Source: Gaiellaceae bacterium (GTDB lineage: Bacteria > Actinomycetota > Thermoleophilia > Gaiellales > Gaiellaceae). From it: a DNA stretch of 56,967 nucleotides. Shown piece by piece: positions 1 to 56,967 of the stretch. Location: NCBI GenBank assembly GCA_036505325.1, contig DASXTR010000218.1, forward strand, positions 1-56,967. The letters run 5' to 3'. The position numbers were made by a program, and so were the translations under genes. Position 1 is the stretch's first letter. Each line of letters opens with the position of its first letter. The notes under the pieces are model-generated. The model saw only the letters and a list, made by a program, of their open reading frames with translations. It was not told the origin of the DNA and searched no databases.

Positions 1-117
1 GTACGGCGTCCGCGAGAACGGCGCGTTGACGACCACGAGCAGTTTCTGCCGCTTGTCGTCGCTCCCGCCGCAGCCCGCGAGCAGCGCGACCAGAACGAGC
101 AGCGCCGCCCGTCTCAC
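1..117 (-). CDS. lipoprotein, first 39 codons only (probable ABC substrate-binding protein; continues beyond window)
   Basis: GTG at 117 overlaps the stop of the upstream gene (GTGA). It translates VRRAALLVLVALLAGCGGSDDKRQ..., a signal peptide plus lipobox LAGC. It lies downstream of livH/livMG-type genes. Confidence 0.5.
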   Translation of the reverse strand, partial: MRRAALLVLVALLAGCGGSDDKRQKLLVVVNAPFSRTPY

Positions 118-1853
118 AGCGTCTGCCTCCCGAGATAGGCCTCGCGCACGCGCGCATCTTCGCCGACGGCCGTCGGCGTCCCGCGGGCGATCACGCGGCC
201 GGCGTCGAGTGCGACCACGCGGTCTGCGACGGCACTCACGAGCCGCAGGTTGTGCTCGACGACGAGCAGCGCGACGCCTTCGTCGCGCAGGCTGCGCAGC
301 ACGGCGGCGAGGCGGTCGACCTCCGCGCGCGCGGCGCCTGCGGACGGCTCGTCGAGCAGGAGCGCCCCGGCGCGCGTCGCGTAGGCGGCGGCGATCATCA
401 GCAGGCGCTGGTCGGCGCCGGACAGCTGCGCCGCGTCGACGTCCGCACGATCTCCCAGGCCGAAGCGCGCGAGCAGGTCGCGGGCGCGGGCCGTCTCCTC
501 GTCCTCCTCGCGGCGCGCTTTCGGCGTGGCGACCGCGGTGCGGACCGCGCCGCCGAACCGGCGGTGCGCGGCCGAGGCGACGAGCACGTGCTCGAGCGCG
601 GTCAACCCGCCGAACGTCGCCGTCGCCTGGAGCGTGCGCACGACGCCGCCCTCGGCGCGGACCGTGCCCGCGTCGGGCGTCTCGGCGCCGGCGAGCAGGC
701 GCAGCGCGGTCGTCTTCCCGGATCCGTTCGGCCCGATCAGCGCCGCGATCTCTCCCGGCACGACATCGAGGTCGAGCCCCTCGAGCGCCACGAGCTCCCC
801 GTACCGCCTCCCGAGCCCGCGCGCCTTCACAACCCCTTGTGACAAGTTGTCACAAGGGTCAGGGGGAGACGCCGCGGTTCCGGCGCGGCGCCGCTTCGGA
901 GCGCGCAGAAGGCCTTCGCCGCCCAACGAGAGCACCGCGAGGAGGAGCACCGCCGCGAGGAGCGGGTGGAAGCGCGCGCTCGAGACGCCCTCGAGCCGGC
1001 CGACGGCGTCCGCGGCGAGCGAGAGGACGCCGAGGACGGCGACGCCCGCAACTGGGCCGAGTGCGCTCGCGGCGCCGCCGATCAGCACCGCGACGAAGAG
1101 CTTGAAGGAGACGTACGGCGTGTAGGACGCGGTGTCGGCGACACCGGCGAGCTGCACCGCGAGGCCGCCGGCGAGACCCCCGACGGCCGCCGACGCGACG
1201 AACGCGCCGAGCCGCAGGCGCGCGACGGGAACGCCGAGCGCGGCCGCGGCCGCACGCCGTTCGCGCGCCGCGACGAGCCGAAGCCCGCCCGGCCCGCGTG
1301 CGACGGCGACGAGCACCAGCGCGGCGAGCGCGACCAGCGCGAGCGCCAGCTCGTAGTGCGCCGCGGTCGACGGCCCCGGCGGCAGGAGGATCCCCTCCGC
1401 GCCTCCCGACAGCGACGGGAACGCGCCCAGGGCGAGCCAGACGAGCCAGGCGAGGATCCACGTCGACACGGCGACGAGGCCGCGATGGAGGCGGACGAAC
1501 CCGACGCCGGTCGCGGCGCCCACGCCCGCTGCGGCGGCTGCGCCGCAAAGCGCGGCGGCGAGCGTCGGCATCCCGCCGTGTACGCGCAGCTGCGCCGCTG
1601 TGAAGGCGCCCACCGCCATGAACGCCCCCTGCGCGAGCGAGGGCATCCCCGCGACGCCGACCGCGAGCGCGAGCCCGGTCGCGGCGAGCGCGAGGTACAG
1701 CCCGGAGGCGAGATCCTCGAGGCGGGCGGCGGAGACGACCAGCGGAGCGAGCGCAGCGCCCGCGAACGCCGCGGCTGCGGCCCACGCTCGCACGTTCGAT
1801 GCGCGCCGCGCCTCCCGCGCCGCCTCGACCAGTGCGAGCGCCGTCGAGCTCAC
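114..1853 (-). CDS. branched-chain-amino-acid-type ABC transporter, fused LivM-like permease + LivG-like ATPase (579 aa)
   Basis: From ORF 114..2252; start placed at GTG 1853, which overlaps the livH stop (GTGA). The N-terminal ~330 aa are a multi-TM permease. The C-terminal ATPase has Walker A GPNGSGKTT, signature LSGADQRLL and Walker B LLLDEPSAG. There is no stop between the modules, and the junction carries the palindrome at 834-858. Confidence 0.8.
   Translation of the reverse strand: MSSTALALVEAAREARRASNVRAWAAAAAFAGAALAPLVVSAARLEDLASGLYLALAATGLALAVGVAGMPSLAQGAFMAVGAFTAAQLRVHGGMPTLAAALCGAAAAAGVGAATGVGFVRLHRGLVAVSTWILAWLVWLALGAFPSLSGGAEGILLPPGPSTAAHYELALALVALAALVLVAVARGPGGLRLVAARERRAAAAALGVPVARLRLGAFVASAAVGGLAGGLAVQLAGVADTASYTPYVSFKLFVAVLIGGAASALGPVAGVAVLGVLSLAADAVGRLEGVSSARFHPLLAAVLLLAVLSLGGEGLLRAPKRRRAGTAASPPDPCDNLSQGVVKARGLGRRYGELVALEGLDLDVVPGEIAALIGPNGSGKTTALRLLAGAETPDAGTVRAEGGVVRTLQATATFGGLTALEHVLVASAAHRRFGGAVRTAVATPKARREEDEETARARDLLARFGLGDRADVDAAQLSGADQRLLMIAAAYATRAGALLLDEPSAGAARAEVDRLAAVLRSLRDEGVALLVVEHNLRLVSAVADRVVALDAGRVIARGTPTAVGEDARVREAYLGRQTL
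834..858 (-). repeat. palindromic element family A, copy 1 (perfect 12+1+12 palindrome), inside CDS
   Basis: Plus strand reads CCCTTGTGACAA-G-TTGTCACAAGGG. In gene orientation it is read P-C-D-N-L-S-Q-G. It matches copies at 11313 and 21355. Confidence 0.9.
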
Positions 1854-2776
1854 TCGGCTGCGCCCTCCGGCTGCCGGAGCGCCCGCGCCGCGAGCAGCGC
1901 GAGGGCCAGCCCGAGCGGCACGACCTCGCGGTACGAGGGCCCCGCCCAGCCCAGGTTGGCGATCGCGGCCTCGAGCAGGCCGAGCCCGACCCCGGCCGCG
2001 AAGGCGCGCCACAGCGCGAAGCGGACGACGACCGCGGCGGCGAGGCCCTTCAGCCCGAAGAGCGCGGCGGTGTCGACGTCGAACGAACCCGACGGCGCCG
2101 CGACGACCGCGGCGAGCCCGGCAACCGCGCCTGCGAGCGCGAACGCGAGCCCGACGAGCCGCGACACCGGCAGCCCGACGATCGCCGCACCCTCGACGTC
2201 GGACGCGATCGCCTCGAGTGCGCGCCCGAACCGTGTGCGCGCGAGCGTCCACGCGGCCGCTCCCGCGAGCGCGAGCGCGACGGCGATCACGAACAGCGAC
2301 CGCACCTGGATCGTCGCGCCGCCGACGTGCCAGAAGCCCTCGTCGCCGACGTCGCGGAACGGCAGCGGGTCCGGCAGTACGTACGACGGCCGGTCGAAGA
2401 CCGCGACGATCAGCGTCCGCAGCGCGAAGGCGATCGCAAGCGACGCGCCGACCCAGCCGATCGTGGAACCGCGCAACTGGTACGGCTGCACCGCGAACCA
2501 GTACGAGCCCGCCGACGCGGCGGCCGCGACGGCGAGCCCGCCGGCGAGGGCGACGAGGAAGCGGCCGCCGCCGACCGACGTCTGCGTCACGGGCGACGTC
2601 CCGGCCGCCAGGAAGAGCGTCGCGAACACCGCGAGCGCGATCAGCTCGCCGAAGGCGAAGTGCACGACGCCGGTCAGCCGGTACACGAGCGAGTGCCCGA
2701 CGCCGACGAGCCCGTAGACGGCGCCCGCCGCAAGGCCGCTGACGAGCACCTGGAGGGCGACGTCCACGCGCCGCAC
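1850..2776 (-). CDS. livH: LivH-like ABC transporter permease
   Basis: From ORF 1850..2890. It is hydrophobic with LivH-type sequence (VDVALQVLVSGLAAGAVYGLVGVGHSLVY...). Start set at GTG 2776 (GTG 2767 is an alternative), because the annotated Met at 2890 would overlap the upstream gene. Confidence 0.8.
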   Translation of the reverse strand: MRRVDVALQVLVSGLAAGAVYGLVGVGHSLVYRLTGVVHFAFGELIALAVFATLFLAAGTSPVTQTSVGGGRFLVALAGGLAVAAAASAGSYWFAVQPYQLRGSTIGWVGASLAIAFALRTLIVAVFDRPSYVLPDPLPFRDVGDEGFWHVGGATIQVRSLFVIAVALALAGAAAWTLARTRFGRALEAIASDVEGAAIVGLPVSRLVGLAFALAGAVAGLAAVVAAPSGSFDVDTAALFGLKGLAAAVVVRFALWRAFAAGVGLGLLEAAIANLGWAGPSYREVVPLGLALALLAARALRQPEGAAE

Positions 2777-2840
2777 TCTAGAAAGAGAAGCGGCCCGCCA
2801 GATCGACGGGCCGCTTCGCCGGACGCCAGAACTGTCCGAG

Positions 2841-4562
2841 TTAGTGGATCTGGATGTTCCCGCTCGTGAGCTGCTGGTCGCCCGAGTCATACCCGTTCGA
2901 CAGGCGGATCCGGTACCGGTCGTCGACGCCGGGCTCGGCGAGATCCTTCACGTCGATCCGGAACATGTAGGAGCCGGAGCCGTTGACGGTCGCCGTGCCG
3001 AAGATCGTGGCCGAGGTGCCGTCGCGCGAGCACGAGACGGCCAGCACCGCCGTCGAGTGGACGTTGATGTCCGTCGCCGCGCCGTGATCCTGGTACTCCT
3101 CCTCGCCGGACGGGCCGGAGCCCTGTGCGTTGCCGCCGAAGGTCGCCTTGTCTCCGTTCGCGGCCGTGAAGCGGCCGCCGCCGGTGACCTTGCAGCCCTC
3201 GGTGCTGCCGGGCAGCACCCACTCCTTGTTCGCGGTGTCACTCGGGTGCGTTCCCGCCTGCGCGGTCGCGGTGATCAGGTCCGCGCCCGGGAACGACGGC
3301 CCGACGTAGCAGAACTCGGCCTGGCCGCTCCCGTTCGTCGTCCGCGTACCGCTCGTGACGACGGAGCCGGCGACGGTGAAGTCGACCGCCGTGTTCGGCA
3401 CCGGCGCGCCGAACGCGTCGGTGACCGTCGCCGTGACGCAGTGCGTCTCGTCGACGATGTTCGTAGCGTTCTCCGGCGTGAGCTCGAGCTTCACCGGGAC
3501 GCCGTGACCGACCTCCACCGTGACGTGCTGCACGAACTCCGGCCCGGCGGAGGCGCCGTTGATCGTGAAGTCCACGCTGCAGTGGAGCGTCGAGCCGAGC
3601 GGCGCGGCCGGGCTCACAGCGATCGTCTCGGTGAACGTCGCGGTGCTCCCGCTCGGAACCGTCTGCGTCGGCGGGCTGTTCGTCACCGTCAGGCCCGCGT
3701 CACACGTCGCCACCGGCGTCACGACGACCGGGATCGGCGGCAGCGCGTTGATCGCGTCGATGATCGTCTGCGAGATGCTCGTTGCAGGCGGGTTGACGAG
3801 ATGGACGCCGCCCGTCGCTGCTGCGATACGCGTCGCCTGGCCGGCGAGGCCGTCGGGCGGACCGCACAGAACGCCGTAGTCGGATGAGAGCACGGTCGGA
3901 TCCGCGTCGAGGCCCGGGCCCGAGGGCGCTGAGACCGCGACCACGTGGATGCCCTGCGCTTGCAGGTCGGCCGTCACCGATGCCTCGGTGATCGGCGAGT
4001 GCGGGTCGCTGTAGCTCGGCAGCGCGTCGCAGATCGGATCGTGGCTCGGCGCGTCGCCGAACCAGACGACGAACCGCGTCGAGTCCGGCCGCCAGCTGAT
4101 GTCGTGCACGGCGACGCGATGCAGGCCGAAGAAGTTCGCCTCGGCGATGTCGCAGCCCGCCTCCGCGACCCACGTGTTGATCGCTGCCTTGGCCGCGGTC
4201 GCGTCCGTGAGGTCGGTGTCGAGCTCGAACCCGTGCAGGCACGGTCCGCTCTGCGTGAAGTCCTCGTAGTTGCCGACCCCGTAGCGGGCGTCGGTGGCGC
4301 CGGAGGCCTCGATCGCGTCGATGACCGTCTGCGCGTTCGCCTTCACGTCGTTGATCGACGGGCCCATCGACGACGTGTTGTCGGCGAGGAAGACGAAGTC
4401 GCTCTTCGGCGGCAGCTTGGTCGTCTCCACCTGCTTCGTGACGGTCGCCGACTGGCCCGGGTTGAGCTGCAGCGAGACCGTCTGCGGCGAGACGCCTGCG
4501 CCGAACGCGGGGACCGCGGCCAGCGCGGCGACGACAAGCGCCGCGGCGAGCGTAAACCTCAT
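2841..4562 (-). CDS. secreted VWA-domain protein with Ig-like (Big) domain and C-terminal beta-rich domain
   Basis: Signal peptide MRFTLAAALVVAALAAVPAFGAG. MIDAS-like motif FLADNTSSMG. Big-type repeat (VTATVTDAFGAPVPNTAVDFTV...). GGAGGG Shine-Dalgarno 7 nt before ATG 4562. Confidence 0.75.
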   Translation of the reverse strand: MRFTLAAALVVAALAAVPAFGAGVSPQTVSLQLNPGQSATVTKQVETTKLPPKSDFVFLADNTSSMGPSINDVKANAQTVIDAIEASGATDARYGVGNYEDFTQSGPCLHGFELDTDLTDATAAKAAINTWVAEAGCDIAEANFFGLHRVAVHDISWRPDSTRFVVWFGDAPSHDPICDALPSYSDPHSPITEASVTADLQAQGIHVVAVSAPSGPGLDADPTVLSSDYGVLCGPPDGLAGQATRIAAATGGVHLVNPPATSISQTIIDAINALPPIPVVVTPVATCDAGLTVTNSPPTQTVPSGSTATFTETIAVSPAAPLGSTLHCSVDFTINGASAGPEFVQHVTVEVGHGVPVKLELTPENATNIVDETHCVTATVTDAFGAPVPNTAVDFTVAGSVVTSGTRTTNGSGQAEFCYVGPSFPGADLITATAQAGTHPSDTANKEWVLPGSTEGCKVTGGGRFTAANGDKATFGGNAQGSGPSGEEEYQDHGAATDINVHSTAVLAVSCSRDGTSATIFGTATVNGSGSYMFRIDVKDLAEPGVDDRYRIRLSNGYDSGDQQLTSGNIQIH

Positions 4563-4715
4563 GTGTGTTCCCTCCTGGTCTGGGTCTAGGACGCCGCAGA
4601 AGGAGTGCCCCCTCCCGCCGTTGACGCTAGGCGGCAGCCGCGGCCGCGCCTAGACGGTGATCGCCGCAATCGGGTGGGCGGGACGCCTACGGCGATCGAA
4701 GTAGGGTTGTCCGTC

Positions 4716-5786
4716 GTGAACCTCGGCCTCGTCACCGCAGGCGAGTCGCACGGGCCGGCGCTCGTGGCGATCCTCACCGGGCTCCCGGCCGGGCTCGAGC
4801 TCGAGCGGGACGCGATCGACGCCGATCTCAAGCGGCGCCAGGAGGGCTACGGCCGCTCGCCGCGGCAGCAGATCGAGCAAGACCGCGTCGAGGTGCTCGC
4901 CGGCCTCCGGCACGGGCGCACGCTCGGGACGCCGCTCGCGCTCGTCGTGCAGAACCGCGACCACAAGAACTGGACGTGGGGGATGGCGCCGTGGCCGCCC
5001 GAGGGCGAGCCGGCCGGGAAGGGCCTGAAGCCGGTGACGCTTCCGCGGCCCGGCCACGCCGACCTCGCAGGCGTCTTGAAGTACGGCCACTCGGACGTCC
5101 GAAACGCGCTGGAGCGCGCCTCCGCACGGCACACCGCCGTGCATGTCGCCGCCGGCGGCGTCGCGAAGGCGCTCCTGCGGGCGATCGGCATCGAGGTGCG
5201 AGGCGCGACGGTCGACGAGGAGGCGCTACGCGCACGGATCGACGAGGCGCGGGCGGCGCGCGACACCGTCGGCGGCGTCGTCGAGGTACGTGCGACGGGC
5301 GTTCCGCCGGGCCTCGGCTCGTACGCGACGAAGGAGGACCGGCTGGACGCGCTGCTCGCGTTCGCCTTGATGGGCATCCAGGCGGTGAAAGGCGTCGAGA
5401 TCGGCGAAGGGTTCGCGTTGTCCGAGCTGTTCGGCTCCGAGGCGCACGACGAGATCCGCGTCGACCGGCACCGCGATACGAACCGCGCGGGCGGCATCGA
5501 GGCGGGCATCTCCAACGGCGAAGAGATCGTCGTGCGCGCCGCGATGAAGCCGCTGCCGACGCTGATGAAGCCGCTGCGCTCGGTCGACCTCGCGTCGGGC
5601 GAGGAGGCGACGGCGCTGGTGGAGCGCTCGGACGTCGCCGCGGTCGAGGCGCTCGCGGTCGTCGCGGAGGCGGCGGTCGCGTGGGAGCTGGCCCGCGCCG
5701 CGCGCGAGAAGTTCGGCGGCGACGCGCTCGACGACTTCGTCGGCGCGTGGCGCGCGTACCTCGACCGCATCTCCTGGCGCCCGTAA
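4716..5786 (+). CDS. aroC: chorismate synthase
   Basis: NLGLVTAGESHGPALVAILTGLPAGL... is a typical AroC N-terminus. Start set at GTG 4716 (TTG 4707 is an alternative) within ORF 4605..5786. Confidence 0.9.
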   Translation: MNLGLVTAGESHGPALVAILTGLPAGLELERDAIDADLKRRQEGYGRSPRQQIEQDRVEVLAGLRHGRTLGTPLALVVQNRDHKNWTWGMAPWPPEGEPAGKGLKPVTLPRPGHADLAGVLKYGHSDVRNALERASARHTAVHVAAGGVAKALLRAIGIEVRGATVDEEALRARIDEARAARDTVGGVVEVRATGVPPGLGSYATKEDRLDALLAFALMGIQAVKGVEIGEGFALSELFGSEAHDEIRVDRHRDTNRAGGIEAGISNGEEIVVRAAMKPLPTLMKPLRSVDLASGEEATALVERSDVAAVEALAVVAEAAVAWELARAAREKFGGDALDDFVGAWRAYLDRISWRP

Positions 5787-5789
5787 CGT

Positions 5790-5834
5790 TTGTGCACCAG
5801 AGCACGAACGAGGAGCTTGTGATCTGGTGCACAA
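5790..5834. repeat. hairpin repeat family B, copy 1 (16-nt arms, 13-nt loop)
   Basis: TTGTGCACCAGAGCAC-GAACGAGGAGCTT-GTGATCTGGTGCACAA, with one arm mismatch. It lies between the aroC stop (5786) and the aroKB start, and the right arm contains GTG 5827. Confidence 0.85.
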
Positions 5835-7230
5835 GGTGACTTCGGCCCTCGGCAGGCATCTCGCGCTCGTCGGGTTCATGGGCGCCGGAAAGTCCACGCT
5901 TGGTCGCGAGGTCGCCACGCGGCTCGGACGGGAGTTCGTCGATCTCGACGAGGAGATCGGACGGCGCATCGGGAAGATCGATGAGTTCTTCCTCCGGCAC
6001 GGTGAGGCTGCGTTCCGCAACGTCGAGGCGACGACCGCGGAGGTCGAGCTCGCACGTCCGCCCGCCGTGATTGCCCTCGGCGGCGGGGCGCCGACGACCG
6101 ACGCCGTCCGCGAGCTGCTCGCATCGTGCTTCGTCGTCCACGTCGACGTCGACGTGGACACCGCCTGGAGGCGCGTCCGGGGCGGCGACCGGCCGCTGGC
6201 GCAGGACGAAGCCACGTTCCGCCGCCTGTACGACGAGCGCGCGCCGCTCTACCGCGAGGTCGCCGACGCCGTCGTCCCATCCGGCGACGTGGACGGCGTC
6301 ATCCTCGCCGCGGGCGGCGTGCATCACGAGCTCGGCGCGCTCGATCGCCTCGACGAGCTCGTCCCCGGCGACGGACCCGTCGCGCTCGTCGCCGACCAGC
6401 GCGTCCTCGGCATCCACGGGCCGCGCGCGCAGAACGCGCTCGGGCGCCGGCTGGTGCAGACGATCGACGTGCCGGCCGGGGAGGAGGCCAAGCAGCTCGA
6501 CGTCCTACGCCGGCTCTGGTCGCAGCTGAAGCTCGACCGCACCGGCACGATCGTCGCGCTCGGCGGCGGGACGACGACCGACCTCGCGGGCTTCGCAGCC
6601 GCGACCTACCTCAGGGGCATCCCGTGGGTCTCGGTTCCGACGACGCTCGTCGGCCAGGTCGATGCGGCGATCGGCGGGAAGACCGCGATCGACATCCCGC
6701 AGGGAAAGAACCTCGTCGGCGCGTTCCACTGGCCGGCGCGTGTGGTGATCGACGAGGGGTTGCTCGACACGCTCCCCGAGCGCGAGTACCGCCAGGGGCG
6801 CGCGGAGCTCGTGAAGACCGAGCTGCTCGCCGGCCGCGGCCTGGACATACGCGGGGCGGCCGCCTACAAGACGGCGCTCTGCCTCCGGGACCCGCACGAC
6901 AGAGGCCCGCGCAACGTGCTCAACCTCGGCCACACGTTCGCCCACGCGCTCGAAGCAGCTGCCGATTTCGACCTTCCGCACGGCGAGGCGGTCGCGCTCG
7001 GGCTGCTCGCGGCGCTGCGGCTCTCCGGCCGCGACACGAAGGACGTCGAGCGAGAACTCCGGCCGAAACGCGTCAACGTCGATCCCGAACGCGCGTGGCA
7101 GGCACTCCTCCGCGACAAGAAGGTGGTCGGCGATGCGATCAATATCGTTGTCTTGACTGACAACGGACCGGAGGTCAAGCGGCGATCTCCCGGCGAGGTA
7201 CGCCGGGAGCTCGAGCGGCTGATCGCGTAG
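5827..7230 (+). CDS. aroKB: bifunctional shikimate kinase / 3-dehydroquinate synthase
   Basis: Walker A GFMGAGKST, then DHQ synthase motifs LGGGTTTDLAGFAAATYLRGIPWVSVPTTLVGQVDAAIGGKTAID, in one uninterrupted ORF. GTG 5836 is an alternative start. Confidence 0.85.
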   Translation: MHKVTSALGRHLALVGFMGAGKSTLGREVATRLGREFVDLDEEIGRRIGKIDEFFLRHGEAAFRNVEATTAEVELARPPAVIALGGGAPTTDAVRELLASCFVVHVDVDVDTAWRRVRGGDRPLAQDEATFRRLYDERAPLYREVADAVVPSGDVDGVILAAGGVHHELGALDRLDELVPGDGPVALVADQRVLGIHGPRAQNALGRRLVQTIDVPAGEEAKQLDVLRRLWSQLKLDRTGTIVALGGGTTTDLAGFAAATYLRGIPWVSVPTTLVGQVDAAIGGKTAIDIPQGKNLVGAFHWPARVVIDEGLLDTLPEREYRQGRAELVKTELLAGRGLDIRGAAAYKTALCLRDPHDRGPRNVLNLGHTFAHALEAAADFDLPHGEAVALGLLAALRLSGRDTKDVERELRPKRVNVDPERAWQALLRDKKVVGDAINIVVLTDNGPEVKRRSPGEVRRELERLIA

Positions 7231-7240
7231 GTTTCCGCGC

Positions 7241-7669
7241 GTGCAGGTGCTCGTCCTGAACGGGGTCAACCTCAACGTGCTCGGCCGCCGCGACCCGAAG
7301 ATCTACGGCGACGTGAGCCTCAACGAGCTCGAGACCCGCATCTACGAGTGGGCGCACGAGCTCGGCATCAGCGCCCGGTGCCGGCAGACGAACAGCGAAG
7401 GGGAGTTCATCGAGTGGATCCACGACGCCGTCGACGCCGACGCGCTCGTCGTCAACCCCGGCGCCTGGACGCACTACAGCTACGCAATCCGCGATGCGCT
7501 CGACATCCTCGAGGTGCCGATCGTCGAAGTGCACCTCTCGGACATCGAGCACCGCGAGGAGTGGCGCCGCACGTCCGTCATCTCCGACCTCACGTCGCTC
7601 CGCGTGATCGGCAAGGGCCCCGCCGGCTACCGCGAAGCGCTCGAGTTCCTGGTGGGGCGAAGCAAATGA
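7241..7669 (+). CDS. aroQ: type II 3-dehydroquinate dehydratase
   Basis: VLVLNGVNLNVLGRRDPKIYG...NPGAWTHYSYAIRDAL...VEVHLSDIEHREEWRR. Confidence 0.9.
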   Translation: MQVLVLNGVNLNVLGRRDPKIYGDVSLNELETRIYEWAHELGISARCRQTNSEGEFIEWIHDAVDADALVVNPGAWTHYSYAIRDALDILEVPIVEVHLSDIEHREEWRRTSVISDLTSLRVIGKGPAGYREALEFLVGRSK

Positions 7670-8706
7670 GGGCGCGGATCGACCGGCTGCGCGAGCGGAT
7701 CGGCGAGCCGTTGCTCGTGACGTCGCTCGTGAACATCGTGTATCTGACCGGCTTCGAGAGCTCGAACGCCGGGCTCCTGATCCGCCCGGACGGCGAGCCG
7801 CAGCTCTTCACCGACTTCCGCTACGTCGAGGCGGCGCAGGAGATCCCGGACGTCGAAGTCGTGCAGACGAAGCGCGCTCTCGTCCGCGATCTCGCCGAGC
7901 GGCTCACCGGACGGCTCGCGTTCGAGGCCGACGCGCTGCCGTACTCGCAGTACGAGACGCTCCGCAGCGGCGGCCTCGAGCTCACGCCGTCGACAGGGAT
8001 CGTCGAGGGGCTGCGCGCGGTGAAGGACGACGACGAGCTGGCGAAGATCCGCCGCACGACGAGAGTCGCCGACCGCGCGTTCGAGGCGCTGACCGCGGAG
8101 ACCTGGGTCGGGCAGAAGGAGAAGGACGTGGCCTGGCGGCTCCGTCAGCTCATGCACGCGCACGGCGCCGACGATCTCTCGTTCGACACGGCGATCGCGG
8201 CCGGGCCGAACGGCTCGCTCCCGCACGCCGACCCGGGCGATCGGGTGATCGAGACGCGCACGCTCGTCGTCGCCGACTTCGGCGCTCGCATCGACGGGTA
8301 CTGCTCCGACTGCACGCGCACGGTCGCGACGGGAGACCTCCCGCGGGAGCTGCGCCGCATGTACGACGTCTGCCTCGAGGCCCAACAGGCGTGCGTCGCG
8401 CAGATCCGCGCCGGCATGACGGGCGTCGACGCGGATGCGATCGCGCGCGAGATCATCACGAAGGCCGGCTACGGCGACAACTTCGGCCACGGCCTCGGTC
8501 ACGGCGTCGGCCTCGAGGTGCACGAGGCGCCGCGGCTCTCCACGGAATCGCGCGACACGCTCGAGGCCGGGAACGTCGTGACGATCGAGCCGGGCATCTA
8601 CATGCCGGGGGTGGGCGGCGTGCGCATCGAGGACCTCGCCGTCGTCACCGACGACGGGGTCGAGCTCCTCACCTCCTTCCCGAAGGAACTGATCACCGTC
8701 GGCTAA
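7666..8706 (+). CDS. Xaa-Pro aminopeptidase/dipeptidase (M24B)
   Basis: ATG 7666 overlaps the aroQ stop (ATGA). M24 metal-site context: DFGARIDGYCSDCTRT, GHGLGHGVGLEVHE, VVTIEPGIY, VRIEDL. Confidence 0.85.
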   Translation: MRARIDRLRERIGEPLLVTSLVNIVYLTGFESSNAGLLIRPDGEPQLFTDFRYVEAAQEIPDVEVVQTKRALVRDLAERLTGRLAFEADALPYSQYETLRSGGLELTPSTGIVEGLRAVKDDDELAKIRRTTRVADRAFEALTAETWVGQKEKDVAWRLRQLMHAHGADDLSFDTAIAAGPNGSLPHADPGDRVIETRTLVVADFGARIDGYCSDCTRTVATGDLPRELRRMYDVCLEAQQACVAQIRAGMTGVDADAIAREIITKAGYGDNFGHGLGHGVGLEVHEAPRLSTESRDTLEAGNVVTIEPGIYMPGVGGVRIEDLAVVTDDGVELLTSFPKELITVG

Positions 8707-8718
8707 CCTGCCGAGCCG

Positions 8719-9285
8719 ATGGCAGAGGTCGTCTCCACCAACCAGTTCCGGAACGGGATGCACATCGAGCTCGAGGGCCAGACGTGGCGCATCGTCGAGT
8801 TCCAGCACGTGAAGCCCGGCAAGGGCGGGGCGTTCGTGCGCACGAAGCTCAAGTCGCTCGGCTCGGGCTCGGTCGTCGACAAGACGTTCCGCGCCGGCGA
8901 GAAGTTCGAGCGCGTCCGCACGGAGAACAAGAACATGCAGTACCTCTACGATGCGGGCGAGGAGGTCGTCTTCATGGACGCGGAGACCTTCGAGCAGCTC
9001 TCGCTGCCGCGGGCGCAGGTGGAGGACGCGCTGCCGTTCATGCAGCCGTCGACGTCGTGGCAGGTGCTCTTCGTCGGTGACCGGCCGACCGGCATCGACC
9101 TGCCGGCATCGGTCGTGCTCGAGGTGACGGAGACGGAGCCCGGCGTGAAGGGCGACACCGTCTCGAACGTGACGAAGCCGGCGAAGCTCGAGACCGGGGC
9201 CGTCGTCCAGGTGCCGCTCTTCGTCAACGTGGGCGACCGCGTCAAGGTCGACCCACGCGAGAGCCGCTACATCTCGAGAGCCTAG
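8719..9285 (+). CDS. efp: elongation factor P
   Basis: STNQFRNGMHIELEGQTWRIVEFQHVKPGKGGAFVRTKLKSL. Confidence 0.95.
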   Translation: MAEVVSTNQFRNGMHIELEGQTWRIVEFQHVKPGKGGAFVRTKLKSLGSGSVVDKTFRAGEKFERVRTENKNMQYLYDAGEEVVFMDAETFEQLSLPRAQVEDALPFMQPSTSWQVLFVGDRPTGIDLPASVVLEVTETEPGVKGDTVSNVTKPAKLETGAVVQVPLFVNVGDRVKVDPRESRYISRA

Positions 9286-9302
9286 GCTCTACAGCCTAGG
9301 CT
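9279..9302. terminator. bidirectional hairpin between convergent genes (two copies of the 10-bp palindrome AGCCTAGGCT separated by CTAC)
   Basis: AGCCTAGGCT-CTAC-AGCCTAGGCT gives a 10-bp stem. It contains the stop codons of efp (TAG 9283-9285) and of the minus-strand zinc-ribbon gene (9289-9291). There is no U-tract. Confidence 0.4.
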
Positions 9303-9474
9303 GGATCGGCGGTTGCAACGGCGTCGCCCCGTCGGGGATCGCCGTACGGATCCAGCTCTTGTTGCCGCACTTCGGACAGGCGTCCGCGGCCTGCAGCTCG
9401 GGCGCATAGATCGTCCAGCAAGCTGCGCAGCGCACCCAGTCTGGACGACGTTCCTGTTCCTGTTTCGATACCAC
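9289..9474 (-). CDS. small zinc-ribbon protein (61 aa), paralogue of 9512..9670
   Basis: Part of ORF 9289..9573; start set at GTG 9474 (TTG 9480 is an alternative). Contains WVRCAACWTIYAPELQAADACPKCGNKSWIRTAIP, a CxxC...CPxCG ribbon. High third-position GC. Confidence 0.55.
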   Translation of the reverse strand: MVSKQEQERRPDWVRCAACWTIYAPELQAADACPKCGNKSWIRTAIPDGATPLQPPIQPRL

Positions 9475-9511
9475 GTCCAAGTGGACCCCAGTGCAACATC
9501 GGACTTGCGCG

Positions 9512-9670
9512 CTACCCTTGGGGTTCCGGCGACTCGACGGGTATACGGGCCGATACCCAGCTCGGCGACCCACAGTCGGGGCAGGCGACGTCCTCGCCTC
9601 GCTCGGGCTGCTCGTACTCGTTGCGGCACTCCGTGCATCGCACCAGGTCGATGTCTTCGATGACCGTCAC
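9512..9670 (-). CDS. small zinc-ribbon protein (52 aa), paralogue of 9289..9474
   Basis: C-terminal part of ORF 9512..10234; start set at GTG 9670. Sequence VTVIEDIDLVRCTECRNEYEQPERGEDVACPDCGSPSWVSARIPVESPEPQG. It shares VRCxxC...ACPxCGxxSW...IP with its neighbour. Confidence 0.55.
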   Translation of the reverse strand: MTVIEDIDLVRCTECRNEYEQPERGEDVACPDCGSPSWVSARIPVESPEPQG

Positions 9671-9830
9671 GTCGAGAAGGACGTCGGTGTCGGGCGGAAC
9701 TTGCGCTCTGCCCGGACGCCGAGGCGCCGCTTGCGGCGCCGACCAGAAGAGGTCGCGCCGGCTTGACGGCGCGACCGCTAACCCCGGCTCGTGCGACGAA
9801 GACTGGCTGAGAACAGCTCCGGTGGCCCGG

Positions 9831-9836
9831 TAAGGT
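9831..9836 (+). promoter_or_regulatory. putative -10 hexamer TAAGGT, 6 nt before GTG 9843 (leaderless-type promoter)
   Basis: TAnnnT followed by CCCCGC, then the GTG start; no Shine-Dalgarno sequence. Confidence 0.45.
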
Positions 9837-9842
9837 CCCCGC

Positions 9843-11642
9843 GTGCCTCGCCTGGCCGATACGACGATTCGGGTGCTCAGCCAGGAGCCGCTCGCGGGGC
9901 TGATGCCGACCTCCGAGCTCCTCCGTTTGGCCGAGATCCTCGACCGGGCCGGCTTCGCGTACCTCGAGGTCTCGGGCGGCGGTGTGTTCGACCACGCCGT
10001 CCGGCGCGGCGTCGAGAGCCCGTGGGAGCGGATCCGCGCGCTGAAGGCGCGGACGAAGACGCCCCTCGCGCTCGCGATCCGCGGGCGGTTCCTGGTCGGC
10101 TCGCGCCCCGTCAGCCGCGACCTCGCGCGCAGGTTCGTGGCGAGCGCGGCCGAGAGCGGCATCGACGTCTTCCGCATCCACGATCCGCTGAACGACGTCG
10201 ACAACCTCCGCGAGCCGGCCGAGGCGATCGTCAACGCCGGCCGGGAGTTCGAGGCGGGCCTCCTGTACGGCAGCGGCCGCCGCGAGGCGCTGATCGAGGC
10301 CGCACGGAAGCTGCCCGAGCTCGGTGCCTGGCGAATCCTGCTCCACGACGAGTCCGGCCTGCTGCTGCCGCACCGCGCGAGCGAGCTCGTCGCGGAGCTG
10401 CGCGACGTCGCCGGCCTCCCGGTCGGCCTCTACAACCAGGGCGCCGCCGGCATGGCCCTCGCGACGGCCCTCGAGGCGGTGCGCGCCGGCGCGGACCTCG
10501 TCGCGTGCGCCGTCTACCCGGTCGCCCTGACCGTCCATCGCGTGGGCGCGGAGGCGGCCGCGCAGGCGCTGGCCGGGCTGGGGCTCGACCCGGGAATCGA
10601 CGTCGACGTCCTGTGGCGGGCGTCCGATGTCGTCGACGAGTACATCGGCGACGCACCCGTCGTGCCGCTGGCGCCCCGGATCGCCGTGCGCGCCGCCGAG
10701 CACAAGCTTCCGGTCGGGCTCGTCGGCGCGCTCGACGTGCAGCTTCACTCACAGGCGGCCGGCGATCGGCTCGACGAGGTGCTGGACGAAGTCGATCGCG
10801 TCCGGCAGGAGGCCGGCTCGCCTCCGCTGTCCGCGCCGATCGGCCAGATCGTCGGCTCGCAGGCGCTCCTGAACGTGCTCGGTGCCAACCGCTACGGGAC
10901 GATGGTCGACGAGCTGCGCGAGCTCGCCGCCGGGCGGTTCGGCCGCACGCCGGGTCCGATCGACCCCGGCCTCGAGCGGGCGGTCGAGCTGCTCGGCGGG
11001 GCCCCGGTCGACGACGCCTCCAACCTGGACGAGCTCCGGCGCGACGCCGAGGGGCTCGCCGCGAGCGAGGAGGAGCTCTTGCTCCTCGCCCTCTTCGGCG
11101 AGGAGGCGGAGCCGCTCCTGCGCGCGATTCGCGGCCGCTCGGAAGGCGAGGAGACGCTCGCCGCCGGCGGCGTCGACCAGAAGCGCGCCGAGGTGATCCG
11201 GGAGGTCGTGCGGATCGTCCAGGAGACCGGCGTGGGCGAGATCACGATCGAGGAAGGCGGCATGCGCGTGAGCGTGCGCCACACGATCCCGGGCCCCGGC
11301 GGCGTCCAGGGCGCTAGTGACAACTTGTCACAAGGGCAGGAGACCTCCGCGCTGCCTGTTTCCCCGCGGGACAACGGCTTCGTCCGGGTCGAGAGCCCGA
11401 TGGTCGGAACCTTCTACCGCGCGCCGCAGCCGGGCGCGCCGCCATTCGTCGAGGAGGGCGACGCCGTCGCGCCCGGGCAGACGCTCTGCATCCTCGAGGC
11501 GATGAAACTGATGAACGAGGTCAAGGCGGAGATCGAGTGCGTCGTGCGCAGGATCCACCCCGCGAACGCCGAGCCCGTCGAATACGGCCAGCTCTTGTTC
11601 GAACTGGAACCGATCAACGATCGGCCGCTCGACGCCGTCTGA
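9843..11642 (+). CDS. OadA/PycB-like carboxyltransferase domain (metal ligands lost) fused to AccB-type biotin carboxyl carrier domain
   Basis: The N-terminal ~480 aa align by eye with the oxaloacetate decarboxylase alpha / pyruvate carboxylase B TIM barrel (DVFRIHDPLND etc.). The C-terminal part, VESPMVGTFYRAPQPGAPPFVEEGDAVAPGQTLCILEAMKLMNEV, is AccB-like with the biotin Lys in EAMKLM. Palindrome copy 2 lies in the linker. Confidence 0.8.
   Translation: MPRLADTTIRVLSQEPLAGLMPTSELLRLAEILDRAGFAYLEVSGGGVFDHAVRRGVESPWERIRALKARTKTPLALAIRGRFLVGSRPVSRDLARRFVASAAESGIDVFRIHDPLNDVDNLREPAEAIVNAGREFEAGLLYGSGRREALIEAARKLPELGAWRILLHDESGLLLPHRASELVAELRDVAGLPVGLYNQGAAGMALATALEAVRAGADLVACAVYPVALTVHRVGAEAAAQALAGLGLDPGIDVDVLWRASDVVDEYIGDAPVVPLAPRIAVRAAEHKLPVGLVGALDVQLHSQAAGDRLDEVLDEVDRVRQEAGSPPLSAPIGQIVGSQALLNVLGANRYGTMVDELRELAAGRFGRTPGPIDPGLERAVELLGGAPVDDASNLDELRRDAEGLAASEEELLLLALFGEEAEPLLRAIRGRSEGEETLAAGGVDQKRAEVIREVVRIVQETGVGEITIEEGGMRVSVRHTIPGPGGVQGASDNLSQGQETSALPVSPRDNGFVRVESPMVGTFYRAPQPGAPPFVEEGDAVAPGQTLCILEAMKLMNEVKAEIECVVRRIHPANAEPVEYGQLLFELEPINDRPLDAV
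11313..11336 (+). repeat. palindromic element family A, copy 2, inside CDS
   Basis: GCTAGTGACAACTTGTCACAAGGG, read A-S-D-N-L-S-Q-G. Identical over 24 nt to 21355-21378. Confidence 0.9.
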
Positions 11643-12985
11643 TGTTCTCGCGCGTCCTGGTTGCGAACCGCGGCGAGATCGCCGTCCGCGTGATCCGCGC
11701 GCTGCACGAGCTCGGCGTCGAGGCGGTCGCCGTCTACTCGACCGCGGACCGGGACGCGATGCACGTGCGTCTCGCCGACCACTCGGTGTGCGTCGGCCCG
11801 CCGAGCGCGGCCGACAGCTACCTCCGCATCCCGTCGATCGTCGCCGCCGCGATGACGACCGGCTGCGAGGCGGTTCATCCCGGCTACGGCTTCCTCGCCG
11901 AGAACGACGCGTTCGTCGAGGCGTGCGTGGACAACGACCTCGTCTTCGTCGGGCCGCCTGCGGACGTGATGGCGCAGATGGGGGACAAGATCGCGGCGAA
12001 GCGGGCGATGCGCGACGCGGACGTTCCGACGGTGCCCGGCACGGACGGCGCGACGACGGTCGAGGGCGCGCGCGCGACGGCGGCGGCGCTGGGCTACCCG
12101 GTGCTCCTGAAGGCGGCGGCGGGCGGCGGCGGCAAGGGCATGCGCCTCGTCGACTCGCCGGAGGACCTCGAGGACGCGTACGGCACCGCGGCGAGCGAGG
12201 CGCAGGCCGCGTTCGGCGACCCGACGATCTATGTGGAGAAGGCGGTGACGCCCGCGCGGCATGTCGAGATCCAGGTGCTGTGCGACACGCAGGGCAACGT
12301 GCTCACCCTCGGCGAGCGCGAGTGCTCGATCCAGCGCCGGCACCAGAAGCTGATCGAGGAGACGCCGTCGCCCGCGCTGACGCCGGAGCTGCGCGAGGAG
12401 ATGGAGGCGGCGGCCGAGCGCGCGTCCCGCGCCGTCGGCTACGTCAACGCGGGCACCTTCGAGTTCCTGCTCGGCCCCGACGGCGCGTTCTACTTCATCG
12501 AGCTGAACGCGCGCCTGCAGGTCGAGCACCCGGTGACGGAGATGTGCACCGGCATCGACCTCGTGCGGGCGCAGCTGAGCATCGCCGCGGGCGAGCCGCT
12601 CGCGCTGACGGGACGCGCGCCGCGACGGGGCCACGCGATCGAGATCCGGCTGAACGCGGAGGACCCGGCGCGCGACTTCCTGCCCGCGCCCGGTCTCATC
12701 GAGCGGTTCCGCGCGGCGCAGGGGCCGGGCGTGCGCGTCGACACGTTCGTCGAGGACGGGACGATGATCTCGCCGTACTACGACTCGCTGATCGCGAAGC
12801 TCGTCGTGTGGGACGTCGACCGCGAGTCGGCGCTCGCGCGCGCCGATCGCGCGCTCGAGGAGACGGAGATCGAGGGTGTGCAGACGACGCGCGAGGTGGC
12901 GCGTGCGATCCTGCGCACGATCGACTTCCGCAGCGGCGCCTACTCGACGTCGACGCTCGCCGAGCTGGGAGCACTCACCGCGTGA
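11642..12985 (+). CDS. accC: biotin carboxylase
   Basis: MFSRVLVANRGEIAVRVIRA..., ATP-grasp GGGGKGMR. ATG 11642 overlaps the previous stop (TGATG). Confidence 0.95.
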   Translation: MFSRVLVANRGEIAVRVIRALHELGVEAVAVYSTADRDAMHVRLADHSVCVGPPSAADSYLRIPSIVAAAMTTGCEAVHPGYGFLAENDAFVEACVDNDLVFVGPPADVMAQMGDKIAAKRAMRDADVPTVPGTDGATTVEGARATAAALGYPVLLKAAAGGGGKGMRLVDSPEDLEDAYGTAASEAQAAFGDPTIYVEKAVTPARHVEIQVLCDTQGNVLTLGERECSIQRRHQKLIEETPSPALTPELREEMEAAAERASRAVGYVNAGTFEFLLGPDGAFYFIELNARLQVEHPVTEMCTGIDLVRAQLSIAAGEPLALTGRAPRRGHAIEIRLNAEDPARDFLPAPGLIERFRAAQGPGVRVDTFVEDGTMISPYYDSLIAKLVVWDVDRESALARADRALEETEIEGVQTTREVARAILRTIDFRSGAYSTSTLAELGALTA

Positions 12986-13263
12986 CGCTCGTGCACCAGA
13001 GCACGAACGGCACCGTGACGATCCCCGAGTCGGTGCTCGTGGAGATCGCCGCCCGCGCCGCCGAGTCGGTCGCAGGCGTTCACGTGCGGCGCAAGCGGAC
13101 GGTCGACGTCGAGGCGAAGCTCGTTCGTCTCGAGATCGACGCGCCGCGGACGGCTTCGCTGACGGAGACCGGCGCGGCGGTGCAGGACGCGGTCGCGTCG
13201 GCGCTCGAGACGATGTGCGGCCTCGCGGCGCGCGTCGACGTCGCCGTCGAGGAGCTCGCGTGA
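12982..13263 (+). CDS. Asp23/Gls24-family (alkaline shock) protein
   Basis: GTVTIPESVLVEIAARAAESVAGV... is a typical Asp23 N-terminus. GTG 12982 overlaps the accC stop (GTGA). GTG 12991 or 13015 are alternative starts. Confidence 0.7.
   Translation: MTLVHQSTNGTVTIPESVLVEIAARAAESVAGVHVRRKRTVDVEAKLVRLEIDAPRTASLTETGAAVQDAVASALETMCGLAARVDVAVEELA
12989..13009 (+). repeat. hairpin repeat family B, half copy (left arm + start of loop only)
   Basis: TCGTGCACCAGAGCACGAACG shares 19 nt with copy 1. No right arm follows. It lies in the first codons of the Asp23-like gene (LVHQSTN). Confidence 0.75.
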
Positions 13264-13649
13264 CCGAGCCGCTCTCCCGCCGCCAGGCGCGCCGGCAGGC
13301 GCTGATGCTCCTCTACCAGTGGGATCTCTCCGGGCAGCCGATCGGCTCGCAGTACGGCGGCGCGATCGACCAGTGGGCGCTCGACCTCGCGGACACGGTC
13401 GCCGCGCGCGCGCCGGAGCTCGACGCGCGCATCACGGCCGCGTCGGAGGGATGGACCGCCGACCGCCTCGGCGCCGTCGAGCGGAGCGCGCTGCGCGTCG
13501 CGATCCACGAGCTCGAGCACCGGGACGTGCCCGCGGAGGTCGCGATCAACGAGGCGGTGGCATTCGCGAAGCGATACTCCTCCGAGGACGCGGCGAGGCT
13601 GGTGAACGGCATCCTGGGACGGATCCAACGTGAGGAGGAGGCAGCGTGA
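13260..13649 (+). CDS. nusB: transcription antitermination factor NusB
   Basis: RRQARRQALMLLYQWDLSG...AINEAVAFAKRYSSEDAARLVNGILGRI. GTG 13260 overlaps the previous stop. Confidence 0.85.
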   Translation: MTEPLSRRQARRQALMLLYQWDLSGQPIGSQYGGAIDQWALDLADTVAARAPELDARITAASEGWTADRLGAVERSALRVAIHELEHRDVPAEVAINEAVAFAKRYSSEDAARLVNGILGRIQREEEAA

Positions 13650-13650
13650 C

Positions 13651-13848
13651 ATGAGCGCCGATGAGTCGCTCGACAAGGCGGAGGATCTCCTGGCGCGGCT
13701 CGAGTCGGCGCGCGCGCGGCTCGAGGCGACCGAGGATCCCGACCTGGCGATCGAGATCCTGCAGGAGCTCGCGGAGCTCGCGAAGGAGGTCGAGGCGGAG
13801 CTGCAGCGCGCGCGCCGCGCGGCCGAGGCGGATGCCGCGGGCGCCTGA
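13651..13848 (+). CDS. xseB: probable exodeoxyribonuclease VII small subunit
   Basis: 65-aa helical acidic protein. GAGGAGGAGG Shine-Dalgarno upstream of ATG 13651. The position between nusB and the polyprenyl synthase matches Bacillus-type synteny. Sequence similarity was judged by eye only. Confidence 0.5.
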   Translation: MSADESLDKAEDLLARLESARARLEATEDPDLAIEILQELAELAKEVEAELQRARRAAEADAAGA

Positions 13849-14596
13849 GGACCTGCGCGCCGCCGCACGCGCCTACCTCGACGAGCTCGCGCTGACGCCG
13901 GAGCTCGGCGGCCTCGCCGACCCTGTGCGGTACGCGATCGGCGGCAAGCTGATCCGGCCGGTGCTCTGCCTCGCGACCGGCGAGGCGATCGGCGTCGAGG
14001 TCGAGGCGCTGCTTCCCGCCGCGGCCGCGGTGGAGCTCGTGCACTCGTTCTCGCTCGTGCACGACGACCTGCCCGCGCTCGACGACGACGCCGAACGCCG
14101 CGGGCGGCCGTCGGTGTGGGCCGAATACGGCGAGGCGACGGCGGTCCTGGCAGGCGACGCGCTGCTTTCCGAGGCATTTCGGCTCGCGCTGTCGTACGCG
14201 CACCCGGAGGTCGCGCGCGAGCTGGTCGAGGCCACGCTCGCGATGATCGGCGGCCAGCACCTCGACCTCGCCGGGGGCGCCGACTTGCAGGAGCTCCACC
14301 GCCTGAAGACCGGCGCCCTCTTCTCCGCGGCGGTGATGTGCGCGCTCTGGGCCGCCGAGGTTCCGATCGACGAGCACCCGCCGTGGCGCGCGTTCGCCGG
14401 CGAGCTGGGCCTGCTCTTCCAGGCGATCGACGACGTCCTCGACGGCGACGGCTACGTGCTCGAGGTCGGCCCCGACGGCGCCCGCCGCGTCGCCGAGGAG
14501 GCCGCGGAGCGCGCGCAGGCGCAGCTCGCGGAGATCGACGCGGACACGACCGTGCTCGCGGAGCTGGTCGCCGGGCTCGCCACCCGGACGTCGTAG
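13832..14596 (+). CDS. polyprenyl diphosphate synthase (FPP/GGPP synthase type)
   Basis: First and second Asp-rich motifs: LVHDDLPALDDD and FQAIDDVLD. Confidence 0.85.
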   Translation: MPRAPEDLRAAARAYLDELALTPELGGLADPVRYAIGGKLIRPVLCLATGEAIGVEVEALLPAAAAVELVHSFSLVHDDLPALDDDAERRGRPSVWAEYGEATAVLAGDALLSEAFRLALSYAHPEVARELVEATLAMIGGQHLDLAGGADLQELHRLKTGALFSAAVMCALWAAEVPIDEHPPWRAFAGELGLLFQAIDDVLDGDGYVLEVGPDGARRVAEEAAERAQAQLAEIDADTTVLAELVAGLATRTS

Positions 14597-14611
14597 CCGG
14601 GGCCCCACTCT

Positions 14612-14656
14612 TTGTGCACCAGAGCACAAGGTCGAGGTTCGTACTCTGGTGCACAA
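14612..14656. repeat. hairpin repeat family B, copy 3 (16-nt arms, 13-nt loop)
   Basis: TTGTGCACCAGAGCAC-AAGGTCGAGGTTC-GTACTCTGGTGCACAA. Intergenic, between the polyprenyl synthase stop (14596) and the MFS start (14686). Confidence 0.85.
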
Positions 14657-14685
14657 GCAACCGGTCGGCGCGGGAGGCGGTGCGC

Positions 14686-15891
14686 GTGATCCGGAACCGG
14701 CCGATCGCTGCGCTGCTCGCGTCGCAGGCGATCTCCGGCCTCGGCTCGCAGATGACGTTCCTCGCGCTGCCGTGGTTCGTCCTGGTGACGAGCGGCTCAC
14801 CGTCGCGGATGGGCCTCGTCTTCGCCGTCGAGGTGCTGCCGATCGCCCTCTTCGGCATCCCGAGCGGCGGTGTCGTGCAGCGGTACGGGGCGCGGGCGAC
14901 GATGCTCGTCTGCGACTTCGCGTCGGCGCCGCTGATCGCGCTGATCCCGCTGCTGCATGCGTTCGGCGCGCTCCCGTTCCCGCTCCTGCTCTGCATCGTC
15001 TTCGCGACCGGCGTGTTCCTGACGCCCTACTTCTCCGCCTCTCGGCTCCTGATCCCGGAGATCCTCGGTGAGGACGAGCGCGTCGTCGCACAGGGGAACA
15101 CGGTGCTCGAGGGCACGACGCAGCTGACCGGCCTGATCGGGCCTGCCGTCGCGGGCGTCCTGATCGGCGTCCTCGGCGCGGCGAATGTGCTGTGGCTGGA
15201 CGCGGTCTCGTTCCTCGCGTCGTTCGCGCTGCTCGCGGCGCTCGTTCCGGCCGGGACTCCGGTCGCGCCGGAGGAGCACGAGCGCGGCATCCTCGCCGGC
15301 GTGCGCTACATCGCCCGCGACCGGCTCCTGCGGCTCGTCACCTTTGTCAGCCTCCTGGTCGGAATCGTGATCCCGTTCCTCTTCGCGGCGGTGCCGGTGC
15401 TCGCGTACGAGCGCTACGACGGGCGCGCCGAGGTCGCCGGCTGGATGTTCGCGGCGTGGGGCGGAGGGTCCGTCGCCGGCAGCGCGTTCGCGTACCGCGC
15501 CGTGGCGCGCTTCCGGCCGCTGCGGCTCGCGCGGCTCGCGTTCGCCGCGTGCGCGCTGCCGCTGTGGGGGCTGCTCTTCGACCTGCCGGCGGTGGGCGCC
15601 GTCGCTGCGATCTTCGCCTGCTCGTTCTTCGTCCCGTCGTTGAACGCTCCCGTACTCGGGCTCTTCAGCCTGCGCGTGCCACCGGCACTGCGGAGCAAGA
15701 CGATGACGGCGCTCGTCACCGCGAACAGCCTCGCGCGCCCGGTGAGCTACGCGATCGCCGGTCCGCTGCTCGCGCACGCGGGGCTCGGGCCGACCTTCCT
15801 CGTCGTCGCGGTCGGGATGAGCATGGCGGCGGCGGTGTTCGTCGTCGGAACGCGGGAAGCCGGAGAGGCCGCGGTTGAAGAAGCGGCTTGA
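14686..15891 (+). CDS. MFS transporter
   Basis: About 12 hydrophobic segments. N-terminus IRNRPIAALLASQAISGLGSQMTFLALPWFVL. GGGAGG Shine-Dalgarno 9 nt before GTG 14686. Confidence 0.75.
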   Translation: MIRNRPIAALLASQAISGLGSQMTFLALPWFVLVTSGSPSRMGLVFAVEVLPIALFGIPSGGVVQRYGARATMLVCDFASAPLIALIPLLHAFGALPFPLLLCIVFATGVFLTPYFSASRLLIPEILGEDERVVAQGNTVLEGTTQLTGLIGPAVAGVLIGVLGAANVLWLDAVSFLASFALLAALVPAGTPVAPEEHERGILAGVRYIARDRLLRLVTFVSLLVGIVIPFLFAAVPVLAYERYDGRAEVAGWMFAAWGGGSVAGSAFAYRAVARFRPLRLARLAFAACALPLWGLLFDLPAVGAVAAIFACSFFVPSLNAPVLGLFSLRVPPALRSKTMTALVTANSLARPVSYAIAGPLLAHAGLGPTFLVVAVGMSMAAAVFVVGTREAGEAAVEEAA

Positions 15892-16636
15892 CGTCCTGCT
15901 CGTCGAGCGCGGCCTGGCGGAGTCGCGCGCGCAGGCGCAGGCGCTCGTGATGGCCGGGCTCGTCCCCGGCCACTCGAAGCCCGGCGAGCAGGTCGACGAG
16001 GCCGCGGCGCTGGAGGTGGAGCGCCCGCCGCCGTACGTCTCCCGTGCCGGCCACAAGCTCGCCAACGCGCTCGACGCGTTCGGGATCGACGTGACCGGCG
16101 TGGACGCGCTCGACGTCGGCGCGTCGACGGGCGGGTTCACCGATGTCCTGCTGCAGCGCGGGGCGGCGCGCGTGATCGCGCTCGACGTGGGCTACGGGCA
16201 GTTGCACGCGAAGCTGCGCAACGATTCGCGCGTCACGGTGCTCGAGCGCATGAACGCGCGCAACCTGACCGAGCTCCCGTTCGCACCGCAGCTCGTCACC
16301 TGCGACGTCTCGTTCATCTCGCTGAAGCTCGCGCTGCCGCCCGCACTGCGGCTCGCCGCGCCAGGCTGGCGCGCGCTCGTCCTCGTCAAGCCGCAGTTCG
16401 AGGCAGGCCGCGCGGAGGTGCCGAAGGGGGTCGTCCGGGATGCAGACGTCCATCGGCGTGTGCTCCGCGACGTCGCCGAGGCGTCGCTCGCGTGGCGGGC
16501 CCAGCCCGTCGGCCTCGTAGACTCGGGGCTCCCCGGCCCGAAGGGAAACCGTGAGTTCGTCCTCCACCTCGTCCACGCAGAGCAGCCAGAGCTCCCCGCC
16601 GGCCTCGACCGCTGGATCGAAGATGCGGTCGGTTGA
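15875..16636 (+). CDS. tlyA: TlyA-family rRNA 2'-O-methyltransferase (hemolysin A-like)
   Basis: KKRLDVLLVERGLAESRAQAQALV (S4 domain) and the SAM motif LDVGASTGGFTDVLL. Confidence 0.9.
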   Translation: MKKRLDVLLVERGLAESRAQAQALVMAGLVPGHSKPGEQVDEAAALEVERPPPYVSRAGHKLANALDAFGIDVTGVDALDVGASTGGFTDVLLQRGAARVIALDVGYGQLHAKLRNDSRVTVLERMNARNLTELPFAPQLVTCDVSFISLKLALPPALRLAAPGWRALVLVKPQFEAGRAEVPKGVVRDADVHRRVLRDVAEASLAWRAQPVGLVDSGLPGPKGNREFVLHLVHAEQPELPAGLDRWIEDAVG

Positions 16637-17420
16637 GCGCGCGGCGGTGTTCACGCATGGGAAGCCGGAGCGGGTCGCGCCCGCGCTGGAGCGCCTGCGC
16701 GCCGTCGCGCAGGAGTCCGGCGTCGAGCTCGTCGACGAGGCCGACGAGGCCGCACATCCGGACCTCGCGGTCGTCCTCGGCGGGGACGGGACGATGCTGC
16801 GCGCGCTCACGCGCTTCCTCGGGACGGGCGTGCCCGTGCTCGGCGTCAACTTCGGCCGCGTCGGCTTCCTCACCTCGATCCCGCGCGACGAGCTGGACAC
16901 GGGCGTGCGTCGCGCGTTCGCAGGCGAGTACCGGGTCGTCGAGCTGCCGACCCTCGACGTGCAGGTGAACGGCGAGCAGCGCGTCGCGGTGAACGATGCC
17001 GTCGTCGGCAGCGCGACACTCGGGCGCATGATCGAGCTCGGCTACGAGATCGGCGGCGAGGACCTCGGCACGCAGCCGTGCGACGGCCTCATCTGCGCGA
17101 CGCCCTCCGGCTCGACCGCCTACAACCTCTCCAACGGCGGACCGGTTCTCGTCTGGGGCCTCGAGGCGATGGTGATGACGTTCGTCGCGCCGCACTCGCT
17201 GCTCGCGCGGCCGCTCGTCGTCGGCCCCGACGTCGAGCTCGTCGTGACGAACCGCAGCATCGACGTGCCGGCGATCGTCATCGTCGACGGCCACCGCGCG
17301 GGGCACCTCGGCACCGGCGACGACGTCCGGATTCACCTCGGCGGCCAGCGCACCCTCCTCGCGACGCTCCCCGAGGAGACCTTCTTCCGCCGCTACCGCG
17401 CCATCTTCGGCCCCGGCTAG
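16623..17420 (+). CDS. nadK: NAD kinase
   Basis: GGDGTMLRA motif. Start set at ATG 16623 within ORF 16551..17420. Confidence 0.85.
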   Translation: MRSVERAAVFTHGKPERVAPALERLRAVAQESGVELVDEADEAAHPDLAVVLGGDGTMLRALTRFLGTGVPVLGVNFGRVGFLTSIPRDELDTGVRRAFAGEYRVVELPTLDVQVNGEQRVAVNDAVVGSATLGRMIELGYEIGGEDLGTQPCDGLICATPSGSTAYNLSNGGPVLVWGLEAMVMTFVAPHSLLARPLVVGPDVELVVTNRSIDVPAIVIVDGHRAGHLGTGDDVRIHLGGQRTLLATLPEETFFRRYRAIFGPG

Positions 17421-17451
17421 AACCGACGATGGCACCGGCAGGTGGCCTCCG

Positions 17452-17457
17452 TACGAT
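17452..17457 (+). promoter_or_regulatory. putative -10 hexamer TACGAT, 6 nt before GTG 17464 (leaderless-type promoter of recN)
   Basis: TACGAT-GGAGGC-GTG. Confidence 0.4.
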
Positions 17458-17463
17458 GGAGGC

Positions 17464-19068
17464 GTGCTCCGCCGCCTGCGCATCGAGAACCTCGTCCTGA
17501 TCCGCGAGGCGGAGCTGGAGCTCGACAACGGCCTGAACGCGATCACCGGCGAGACCGGGGCGGGGAAGACGATCCTCTCGAATGCGATCGGGCTCCTGCT
17601 CGGTGCCAAGGGCGACGCGGCGGCGATCGGGCCCGCCGCGAGCGAGGCGTACGTCGAGGCCGAGTTCGACGCCGTCGACGAGGAAGAGCTGGGCGAGCTC
17701 GCCGGTCTCCGGCCCGGCGGCGAGGACGGTCTCGTCCTGGCGCGCCGCATCTTCGCCGACGGACGCACGCGCGCATACGCGTGGGGGCGGAGTGCGGCGC
17801 GCGAGGACGTGGCCGCCGCGGCCGAGCGGCTGATCGCCATGAGCGGCCAGTTCGAGCAGCGCCGTCTCGCGCGGCCGGCCTACCAGCTGCAGGTGCTCGA
17901 CGCCTTCGCGGGGATCGACACGCGCCAGGCGCGCGCGGCGTGGCGCGAGCTCCAGTCCGCGCGGCGGACCCGCGACGAGCTGACGCGCGATGCGGCCTCG
18001 GCGCAGGCTCGGCTCGACGAGCTGCGCGCGCTCGTGGAGGACACCCGTGGCCTCGAGCCCGAACGCGAGGACGAGCTGCGCGCCGAGCGCGAGCGCCTGC
18101 GGCACGTCACGGAGCTGGCGCAAGGCGCGGCGTCCGCTGCGGCCTCGCTCGCCCCCGAGGACGGCGAGGGCGCGACCGACCTCGTCGCCGCGGCCGAGCG
18201 GGCGGTCGCCCCGCTCGAGCGGCTCGCGCCGGAGCTCTCGAGCGCGGGCGAGACCCTCCGCGACGCCGGGCTCCGGCTCCGCGAGACCGTCTCCGAGCTC
18301 CGCACGTTCCTCGCCGGGCTCGAGGCCGATCCCGGCCGCGTCGAGGAGGTCGAGGCCGAGCTGGAGCGGATCACCGACGCGAAGCGGCGGCACCGCGCGC
18401 AGACCTACGCCGAGCTGCTGGAGCAGGCCGCGGAGGCTCGCACCGAGCTGGCGGCGCTCGACGAGGGCCACGACCCCTTGCGCGTCGCCGAGGAGGCCCT
18501 CGCCGCCGCCCAGGCGCGCGTCGACCGGATCCATGCCGAGCTGCGCGATCGGCGGCACGCGGCGGCCGGGCCCTTTGCCGAGGCGGTGGCGCGCGAACTG
18601 GACGGCGTCGGCCTCGGCGACGGCGAGTTCCGGGCCGAGCTGCGGGCTCGCGACCCGGGCCAGACAGGCGCGGACGAGGCTCAGTTCCTGATCCGGCCGA
18701 ACGCCGGCCTGCCGTACGCGCCGGTCGCCGAGACGGCCTCGGGCGGCGAGCTCTCGCGCATCGCCCTCGCGATCGCGGCCGTCGGCGGCGGCGAGACGAT
18801 GGTCTTCGACGAGATCGACGCCGGCATCGGCGGCACGACGGGCCACGCGGTCGGCGAGACCCTGCGCCGCCTCTCCGAGCGCGCGCAGGTGCTGACGATC
18901 ACGCATCTGCCTCAGATCGCCACCCTGGCCGACCGTCACTTCCGCGTCGAGAAGGTCGCCGGCGACCCGACCCATACGCGGATCGAGCCGCTGGACGACG
19001 CCGAGCGCCGCGACGAGCTCGAGCGGATGCTGGGCGGGGCTGACTTCATCTCGGCCCTCCGCGACTGA
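17464..19068 (+). CDS. recN: DNA repair protein RecN
   Basis: MLRRLRIENLVLIREAELELDNGLNAITGETGAGKTIL, a long coiled-coil, and the C-terminal signature SGGELSRIALA. Confidence 0.95.
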   Translation: MLRRLRIENLVLIREAELELDNGLNAITGETGAGKTILSNAIGLLLGAKGDAAAIGPAASEAYVEAEFDAVDEEELGELAGLRPGGEDGLVLARRIFADGRTRAYAWGRSAAREDVAAAAERLIAMSGQFEQRRLARPAYQLQVLDAFAGIDTRQARAAWRELQSARRTRDELTRDAASAQARLDELRALVEDTRGLEPEREDELRAERERLRHVTELAQGAASAAASLAPEDGEGATDLVAAAERAVAPLERLAPELSSAGETLRDAGLRLRETVSELRTFLAGLEADPGRVEEVEAELERITDAKRRHRAQTYAELLEQAAEARTELAALDEGHDPLRVAEEALAAAQARVDRIHAELRDRRHAAAGPFAEAVARELDGVGLGDGEFRAELRARDPGQTGADEAQFLIRPNAGLPYAPVAETASGGELSRIALAIAAVGGGETMVFDEIDAGIGGTTGHAVGETLRRLSERAQVLTITHLPQIATLADRHFRVEKVAGDPTHTRIEPLDDAERRDELERMLGGADFISALRD

Positions 19069-19080
19069 GAGACTTACCCC

Positions 19081-20196
19081 GTGAGCTTCATCGAGTTCAC
19101 GGGCCACGCCCGCCTGGACCGGCGGACGAAGAACCTGACGAAGCGCTTAGGCTCCGGCGACGTCGCGATCATCGACCACGCCGACCTCGACCGCGTGTCG
19201 GCGGAGGAGCTGATCGAGTCGGGCGTGCAGGTCGTCGTCAACGTCGCGCCGAGCCAGACCGGCCGCTTTCCGAACCCGGGCCCGCTCGAGCTCGTGCGCG
19301 GCGGCGTTCGGCTGATCGACGCCCCCGGCGTCGACCTGTTCTCCGCGCTGACCGACGGGGAACTCGTGACCGTTCGCGGCTCTGGCCTCTACCGCAACGG
19401 AACGTGCCTCGCGCAGGGCACGCAGCTGAATGCGCCGGTGCTCGAGCGCGCGCTCAACGAGCAGCGCGCGCGTGTCACGGGCGCGCTGCAGGCGTTCGCG
19501 GAGAACACGCTCCAGTACCTGCGCGACGAGGGGTGGCTCCTCACGGAGGGCATCGAGTTGCCGCAGCTGAGGACCCGGCTGCGCGACCGGCACGTGCTCG
19601 TGGTCGCGCGGGGCCCCGGCCACAAGCGCGACCTCCGGATGGTCGGCTCGTATGTGCGCGACTACAGGCCGGTGCTGATCGGCGTCGACGGCGGCGCGGA
19701 CGCGATCCTCGACGCGGGCTGGAAGCCGCACCTGATCGTCGGCGACATGGACTCCGTCTCCGACCGGGCGCTGAGCTCGGGCGCGGAGATCGTCGTGCAC
19801 GCATATCGCGGCGGCGACGCGCCCGGCGCGGCACGGCTCGACGGGCTCGGCCTCGAGTATCACGTGGTGCGCGTCCCGGGGATCAGCGAGGACTCCGCGT
19901 TCCTGATCGCGTACGAGAAGGGCGCGCAGCTGATCGTCGCCGTCGGCACGCACTTCAACCTCGTCGAGTTCCTCGAGCGCGACCGCGCGGGCATGTCGTC
20001 GACGTTCGTGACGCGCCTCAAGGTCGGCGAGATCCTCGTCGACGCGAAGGGCGTCTCGCGGCTCGTCAGCCCGCGCGCCGGCGTCTGGCCGCTCGTGGCG
20101 CTGTCCGTCACCGGGCTCGGCGCGGTCGTCGCCGCGATCCTCGCCTCCCCGGCTCTGCGCAACCTGTTCGAGGTGCTGGCGCAGAAGGTGTTCTGA
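19081..20196 (+). CDS. steA: SteA-like protein (thiamine-pyrophosphokinase-like domain + C-terminal TM)
   Basis: Collinear by eye with mycobacterial Rv1697-type proteins (IIDHADLDRVSAEELIESGVQVVVNV..., LIVGDMDSV, FVTRLKVGEILVDAKGVSRL). Located after recN, as in actinobacteria. Confidence 0.75.
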   Translation: MSFIEFTGHARLDRRTKNLTKRLGSGDVAIIDHADLDRVSAEELIESGVQVVVNVAPSQTGRFPNPGPLELVRGGVRLIDAPGVDLFSALTDGELVTVRGSGLYRNGTCLAQGTQLNAPVLERALNEQRARVTGALQAFAENTLQYLRDEGWLLTEGIELPQLRTRLRDRHVLVVARGPGHKRDLRMVGSYVRDYRPVLIGVDGGADAILDAGWKPHLIVGDMDSVSDRALSSGAEIVVHAYRGGDAPGAARLDGLGLEYHVVRVPGISEDSAFLIAYEKGAQLIVAVGTHFNLVEFLERDRAGMSSTFVTRLKVGEILVDAKGVSRLVSPRAGVWPLVALSVTGLGAVVAAILASPALRNLFEVLAQKVF

Positions 20197-20213
20197 TCTA
20201 CGCTGGGGCTCCG

Positions 20214-21069
20214 GTGCTCGACTTCCGCTACCACGTCACGTCGCTCGTCGCGGTCTTCTTCGCGCTGATCATCGGCATCGTCGTCGGCGTCGGGATCTCG
20301 GGCCGCGGCTTCGTCGACAAGTCGGAGCGGCACAAGTTCGACAGCCGCATCGAGCGCCTCCAGTCGCGGGTCGACGAGCTCTCGGCGAAGAACGACGTCC
20401 TGCGGGAGCAGCAGCAGGCCGGGAGCGCGTTCATGGCGGACGCGTACCCGGTCCTGATGGAGAACCGGCTCGCCGGGAAGCGGATCGCGATCGTCGTCGT
20501 CGGCGGGGACGGCGGCGGGACGGGCTCGGACGTGAACCAGACGCTCGAGGACGCCGACGCGGCGCCGGCGCGCTATCGGGCGCTGAAGCTCCCGGTCGCG
20601 GCGCGGACGGTGCGCCGCGCGCTCGCCCGGCTTCCCGGCTACCGCCTGCTCGCCGACGCCGGCCGGGAGCTCGCCCAGGAGTGGGTGACGGGCGGGAAGA
20701 CCCCGGTGGCGGACGCCCTCACGTCGGTCGTGGTCGAGGAGCAGCGCGGCTCGGGTGCGCCCCCGGTCGACGGGGTGATCGTCATCCCTGCCGGCCGGCC
20801 TCCCGACGCGGCCACGCGACGGTTCCTGGACGGCCTGTACGCGGGTCTCGGCACCGGCGGCGTCCCGGTCGTGGTCGTCGAGCAGAGCACGACCGACACG
20901 TCCATGGTGCCGGAGTTCCGTCAGCTCGGCGGGTTCTCGACGGTGGACGACATCGACACGCCTTCGGGCCGGTTCGCCCTCGCGCTGCTGCTCGGCGGCG
21001 CACCGCCGGGCGACTTCGGCCTGAAGCCGACCGCGACGGCGCCGCTCCCGAAGATCGTCCCGCCCACGG

Positions 21070-21077
<8 letters not shown>
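20214..21077 (+). CDS. SteB/MctB-like membrane protein ('copper transporter' family)
   Basis: VLDFRYHVTSLVAVFFALIIGIVVGVG... followed by a coiled-coil. Start set at GTG 20214 within ORF 19404..21077. Confidence 0.7.
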
Positions 21078-23915
<2,838 letters not shown>

Positions 23916-23940
23916 ACCGTCATCCGTAGGATCCGGCGTC

Positions 23941-25050
23941 GTGGCCTCCGAGACGCTGGACCTGTTCGTGGAGCTGGCTGCGATTCCGAGCCCGCCCGGC
24001 GAGGAACGCGCCGTCGCCGACCGCGTGGCCGGCTATCTGCGCGACTGCGGGCTCGAGCCCGACGAGGATGCGGCCGGCGCCGAGGTCGGGTCGACGATGG
24101 GGAACGTCTACGCGCGCGTCGAGCCGACCCGGGAGGGCGAGCCGCTCTTCTTCTGCGCCCACCTCGACACGGTTCCGCCGACGGACGCGATCGAGCCCGT
24201 GGTCGACGACGGCGTCGTGCGGAACGCGCGGCCGACGATCCTCGGCTCCGACAACAAGGCCGCGGTCGCGGCCATGCTCGAGGCGACGCGGCGCGTGCTC
24301 GCCGAGAACCGGCCGCACGCGGGGATCGAGCTCCTCTTCACGCCCAAGGAGGAGGTCGGGCTGCTCGGCGCCTATGCGTTCGACCACACACGCCTGCGCG
24401 CGCGGACCGGTTACGTCTACGACCAGGCGGCGCCGATCGGCGAGGTGATTCTCGGCGCGCCCTCGTCGCAGGCGCTCGAGATCGTGTTCCACGGCCGCGC
24501 GTCGCACTCGGGCATGTACCCGGAGGAGGGCCGCTCGGCGATCGCGGCTGCGGCCCGCGCGATCGCGGAGATGCGGCTCGGGCGCGTCGACGAGGACTCG
24601 ACCGCGAACGTCGGTCAGATCAGCGGCGGCACCGCGCCCAACATCGTCCCGGAGTGGTGCACGGTCGTCGCGGAGGCGCGGTCGCACGACGACCGCAGGC
24701 TCGCGGACCTCGTGCAGGAGATGCAGGACGCGGTCACGTTCGCCGCGGGCGTCGAGGAGTGCGAGGTGGAGACGCGCATCCGCAAGAGCTACCGCGGCTA
24801 TCGCTTCCGCCGCGACGACCTGCCGGTGCGGCTCGCCGCGAACGCGCTCGGCCGCTCCGGCTTCTCGCCGTCGTACGCGCTGTCGGGAGGCGCCGCCGAC
24901 GCGAACGTCTTCAACGAGCGCGGGCTCCAGTGCGTCAACCTCGCAAACGGCATGGCCGACATCCACACGCCGGACGAGCACATCGCCGTCGCGGACCTCG
25001 ATGCGATGGTCGAGGTGACGCTCGCCCTCGTCGATGCCGCTCTCGCTTAG
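23941..25050 (+). CDS. M20-family metallopeptidase (peptidase T-like)
   Basis: FFCAHLDTVP, GSDNKAAVAAML, FTPKEEVGLLGA, GRASHSGMYPEEG. Start set at GTG 23941. Confidence 0.75.
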   Translation: MASETLDLFVELAAIPSPPGEERAVADRVAGYLRDCGLEPDEDAAGAEVGSTMGNVYARVEPTREGEPLFFCAHLDTVPPTDAIEPVVDDGVVRNARPTILGSDNKAAVAAMLEATRRVLAENRPHAGIELLFTPKEEVGLLGAYAFDHTRLRARTGYVYDQAAPIGEVILGAPSSQALEIVFHGRASHSGMYPEEGRSAIAAAARAIAEMRLGRVDEDSTANVGQISGGTAPNIVPEWCTVVAEARSHDDRRLADLVQEMQDAVTFAAGVEECEVETRIRKSYRGYRFRRDDLPVRLAANALGRSGFSPSYALSGGAADANVFNERGLQCVNLANGMADIHTPDEHIAVADLDAMVEVTLALVDAALA

Positions 25051-26023
25051 GCGCGGACGCGTCACGGCGGTCGTCGAGGCGTCCGACGACTTCGTGCGGT
25101 TGGAGGTGGACGGCGCGCCGTGTGTCGCCTACCCCTTGCTGACCGGGGCCGTCGAGGTGGGCGACGACGTCGTCGTGAACGTCCAGGCGCGCGAGCTCGG
25201 GCTCGGGAGCGGCGGGTTCGACGTGTTGTACGCGAACTTGACGCGGGGGCTCGACCTGCGTGCCGAGGAGGGTGCGCACGTGATGAAGCTCCCGTACACG
25301 CCCGTGCAGTTCGCGCGGCGTCACGCGGAGGAGGACGGTCCGCTCGACGACGGCCTCGCCCGAATGCCCGTCGTCTGCTGCACGCTCCACAGCCAGGTGG
25401 CGCCGGTATGCGCCGCGCTGCGGGGATTGCGTGTCGCGTACGTGCAGCTTCCGGGCGGGGCGCTCCCCGTCGCGCTCTCGGATGCGATCCGGGCGCTCAA
25501 GGCACTCGATCTGCTGGAGGTTGCGATCGGCGCAGGCGCGTGCTTCGGAGGCGACGTGGACTGCGTGAATGTCTACTCGTCGCTCCTGTTTGCGGCGGGC
25601 CGAAATGTCGACGCAGTCGTGTGCTCGATTGGACCGGGCATCGTCGGCACGGGAACATTCTTCGGCCACGGTGGCATGGCCGCCGCCGACGCGGTCGACG
25701 CGGCCAACAGGCTCGGCGGCACGCCGATCCTCGCGCTCCGCATCTCCACCGCCGACGCGCGCGGACGGCATTCCGGCCTGTCGCACCACACGACGGCGGT
25801 GCTCGGATTGCGGGGCAGCCTCCGGGTGGCGTGGCCGGCCGGCCTCGAGCTCGACGGCGAGAGCCTGCCCGCGGGCGCCGAGACGGTTGACGTGTCCGAC
25901 TGGCGCGAGGCGTGCGCAGGGTTGCCGCTCGACCACATGGGCCGTGGCCCGGACGACGATCCGTGGTTCTTCGCGGCGGCGTATGCCGCAGGGCGTCTCG
26001 CTCGTCTCGCCGCCGCCCGCTGA
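25034..26023 (+). CDS. conserved hypothetical protein (I recall this as the DUF3866 family)
   Basis: 329-aa ORF with coding-type composition. The family name is from memory of similar actinobacterial proteins and is not verified. Confidence 0.5.
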   Translation: MPLSLRRGRVTAVVEASDDFVRLEVDGAPCVAYPLLTGAVEVGDDVVVNVQARELGLGSGGFDVLYANLTRGLDLRAEEGAHVMKLPYTPVQFARRHAEEDGPLDDGLARMPVVCCTLHSQVAPVCAALRGLRVAYVQLPGGALPVALSDAIRALKALDLLEVAIGAGACFGGDVDCVNVYSSLLFAAGRNVDAVVCSIGPGIVGTGTFFGHGGMAAADAVDAANRLGGTPILALRISTADARGRHSGLSHHTTAVLGLRGSLRVAWPAGLELDGESLPAGAETVDVSDWREACAGLPLDHMGRGPDDDPWFFAAAYAAGRLARLAAAR

Positions 26024-26032
26024 GGACGAAAA

Positions 26033-26131
26033 GGCACAAATTCGGCACAGACGCGTTTCCCACGTGTGACGCAATTCGTGCAACGCTGTTCGCAAGGGGG
26101 ACCCGCGGTCCCCCTGGGGGTACGTGGGGAC
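26033..26131 (+). other. conserved structured element, copy 1 (candidate small RNA or regulatory module)
   Basis: Block 1 (26033-26056) matches 37287-37310 at 20/24 positions. Block 2 (26080-26121) matches 37323-37362 at 34/42 alignment columns. Alternative hairpins: GGGGGAC/GTCCCCC (26096-26114) and GTCCCC/GGGGAC (26108-26131). Confidence 0.5.
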
Positions 26132-26190
26132 ACGCGCGGCGCGACGCGGGGTGCGTCGCGGCGCTCGACGCCGCCGGTAGCCTCGCCGGA

Positions 26191-26970
26191 GTGGAGGAGC
26201 GCCGACTCGGTCCGGTCGTGGGCCTCGGAACCTGGAAGACGTTCGGTTCGGACGAGCGGCTCGCGCGCGCCGTCGTCGACGCGGCGTTCGAGGCCGGCAC
26301 GCGGCTCTTCGACTCGTCGCCGATGTACACCGGTGCCGAGCGTTCGCTAGCGGCGGCGCTCGAAGGCCGTCGGAACGACGCGATCGTTGCGACGAAGATC
26401 TGGGCGCGTTCGGTCGACGAGGGACGTGAGCAGTTCCGCCGGCAGCTCGCGTGGTACGGCGGCCGGGTCGACGTCGAGCAGGTGCACAACCTCGTTCTGT
26501 GGCATGGGCACCTCGACTGGCTCGAGCGCGAGCGCGACGCAGGGCGCATCGGCCGGATCGGCGTCACGCACTACGCCGCGTCCGCGCTCGACGCGCTCGC
26601 CGATGCGCTCCGGACGCGCCGCTTCCAGGTTCTGCAGGTGCCGTACAACCCGTGGGAGCGCGAGTGCGAGCGCGAGCTGCTGCCTCTCGCGGCGGAGCTC
26701 GGTGTCGCGGTGATCGCGATGCGTCCACTGGGCGGATCCGGCGCGGACCTCCGCCGCCGCCGTGAGCTGTCAGATGCCGGGCGTGCGGCGCTAGGCGTCG
26801 AGACCTGGGCGCAAGCGCTCCTGAAATGGGCGCTAGCCGACGAGCGGATCGACTCCGTGATCCCGGCCACGTCACGCCCGGAGCACGCACGCGAGAACGC
26901 CGCGGCCGGCGAGGGGCAGCGGCTCTCGGGCGAGCAGCGCGCGCTCGTGGAGAGAATGGCGCGGCCGTGA
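26191..26970 (+). CDS. aldo/keto reductase
   Basis: VEERRLGPVVGLGTWKTFG...FDSSPMYTGAERSL...VATKIW. TAGCCT lies 7 nt before GTG 26191. Confidence 0.8.
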   Translation: MEERRLGPVVGLGTWKTFGSDERLARAVVDAAFEAGTRLFDSSPMYTGAERSLAAALEGRRNDAIVATKIWARSVDEGREQFRRQLAWYGGRVDVEQVHNLVLWHGHLDWLERERDAGRIGRIGVTHYAASALDALADALRTRRFQVLQVPYNPWERECERELLPLAAELGVAVIAMRPLGGSGADLRRRRELSDAGRAALGVETWAQALLKWALADERIDSVIPATSRPEHARENAAAGEGQRLSGEQRALVERMARP

Positions 26971-27440
26971 GCGAGAAGGTGTACTCGGGCAAGCTCATCG
27001 ACGTCGAGCTCCGCGACGGCATGGAGGTCGTCGTCCACGGCCCGGCCGCCGCGGTCGTCGCGGTCGACCGGGAGCAGCGTGTCGTGCTCGTGCGCCAGGC
27101 GCGCGCAGGGGCCGGGGCCCCACTGCTCGAGCTCCCCGCAGGCAACCTCGACGACGGCGAGCCGCCGATCGAGGCGGCGCAGCGCGAACTTCGCGAGGAG
27201 ACCGGCCTGCACGGCGGCCAGTGGACCGAGGTGGCGAGCGTCTACACGACACCCGGCTACTGCGACGAGCGCATCCACCTGTTCGTCGCACGCGGCCTCG
27301 AGGAGGGCGAGCCCGATCCGGAAGGGAGCGAGGAGCTCGAGGTCGTGCGCGTGCCGCTCGCCGAGCTGCCGGCGCTGCTAGCCGAGATCGAGGACGCGAA
27401 GACGCTCGCCGGACTGCTGCTCCTGCTGCGGATGCGCTGA
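26967..27440 (+). CDS. NUDIX hydrolase (ADP-ribose pyrophosphatase-like)
   Basis: Nudix box GNLDDGEPPIEAAQRELREETGL. GTG 26967 overlaps the previous stop (GTGA). Confidence 0.85.
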   Translation: MSEKVYSGKLIDVELRDGMEVVVHGPAAAVVAVDREQRVVLVRQARAGAGAPLLELPAGNLDDGEPPIEAAQRELREETGLHGGQWTEVASVYTTPGYCDERIHLFVARGLEEGEPDPEGSEELEVVRVPLAELPALLAEIEDAKTLAGLLLLLRMR

Positions 27441-27492
27441 GCGCCGACGGCCGCGTCGGCAGCGCGCGGCGACCCTGTACAGTTGCGCCGCC

Positions 27493-28617
27493 TTGAGGAT
27501 CGGCGTCGCGAAGGAGATCAAGTCGGACGAATATCGCGTTGCGCTCACGCCGGCGGGCGCGCTCGAGCTGACCAGCAAGGGCCACGACGTTCTCATCGAG
27601 ACGGGCGCGGGCGTCGGGAGCGCGTTCCCGGACGACGTGTACACGCGCGTCGGCGCCCGCATCGGCTCCGTCGACGAGGTGTGGGAGTCGAGCGAGATGG
27701 TGCTGAAGGTCAAGGAGCCGGTCCGGAGCGAGTACGGACGCTTGCGCGAGGGGCTGATCCTCTTCACGTACCTCCACCTCGCGGCGGACGAGGCGCTGAC
27801 GCGCGCCCTCGTCGAGTCGGGCGTCGCCGCCGTCGCGTACGAGACCGTCGAGACGCCGAACCGGCAGCTCCCGCTGCTCGCACCGATGTCCGAGGTCGCA
27901 GGACGGCTCTCCGCGCAGGCGGGCGCGTACTTCCTCGAGAAGCCGCGCGGCGGTCGCGGCCTCCTCCTCGGCGGCATCCCGGGTGTCGCGCCGGGCCGCG
28001 TCACGATCATCGGCGGCGGCATCGTTGGCTACAACGCGGCGGTGATCGCGCTGGGTCTCGGCGCACACGTGACGATCCTCGAGCGCTCGATCGACCGGAT
28101 GCGGCATCTCGACGAGGTGCTCTCGGGACGCGTGTCGCTGCTCATGTCGTCGACGCTGCAGATCAGCGCGTCGGTGGCCGAAGCGGATCTCGTCATCGGC
28201 GCCGTGCTGATTCCGGGTGCGCTCGCGCCGAAGCTCGTCACGCGCGAGATGATCGCCGGGATGAAGGACGGCGCCGTCGTCGTCGACGTCGCAATCGACC
28301 AGGGTGGCTGCTTCGAGACGTCACACCCGACGACACACTCGGAGCCCGTGTACGTCGTCGAGGGCGTGACGCACTACTGCGTCGCGAACATGCCGGGCGC
28401 CGTCCCGATCACGTCGACGAAGGCGCTCACGAACGCCACGCTTCCGTACGTCGAGGCGATCGCGGAGCACGGGCTGCGCGGCGCGGTCGCGCGCGACCCG
28501 GCTCTCGCGAAGGGCGTGAACGTCATCGACGGCAAGGTCACGTACGAGGCGGTCGCCGAGGCGCACGGGCTTCCGTACACGCCGCTCGAAGACGTCCTGC
28601 CGCTCGTGACCGTTTAG
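27493..28617 (+). CDS. ald: alanine dehydrogenase
   Basis: MRIGVAKEIKSDEYRVALTPAG... and the NAD fold VTIIGGGIVGYNAA. Confidence 0.95.
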   Translation: MRIGVAKEIKSDEYRVALTPAGALELTSKGHDVLIETGAGVGSAFPDDVYTRVGARIGSVDEVWESSEMVLKVKEPVRSEYGRLREGLILFTYLHLAADEALTRALVESGVAAVAYETVETPNRQLPLLAPMSEVAGRLSAQAGAYFLEKPRGGRGLLLGGIPGVAPGRVTIIGGGIVGYNAAVIALGLGAHVTILERSIDRMRHLDEVLSGRVSLLMSSTLQISASVAEADLVIGAVLIPGALAPKLVTREMIAGMKDGAVVVDVAIDQGGCFETSHPTTHSEPVYVVEGVTHYCVANMPGAVPITSTKALTNATLPYVEAIAEHGLRGAVARDPALAKGVNVIDGKVTYEAVAEAHGLPYTPLEDVLPLVTV

Positions 28618-29159
28618 TCGTCGACCAGGCTTTCGGACCCACGCGCGCGGATCTCCGCGACCGTCTCCTCGGATGTCAGCGTCGCGGTGTCGAGCCAGAG
28701 GCCGATCCTCGGAGTCTCGTCGCGAAGCACCGCATCGAGCGTGCCGGGTGTCCAGCCGCCGTGGTAGCCGTCCTTCGTGCGTGCGGCCTCTCGTGCGGCG
28801 ACGGCGTCGAGGCTCGGTGCGAGCACGACGACATGCAGGGGCCGCGTCCGGACGAACTCGAGGAACCACGAGAGCCCGCGGCCGACGATCACGTCTTCGA
28901 CGACGACCGTGAAGCCCTCGTCGACGTAGGAGTCTGCGAGCAGTGCCGCGTGGCGGTAGCGAAGTCGCAGCTGCGCCTCGGCCTCCGCGTCGAGCCCTTG
29001 ACCTGGATCGATCCGGCCTCGCCGCACCATCGTCCGGATCACATCGCCTTCGACGAACGCGCTGCGATCGAAGCCGTCCGCGAGCAGGCGACCGACGGTT
29101 GTCTTGCCGCTCGCCGAGATGCCGGTGACGACCCACAGGGGCGCGTCGCCGCGCGTCAC
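28614..29159 (-). CDS. P-loop kinase-like protein (AAA_33/chloramphenicol-phosphotransferase-like)
   Basis: From ORF 28614..29738. Walker A GISASGKTT at residues 13-21 if the start is GTG 29159, which overlaps the stop of the small upstream ORF (GTGA). ATG 29219 is in another frame. Confidence 0.65.
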   Translation of the reverse strand: MTRGDAPLWVVTGISASGKTTVGRLLADGFDRSAFVEGDVIRTMVRRGRIDPGQGLDAEAEAQLRLRYRHAALLADSYVDEGFTVVVEDVIVGRGLSWFLEFVRTRPLHVVVLAPSLDAVAAREAARTKDGYHGGWTPGTLDAVLRDETPRIGLWLDTATLTSEETVAEIRARGSESLVDD

Positions 29160-29293
29160 GCGTCCGCGGCGGGCTGTTTCTTCTCTTCCGGGTTCGGGCT
29201 GATCTTGACCACGAGCCATGTGACACCCGCCGCGAGCGCGATCACGCACACGATGAAGATGACGATGCCGACGAGGCCGAGGGCCGTAGCCAC
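29156..29293 (-). CDS. small single-TM protein (45 aa), not in the ORF track
   Basis: VATALGLVGIVIFIVCVIALAAGVTWLVVKISPNPEEKKQPADA-type sequence: a hydrophobic helix plus a charged tail. GTG 29293 lies exactly 6 nt after a minus-strand TATCCT hexamer. Its stop is coupled to the kinase start. Confidence 0.4.
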   Translation of the reverse strand: MATALGLVGIVIFIVCVIALAAGVTWLVVKISPNPEEKKQPAADA

Positions 29294-29298
29294 GCGAG

Positions 29299-29305
29299 TA
29301 GGATA
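29299..29305. promoter_or_regulatory. overlapping divergent -10 hexamers TAGGAT (+) / TATCCT (-), each 6 nt from a GTG start
   Basis: The 17-bp intergenic region 29294-29310 lies between GTG 29293 (-) and GTG 29311 (+). Confidence 0.45.
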
Positions 29306-29310
29306 GCCGC

Positions 29311-30480
29311 GTGCCACGCGCCTGCGTCATCGTCCTCGACGCCGTCGGTGCGGGCGAACTGCCGGATGCCGCTGAGTTCGGCGACGAGGGCTCGGACACC
29401 CTCGGCAATGTCGCCCGGGCGGTCGGCGGACTCGACCTGCCGACGCTGGAGGCGCTCGGCCTCGGAAACGTCGAGCCGCTCGAGGGCTGCCCGCCCCAGT
29501 CGGGTGCACCGGCGGTGGCCGGACGACTGCTCGAGCGCTCGCGCGGCAAGGACACGACCACCGGGCACTGGGAGCTCATGGGCGTGGTCACGCCGACGGC
29601 GATGCCGACGTACCCGCACGGCTTCCCCGACGACGTGATCGACCCGTTCATGAACCGCACGGGCCGCGGCGTGCTCGGCAACAAGCCGGCGAGCGGCACG
29701 GAGATCATCCAGGAGCTCGGCGAGGAGCACCAGCGCACCGGGAAATGGATCGTCTACACGAGCGCCGACTCGGTCTTCCAGATCGCCGCGCACGAGGAGA
29801 CGGTTCCGCTCGAGGAGCTGTACGACGGCTGCCGCGTCGCGCGCGAGATCCTGACCGGGAAGCACGCCGTCGGACGAGTGATCGCGCGGCCGTTCATCGG
29901 CACGCCGGGCGAGTACGTCCGCACGGCGAACCGGCACGACTTCTCGCTCGAGCCGCGGCGGCCGAACTATCTCTCGCTCGTCCGCGACGCCGGCCAGAAG
30001 GTGTACGGCGTCGGCAAGATCGGCGATATCTTCGCGGGCTGCGACATCGACGAATCGTTTCCGACGAAGTCGAATGTCGACGGAATCCAGCGCACCGAGG
30101 AGCTTCTGCGGCAGCTCGACGACGGGTTCGTGTTCGTGAACCTCGTCGAGACGGACATGTTGTGGGGCCATCGCAACGACCCCGAGAACTTCCACCGCTG
30201 CCTGCAGGACTTCGACCGCCGGCTACCGGACATCCTGGATGCGTTGCGCGACGGCGACCTGCTGATCCTCACGTCGGATCACGGGTGCGATCCCACGACA
30301 CCGTCGACGGACCACTCGCGCGAGCATGCACTACTCCTCGCCTACGTCGAAGGCCGGAACGCGGCCGGGCGCGTGCACCAAGGCGAGTTCGCGGACGTGG
30401 GCGCCACCGTCAACGCCTGGCTGGGCGGCCGGGCACCGTCGCGCGGGATCCCGGGCACGCCGATCGTCGACGCGGCATGA
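29311..30480 (+). CDS. deoB: phosphopentomutase
   Basis: VIVLDAVGAGELPDAAEFGDEGSDTLGN...LILTSDHGCDP. Confidence 0.9.
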   Translation: MPRACVIVLDAVGAGELPDAAEFGDEGSDTLGNVARAVGGLDLPTLEALGLGNVEPLEGCPPQSGAPAVAGRLLERSRGKDTTTGHWELMGVVTPTAMPTYPHGFPDDVIDPFMNRTGRGVLGNKPASGTEIIQELGEEHQRTGKWIVYTSADSVFQIAAHEETVPLEELYDGCRVAREILTGKHAVGRVIARPFIGTPGEYVRTANRHDFSLEPRRPNYLSLVRDAGQKVYGVGKIGDIFAGCDIDESFPTKSNVDGIQRTEELLRQLDDGFVFVNLVETDMLWGHRNDPENFHRCLQDFDRRLPDILDALRDGDLLILTSDHGCDPTTPSTDHSREHALLLAYVEGRNAAGRVHQGEFADVGATVNAWLGGRAPSRGIPGTPIVDAA

Positions 30481-31214
30481 CCGACGACGCCGAGCTCCGT
30501 CTCGACAACCCGATCCTGGTCCAATGGGAGTTCGCGAGCGAGGAGCGGCTCGACAAGCGCAACTCGATCTACCGCAAGCTCGTCGAGGGGGACAACGCCG
30601 AAGACGTGCTGTTCACGGCGGTCGCCGAGGTCGCGCCCCAGCGCGTGCTCGACGTCGGTTGCGGCACCGGCGAGATGGCGGAGCGGATCGCCCGCGAGCT
30701 CGGCGCGCACGTGACGGCGCTCGACTCCTCGCCGCGGATGGTGCGCCTCACGCGCGAGCGCGGGATCGACGCCCAGGTGGGCGACATCCAGTCGCTCGAC
30801 TTCGGGGACGATTCGTTCGACTGCGTCGTCGCCGGATGGGTGCTGTACCACGTTCCGGACCGGCCTCGCGCGATCGCCGAGTGCGCGCGTGTGCTCCGGC
30901 CCGGCGGGCGCCTCGCGGCCGCGACGCTCGCGTCGAACAACCTCGCCGAGCTCTGGGAGCTCCTGGGCGCCGATCTCGAGCGCGACATCTCGTTCGCGGC
31001 AGAGAACGGGCAGGAGCAGCTCGAGCCGTACTTCGCGCGCGTCGAGCGTCGCGACGCACACGGTGTCGTCGTATTCCCGACCCCGGACGCTATGCGCAGC
31101 TACGTCGCGGCGAACATCACGCGAGCGCATCTCGCCGCAAACGTTCCGGACTTCACAGAGCCGGTGCGCGCACGCACGTACCACACCATCTTCGTCGGCG
31201 AGAAAGCGGGCTGA
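30477..31214 (+). CDS. class I SAM-dependent methyltransferase (paralogue 1)
   Basis: VLDVGCGTGEMAE...FDCVVAGWVLYHVPD...LRPGGRL. ATG 30477 overlaps the deoB stop (ATGA). Confidence 0.8.
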   Translation: MTDDAELRLDNPILVQWEFASEERLDKRNSIYRKLVEGDNAEDVLFTAVAEVAPQRVLDVGCGTGEMAERIARELGAHVTALDSSPRMVRLTRERGIDAQVGDIQSLDFGDDSFDCVVAGWVLYHVPDRPRAIAECARVLRPGGRLAAATLASNNLAELWELLGADLERDISFAAENGQEQLEPYFARVERRDAHGVVVFPTPDAMRSYVAANITRAHLAANVPDFTEPVRARTYHTIFVGEKAG

Positions 31215-31923
31215 TGCCGCTGAACGACCCTGACGTCGTGCGCACGCAATACGAGCATGAACGCAATCTCCGCGCGCGCCAAGCGCTGTACGAGGAGAGC
31301 GAGGGCTCGGATCCGCGCGAGGTCGCGTGGAACGCGATCACGGAGGCGGATCCGCACCGCGTGCTCGAGGTCGGCGGTGGCCCCGGCGAGGTGTCGGAGC
31401 GCATGATGCTCGAGCTCGGCGCCGACGTGTCGTTCGTCGACATCTCGCCTCGCATGGTGGAGCTCGCGCGAGCACGCGGAATCGCCGACGCGCGAGTCGG
31501 GGACGTGCAGGAGCTGCCATTCGAGGACGAAACCTTCGACACGGCGGTCGCCGCGTGGATGCTCTACCACGTGCCGGACATCGATCGCGCGCTCGCCGAG
31601 CTCGCGCGCGTCTTGCTGCCCGGCGGCCGCCTCGTCGCCGTGACCAACGCGTTCGAGCATCTGCACGAGCTCCGGGAGCTCGTCGGGTGGCGGCCGAGCG
31701 ATTTCGAGTCTGTGTTCAACCGCGCCAACGGTGCGGAGCTGCTCGGTCGGCACTTCGACTTGGTCGAGCAGCGCGATGTCGACGGCTGGGTGACGATCCG
31801 AGACCGCCAGAAGATCGTCGCGTATCGCAACTCGTTGTCGGGCGTGGACCAGCTCGGAGACCTCCGCGACTTCGGGGTGCCGCTGCGGATCCGCCGGGCG
31901 AACACCGTCTTCGTCGCGACGAA

Positions 31924-31927
<4 letters not shown>
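31214..31927 (+). CDS. class I SAM-dependent methyltransferase (paralogue 2)
   Basis: VLEVGGGPGEVSE...FDTAVAAWMLYHVPD...LLPGGRL. ATG 31214 overlaps the previous stop (TGATG). Confidence 0.8.
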
Positions 31928-33222
<1,295 letters not shown>

Positions 33223-33248
33223 TGCGCGGCCGGGCGCACGCCGCCGGG

Positions 33249-33254
33249 TACCGT
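33249..33254 (+). promoter_or_regulatory. putative -10 hexamer TACCGT, 6 nt before GTG 33261 (leaderless-type promoter of mutM)
   Basis: TACCGT-TCGGCC-GTG. Confidence 0.45.
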
Positions 33255-33260
33255 TCGGCC

Positions 33261-34154
33261 GTGCCTGAGCTGCCCGAGGTGGAGACGGTCCGGCTGCGGC
33301 TCGCGCCGGTGCTCGAGGGGCGGCGCCTCGAGCGCGTCGAGATCTCGGACCCGCGTCTGACACGGCCGCTTGACCCGGACGACGTGGCGCGCGCGCTCGA
33401 GGGCGAACGCGTCCGCGAGGTCGGGCGTCGCGGCAAATATTTGATTGTGTGGTTCGAGTCGGGTCGGGCGCTCCTGATCCACCTCCGGATGACGGGGTCG
33501 CTTCGTCACGCGCCCGCCGGGACCCTTCCGGATGATCCCTACCGACGCGCTGTTGTCAGGCTAGACGACGGGTCGGACGTCGCCTACCGCGACGTCCGTC
33601 GCTTCGGCACGTGGCTTCTGCTCGAACCGTCCGAGGTGGACGAGTACGTCGACGCGCGCGTCGGCCGCGAGCCGCTCGACGCCGCATTCCGCGCGCGCGA
33701 TCTCGCGGAGCGGCTCGCGACGAGGCGGGCGCCGATCAAGACCGTCATCCTCGACCAGCGCACCGTTGCCGGAGTGGGCAACATCTACGCCGACGAAGCG
33801 TTGTGGCGAGCGCGCATCCACCCGCTCACGGCCGCGCGCGATCTCGCGCCGGACGAGCTGCGCGCACTTCACCGCGGAATCCGCCGCGCACTCGAGCACG
33901 GCATCGCGCGGCAGGGTTCGACGCTCCGCGACTATGCGTTGCCCGATGGGACAACAGGAGGCATGCAGCGCGAGTTCAAGGTCTACGGGCGTGCGGGCGA
34001 GCCGTGCGATCGCTGCGGGACGCCGATCGAGAAGATCCGCGCCGCGGGCCGCGGGACGTGGTACTGCCCGTCGTGCCAGCAGCGACGCGCGCCTCAGGCG
34101 GCGAGCAGCTCGTCGAGCCGGCCCTCGCGGTCGAGCCGCCAGAGCTCCGTGTAG
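33261..34154 (+). CDS. mutM: formamidopyrimidine-DNA glycosylase
   Basis: VPELPEVETVRLRL..., H2TH region, zinc finger CDRCGTPIEKIRAAGRGTWYCPSCQ. A 25-aa Ser/Arg-rich tail overlaps the convergent gene. Confidence 0.9.
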   Translation: MPELPEVETVRLRLAPVLEGRRLERVEISDPRLTRPLDPDDVARALEGERVREVGRRGKYLIVWFESGRALLIHLRMTGSLRHAPAGTLPDDPYRRAVVRLDDGSDVAYRDVRRFGTWLLLEPSEVDEYVDARVGREPLDAAFRARDLAERLATRRAPIKTVILDQRTVAGVGNIYADEALWRARIHPLTAARDLAPDELRALHRGIRRALEHGIARQGSTLRDYALPDGTTGGMQREFKVYGRAGEPCDRCGTPIEKIRAAGRGTWYCPSCQQRRAPQAASSSSSRPSRSSRQSSV

Positions 34155-34348
34155 CCGCCGATCGGCCGGTCGTCGATCAGGATCTGCGGCACGGTCCAGC
34201 CGCCGGTCAGGTCGCGCAGCTTCGAGCGGAACGCCGGATCCTCGTCCATGTGCACCTCCTCGTACTCGAATCCCTTCGAGTCGAGGAGCGCCTTCGCGCG
34301 CACGCAGTAGCCGCACCAGCGCGTCGTATACATCCGAATCCTGGCCAT
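34094..34348 (-). CDS. glutaredoxin-like protein
   Basis: MARIRMYTTRWCGYCVRAKALLD...VPQILIDDRPIGGYTEL. TACAAT lies 5 nt before ATG 34348. Confidence 0.85.
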   Translation of the reverse strand: MARIRMYTTRWCGYCVRAKALLDSKGFEYEEVHMDEDPAFRSKLRDLTGGWTVPQILIDDRPIGGYTELWRLDREGRLDELLAA

Positions 34349-34410
34349 CCCGAATTGTAACGAGGAAGCCGGCTCGGAGATTCCCGACGGCCGCTCTAGA
34401 CTGGGCCGAA

Positions 34411-35154
34411 GTGGCCGGGCGGACGTACAAGACGGAGGCGATCGTCCTGCGGTCGCTGCGTTTCTCGGAGGCCGACCGGATCCTGCACCTGTACACGGCC
34501 GACCGCGGCCGCGTCGGCGCGATCGCAAAGGGGGCGCGGAAGACGAAGTCGCGCTTCGGCGCGCGCCTCGAGCCACTCTCGCACGGGGAGCTCATGCTGC
34601 ACGAAGGCGCCGGAGAGCTCCACACCGTGACCGGCGTCGAGCTCCTCCGCTCGCACCGGGCCGCGCGCGAGGAGCCGCATCGCCTCGCGGTCGGTCTCAT
34701 CGGCGCGGAGGCCATGCTGCGGCTTTTCGGCGAGCCGGAGGCGAACCAGCGCGCCTTCGGTGCGCTCGCGCGCTTCCTCGACCTGCTCGACGAAGCCCCG
34801 TCGCTCGCCCCGGAGCGCCCTGCACTCGATCCGCTCGGACTGTCCTTCCAGCTGAAGCTCCTGTGGCTTTCGGGCTACCTCCCGCACATGACCAACTGCG
34901 TCGAGTGCGGCGGAGAGGGCGCGCTCGTCGGGTTCTCGGCCCGCGCCGGCGGCGCCGTCTGCCGTATCCACGCCCAGGGGGCGCTCGCCCTTTCGCCGGA
35001 AGGGCTGGCGGGGATCGAGCGGCTGCTCTCGACACCGCTCGCGGACGCGCACGCGGCCGCCCTCACGGAGCGTGCGCGGCGCGACGCGCTGGCGGTCGTC
35101 ACCTCGTCCTACGAGGAGCACGGCGGGTTCCGCCTGCGCACGCTGTCGGCGTGA
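34411..35154 (+). CDS. recO: DNA repair protein RecO
   Basis: YKTEAIVLRSLRFSEADRILHLYTADRGRVGAIAKGARK... and the zinc motif CVECGG...VCRIH. Confidence 0.9.
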   Translation: MAGRTYKTEAIVLRSLRFSEADRILHLYTADRGRVGAIAKGARKTKSRFGARLEPLSHGELMLHEGAGELHTVTGVELLRSHRAAREEPHRLAVGLIGAEAMLRLFGEPEANQRAFGALARFLDLLDEAPSLAPERPALDPLGLSFQLKLLWLSGYLPHMTNCVECGGEGALVGFSARAGGAVCRIHAQGALALSPEGLAGIERLLSTPLADAHAAALTERARRDALAVVTSSYEEHGGFRLRTLSA

Positions 35155-35381
35155 CGGCGGTCGCTACGGCTCGACGGCCCCTTCAGGCTCCGAGCTGCCG
35201 AGCAGCCACGGCGCCGCCTCGACGGCGGTGTTCCACGCCACCTACTCGTTTCCCTCGGCATCGCGCAGGACGTAGCGCTTGTTGCCGGAGCGCGTCTCGT
35301 ACGCCTCGACCTTCGCGACGACGGCGTCGCGCTCGGGCATGCCGGGCGTATGCCCGAGGGAGTGCATGCGACACTTCCGCG

Positions 35382-35807
35382 GTGCGCCGCGAGCTGCCGG
35401 ATGGCTACGAGCTGGACGACGATCCGGGACGTGTGGACGTCGGAGCGGTGCACGCGTACCTCGCGGGCGAGTCGTACTGGGCCCGCGGCCGGCCGCTCGA
35501 GGTGCAGGAGCGCCTGGTGCGCGAGGCGGCGCGCGTCGTCGGCCTCTATCGCGATGGGACGCAGGTGGGCTTCTGCCGCGCTGCGACCGACGGCGTCTCG
35601 TTCGTCTACCTCGCCGACGTCTACGTCCTCACCGGCCACCGCGGGCGCGGGCTCGGCGCGGAGCTCGTGCGCGAGATGATCGAGAACGGGCCGTACGCCG
35701 ACCGCAAGTGGCTCCTGCACACGGAGGACGCGCACGACCTCTACCGGCCGTTCGGGTTCGACGCGCCGAACTACAAGGTGATGGAGCGCCTGCCGCCGGG
35801 GCGGTAG
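35382..35807 (+). CDS. GNAT-family N-acetyltransferase
   Basis: LADVYVLTGHRGRGLGAELVREMI (acetyl-CoA motif A). Start set at GTG 35382 within ORF 34863..35807. Confidence 0.75.
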   Translation: MRRELPDGYELDDDPGRVDVGAVHAYLAGESYWARGRPLEVQERLVREAARVVGLYRDGTQVGFCRAATDGVSFVYLADVYVLTGHRGRGLGAELVREMIENGPYADRKWLLHTEDAHDLYRPFGFDAPNYKVMERLPPGR

Positions 35808-35808
35808 C

Positions 35809-36213
35809 TCACTGGACGCAGAAGCCGTTCCCCTCGGGGTCGCGCATCACGGTCCACGTCTCGGTGAAGCCGCCGATCGTGTGCGACCTCGTCTCGACGA
35901 CGGTCGCGCCCAGCGCGACCAGGCGCTCCACCTCCGCCTCGCGGTCCTCGGCGTTGAGGTCGAGGTGGATCGGGATGTCCTGCGGCGAGCTCCTCGGGCG
36001 CCGCTGGAAGAGCAGGTGCGGGCCGGCGCCGTCCGGCGGGACGAGCATCGCCCACGCTCCCGGATCGAGCTTGCCCTCGTCGATCTCGCGCTGGATCGGC
36101 TCCGTCACCTCGGGCGGCAGCTCGATCGGCCTGTAGCCGGTCGCTGCGGCCCAGAACTCCGCGAGCGGCACGGGCTCGGCGCACGCAAACGTGATATTGC
36201 CGATCCGCGCCAT
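35809..36213 (-). CDS. VOC/glyoxalase-family protein
   Basis: MARIGNITFACAEPVPLAEFW...IHLDLNAEDREAEVERLVALGATVV...MRDPEGNGFCV. Confidence 0.75.
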   Translation of the reverse strand: MARIGNITFACAEPVPLAEFWAAATGYRPIELPPEVTEPIQREIDEGKLDPGAWAMLVPPDGAGPHLLFQRRPRSSPQDIPIHLDLNAEDREAEVERLVALGATVVETRSHTIGGFTETWTVMRDPEGNGFCVQ

Positions 36214-36217
36214 GCCC

Positions 36218-37234
36218 TTACGGCGACAGGCGTTCAACGAGGAACGCGAGCGAGAGCGGGTAGCGCCAGGCGATGTTCCCGTGGCGTCCGTCGAAGAGCT
36301 CGAAGCGAATCACGTCGTCCGGGACGCCGACCTCGCCGAGCACGCGCCGGAACGCGGTCGCGCCGAGGTCGAGGTAGTACTCGTCGCTCTTCCCGCTGTC
36401 GATCCAGATCGCGCGCAGGCTCCGAAGCGTCTCGGCGGCGGCCGGCTCGCACGCCATGCGCACCGGGTCCCAGCGCAGCCAGCGCTCCCACACCTCCGGC
36501 CGCAGCTGGCCGGTCTCGACGTCGAACGGCAGGTCGACCGTGCCGTCATCGTGCGCGGAGTACGCCGCCGCCATCGCGTACGTGTTGACGAGTACCGGGT
36601 CGTTCTTGTCCGAGAGGACGGGCCGGCCCGAGCGGAAGTCCTCCCAGAACCGGTCGAACGACCCGTCGTAGCGGTCGCGCAGCGCGCGCACGGCCGGCGG
36701 GAACTCGATCGCGTAGCAGACCTCGAACAGCGCGTCGCCGGCGTGCGTGGCGAGCCCCCCGAACAGGTCGGGCCGCAGCATCGGCGTGATCATCGCGCCG
36801 TAGCCGCCCGACGACTTTCCCTGGATGCCGCGGTGCTCGCGCGCCGCGATCGTCCGGTACTGCGAGTCGACGAACGGCACGATCTCGTCGCAGAGGTACG
36901 TGTGGTAGCGCCCGATCGCAGGCGAGTCGACGAACTGCGAGCCGCCGAGCGCGGTGAACGCGTCGACGAGCACGACGATCGCTTCCGGCGCGAGCTCGGC
37001 GACGGCGTCCGGCAGCGACGTCTCCCACGGCCGCACGTTGAACCATGCGCGGGCGATCCCGGTCATGCCCTGGATCACGTAGACCGAGGGGTACCGGCGC
37101 TCCGCATCGGCGTCGTAGGAAGGCGGCGTCCACACGAAGAGCGGCCGCACGTGCGGGTCGCCGAGTGGATTCCCGCGCAGCGCCTCGCTCTCGAACGCGT
37201 GCTCCTGCCAGCCGTCCGTGCGATCCGACTGCAT
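36218..37234 (-). CDS. esterase-family alpha/beta hydrolase (enterochelin-esterase-like)
   Basis: YPSVYVIQGMTG..., nucleophile elbow GKSSGGYGA. Confidence 0.7.
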   Translation of the reverse strand: MQSDRTDGWQEHAFESEALRGNPLGDPHVRPLFVWTPPSYDADAERRYPSVYVIQGMTGIARAWFNVRPWETSLPDAVAELAPEAIVVLVDAFTALGGSQFVDSPAIGRYHTYLCDEIVPFVDSQYRTIAAREHRGIQGKSSGGYGAMITPMLRPDLFGGLATHAGDALFEVCYAIEFPPAVRALRDRYDGSFDRFWEDFRSGRPVLSDKNDPVLVNTYAMAAAYSAHDDGTVDLPFDVETGQLRPEVWERWLRWDPVRMACEPAAAETLRSLRAIWIDSGKSDEYYLDLGATAFRRVLGEVGVPDDVIRFELFDGRHGNIAWRYPLSLAFLVERLSP

Positions 37235-37286
37235 GCCGGCGCGACCGTACCAGGAGTCGATCCTTGTGCCGGAGCGTCACGGTTTC

Positions 37287-37379
37287 GGCACGAAGTTGGC
37301 ACAGACACGTGCGTCGCGCTGTGCGACGCTGTTCGCAGGGGGCGCCGCGGCCCCCTCGGGGTGGTTTGGGCCCCGAGGG
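37287..37379 (+). other. conserved structured element, copy 2
   Basis: Matches 26033-26121 in two blocks (see copy 1). Hairpins GGGGGC/GCCCCC (37338-37355) and CCCTCGGGG/CCCCGAGGG (37353-37379) overlap. It lies between two minus-strand genes. Confidence 0.5.
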
Positions 37380-37433
37380 AGCGTGTGGCGGGCCGAGGGA
37401 GAGGAGGGTGCCCGCCGCGGCGACTTGGGCCGC

Positions 37434-38522
37434 CTACGCGGCCGGACGTGTGCCGAGTGTCAGCGTCAGGGTCTTCGTCTGGCCTGCACGGCGGACGGTC
37501 AGCTCGATCTTGTCGCCGGGCTCGTGCTCGTCGACCGCGGCGCGGAGGGCCTGCGCGTCGGCGATGGTGGAGCCGTCGACCGCCGTCACGACGTCGCCGG
37601 TCTGCACACCCGAGCGCGAAGCCGGCGAGCCGGATGCGACGCTCGTGACGTGCGCGCCCGTCGTCGCCGCGTCGTCGATGCCGACGCCGAGGTACGCGTG
37701 CTCGACTTTCCCGCCCGCGATCAGCTGCGCGACGACCGTCTTGATCGTCGACGACGGGATCGCGAAGCCGACGCCGTCGTTGCCGCCGGAGTCGCTCTCG
37801 ATCTGCGCGTTGACGCCGATGACCTTGCCCTGCATGTCCAGCAGCGGGCCGCCGGAGTTTCCGTGGTTGATGGCCGCGTCGGTCTGGATCGCACCGACGA
37901 TCGCGTAGTTGTTCGGCGCCTGGATCTCGCGGCCGAGCGCGCTCACGATGCCCGTCGTGACGCTCTCGTTCAGGCCGAACGGCGATCCGATGGCGACGAC
38001 GCCGTCGCCGACCTCGAGGTCGCCCGAGGAGCCGAGCGTGAGCGGTGTGACGCCGCTCGGGAGCGAGGCCACCTTCAGCACGGCGAGGTCGGTCGACGGA
38101 TCGGTGCCGACGACCTGCGCCGTCAGCTTCTGCCCGTTCGCGAACTTGACCGTGACGCTCGTCGCGCCGTCGACGACGTGCTCGTTCGTGACGATGTGGC
38201 CGTCGGCGTCGTAGACGAAGCCGGAGCCCTGAGCCTGTGAGCTCTGCGAACCCTGCCCGGGGAAGGGCGAGCCCGACGACTGCTCGGTCGCGATCACCTC
38301 GACGACGCCTGACTTCGCGCGCCGGTAGATCTCGTTGACCGAGAGGGAGCTGGTGGACGCCGCCGACTGCGCGGGCGCAGACGCCGAAGCCGACGCGGCG
38401 GTCGTGGCCGCGGGGGCGGCCGATCCGCCGTCGCCGCGGGCGACGTACCCGGCGGTCGCGCCGCCCGCCGCGACGACCACGGCCGCAGCACCGGCGGCGA
38501 TCCGATTCCTGATCGATGCCAT
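37434..38522 (-). CDS. HtrA/DegP-family serine protease with PDZ domain
   Basis: TNEHVV, DLAVLKV and GNSGGPLL catalytic contexts; N-terminal TM; C-terminal PDZ. AAAGGAA Shine-Dalgarno before ATG 38522. Confidence 0.9.
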   Translation of the reverse strand: MASIRNRIAAGAAAVVVAAGGATAGYVARGDGGSAAPAATTAASASASAPAQSAASTSSLSVNEIYRRAKSGVVEVIATEQSSGSPFPGQGSQSSQAQGSGFVYDADGHIVTNEHVVDGATSVTVKFANGQKLTAQVVGTDPSTDLAVLKVASLPSGVTPLTLGSSGDLEVGDGVVAIGSPFGLNESVTTGIVSALGREIQAPNNYAIVGAIQTDAAINHGNSGGPLLDMQGKVIGVNAQIESDSGGNDGVGFAIPSSTIKTVVAQLIAGGKVEHAYLGVGIDDAATTGAHVTSVASGSPASRSGVQTGDVVTAVDGSTIADAQALRAAVDEHEPGDKIELTVRRAGQTKTLTLTLGTRPAA

Positions 38523-38576
38523 GACTCGTTCCTTTCGCATTCGCATTGCGGTCTGCGAGTCATGGGAGCAGCACCA

Positions 38577-38594
38577 CCTGAGAGGCGCCTGAGA
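38577..38594. promoter_or_regulatory. direct repeat CCTGAGA-N4-CCTGAGA (11-bp period) in the divergent htrA / two-component-operon promoter region; candidate response-regulator site
   Basis: CCTGAGA occurs at 38577-38583 and 38588-38594. An inverted copy, TCTCAGA, lies at 38651-38657. Confidence 0.35.
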
Positions 38595-38672
38595 TTCGCG
38601 TTAGCGCTACGTTGCCGGCTTAGGACAGGCTTAACGCAGTCTTACCCGGCTCTCAGAAATCCCTGGAACTCT

Positions 38673-39710
38673 GTGCCCGTGAGAACCCTCCTCGTGACGG
38701 TGCTCGTCTCCGCAGCCGCGGCCGCGCTCGCAGCGGCGGCCGCGGACGCGCGGCCCCACAGGCTGCAGGCGCCCCGCGTCGCCGATCTCGCCTACCCGGG
38801 GACGATCCGTACGACCGCGGCGACGCCGAAGACCCTGCGGGTGCTCGCCGCGAGCTCGTTCTGGGGCGGCACCTACACGGCGAACACCGGCGAGCCCGTG
38901 ACGATCTACGCGTCCACGGCCTATCCCGAGGATCCCGCCGTTCCGCAGCGCTGGGCGGACTTTCTCGCCTCGCTCCTGCACGGCCCCGAGCTCGCGGGCG
39001 TGCGCGTCTTCCTCCAGCCGGAGGAGGAGATCTCCCGCAGCTGCGGCGCGCGCGCGCTCGCATGCTACGACTCGGGCTCGTCGATCCTGATCGCTCCCGG
39101 CGAGGACGTCCTCGACGGGCCGACCGCGGAGTCGATCGTCGCGCACGAGTACGGCCACCACGTCGCCGCGCACCGCGCGAACAACCCGTGGCCGGCGGTC
39201 GAATGGGGCACGAAGCGCTGGGCGACCTACGAGGAGGTCTGCTTGCGCACCGCGAAGGGCATCCTCTCGCCGGGCAACGAGGGCGACAACTACTCGGTCA
39301 ATCCCGGCGAGGGATTCGCCGAGACGTACCGCGTGCTGAACGAGCGCCGCCTCGGCCTGGCCGAGACCCCGTGGCAGATCGTCGACCAGTTCCTCTATCC
39401 CGACGACGCGGCGCTCGCCACGGTCGAGCAGGACGTGACGACGCCCTGGACGGGCACCACGATCCTCCGGTACTCCGGAGCAGCGAAGACGAGGACGTTC
39501 ACGATCGCGACGCCGCTCGACGGGACCCTCCGTGCCTTCGTCCGCGGGAAGTACCGCGTCGACCTGCTATCGGGCGCCGGGGCACGCGTCGCGGGCGGGA
39601 CCGCGACGGCGAGCGCCACGGTCTGCGGCGCGCGCACGTTCAAGGTGCGCGTCACGCGCAACGCAACGGCGAAGTCCGGGTCGTTCGCCCTGACGGTCTC
39701 GCGGCCGTGA
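38673..39710 (+). CDS. secreted hypothetical protein with HExxH zinc-metalloprotease motif
   Basis: Signal-like [26 protein letters not shown]; motif [13 protein letters not shown]. Start set at GTG 38673 within ORF 38562..39710. The stop overlaps the response-regulator start (GTGA). Confidence 0.6.
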
Positions 39711-40396
39711 GCGTTCCGGGCAAGATCCTGGTCGTCGACGACGAGCGCGCGCTCCGCGACTCCCTGCGCCGCGCCCTCGCTCTCGAGGGCTACGACGTGG
39801 AGCTCGCTGCAGACGGGGAGGAGGCCCTCTATCGCCTCACCGCGCGCGAGGTCGAGCCGGACGCGATCGTCCTCGATGTGCTGATGCCGCGCGTCGACGG
39901 GCTCGAGGTCGCCCGCCGGCTACGCAAGGCCGGCAACAGCACGCCGATCCTGATGCTGACGGCGCGCGACCAGGTCGAGGACCGCGTCGCCGGCCTCGAC
40001 GCGGGCGCAGACGACTACGTCGTGAAGCCGTTCGCGCTCGAGGAGCTCTTCGCACGCGTGCGAGCGCTGTTGCGGCGCACGAGCGACGGCGCCGGCGGCA
40101 TGCTCCGCTTCGCCGACCTCGAGCTCGACCCCGCGACGCGCGAGGTGCGGCGCGACGAGGAGCGCATCGAGCTCACGCGCACCGAGTTTGCGCTGCTCGA
40201 GCTGTTCCTGCTCAACCCGCGCCAGGTTCTGACGCGGACGCTGATCTTCGAGCGCGTGTGGGGCTACGACTTCGGCCTCTCGTCGAACTCGCTCGACGTC
40301 TACATCGGATACCTCCGGCGCAAGACGGAGGTCGCCGGCAAGCCGCGCCTGATCCAGACGGTGCGCGGCGTCGGCTACGCGCTGCGCGAGCCGTGA
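39707..40396 (+). CDS. OmpR-family response regulator (MprA-like)
   Basis: Receiver domain [14 protein letters not shown]...[14 protein letters not shown]...MLTARD. Winged helix [11 protein letters not shown]. Confidence 0.9.
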
Positions 40397-41754
40397 GCTT
40401 CCGGGGGCGCCTGACGATCGCCGCCGCGGCCGCGGTCGCAGTCGCGATCGCGCTCGCTGCGCCCGTCGTCTATGTCGTCGTTCGCAACGAGCTGCTGGGA
40501 CAGGTCGACGACTCGCTGCGCGAGCGCGCGACGTCGATCGCGCGCATCCCGCTTCGCCCGGGCTTCGACGCGCAGGGGCACGTCGGAGTTACCATCCCGC
40601 ACGGGCCGTTCGGCGACCCGGGCGGCTACGTCCAGTACGTCGACTCGCACGGGACCGTTGCGACGCCGAACGACGAGCACTATGCGGGTGAGGACGTCGT
40701 GAAGCTCCCCGTCGGGCCCGGCCGACGGGTGGCGGCAGGCTCCCAGACGATCACGTTCACCGACGCGAACGTCGCGGGCACGCACGTGCGCATGGTCACC
40801 ATGCCGACGGAGACGCCCGGGATCGCGGTGCAGGTCGCGCGCTCGTTGGAGGAGGTCGACGCGACGCTCGGCCGCGTCCGGAACCTCCTGCTTGCCGTCG
40901 TCCTCGCCGGCATCGCACTCGCGACCGCGTTCGGCGCGCTCGTGGCGCGCGCCGCGCTCGCGCCGGTCCGCCGCCTCACCGAGGCGACCGAGCACGTGAC
41001 CGAGACACGCGACCTGAGCGCCCGCCTCGACGCGAGCGGTTCGGACGAGCTGAGCCGCCTGTCGTCGAGCTTCAACCGGATGATGGGCGCGCTCGAGAGC
41101 TCGCAGCGTGCGCAGCGCCAGCTCGTCGCCGACGCGTCGCACGAGCTGCGCACGCCGCTCACGAGCATGCGCACCAACATCGAGGTCCTCGCCCTCGATC
41201 GCGAGCTGCCGCAGGGCGAACGCGAACGCCTCCTGGCCGACGTCGTCGACCAGTTCAGCCAGATGGCGGAGCTGATCGGCGAGCTGACCGAGCTCGCGCG
41301 CGGCGAGCGCGAGCAGGCGCCGCACGAGGAAGTGCGGCTCGACCTCGTCGCGGCCGAGGCCGCGCGTCGCACGCGGCGCAATTACCCGGACGCGACGATC
41401 GACGAGGAGCTCGAGGAGACGACGGTGGTCGGCGACCCGGTCGCGCTCGACCGCGCGATCGGGAATCTGCTGGACAACGCGGCGAAGTGGAGCCCGCCCG
41501 GGGTTCCGATCGAGCTCCGCGTCGCGGCCGGCGAGGTCGTCGTGCGCGACCGCGGGCCCGGGATCGACGAGTGCGACGCCCCGCACGTCTTCGACCGCTT
41601 CTACCGCGCCGACGCCGCCCGCGCGATGCCGGGGTCGGGCCTCGGGCTCGCGATCGTGCGCCAGGTGGCCGAGAGCCACGGCGGGTCGGTGACCGTCGAG
41701 CGCCCCGAGGACGGCGGGACCTTGATGCAGCTCCGGCTCTTATCGGCTTCTTAG
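40393..41754 (+). CDS. sensor histidine kinase (MprB-like)
   Basis: Two TM segments plus HAMP; H-box [13 protein letters not shown]; N-box LLDNAAKWS; G-box [12 protein letters not shown] 40393 overlaps the RR stop. Confidence 0.9.
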
Positions 41755-41858
41755 CGCGTCTTCAGCGCGCCTTCAGAGCCGGGCACGAGCATGCGACGCA
41801 GCTCAACCTGATTCCGACGCGCCGCGTGCGGCCTGCGCGTGCCGGAGCCGAACGCGAC

Positions 41859-41892
41859 GGCCGAGCGCCTGCTCGAAAGGTGGGGCTCGGCC
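41859..41892. terminator. GC-rich hairpin between convergent genes
   Basis: GGCCGAGC-N18-GCTCGGCC, with no U-tract. Confidence 0.3.
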
Positions 41893-41911
41893 GTCGTGGC
41901 CAGCGTCTGAC

Positions 41912-42472
41912 CTAGCCGACGTCGGTCGGAAGGAGCGAGTAGATGAGGGCGTCGGCGCGCCGCGCGTCAAAGACGAGGTAGGCGCGCAGGTGCCCTTCCC
42001 GCTGGAACCCGACGCTCTCCAGGACGCGCTGGGACGCGGTGTTCTCCGGTTCGACGAGCGCCTCCACGCGCGCCAGCCCCGCGTCCATGAGGGCCCACCG
42101 GGCAAGCAGGCCGACCGCCCGCGACGCGAGCCGGCGCCCGCGCGCCCGTTCGACCACCCAGTAGCCGATGCCGGCACTCGCCGGCTGTGGTCTGAGCAGG
42201 AGGACGACGGCGCCAAGCGCCTCTTCGGACCCCGCGTCGGCGATTGCCAGCGACAGTCCCTCGCCGTTTTCCACCCGCCCCCATTGGCGCTCGATCCAGG
42301 CCAGACCCTCGGCCTCCGTGAACGCTGCGGGCACCGTCGTGCCTTCGGGAATGCGCGGATCCCGGGCCGCTTCCTCGACGCACGCGATGTCGGATTTCGC
42401 CCAGCGCCGCAGCACGACGACGCCGTCGGTTAAGCGTGGCGCGGGGTACCGGAGCGAGCGCATTCTCGACAC
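41912..42472 (-). CDS. RimJ/RimL-like GNAT N-acetyltransferase
   Basis: LTDGVVVLRRW...IGYWVVERARGRRLASRAVGLLARWAL...VEPENTASQRVLESVGFQREG. Confidence 0.8.
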   Translation of the reverse strand: MSRMRSLRYPAPRLTDGVVVLRRWAKSDIACVEEAARDPRIPEGTTVPAAFTEAEGLAWIERQWGRVENGEGLSLAIADAGSEEALGAVVLLLRPQPASAGIGYWVVERARGRRLASRAVGLLARWALMDAGLARVEALVEPENTASQRVLESVGFQREGHLRAYLVFDARRADALIYSLLPTDVG

Positions 42473-42567
42473 GATCTCGCAACAACCCCCCTCACCGCGC
42501 GTCTTCCCATGTGACCGCGGGCCGCGCGTAGCGTCGCCGCGACCGCAGTCGAACGAGGAGGATGGGG

Positions 42568-42963
42568 ATGCAGGGGAAAGGGATCGCCGTCGCGGCGCTC
42601 GTATGCGGTGCCGCGGCCGCTGTGATCGGAGCCGCCGCGCGCGGAGGCGCTCGTCACCGATCCCGACCAGACGCGGCGGTGGATCTACGAGTTCGACGTC
42701 CGCAGCGAGACGTACACGGCGGCCGGTGGGCTTACCGGATGGAGCTCGCCACCGACTCGATGGGCGACTTCACGCAGCTCGACGAGCATCGCTTCCTCGT
42801 GATCGAGTGCGACAACGCGCAAGGCGCTGCGGCGCTGCCGCTCGACGCGGCGCGCCTGCTGCTGATCGACGACAACAACTATCCGTTCAGCACGGGCCGG
42901 AATCCGTCGCTCCCGGACGACAACGAGCTGATCATCGTGCGGACCGGAGCGCTCAAGGGCTGA
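42568..42963 (+). pseudogene. truncated/frameshifted remnant of a phytase-like (esterase-like activity of phytase) secreted protein
   Basis: AGGAGG Shine-Dalgarno and a signal peptide MQGKGIAVAALVCGAAAAVIGAAA. Family-like segments are split over two frames: RRWIYEFDVRSETYT in frame +2, then YRMELATDSMGDFTQLDEHRFLVIECDNAQG and LLLIDDNNYPFS...DDNELIIV. It is far shorter than the several-hundred-aa proteins I associate with this family. Confidence 0.4.
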
Positions 42964-43060
42964 GACGGGGAGCGAGGAGGGGGAGCCGGGGGCGCCGGCG
43001 CCGAGCTGCGGATGTGCTCCGCGGCGGCGCCTCCGGCACGTGCTCTCCGGCGCGGGCTCA

Positions 43061-43645
43061 CTACGTGGTTCTCGCCGCGCGAGCCATGATCGCGCGGACG
43101 ACGTCGGTCTTCGCGTCGGCGTACTGCTGCATGTACTTCCAGTCGCGCGCCGCGAGCTCGCGCTTCGCCGCCGCGTACAGCTCGCGATCGCGCGCGTTCG
43201 CTCGCAGATGGTCGCGGAACAGCAGCATCGCGTCGACCTCGGGGCATCCGGCAGGGAAGACGTGCAGATTGACGTCCGTGTCCGGGCCCTTGAACACCCG
43301 ATGCTCGAACCAGTCGGGTTCGCGGACGCGGAGGACGTAGCCCGCCGCCTCCAGGTCCGGCACGTACGACGGCTCGTCGGCCGTGTCCGCCACCTCGAGG
43401 AGGATGTCGACCCGCGGCTTGGCGGCGAGGCCGGGGACCGACGTGGAGCCGGCGTGCTCGATCCGCACGACGCGGTCGCCGAGGACCGACCGGATCCGTT
43501 CCTCCTCGCGCTCGTACAGCACCGGCCACTCCGGGTCGTACTCGACGATCTCGATCGGCGTCGTCAGCGGCTGCGGCCCGCCGAGCGTGACCCGCGCGAG
43601 GTCGGCGTCGTACGCCGCTACGTCGTTCGGGTCGCGCGAGCTCAC
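43061..43645 (-). CDS. GrpB-family protein
   Basis: IEIVEYDPEWPVLYEREEERI...IEHAGSTSVPGLAAKPRVDILLEV. Confidence 0.85.
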   Translation of the reverse strand: MSSRDPNDVAAYDADLARVTLGGPQPLTTPIEIVEYDPEWPVLYEREEERIRSVLGDRVVRIEHAGSTSVPGLAAKPRVDILLEVADTADEPSYVPDLEAAGYVLRVREPDWFEHRVFKGPDTDVNLHVFPAGCPEVDAMLLFRDHLRANARDRELYAAAKRELAARDWKYMQQYADAKTDVVRAIMARAARTT

Positions 43646-43932
43646 GGCCGCGAGACGTCGATCGTGTACGCGCCGCCGCCGGCTGCGCCGGTCCGGTCAA
43701 CCCGCAGTGCGTCGGCGGCCGCGACGATCGTCCCGTCCGCCGGCGCGTAGCAGCCCGAGGCGCCCAGCCCGCACGGCCGCTGCACCGGCGCGAACGGCCC
43801 CAGCCCGAGGGTCACGCGCGCGAGCTCCGGCCCGTGGACGAGCGAGGCCAGGTAGCAGTCGCGGGGAGCGCGAGCGCCGGTGCGGCGGTGAGGGTCGCGA
43901 CCCGCATGAGCCGATCCCGTACCCTAGCCCGC

Positions 43933-45081
43933 GTGACCGCCACGCCTGCTCCCGCGGCCGTCGGCACGGACATCGTCCGCTGGCGCCGGCACCTGCACGC
44001 GAATCCGGAGCTGTCGTTCCAGGAGCACGAGACCGCACGCTTCGTCGAGGAGACGCTGCGCTCCTTCGGCGGCGGCCTCGAGCTCGAGCGGCCGACGCCG
44101 ACGAGCGTCGTCGCGCGGCTCCGGACGGGCGACGGACCGACGCTCGCGCTGCGCGCGGACATTGACGCGCTGCCGATCGAGGAGGAGAGCGCGGTGGCGT
44201 TCCGTTCGACGCGTCCCGGCGTGATGCACGCGTGCGGCCACGATGCGCACACGGCGATCCTCCTCGGCGTCGCACGCACCCTGCTCGAGCGGCGAGACGA
44301 GATCGCCGGAGAGGTGCGGTTCGTCTTCCAGCACGCCGAGGAGGTCCCGCCCGGCGGAGCGAGCGAGCTCATCGCCGCAGGCGTCCTCGACGGAGTCGAC
44401 GCGATCGTCGGCGCCCACGTCTTCTCGCGGGAGGAGCGCGGGACGGTCGCGGTGCCGGTCGGCCCGTTCATGGCGGCGCCGGACGAGTTCGAGATCACCG
44501 TCCGCGGGAAAGGCGGACACGCGGCGATGGTGCACGAGGCCGTCGACCCGGTGGTCGCCGCCGCGCAGATCGTCACGAACCTCCAGCAGATCGTGTCGCG
44601 CGAGGTGAACCCGATCGATCGCGCGGTTGTGAGCGTGACGCGTATCGCCGGCGGCACGGCGAGCAACATCGTCCCCGAGCAGGTCGTCCTCGGCGGCACC
44701 GTTCGGACGTTCAGGCCGGAGGTGCAGGAGCAGATCCGCGACGCGCTCGCGCGCGTCGCGACGGGTGTCGCCGGCGCCCACCGCTGCACCGCCGAGCTGC
44801 GCTACGAGCTCGGCTACGCCACGACCGTCAACGACGCGGGCGTGGCAGCGCTCGTCGCGCGCAACGTCGAGGCGGGGCGGCTGACCGAGATCGAGCCGAT
44901 CATGGGCGGCGAGGACTTCTCGGCGTACCAGCAGGTCGTCCCGGGCTGCTTCTTCATCGTCGGCGCCGGCGGCAAGGACGCGGCGCCGCACCACCACCCG
45001 CGCTTCACGATCGACGAGGACGCGCTGCCGGTCGTGCACGACGTGTTCGTGCGGACGGCGCTCGACTTCCTGCGGCCGTGA
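43933..45081 (+). CDS. M20D amidohydrolase (N-acyl-amino-acid/hippurate hydrolase-like)
   Basis: WRRHLHANPELSFQEHETARFV...ALRADIDALP...MHACGHDAHTAILLG. TACCCT lies 7 nt before GTG 43933. Confidence 0.85.
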   Translation: MTATPAPAAVGTDIVRWRRHLHANPELSFQEHETARFVEETLRSFGGGLELERPTPTSVVARLRTGDGPTLALRADIDALPIEEESAVAFRSTRPGVMHACGHDAHTAILLGVARTLLERRDEIAGEVRFVFQHAEEVPPGGASELIAAGVLDGVDAIVGAHVFSREERGTVAVPVGPFMAAPDEFEITVRGKGGHAAMVHEAVDPVVAAAQIVTNLQQIVSREVNPIDRAVVSVTRIAGGTASNIVPEQVVLGGTVRTFRPEVQEQIRDALARVATGVAGAHRCTAELRYELGYATTVNDAGVAALVARNVEAGRLTEIEPIMGGEDFSAYQQVVPGCFFIVGAGGKDAAPHHHPRFTIDEDALPVVHDVFVRTALDFLRP

Positions 45082-45896
45082 GCCAGCCCGTCGAGCTGCA
45101 CGTCATCTCCGACTCGACCGGCGAGACCGCGGCGCGGCTCGTGCAGGCGCTCGAGGCGCAGTTCCCGGAGCAGGAGTTCCTCGAGATCCGCCATCCGCGC
45201 GTCGAGACCGTGGACGATCTCCACCTCGCGGTCGACCGGATGAAGGGACGGCCGGCGGTCGTCGTCTACACGCTCGTCGAACCCGAGCTGCGCGAGGAGA
45301 TGCGCGCCTGCTGCCGCCGCGCGAAGCTCCACTACTGCGACCTCCTGTCGCAGCCGCTCGAGGCGGTGGCGAAGGTCTCCGGGCAGGCGGCGAAGATGAA
45401 GCCGGGCGCCCGGCCGCCGCTGAACGAGCACTACTTCCGCCGGATGTCCGCGATCGAGTTCGCGGTCAAGTACGACGACGGACTCGGCACCGGCCTCGAC
45501 CAGGCGGACATCGTCCTCGTCGGGGTGTCGCGCACGTCGAAGACCCCGCTCTCGATCTACCTCGGGTATCTCGGCTACAAGACTGCGAACGTTCCGCTCG
45601 TCAAGGGAATCGATCCGCCCGAGGAGCTGTTCCGTGTCGACCCCTCGAAGATCGTCGGGCTGACGATCGACGCGCAGCGGCTCTCGGAGATCCGGGAGGA
45701 GCGAATCCGCTGGATGCGCGGCGACCGCAAGTACGCGAACCTCGTTGAGATCTACGAGGAGCTCGAGTACGCGGAGCAGGTGCACCGCCGCCTCGGGTGT
45801 CCGACGATCGAGGTGAGCGAGCTCTCGATCGAGGAGATCGCGCTGCGCATCGTCCGGCTCATCGAGCAGCGCTCCACCGAGGCCAGAACCGCGTGA
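45078..45896 (+). CDS. pyruvate,phosphate dikinase regulatory protein (bifunctional kinase/pyrophosphorylase, DUF299)
   Basis: LHVISDSTGETA... and the P-loop VGVSRTSKTPLSIYL. GTG 45078 overlaps the previous stop (GTGA). Confidence 0.85.
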   Translation: MSQPVELHVISDSTGETAARLVQALEAQFPEQEFLEIRHPRVETVDDLHLAVDRMKGRPAVVVYTLVEPELREEMRACCRRAKLHYCDLLSQPLEAVAKVSGQAAKMKPGARPPLNEHYFRRMSAIEFAVKYDDGLGTGLDQADIVLVGVSRTSKTPLSIYLGYLGYKTANVPLVKGIDPPEELFRVDPSKIVGLTIDAQRLSEIREERIRWMRGDRKYANLVEIYEELEYAEQVHRRLGCPTIEVSELSIEEIALRIVRLIEQRSTEARTA

Positions 45897-46051
45897 AGCC
45901 GAAACCGCCCGTCCCCGCGTGGCGCTGGGCCACGTGGTACACCGCGCTCGGGCTCGCCCTCGTCGTCTTCTACGGCCTGTTCACGCCGTTCTGGTTCGGC
46001 CTGCGGGCGCTCGCGTGGCTGGCGGAGTTCCGCGCGCGCCGCCGGTCGTAG
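45893..46051 (+). CDS. small membrane protein (52 aa)
   Basis: VKPKPPVPAWRWATWYTALGLALVVFYGLFTPFWFGLRALAWLAEFRARRRS. GTG 45893 overlaps the previous stop (GTGA). Confidence 0.5.
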   Translation: MKPKPPVPAWRWATWYTALGLALVVFYGLFTPFWFGLRALAWLAEFRARRRS

Positions 46052-46054
46052 ACT
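46049..46054 (+). promoter_or_regulatory. putative -10 hexamer TAGACT, 6 nt before ATG 46061
   Basis: TAGACT-TCCCGC-ATG. The hexamer includes the TAG stop of the preceding small ORF. Confidence 0.4.
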
Positions 46055-46060
46055 TCCCGC

Positions 46061-46453
46061 ATGTCCGAGTACACGATCAAGAACCTCAAGGAAGTCGAGG
46101 ACGCGGCTCCGAACTTCGGCCTCTCGCCGAACCTCGAGGCGCGCTTCGCCCGCAAGGCGCTCGAGTGCGAGCAGACCGGCCTCGCCTACGAGCGGCTGGC
46201 CCCGAACGTCCGCACCGGGTTCGGCCACAAGCACGAGAACCAGGAGGAGATCTACGTCGTCGTCGGCGGCGGGGGCCGCGTCAAGATCGAGGACGATATC
46301 CGCGACGTGAGCCGGTGGGATGCGATTCGCGTGGGGCCGGGCACGATGCGCGAGTTCGAGGCGGGCCCCGACGGGATCGAGCTGATCGCGTTCGGCGCGC
46401 CGGCCATCGGCGAGAACGACGCGGAGCTCGTCCCCGGTTGGTGGTCCGACTAG
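46061..46453 (+). CDS. cupin-domain protein
   Basis: GFGHKHENQEEIYVVVGGGGRVKIED...IRVGPGTMREFEAGPDG. Confidence 0.75.
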   Translation: MSEYTIKNLKEVEDAAPNFGLSPNLEARFARKALECEQTGLAYERLAPNVRTGFGHKHENQEEIYVVVGGGGRVKIEDDIRDVSRWDAIRVGPGTMREFEAGPDGIELIAFGAPAIGENDAELVPGWWSD

Positions 46454-46464
46454 GATCACGCGCC

Positions 46465-49050
<2,586 letters not shown>

Positions 49051-49084
49051 CGAATCGGGGCACACGCGCGCGGCACTCCCGTCA

Positions 49085-49099
49085 CGGTGCCTGGCACCG
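49085..49099. repeat. palindrome CGGTGCCTGGCACCG, copy 1 (35 nt after ppdK stop)
   Basis: Can fold as a 6-bp stem with a 3-nt loop. An identical copy lies 90 bp downstream. Confidence 0.8.
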
Positions 49100-49174
49100 C
49101 GGACATGTCCGTTCGACCATCGCTTGAGCAGGGAAAAGGCACCTGAGCAGGCGCTTTTCACGACGATTCCACTG

Positions 49175-49189
49175 CGGTGCCTGGCACCG
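49175..49189. repeat. palindrome CGGTGCCTGGCACCG, copy 2 (29 nt after the stop of the convergent gene)
   Basis: Identical 15-mer to copy 1. Confidence 0.8.
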
Positions 49190-49217
49190 GGTTTCCGGAT
49201 TCTGTGTCAGCTCGCGG

Positions 49218-49574
49218 CTATCCGAGCTGTGAAACGAGCCGCTTCGGCGCCGTGCGGCAGTAGCTGTCCTCGATCAGTCCCGCCAGCTCCTCCCAGTCCT
49301 GGTCGACGTCGAGGTACGCGCCGATCCAGCCATGGTGGCCGACGTACGGCGGGACGAAGTAGCGATCGGGCGACGCGCCGACCAGGGCTTCCTGCAGGCC
49401 GGGCTCTGCTTTGAACCAGAGGGACCACCGCTGCACGTCGTGCAGCGAATGCCGCATGGCGAAGAGCTTGCCGCGCACCTTCCACGTCGGGTTGCCGACC
49501 CCACCGGCCTCGACCGCCTCCGGGAAGGCAAGGCAGATGGTACGGAGCCGCTCTAGCATCTCTTCCTCGCTCAT
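49218..49574 (-). CDS. MmcQ/YjbR-family protein
   Basis: MSEEEMLERLRTICLAFPEAVE...TWKVRGKLFAM...YFVPPYVGHHGWIGAYL. Start set at ATG 49574 within ORF 49218..49946. Confidence 0.75.
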   Translation of the reverse strand: MSEEEMLERLRTICLAFPEAVEAGGVGNPTWKVRGKLFAMRHSLHDVQRWSLWFKAEPGLQEALVGASPDRYFVPPYVGHHGWIGAYLDVDQDWEELAGLIEDSYCRTAPKRLVSQLG

Positions 49575-49734
49575 TGCAGCGAGCCTACCGCCCGAAGTTA
49601 CGCGGCGACCGTGCGCTGGTGGTCGAAGCAGTACACCGCGCGGCGGAAGTCTCGGGGCGATCGAGACACAATTTCCGGACCGGCCCGGACGAGCAATGTC
49701 TTTAGGCATGTGACTCGGCGGAGGGAGTTGCCTC

Positions 49735-50184
49735 TTGAAGACAGGTCCGTTCCCGTCTACGCTGCGGCGGGGCATGAGGGCACGTCTCGTTCTTCTTCCG
49801 CTGCTCGGAGTCGCCGCGCTCGCCGCCGGTCGCGTCGCGCCGACGACGGATGCGGCGCCGCTCAAGACCTGCGGCAGCGGGTACGTGCACGCGAATCTGA
49901 GCTGGGGCGAGAAGTGTCTGCGCCAAGGCCAGTACTGCAAGATCAAGGGCGATCGCGAGTACCACCCCTACGGCTTCCACTGCCACACCGGACGGCTCAG
50001 CCGGTCCTCGGCGGGTGCGAACAAGGCCGGTGCCGGCTGCCAGCCCGGTTACTCGCCGTGCCTCCCGCGGGTCGCCGACCTGAACTGCAGCGACATCCCG
50101 GACTCCAACAAGCCCATTCACGTCACCGGCGACGACCCGTACGGGCTCGACCGCGACGGCGACGGAATCGCGTGCGAGCCGTAA
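49735..50184 (+). CDS. secreted Cys-rich protein with C-terminal Excalibur calcium-binding domain
   Basis: Signal RRGMRARLVLLPLLGVAALAAG. C-terminus DLNCSDI...DDPYGLDRDGDGIACE. GGAGGG precedes TTG 49735; ATG 49774 is an alternative start. Confidence 0.7.
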   Translation: MKTGPFPSTLRRGMRARLVLLPLLGVAALAAGRVAPTTDAAPLKTCGSGYVHANLSWGEKCLRQGQYCKIKGDREYHPYGFHCHTGRLSRSSAGANKAGAGCQPGYSPCLPRVADLNCSDIPDSNKPIHVTGDDPYGLDRDGDGIACEP

Positions 50185-50257
50185 TTCGCCGTACCGCGGG
50201 ATGGTGGTGATTCGTTGTGGTGACGACGACCAACGCCATCGACGGGGGAGGCGCTCA

Positions 50258-50335
50258 ATGAGCTTGCTCTGGATCATCCTGATCATCGTGCTCGTGCTCG
50301 TGCTGCTCGGCTTCTTCGGGCGCGGCCGCTTCTAA
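50258..50335 (+). CDS. 25-aa hydrophobic mini-protein, not in the ORF track
   Basis: GGGGGAGG Shine-Dalgarno 6-7 nt before ATG 50258. Sequence MSLLWIILIIVLVLVLLGFFGRGRF, stop TAA 50333-50335, followed by a strong hairpin. Confidence 0.45.
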   Translation: MSLLWIILIIVLVLVLLGFFGRGRF

Positions 50336-50349
50336 GACGCATTCGGCGC

Positions 50350-50373
50350 GGGCGGGACGGCGGGGTCCCGCCC
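50350..50373 (+). terminator. GC-rich hairpin after the mini-ORF
   Basis: GGGCGGGAC-GGCGGG-GTCCCGCCC, a 9-bp stem. Confidence 0.4.
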
Positions 50374-50387
50374 GGCGCGAGCGACGC

Positions 50388-50393
50388 TAACGT
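50388..50393 (+). promoter_or_regulatory. putative -10 hexamer TAACGT, 6 nt before GTG 50400
   Basis: TAACGT-GGGCAC-GTG. Confidence 0.4.
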
Positions 50394-50399
50394 GGGCAC

Positions 50400-51920
50400 G
50401 TGGCGCTTGCCGCGCTCCTCGCCGCACTGACGCTCACCAGCTCCGCGTTCGCCGACGGCGCGCGCATCCCGGCGCGCTTCACGTGCGACGGCAAGGACGT
50501 GTCGCCGCCGCTGCGGTGGACCGCGCCGCCGCGCGGTACGCGGTACCTCCGCCTGACCCTGTTCGACCCGGACGCGCCCGGCGGTGGCTTCACGCATTGG
50601 CGCGCGCGGATCCCCGCGACGTGGCGCGCGCTGCGCGAAGCGCAGCACGCGCCCGTTGAGGGCGGCAACGACTTCGGCCGCCGCGGATACAGCGGTCCGT
50701 GCCCGCCTCCCGGACGCGCCCACCGGTACGTCTTCACCCTGCGCGCCGTCGACGCCCACGGGAAGACACTCGCGACGGCGCGCGTCGTGGGCCGCTACGC
50801 GCGCCGGACGACGCAGGTGGTCGCGTTCCCGCGCGCGGCACGCGTGTGGGACGACCAGCTCGCCTCGAACCTGACCGACCAGCAGCTCCGCTTCGTCGCG
50901 AGTCGTCTCGACGGCTCACAGAAGCTCCTGCGCAGCCAGGTCGACGCGCTGCACCGCCTCAATCCGCGGTTCCGCGTGCTCCAGTACCGGCTCGCGATCG
51001 GTCTCGGCCGGCGCGCGCAGATCCTCGACGGCGACCGCTGGATCCCCGAGTGGCCGGCGCACCCGCTCGAGCGCTGGTTCGCGCATGTGAACGGCAGCCG
51101 CGAGTACATGAAGCAGTGGGGCTGGTACCTCACGAATCCCGACGACCCGTCGTGGAAGCGCACGTTCACGAGCCGGCTGCGCGCGGAGATCGCGCGGACG
51201 CACACGGATGCAGCGTTCCTCGACTCGGCGAGCCCCCCGACGTACTTCGGCGGCAGCGTCTGGAGCCCGCCGCTGAAGGACCTCGACCCGCCGTTCGAGC
51301 GCGCCTGGTCCAGGCGGCTCGAGCGCTGGTTGCCGTACGTGCAGCGCGCGATCCGCAAGCCCGTGATCGCGAACGCGGGCTCGCTGATCACGACGCGCGA
51401 CACCACCGACTACTCGCGCATCGCGGGCGTGATGATCGAAGGGTTCGGCCACGGCCTCGCGCCCGGCGACTGGCTCGTGCAGATGCGGCGCGCCCGCGCG
51501 CTCGCCGCGCGGGGCCGCACCGTGATCTGCCAGAGCTACCCCGCGAACGAGCGCGAGCGTCTCTTCGACGTCGCGTCCGCCCTCCTGATCGCAGGCCCGA
51601 AGACGTACGTGAACCTCCAGACGTCGACGCAGCCCGAGTGGTGGGGCGAGTACGACCTGCCGCTCGGCCGCCCGCTCGGGCCGCCGAACCTCGACCTGAC
51701 GGCAAAGTTCTCCTCACGGGCCTACGAGGGAGGTGTCGTCTACGTCAACGCGAGCACCCTCAGCGTCGACGTCGACTACTTCCGGTCGGTGACGCAGTTC
51801 GTACCGCACGGGGGCGGTGTCGTAGGCCCGGACGGCACGATCTCGACGTCCGTCGAGCGCCGCGAGGTCGGCGGCTTCACGCTTCGCCCGGGCGAAGCGA
51901 CGGTCATCGCCGAGCGCTAG
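50400..51920 (+). CDS. secreted fusion: YbhB/YbcL-type PEBP domain + ~370-aa putative glycoside-hydrolase-like (TIM-barrel) domain
   Basis: Signal VALAALLAALTLTSSAFA. PEBP motifs FTCDGKDVSPPLRW, LFDPDAPGGGFTHW, GPCPPPGRAHRYVFTL. The assignment of the C-terminal domain (GHL/GH114-like) is weak pattern recognition. Confidence 0.6.
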   Translation: MALAALLAALTLTSSAFADGARIPARFTCDGKDVSPPLRWTAPPRGTRYLRLTLFDPDAPGGGFTHWRARIPATWRALREAQHAPVEGGNDFGRRGYSGPCPPPGRAHRYVFTLRAVDAHGKTLATARVVGRYARRTTQVVAFPRAARVWDDQLASNLTDQQLRFVASRLDGSQKLLRSQVDALHRLNPRFRVLQYRLAIGLGRRAQILDGDRWIPEWPAHPLERWFAHVNGSREYMKQWGWYLTNPDDPSWKRTFTSRLRAEIARTHTDAAFLDSASPPTYFGGSVWSPPLKDLDPPFERAWSRRLERWLPYVQRAIRKPVIANAGSLITTRDTTDYSRIAGVMIEGFGHGLAPGDWLVQMRRARALAARGRTVICQSYPANERERLFDVASALLIAGPKTYVNLQTSTQPEWWGEYDLPLGRPLGPPNLDLTAKFSSRAYEGGVVYVNASTLSVDVDYFRSVTQFVPHGGGVVGPDGTISTSVERREVGGFTLRPGEATVIAER

Positions 51921-52825
51921 CGTCCGAGCGGCAGGATCAGCCGCTTGTAGGCGGCGAGCGACTTCGGCTTCGACGCGAGGTCGAAGATCGAGCCGGGCTT
52001 TGCGTTGAAGTACGCGATCAGCTTCGTGCGCTTGTGCGTCTTGACGAACTGCGCCATCTGCTCGACGAACTTCGGGTCGTCGATGCCCCACAGGCCCCAC
52101 TCGGGGAACGAGTACGGCTTCGTCGGGTGCGCCTTGTAGAGCGCGTCGGCCGCCGCCCATTCGGCCTTGCCGCGGATGTCGTAGAGGTCGTTGCCGACTA
52201 TGTCGACGAACCGGTCGCCGGGGTAGTACGCCTGCGCACGGTTCCCCGGCACGTCGGGCGAGCCGTAGCCCTGCGGATTCCAGACGACGACCGCCTGCGT
52301 TTCGGGCAGGTCCTGGGTGATCGGCGGCAGCTTGAGCCTCCGGAGCTCCGCGTTGATCGTCGCCGCCGTGCCGCCGTGCACGATCAGATAGATGCGCGCG
52401 AAGGCGCGCCGAAATGCGAGCGTCGAGTGAGCTGCGTTCCGCGGCGTTCCGTTCTTGTCGTAGGCGCAGTACGCGTTCCAATGGCCGTTCATCTCGCCCA
52501 TCGGGCGGATGTAGATCGGCTTGCCGAACGCCGCCGCGGCCTGGTTCAGCGCGAAGAGGTACGAGTCGCCGCCCCCGCGGGCGATCGCGAGCGGCGTGAT
52601 CGCGTCGTCGCCGGCGCCGAAGCCGATCATCGGCATGTCGCCGAGCTGCGGGATCAGCTGCGAGAACGTCGCCTGGCCCCAGCCGAAGATGACGTGGCCG
52701 ACGTCCGACTGCTGCCCGGTCAGCGATTGGAAGCGTGGCAGCGGCCCGAAGATCCCGAGCTGCACTCCGGCCGACGCAGGGCTCGCGAGCGCGAGCGCGG
52801 TGAAGAGGATTGCGAGCGTCCGCAT
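51917..52825 (-). CDS. secreted GH26-like glycoside hydrolase
   Basis: Signal MRTLAILFTALALASPASAG. IYIRPMGEMNGHWNAY and YSFPEWGLWG resemble the GH26 acid/base and nucleophile contexts. ATG 52825 overlaps the rhomboid stop. Confidence 0.6.
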   Translation of the reverse strand: MRTLAILFTALALASPASAGVQLGIFGPLPRFQSLTGQQSDVGHVIFGWGQATFSQLIPQLGDMPMIGFGAGDDAITPLAIARGGGDSYLFALNQAAAAFGKPIYIRPMGEMNGHWNAYCAYDKNGTPRNAAHSTLAFRRAFARIYLIVHGGTAATINAELRRLKLPPITQDLPETQAVVVWNPQGYGSPDVPGNRAQAYYPGDRFVDIVGNDLYDIRGKAEWAAADALYKAHPTKPYSFPEWGLWGIDDPKFVEQMAQFVKTHKRTKLIAYFNAKPGSIFDLASKPKSLAAYKRLILPLGR

Positions 52826-53670
52826 CAGCCGGTGTATGCGACCGCAACGGCCACGATCGCGAGGGCCGCCGCCGAGCCGACCGTGAGCGCGAGGGAGCGC
52901 CGGAACCGCAGGAAGGCCAGCATCAGAACGACGCCCCCGGCGAGGCCCCCGAGATGGCCGCCGATCGAGATCCCGGGGAACGCGAACGTGAAGATCAGGT
53001 TGATCACAATCAGGCCGGCGATCTGGCCGCCCGTTGCGAGATGGCGCTGCCGCTCCAGGACGAAGAGCGCGCCCAGGATGCCGAAGATCGCGCCGGAGGC
53101 GCCGACCGTGATGGCGTCCGGCGAGGCGATGAGGGCCCCCGCCGCTCCCGCAACGCCGCTCACCAGGTAGAGCAGCAGGAACCGCCACCGCCCGATCACC
53201 TGCTCGAGGATCGAGCCGGCGAAGTAGAGCGAGTACATATTCACCGCGATGTGGAAGACCCCGTAGTGCAGGAACGCCGACGTGATCAGCCGCCACCACT
53301 CGCCGTGATCGACGCCGGCCGGCGTCCCGTCGGCGTAGACCGCGTTCTTGACGAGCGCGCCGTGCTCGTAGATCCAGTTGCCGGTGCCCTGGAGCGTCCC
53401 GCCGGCGGCGAGCTCGAGCAGGAAGACGCCGACGTTGACCGCGATCAGCGCCATCGTGACCGCATTGACGCGCTGCGCGCCGACGCCGGAGACCGCACGC
53501 GTGACCTTCTGCAAGCCCTGCGGCTTGCCCGAGTGCTCCGGGCAGCGCTGCCCGACGGGCGCCGGCGTCATGCAGTCCCAGCAAATCGGGCGGCCGCACT
53601 CCGTGCACGAGAGGCGCGTCTCGCGATCGGGGTGCCGGTAGCAGTAGCGAGGTGCGTCTGCAGTCGTCAC
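52825..53670 (-). CDS. rhomboid-family intramembrane serine protease with N-terminal zinc ribbon
   Basis: CYRHPDRETRLSCTECGRPICWDC; catalytic contexts GASGAIFG and GGHLGGLAGG; WRLITSAFLH. Confidence 0.9.
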   Translation of the reverse strand: MTTADAPRYCYRHPDRETRLSCTECGRPICWDCMTPAPVGQRCPEHSGKPQGLQKVTRAVSGVGAQRVNAVTMALIAVNVGVFLLELAAGGTLQGTGNWIYEHGALVKNAVYADGTPAGVDHGEWWRLITSAFLHYGVFHIAVNMYSLYFAGSILEQVIGRWRFLLLYLVSGVAGAAGALIASPDAITVGASGAIFGILGALFVLERQRHLATGGQIAGLIVINLIFTFAFPGISIGGHLGGLAGGVVLMLAFLRFRRSLALTVGSAAALAIVAVAVAYTG

Positions 53671-53675
53671 GCAAC

Positions 53676-53682
53676 TAGCGTA
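53676..53682. promoter_or_regulatory. overlapping divergent -10 hexamers TAGCGT (+) / TACGCT (-), each 6 nt from a GTG start
   Basis: The 17-bp intergenic region 53671-53687 lies between GTG 53670 (-) and GTG 53688 (+). The geometry is the same as at 29294-29310. Confidence 0.45.
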
Positions 53683-53687
53683 TCGGC

Positions 53688-54368
53688 GTGCGCGTACACG
53701 TCGCCTTCACGCCCGCCGAGGAGGGGTCGGCGCCGATCGGCATCGTGATAGACGTGGTGCGCGCCACGTCCTCGATCGCGCAGGCGCTCGCTTCTGGCTA
53801 CGAGCGGGTTCTCTGTTGTCGGGAGATCGACGAGGCACGTGCTCTCCGGGCGGAGCTGGGCGACGACGCCGTCGTCGGCGGCGAGCGGGATGCCGTGGTC
53901 GTCGACGGCTTCGACGTCGGCGCCTCGCCGCGGGAGTTCGCTCAGGGCGCGCGGGCCCGCACGCTCGTCCTCACGACGACGAACGGGACGGCGTCGATCC
54001 TCACCGCCGCGGCGCGGTGCGAGACTGTCATCCTCGGTTCGCTGCTCAACCTCAGTGCGGTCACCTCCTCGATCGACGACGACGTCGCGATCTTCTGCGC
54101 CGGCTTCAAGGGCACGTTCGCATTCGATGATGCCTACTGCGCCGGACGGATCGTTGCCCTCCTGGGCAACACGTCCAAAACGGACGCGGCCATTGCGGCC
54201 GAGCTGCTCGCACGCGCTTACCCCGACCCGCACGACGGGCTGAACGCGCGCACGTACGGGCCGCCGGGCCTGGAGGCCGACATCGAGTTCTGCGCACGCG
54301 TCGACACCCTCGACGTCGTACCGCGCTTCACCCGCATGGTCGGCACCGCCGCGGAGATCGTGGCGTGA
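53688..54368 (+). CDS. 2-phosphosulfolactate phosphatase (ComB) family protein
   Basis: VIDVVRATSSI...GGERDAVVVDGFDVGASPREF...TTTNGT. Confidence 0.8.
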   Translation: MRVHVAFTPAEEGSAPIGIVIDVVRATSSIAQALASGYERVLCCREIDEARALRAELGDDAVVGGERDAVVVDGFDVGASPREFAQGARARTLVLTTTNGTASILTAAARCETVILGSLLNLSAVTSSIDDDVAIFCAGFKGTFAFDDAYCAGRIVALLGNTSKTDAAIAAELLARAYPDPHDGLNARTYGPPGLEADIEFCARVDTLDVVPRFTRMVGTAAEIVA

Positions 54369-54676
54369 GGGTGATCGACGAATTCCCGAGCCGCGCGATC
54401 GAGCGTTTCGGCTCGCAGGGCTTCACGCACTCGCGCCTCGCACGCGGCGAGATTCACGTGTCGCTCGCGGAGCTCGACGGCGTGATCGGCGGCCACGAAG
54501 CCGCGTCGCACCAGCTCCTCGTCGTCCTGCGCGGCAGCGTCGTCGTCTCGGCGGGCGACGAGAGCGCCGAGCTCGACGAGGGCGCCGCTGTCGAATGGGA
54601 GCAGGGCGAGTGGCACGAGACGCGCGGGCAGGCGCTCGTCCTGCTGGTCGAAGGCGAGTTCGAGCCCTTCGTCTAG
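54365..54676 (+). CDS. small cupin-like protein
   Basis: 103 aa with a beta-rich pattern (HQLLVVLRGSVVV...AVEWEQGEWHE). GTG 54365 overlaps the previous stop (GTGA). Confidence 0.55.
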   Translation: MRVIDEFPSRAIERFGSQGFTHSRLARGEIHVSLAELDGVIGGHEAASHQLLVVLRGSVVVSAGDESAELDEGAAVEWEQGEWHETRGQALVLLVEGEFEPFV

Positions 54677-55515
54677 CCTGCCAGCGCGGGGAGGGGATCG
54701 ACCGCCGCGCCCCGCACGCGAACCTCGAAGTGGAGGTGCGGCCCGGTCGCATCGCCGGTCGCGCCGACGCGGCCGACCTGCCAGCCGGCCTGCACGCGCT
54801 CCCCGACGCGCACCTCGACCCGCGAGAGGTGGGCGTAGAGCGTCCGCGTCCCGTCGCGGTGCGCGACCGTGACGAGGAGACCCCAGCCGCCCGCGAGCCA
54901 GCCCGCATAGGCGACGCGGCCCGGCGCGGCCGCGACGACCCCGGTCCCGGTCGGCGCAGGGATGTCGATGCCGGTGTGGAACCGCGCGCCGCGCGGGCCG
55001 AACCTGTCGGTCACCGGTCCCTGCAGCGGCCGAGCGAGCGAGAATGGGACGTGCAGCGGCGGTGCGCGCAACGCGGCAACCGTTGCCGGCCCGGCGATCC
55101 CGTCGGCGGCGAGCCGCGCGAACCGCTGGAACCGCCGCAGCGCCGCGTCCGTGTGTGCGCCGAACGCGCCGTCGAACGTCCCCGACGCGAACCCATGCCA
55201 TGCGAGCGCGAACTGGAGCGCGAGGACATCCGTTCCGGCCGCGCCGGCGCGGAGCGGACGCGCGCCGAGCGGCCGCAAACGCAGCGCACGCCGGGTGCGC
55301 GGTCCGACGATCCCGTCGACGGCGAGTCCCGCGCGCCGCTGCGCCGCGCGCACCGCGGCGTTGGTCGCAGGCCCGCGCAGGCCGTCGACAGCAGCGACGT
55401 AGAGCCCGCGCGACCGCAGCGTGGCCTGGAGGACGGCCACGGCGGGATCTCCCGCGGCGTGAGCCGGGGCGGCGAGGAGGAGGGGCAGCGCGGCGACCGC
55501 GAGAATTCCGCGCAT
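54673..55515 (-). CDS. secreted M23 (LytM) peptidase with peptidoglycan-binding repeats
   Basis: Signal MRGILAVAALPLLLAAPAHA. PG_binding_1-like repeats (VDGIVGPRTRRAL, ADGIAGPATVAAL). Catalytic motifs FHTGIDI and GPHLHFEV. Start set at ATG 55515. Confidence 0.85.
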   Translation of the reverse strand: MRGILAVAALPLLLAAPAHAAGDPAVAVLQATLRSRGLYVAAVDGLRGPATNAAVRAAQRRAGLAVDGIVGPRTRRALRLRPLGARPLRAGAAGTDVLALQFALAWHGFASGTFDGAFGAHTDAALRRFQRFARLAADGIAGPATVAALRAPPLHVPFSLARPLQGPVTDRFGPRGARFHTGIDIPAPTGTGVVAAAPGRVAYAGWLAGGWGLLVTVAHRDGTRTLYAHLSRVEVRVGERVQAGWQVGRVGATGDATGPHLHFEVRVRGAAVDPLPALAG

Positions 55516-55613
55516 GCAGCGGGGGGTTCGCCGCCGACAGTGCCGATCCTGGCCTTGGAATGCTTCGCCTGCCGAGGTACCCTCGGCAGAGAGCCGCAGT
55601 CGAGGAGGCCACC

Positions 55614-55802
55614 GTGACCGACCAGTCACAGCGAGGGGGCCAGCTGGACCGCGAGCGCCTGGAGGCGCTCCGCGGCGATGTAACCGCACACGTCATGACG
55701 CTCCCCACCTCGGAGCGCACGAGGCTATTGGCACTGATCAGCGCCACCCTGGCGAGGATCGACGCCGAGCTCGAGCGGATCGGGGAGCGGCCGCTGGCCT
55801 GA
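55614..55802 (+). CDS. hypothetical small helical protein (62 aa)
   Basis: GAGGAGG Shine-Dalgarno 5-6 nt before GTG 55614. Sequence VTDQSQRGGQLDRERLEALRGDVTAHVMTLPTSERTRLLALISATLARIDAELERIGERPLA. Confidence 0.45.
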   Translation: MTDQSQRGGQLDRERLEALRGDVTAHVMTLPTSERTRLLALISATLARIDAELERIGERPLA

Positions 55803-55824
55803 ACCCCGGTATCGTCAGCTGAGC

Positions 55825-56946
55825 ATGGCCGCGAAGAAGTCCGTCCAGCTCTCGGGCGTCGTCGTCGCGCTCTCGGCGATCTCGTCGATCGACCCCGACG
55901 AAGGTGTGCTCATGTACCGCGGCTACGACATCGCCGACCTTGCGGAGCACTCCACGTACGAGGAGGTCGCCTACCTGCTCCTCCACGGGGAGCTCCCGAG
56001 CGGCGACGAGCTCGCCGCCTTCCGCGAGGAGCTCGCGCGCCGTGATCTGCCGGCGCAGGTCGAGTCGATCGTCGACGAGGCGCCGCCGGCGGCCGTCCCA
56101 ATGGACGTCCTCCGGACCGCGGTGTCGGCGCTCGCCTTCACCGACCCGGACCGCGCGGCGAACGATCGCGAGTCCGGCCTCCGGAAGGCTGCGCGGCTAA
56201 CCGCCCTGATGCCGACGATCATCGCGCGCCACCATCGGCGCCGGCAGGGGCTCGAGCCGATCGCTCCCGACCCGTCGCTCTCCTACGCGGAGAACTTCCT
56301 CGCCATGCTCCATGGGGAGCAGCCGGGGGAGGAGGCCGCCCGCGCGTTCGACATCGCGCTGATCCTCCACGCCGAGCACGAGATGAACGCGTCCACGTTC
56401 ACCGCGCGCGTGATCGTGGGCACGGGGGCCGACCTGCACGCCGCGGTCGTCGGTGGGATCGCGGCGCTCAGCGGGCCCCTGCACGGAGGCGCGAACGAGG
56501 CCGCGATGAAGCTCTTCCGGCGGTTCGGCTCCGCCGAGCGGACGCCCGGCGAGGTGCGCGCGCTGCTCGAGCGCAAGGAGAAGCTCTACGGCTTCGGGCA
56601 CCCCCTCTACCGCGCCTACGACCCACGCGCGACGATCCTCAAGCGCATCTCGCGGGAGTTCTCCGAGGACGCCGGCGAGCCGAACTGGTACGCGATCACC
56701 GAGGCGGCCGAGAAGACGGTCTTCGAGGAGAAGGGCCTCTACCCGAACGTCGACCTCTACTCCGCGTCCGTCTACACCTACCTCGGGATCCCGACCGACC
56801 TCTTCACCCCGGTGTTCGCGGCGAGCCGCGTCGTCGGGCAGGCCGCCCACGTCCTCGAGCAGCAGGCGGACAACAAGATCATCCGCCCGTCGTCGGAGTA
56901 CGTCGGCGAGCCGCGCCGCGAGTTTCCCGTTCGGCAGCGCTCCTGA
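55825..56946 (+). CDS. citrate synthase (short, ~373-aa type)
   Basis: LSGPLHGGANEAAMKLF, FGHPLYRAYDPRA, NVDLYSASVY. Confidence 0.9.
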   Translation: MAAKKSVQLSGVVVALSAISSIDPDEGVLMYRGYDIADLAEHSTYEEVAYLLLHGELPSGDELAAFREELARRDLPAQVESIVDEAPPAAVPMDVLRTAVSALAFTDPDRAANDRESGLRKAARLTALMPTIIARHHRRRQGLEPIAPDPSLSYAENFLAMLHGEQPGEEAARAFDIALILHAEHEMNASTFTARVIVGTGADLHAAVVGGIAALSGPLHGGANEAAMKLFRRFGSAERTPGEVRALLERKEKLYGFGHPLYRAYDPRATILKRISREFSEDAGEPNWYAITEAAEKTVFEEKGLYPNVDLYSASVYTYLGIPTDLFTPVFAASRVVGQAAHVLEQQADNKIIRPSSEYVGEPRREFPVRQRS

Positions 56947-56967
56947 CCGTCGCTACGACGGGCTGAT

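Follow-up and report, generated by a model that had tools for sequence, protein, structure and literature searches.

Three copies of one palindrome in unrelated genes

Within a 56,967 nt contig of a Gaiellaceae bacterium (the whole stretch analysed, hereafter the window), the same palindrome is read in frame in three unrelated genes, which raises the question of whether it is kept for the peptide it encodes, for a hairpin, or for a protein that recognizes the DNA. The first-pass annotation had compared it with the Rickettsia palindromic elements (RPEs), naming an intragenic operator and an mRNA hairpin as alternatives. The copies share the core GTGACAASTTGTCAC with extended arms:

834-858 (core 839-853): palindrome copy 1, read in frame as PCDNLSQG, in the permease/ATPase linker of the minus-strand LivM-LivG fusion gene
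11313-11336 (core 11317-11331): palindrome copy 2, read as ASDNLSQG, in the linker that joins the PYC_OADA carboxyltransferase domain to the biotinyl domain
21355-21378 (core 21359-21373): palindrome copy 3, read as ASDNLSQG, in a variable GT2 loop just past the DxD motif

The host genes, as assigned by Pfam, are:

114-2252, minus strand: host ORF 1, LivM-type permease fused to a LivG-type ABC ATPase, its true start probably near 1850
9843-11642, plus strand: host ORF 2, oxaloacetate decarboxylase alpha / pyruvate carboxylase subunit B-like, with a C-terminal biotinyl domain (HMGL/PYC_OADA/biotinyl), followed by a biotin carboxylase gene
21070-22275, plus strand: host ORF 3, GT2 glycosyltransferase with a membrane C-terminal part, in a conserved recN-steA-mctB-GT2-pyrG neighbourhood

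Much of the initial description of these copies proved correct, i.e. their coordinates and identities, the (C/S)DNLSQG reading in all three, and the unrelatedness of the hosts, with copies 1 and 2 located between domains (copy 2 at around aa 491-498, where the Pfam domains stop at aa 430 and restart at aa 516). Copy 1, CCCTTGTGACAAGTTGTCACAAGGG, is a perfect 12+1+12 palindrome; copies 2 and 3, both GCTAGTGACAACTTGTCACAAGGG, share all 24 nt, a minority flank included. The window contains three matches to GTGACAASTTGTCAC with up to three mismatches, versus 0.42 expected, and three to the generalised pattern GTNACANNNTGTNAC, versus 0.01 expected; an inverted-repeat scan was uninformative for so GC-rich a sequence. 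Also as described, copies 2 and 3 each show GC TAG TGA when read in one of the other frames. Since the element is palindromic, the 'same orientation' reported for the three copies means nothing beyond the identity of the single central base, which is C in gene sense in all of them, and since TGA closes one of the three frames on either strand, only two frames are ever open.

The LivM-LivG orthologues are fused and about 570-580 aa long in all of the at least 120 matches listed, and the fusion is, as judged from these sequences, ancestral in this lineage. Directly after copy 1, this gene shows a candidate internal GTG start together with an AAGGGG Shine-Dalgarno-like motif.

The first-pass annotation had asked whether the eight to nine residues are a lineage-specific insertion, for which alignments with orthologues give much smaller values: the GT2 loop at copy 3 gains three residues relative to the family-wide loop 'xSDAD', and the LivM-LivG linker at copy 1 gains two relative to the closest orthologues, the remainder of the element replacing an already present variable segment, so that neither is a clean lineage-specific insertion. 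The site is absent or degraded in close GT2 and LivM-LivG orthologues, and hybrid sequences GTGACAAAGTGTCAC occur among the variants at orthologous positions; in the carboxylase linker, the third host compared, the motif was absent from the single orthologue available, a poor-quality sequence with frameshifts. The closest LivM-LivG orthologue (L155) carries a different, perfect 16-1-16 palindrome at the same position, which hints that palindromy itself (hairpin or templated repair) may matter or arise mutationally.

Several of these observations would suit a selfish or mobile hairpin of the REP type, i.e. an element acting as ssDNA or RNA (terminator, mRNA stabiliser or transposase substrate) and spreading by copy and paste: the gain of two to three residues at in-frame sites, the identity of copies 2 and 3 down to their minority flank, the second palindrome at the LivM-LivG position of a close relative, and the predicted RNA folds of the window copies, which are stabler than those of shuffled sequences (z -2.8 to -4.1). 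An Rfam search of the window, which speaks against it, returned no matching family.

A dispersed palindrome family in the Thermoleophilia

A genome scan recovered the motif on 14 contigs, from Gaiellaceae, Thermoleophilia and Actinomycetes MAGs of independent studies, and a metagenome scan on at least 120 soil contig loci, every one with a GC content of at least 0.61. The family motif is S-C-WW-GTnACAA-S-TTGTnAC-WW-G-S with A/T-rich outer flanks (full consensus aaaa-nn-S-C-WW-GTnACAA-S-TTGTnAC-WW-G-S-nn-tttt), a unit of 21-25 bp that is AT-richer than the genome. The three window copies are members of this dispersed family, which is restricted to Gaiellaceae/Thermoleophilia actinobacteria. An assembly or linker artefact is ruled out by the occurrence of the motif, with diverged flanks, in MAGs and metagenome contigs of many independent projects. 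A longer conserved element was also considered and rejected, as recurrent k-mers past about ±18 nt represent orthologous loci, and so was an association with phages, the 16 matches on viral contigs (13 of them on low-GC contigs) being consistent with chance. Literature searches found neither palindrome 15-mer and nothing relevant on Gaiella combined with 'palindromic'.

At least 165 exact cores were counted in 0.88 Mb of retrieved high-GC loci, many of the sampled copies being orthologues of one another. Among secondary, non-ascertained copies, about 30 are exact, 11 carry one mismatch (0.02 expected) and 10 carry two (0.6 expected); nine of the 11 single-mismatch copies differ at one tolerated position, and decayed copies are rare. 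The extrapolated density is about one per 17-60 kb, and a genome would, as a rough estimate, contain from tens to the low hundreds of copies.

Copies are kept at orthologous positions across around 25 % protein divergence, yet there is also turnover, close relatives differing in their sites but retaining the genes. Doublets 42-103 nt apart and one tandem triplet were seen, as would be expected if a REP-type hairpin were spreading, whereas the paucity of decayed copies and the retention at orthologous positions are at odds with such spread.

Copies favour gene ends and permissive protein segments

Among approximately 150 copies, 38 (around 25 %) are internal and in frame and around 110 lie at gene boundaries, classes that come from a crude GC3 frame model and rest on the scoring of flank frames, because a simple gene finder based on GC3 overlooked several true genes. 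By the same model, boundary copies lie on the 3' side of genes rather than the 5' side (58 vs 20, p=2e-5) and in convergent rather than divergent spacers (15 vs 3). Most copies are located on or just beyond stop codons: 21 of the 78 incoming genes stop inside the element, which often supplies the stop codon, and 27 more stop at most 40 nt upstream. That the palindrome always lies within coding sequence was therefore a small-sample effect, and a predominance of copies outside genes, here around 75 %, is what the first-pass annotation had itself named as evidence against its proposal.

REPs have a similar distribution: most follow an ORF, in spacers of the convergent or unidirectional kind, their ends provide stop codons, and some copies are intragenic, repair genes being among the hosts (PMC3733652); the placement seen here by the crude frame model, including copies within repair proteins (Pol I and a UvrC-like protein), thus agrees with a REP-type hairpin. 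It agrees poorly with a conventional transcription-factor operator, whose regulon would include the liv transporter, the carboxylase and the glycosyltransferase. While a high-information, dyad-symmetric site is what such an operator would offer, the sites favour 3' ends and convergent spacers, are not concentrated at promoters (except for one upstream of a small orphan gene, see below), have functionally unrelated housekeeping genes as hosts and neighbours, lie deep within ORFs in the window, and turn over in close relatives whose genes stay in place. We consider this explanation highly improbable.

The in-frame copies are mostly found in linkers or variable loops, and seven of 10 in-frame hosts have the site between Pfam domains, among them Pol I, HisC-HisB, HyuA-HyuB, an ECH-HACD fusion (enoyl-CoA hydratase-3-hydroxyacyl-CoA dehydrogenase), biotin carboxylase (AccA-like) and ADP-forming acetyl-CoA synthetase (ACS). 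The frame used in the window is preferred throughout the family (29:9 among the 38 in-frame copies; 19 of 26 independent positions, p=0.03), so the claim of a shared frame survives as a preference, the second open frame, LVT(T/S)CH, being used as well. The claim of a shared orientation does not survive: the central base is G in 22 and C in 16 copies, and it flips at orthologous sites (FASDNLSQALS vs LASDKLSQALS). The encoded peptide also varies (N/K, Q/L, S/C/G).

These data bear on the RPE-like reading, i.e. an in-frame insertion whose DNLSQG peptide serves a protein function. It could appeal to the in-frame occurrence at no fewer than 26 independent protein positions with one preferred frame, and to a UvrC-like protein that contains two copies in three genomes. 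The census nevertheless largely refutes it: three quarters of the copies are non-coding, the peptide is variable and the second frame is in use, close orthologues lack the site or hold it in degraded form, the net gain is just two to three residues, and conservation acts at the DNA level, extending to the non-coding copies. We find a peptide function hardly conceivable; what remains of the likeness is a repeated palindrome with some in-frame read-through, as in RPEs or intragenic REPs.

Symmetry without hairpin-like covariation

If the palindrome were maintained as a hairpin, its arms should covary. For the WW flanks, the choice between TT and AA on the left is independent of that on the right (TT/TT 34, TT/AA 30, AA/TT 30, AA/AA 32; p=0.72), and most changes at positions 3 and 13 lack a compensating partner; only at flank positions 4-5 is there a modest symmetric correlation (z=3.8 and 2.5). 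Positions 7 and 9, which are unable to pair in a hairpin because only the single central base lies between them, vary symmetrically between lineages (A:T, C:G, G:C). In contrast, the same genomes contain a separate repeat that is a true, covarying hairpin. The absence of hairpin-like covariation combined with symmetric covariation next to the dyad favours recognition as dsDNA by a protein dimer, the palindrome being a candidate site for a symmetric dimer, and it disfavours the mRNA hairpin suggested at first. The suggestion of a site for a DNA-binding protein comes closest to the best-supported reading, as a genome-wide family and not as an operator of the host genes.

The outward T-rich flanks are symmetric, begin 2-3 nt past the arms, are the same whichever way the incoming gene runs, and are present in coding copies too. 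An intrinsic terminator was rejected on these grounds, a terminator-like call having been obtained at one site only, and the flanks also weigh against a REP-type hairpin. With the left and right WW independent, there is no target-site duplication, a further point against the REP-type hairpin. As to why AT is missing at WW, avoidance of CATG was rejected as a cause, CATG being as common genome-wide as CAAG and CTTG.

An orphan protein bracketed by the palindrome

An orphan protein of about 100 aa is encoded between copies of the palindrome. One copy lies 62-97 nt upstream of its start at 14 of 14 loci, and a second lies on or just after its stop at all 12 loci that reach the 3' end of the gene (the contigs of L095 and L127 end before it), the latter copy being degenerate in L150. 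The gene is found in three genomic contexts, i.e. trpB-trpA, between two integrase genes, and in a polysaccharide locus, and the palindrome variant beside it differs by protein lineage:

Type-1 candidate pair: protein P0391 (101 aa) with palindrome GTGACAASTTGTCAC
Type-2 candidate pair: P0437-like protein, PSYNRVR/PSYQRVR, with palindrome GTAACACAGTGTTAC

Eight upstream regions, five of them obtained via the protein and not via the motif, align with 16 invariant columns, 11 of which lie within the palindrome or immediately next to it. At the other end of the gene, the last residue is L or K in 74 of the 81 full-length members of the family, fitting C-TT-G-TGA or C-AA-G-TGA. The gene is present at eight of 134 motif-selected loci (p=7e-5 against 1 %).

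The protein, which may be DNA-binding, is predicted to consist of helices only (pLDDT 82); one of them, PSYERVRxLVHEAR, is Arg-rich and invariant. Sequence searches against Pfam, NCBIfam, PHROG, PADLOC and PDB gave no match, and Foldseek (PDB, BFVD) returned only weak similarity to HTH-type DNA-binding domains (E>0.4, nothing significant). The constant upstream copy is compatible with autoregulation, as a conventional operator would also predict; no sigma-70-like promoter match was found in the interval between palindrome and gene.

Alternatively, the gene and its bracketing palindromes could form a mobile or master unit. For a REP-type hairpin, the gene would be a REPtron-like master locus or a passenger, and there would be no dsDNA binder. 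Pfam detects no HUH/Y1 signature in the protein, and considering this together with the missing stem covariation and the symmetric covariation of positions that cannot pair, we regard the hairpin as possible, if rather unlikely.

Comparison with known systems

The Gaiellaceae element resembles REPs and REPtrons in being a short dispersed palindrome (20-40 bp in REPs, 21-25 bp here) with occasional doublets and a dedicated gene flanked by copies. One end of a REP carries an unpaired tag, GTAG or CGTC, and the survey describing REPs contains no mention of Actinomycetota (PMC3733652). In contrast, the element described here has no such tag, is perfectly symmetric, lacks covariation in its stem and has a higher AT content than its genome, and while the REPtron gene encodes a RAYT HUH/Y1 transposase, the gene flanked here encodes a 101-aa helical orphan without a Pfam match. 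It differs from MITEs, whose terminal inverted repeats are flanked by a target-site duplication, in having neither such a duplication nor internal sequence between the arms.

The RPEs share repeated palindromes in frame inside ORFs that add residues to unrelated proteins, although RPE-1 is described as consisting of longer palindromic insertions. Here, 75 % of the copies are extragenic and the net gain is two to three residues. RPEs are about 100-150 bp long and occur in alphaproteobacteria (Rickettsia); they form sequence families of their own, to which a 21-25 bp unit of high-GC Thermoleophilia does not belong.

A genome-wide signal for other machinery, to which the small protein would be unrelated, has parallels of its own; it might serve DNA uptake, segregation, nucleoid occlusion or repair, for example. 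The uptake sequences USS (Pasteurellaceae) and DUS (Neisseriaceae) are lineage-specific, over-represented motifs with A/T-rich flanks that form inverted pairs at gene ends and also occur within genes, where the reading frame is permissive and the protein segment less conserved, at about one per kb. The tolerance of the Gaiellaceae motif for location, its lineage specificity and its A/T-rich flanks are similar; however, uptake sequences are at least about 10 times denser, are not single palindromes and have no bracketed cognate gene, and we know of no competence system in Gaiellaceae. HIP1 of cyanobacteria, 8 bp long and present about once per kb, is maintained at the sequence level in coding and non-coding DNA. 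It is likewise a lineage-wide palindrome indifferent to coding, albeit much shorter and denser than the 21-25 bp motif found here about once per 20-60 kb.

Organiser proteins with dispersed chromosomal sites include ParB-parS, Noc-NBS, SlmA-SBS and MatP-matS, whose dyad-symmetric sites of at least 12-16 bp occur in tens of copies irrespective of coding; each is read by one dedicated dimeric protein, for which there is a candidate here. The matS consensus, GTGACRNYGTCAC, shares the GTGAC/GTCAC half-sites with the Gaiellaceae motif. The spacing differs: in the high-GC loci, GTGAC-N5-GTCAC was found 174 times versus once for N3, the spacing of matS. The sequence of parS is unlike the motif, and MatP, Noc and SlmA are, to our knowledge, not actinobacterial proteins. 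An unrelated machinery would also leave the bracketing of the small gene at 14 of 14 loci and its co-variation with the palindrome unexplained, and we think it improbable.

A dispersed site family with a putative binding protein of its own

Taken together, our data suggest a REP-like dispersed site family with the dedicated small protein as its putative binder and the encoded peptides as tolerated by-products, a reading to which we assign a probability of roughly 50 %. The palindrome would be read as dsDNA by a symmetric dimer, the bracketed protein being the candidate binder and possibly regulating its own gene. Function would be set by the number and spread of the sites and not by the nearby gene, chromosome organisation or a boundary or roadblock at gene ends being candidate roles. 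Were the role to lie in number and spread, selection would leave copies where they do little harm, i.e. at 3' ends, in convergent spacers, C-terminal tails, inter-domain linkers and loops. The S-D-(N/K)-L-S-(Q/L) frame may then be preferred as the more benign of the two open ones, and the DNLSQG peptide would be tolerated without being the function.

We tentatively go one step further, on sequence grounds, and propose that this may be an undescribed two-part system of the Thermoleophilia, in which a helical protein of about 100 aa reads, as a dimer, tens to hundreds of dispersed 21-25 bp sites, with its own gene bracketed and site and protein co-evolving. Such a system could be a new chromosome-organising or gene-boundary factor, or else a REPtron-like unit with a non-HUH partner.

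For genome annotation, the odd SD(N/K)LSQ peptides in linkers are footprints of a DNA element, which is also the source of many gene-end stop codons and flags permissive insertion points in proteins. The family further bears on the old question of whether REPs are selfish hairpins or maintained protein sites, two readings that the statistics separate unusually cleanly here. The Gaiellaceae rank with the most abundant of the uncultured actinobacteria in soil, and the organisation of their genomes is barely studied; in a strictly conserved palindrome and a dedicated, co-varying small protein they offer a concrete, testable candidate for a protein-DNA pair.

Three palindromes in long reading frames

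Sequence extraction and the Pfam content of the host ORFs, all of them long, confirm the positions and host genes that the first-pass annotation gave for the three palindromes of the window, i.e.:

834-858, copy 1: perfect 12+1+12 palindrome, CCCTTGTGACAAGTTGTCACAAGGG, in a fusion of a LivM-type permease and a LivG-type ATPase
11313-11336, copy 2: GCTAGTGACAACTTGTCACAAGGG, in an HMGL/PYC_OADA/biotinyl protein
21355-21378, copy 3: GCTAGTGACAACTTGTCACAAGGG, in a GT2 glycosyltransferase, in a loop just past the DxD motif

The 15-nt core GTGACAASTTGTCAC has three matches in the window even when up to three mismatches are allowed (0.42 expected), and the generalised form GTNACANNNTGTNAC retrieves the same three only (0.01 expected). 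The common reading (C/S)DNLSQG and the location of two of the three copies in inter-domain linkers were likewise described correctly. Orientation and frame are indeed shared, but this deserves less emphasis, as the orientation of a palindrome lies in its central base alone and only two frames are possible, because the frame CCC TTG TGA is closed whichever strand is read.

Pfam recognizes only GT2 residues 6-87 in the ORF at 21070-22275. Beyond the GT2 domain, the C-terminal part of the protein is a membrane region containing MraY/GT4-like motifs (NMVNQLD, GDAGSN), and this fusion is kept in 120 orthologues of around 400 aa. In the LivM-LivG ORF (114-2252, minus strand), a GTG that follows the element directly, with AAGGGG before it, could permit internal initiation of the ATPase part.

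A lineage-specific family with REP-like placement

In a scan of representative genomes, the motif turned up on 14 contigs, all from MAGs of Gaiellaceae, Thermoleophilia and "Actinomycetes" that several separate projects had assembled, and a metagenome scan with CWWGTGACAASTTGTCACWWG gave at least 120 loci, with a GC content of at least 0.61 in every locus among the matches listed. This rules out an assembly artefact. The family profile is S-C-WW-GTGACAA-S-TTGTCAC-WW-G-S, with C or G as the central base (82/82/1) and outward flanks that are T-rich at a distance of 7-11 nt from the core (44 % T vs a background of around 15 %). Exact cores predominate among copies outside the selection by the search pattern (around 30, vs 11 with a single mismatch and 10 with two mismatches), and the single mismatch lies at core position 3 or 13, giving GTnAC, in nine of 11 cases. 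The genome scan also picked up a conserved low-GC locus, shared by five Vibrio species (L002, L003, L007, L010 and L011), that contains cccttGTGACAACTTGTCACtgg, probably an unrelated operator; its half-sites are like those of matS, but its N5 spacing is not.

By codon-position GC scoring of the coding frame on each flank, a crude method (real genes escaped a simple gene finder based on it), 38 of around 150 copies are internal and in frame, while the remainder lie at gene boundaries. Family-wide, the palindrome is thus not always inside a coding sequence, as it is in the window, and the in-frame copies of the window are a tolerated minority of the family. Genes run into a copy more often than away from it (58 vs 20, p=2e-5), and the spacers holding copies are convergent in 15 cases and divergent in three. 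Of 78 incoming genes, 19 stop at the TGA inside GTGAC, two at a TAG in CTAGTGAC and a further 27 at most 40 nt upstream of the element. This placement matches the published distribution of REP elements, where the element can supply stop codons and some copies lie within repair genes (PMC3733652).

The frame seen in the window is also preferred family-wide, i.e. S-D-(N/K)-L-S-(Q/L) in 29 in-frame copies and L-V-T-(T/S)-C-H in nine (19 vs 7 by independent protein positions, p=0.03), so that a preference stands, with a second frame also in use. A fixed orientation relative to the host does not extend to the family: read in gene sense, 22 in-frame copies have a central G and 16 a central C, and this base flips between orthologous sites. 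Ten in-frame hosts examined are unrelated enzymes, with the site between Pfam domains in seven (among them Pol I, HisC-HisB, HyuA-HyuB, the enoyl-CoA hydratase-3-hydroxyacyl-CoA dehydrogenase fusion ECH-HACD, biotin carboxylase and ADP-forming acetyl-CoA synthetase); a UvrC-like protein has two copies, in three genomes. Taken together, these palindromes form a dispersed family that is lineage-specific, maintained in sequence and placed like REP elements.

Turnover at the GT2 and LivM-LivG sites

Among the 120 closest orthologues, the GT2 site is a variable loop, reading SDKVSQ, SDNVSQ or SDTVSQ in some and being 5-6 residues shorter in others. The loop consensus of 150 representatives (50 % clustering), x-S/G-D-A-D, falls three residues short of ASDNLSQG, with S-D already present. 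At the DNA level, the site reads GTGACAACCTGTCAC with degraded flanks in a 93 % identical orthologue and GTGACAAAGTGTCAC in a 79 % identical one.

The LivM-LivG fusion is ancestral, since the ORFs are fused in all 120 orthologues listed, with the palindrome present or absent. The closest of these orthologues lack the motif and have a linker two residues shorter, while those at 75-77 % identity have (R/S/C)DTVSQ at the position of copy 1, encoded by a second symmetric variant, GTGACAC-n-GTGTCAC (type 2). One LivM-LivG linker (L146) even contains three tandem in-frame type-2 palindromes (GTGACACAGTGTCAC or GTAACACAGTGTCAC; 1269, 1302 and 1335) with a period of 33 nt, encoding CDTVSQ...RNTVSQ...SDTVSQ. 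The closest orthologue with DNA (L155; 87 % identical, 86 % at the nucleotide level) has another, unique perfect palindrome of 16-1-16, TCACCGAACCTCGTCC-G-GGACGAGGTTCGGTGA (6263-6295), exactly at the position of copy 1; its right arm takes in the start region of the LivG part, as if palindromes had grown or been remodelled on a template (snap-back).

By these comparisons, both sites lie in permissive segments of variable length and are not clean insertions of eight codons. They are kept at orthologous positions and switch type with lineage, yet also decay.

Protein site or hairpin

Could the palindrome act as a hairpin, as in the mRNA-hairpin alternative of the first-pass annotation? In its favour, the window copies give better folds than shuffles, there is some symmetric correlation, if modest, at flank positions 4-5, and a different palindrome occupies the same LivM-LivG position in L155. 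However, the WW dinucleotides flanking the core are TT or AA independently on the two sides (34/30/30/32, p=0.72), with AT almost absent though CATG is not avoided genome-wide, and most of the position 3/13 variants found in type-1 genomes are non-compensatory. Positions 7 and 9 vary jointly between lineages (A:T, C:G, G:C), yet cannot pair in a hairpin because they flank one central base. The T-rich flank is symmetric, occurs in coding copies too and is independent of the direction of the incoming gene, and Rfam gave no match in the window. These patterns disfavour a hairpin and favour a symmetric dimer that recognizes the element as double-stranded DNA.

How a true hairpin repeat looks in these genomes is shown by a second palindrome, cGGTGTCwGACACCg (also GGGTCwGACCC), whose outer arms differ among copies and stay perfectly complementary. 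It is often paired, 45-120 nt apart, has no copy in the window and has the look of a genuine hairpin-type family (REP or terminator-like):

L042: 4392, 4507
L092: 3497, 3618
L124: 6458, 6504
L150: 7452, 7545
L043: 1099
L037: 991

A small orphan gene bracketed by the palindrome

A small ORF was first found in two loci, between two copies 379 nt apart. Its product belongs to a family of only 87 clusters, all around 101 aa, with no match in Pfam, NCBIfam, PHROG, PADLOC or PDB. AlphaFold predicts a confident six-helix fold (pLDDT 82), for which Foldseek gave no significant hit; its weak hits were to DNA-binding domains of the HTH type (small terminase, transposase end-binding domains, Orc1).

The upstream palindrome lies 62-97 nt before the gene start in 14 of 14 loci encoding the protein, and a second one on or just past the stop in all 12 loci reaching the 3' end (degenerate in L150; the partial loci L095 and L127 end earlier and are outside this count). 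The bracketing is the same in three contexts, i.e. between trpB and trpA, between two tyrosine-recombinase genes in a more distant lineage (L151), and in a polysaccharide locus, adjoining sugar-nucleotide genes (L152/L153). In the Gaiellaceae tryptophan operon, the gene between trpB and trpA lies at:

L149: 10001-10288
L150: 10001-10276
L154: 5983-6288, with a methyltransferase gene in between
L019: 7518-7820

Depending on the lineage, the flanking palindrome is GTGACAASTTGTCAC, GTGACAATTTGTCAC, GTAACAAGTTGTTAC, GTAACACAGTGTTAC or GTAACAGnCTGTTAC. Eight upstream regions were aligned, five of which had been obtained by way of the protein and not the motif; of the 16 invariant columns, 11 fall within the palindrome or right next to it. 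Furthermore, the last residue is L or K in 74 of 81 full-length members, which is what C-TT-G-TGA or C-AA-G-TGA would give. Eight of 134 motif-selected loci contain the gene. The near-invariant helix motif PSYERVR is PSYNRVR or PSYQRVR in P0437, P0439, P0445, P0446, P0448 and P0450, a subgroup whose single locus with DNA (n=1) has the variant GTAACACAGTGTTAC; the variant residue is a candidate for determining specificity. The stretch from the upstream palindrome to the gene contains a segment, conserved in part, that resembles GTGAC/GGAGTCGGCAC (L019 7456-7517 and equivalents); its L149 sequence is GTGACCGTTTCGTCAC, another GTGAC...GTCAC dyad but spaced differently.

The small gene is thus constantly bracketed by copies whose variant co-varies with its lineage, in contrast to the turnover at the GT2 and LivM-LivG sites, and its product is therefore the best candidate for the palindrome binder. 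Alternatively, the gene and its palindromes could form a REPtron-like master unit. The element itself belongs neither to the tagged REP families nor to the RPEs, since defining features of both were looked for and are absent, and membership of the latter, the parallel drawn initially, is not borne out. Instead, it can be classed as working like a REP or organiser-site family, which would be read on double-stranded DNA by a dimer of the small orphan protein and whose function may be independent of the neighbouring gene.
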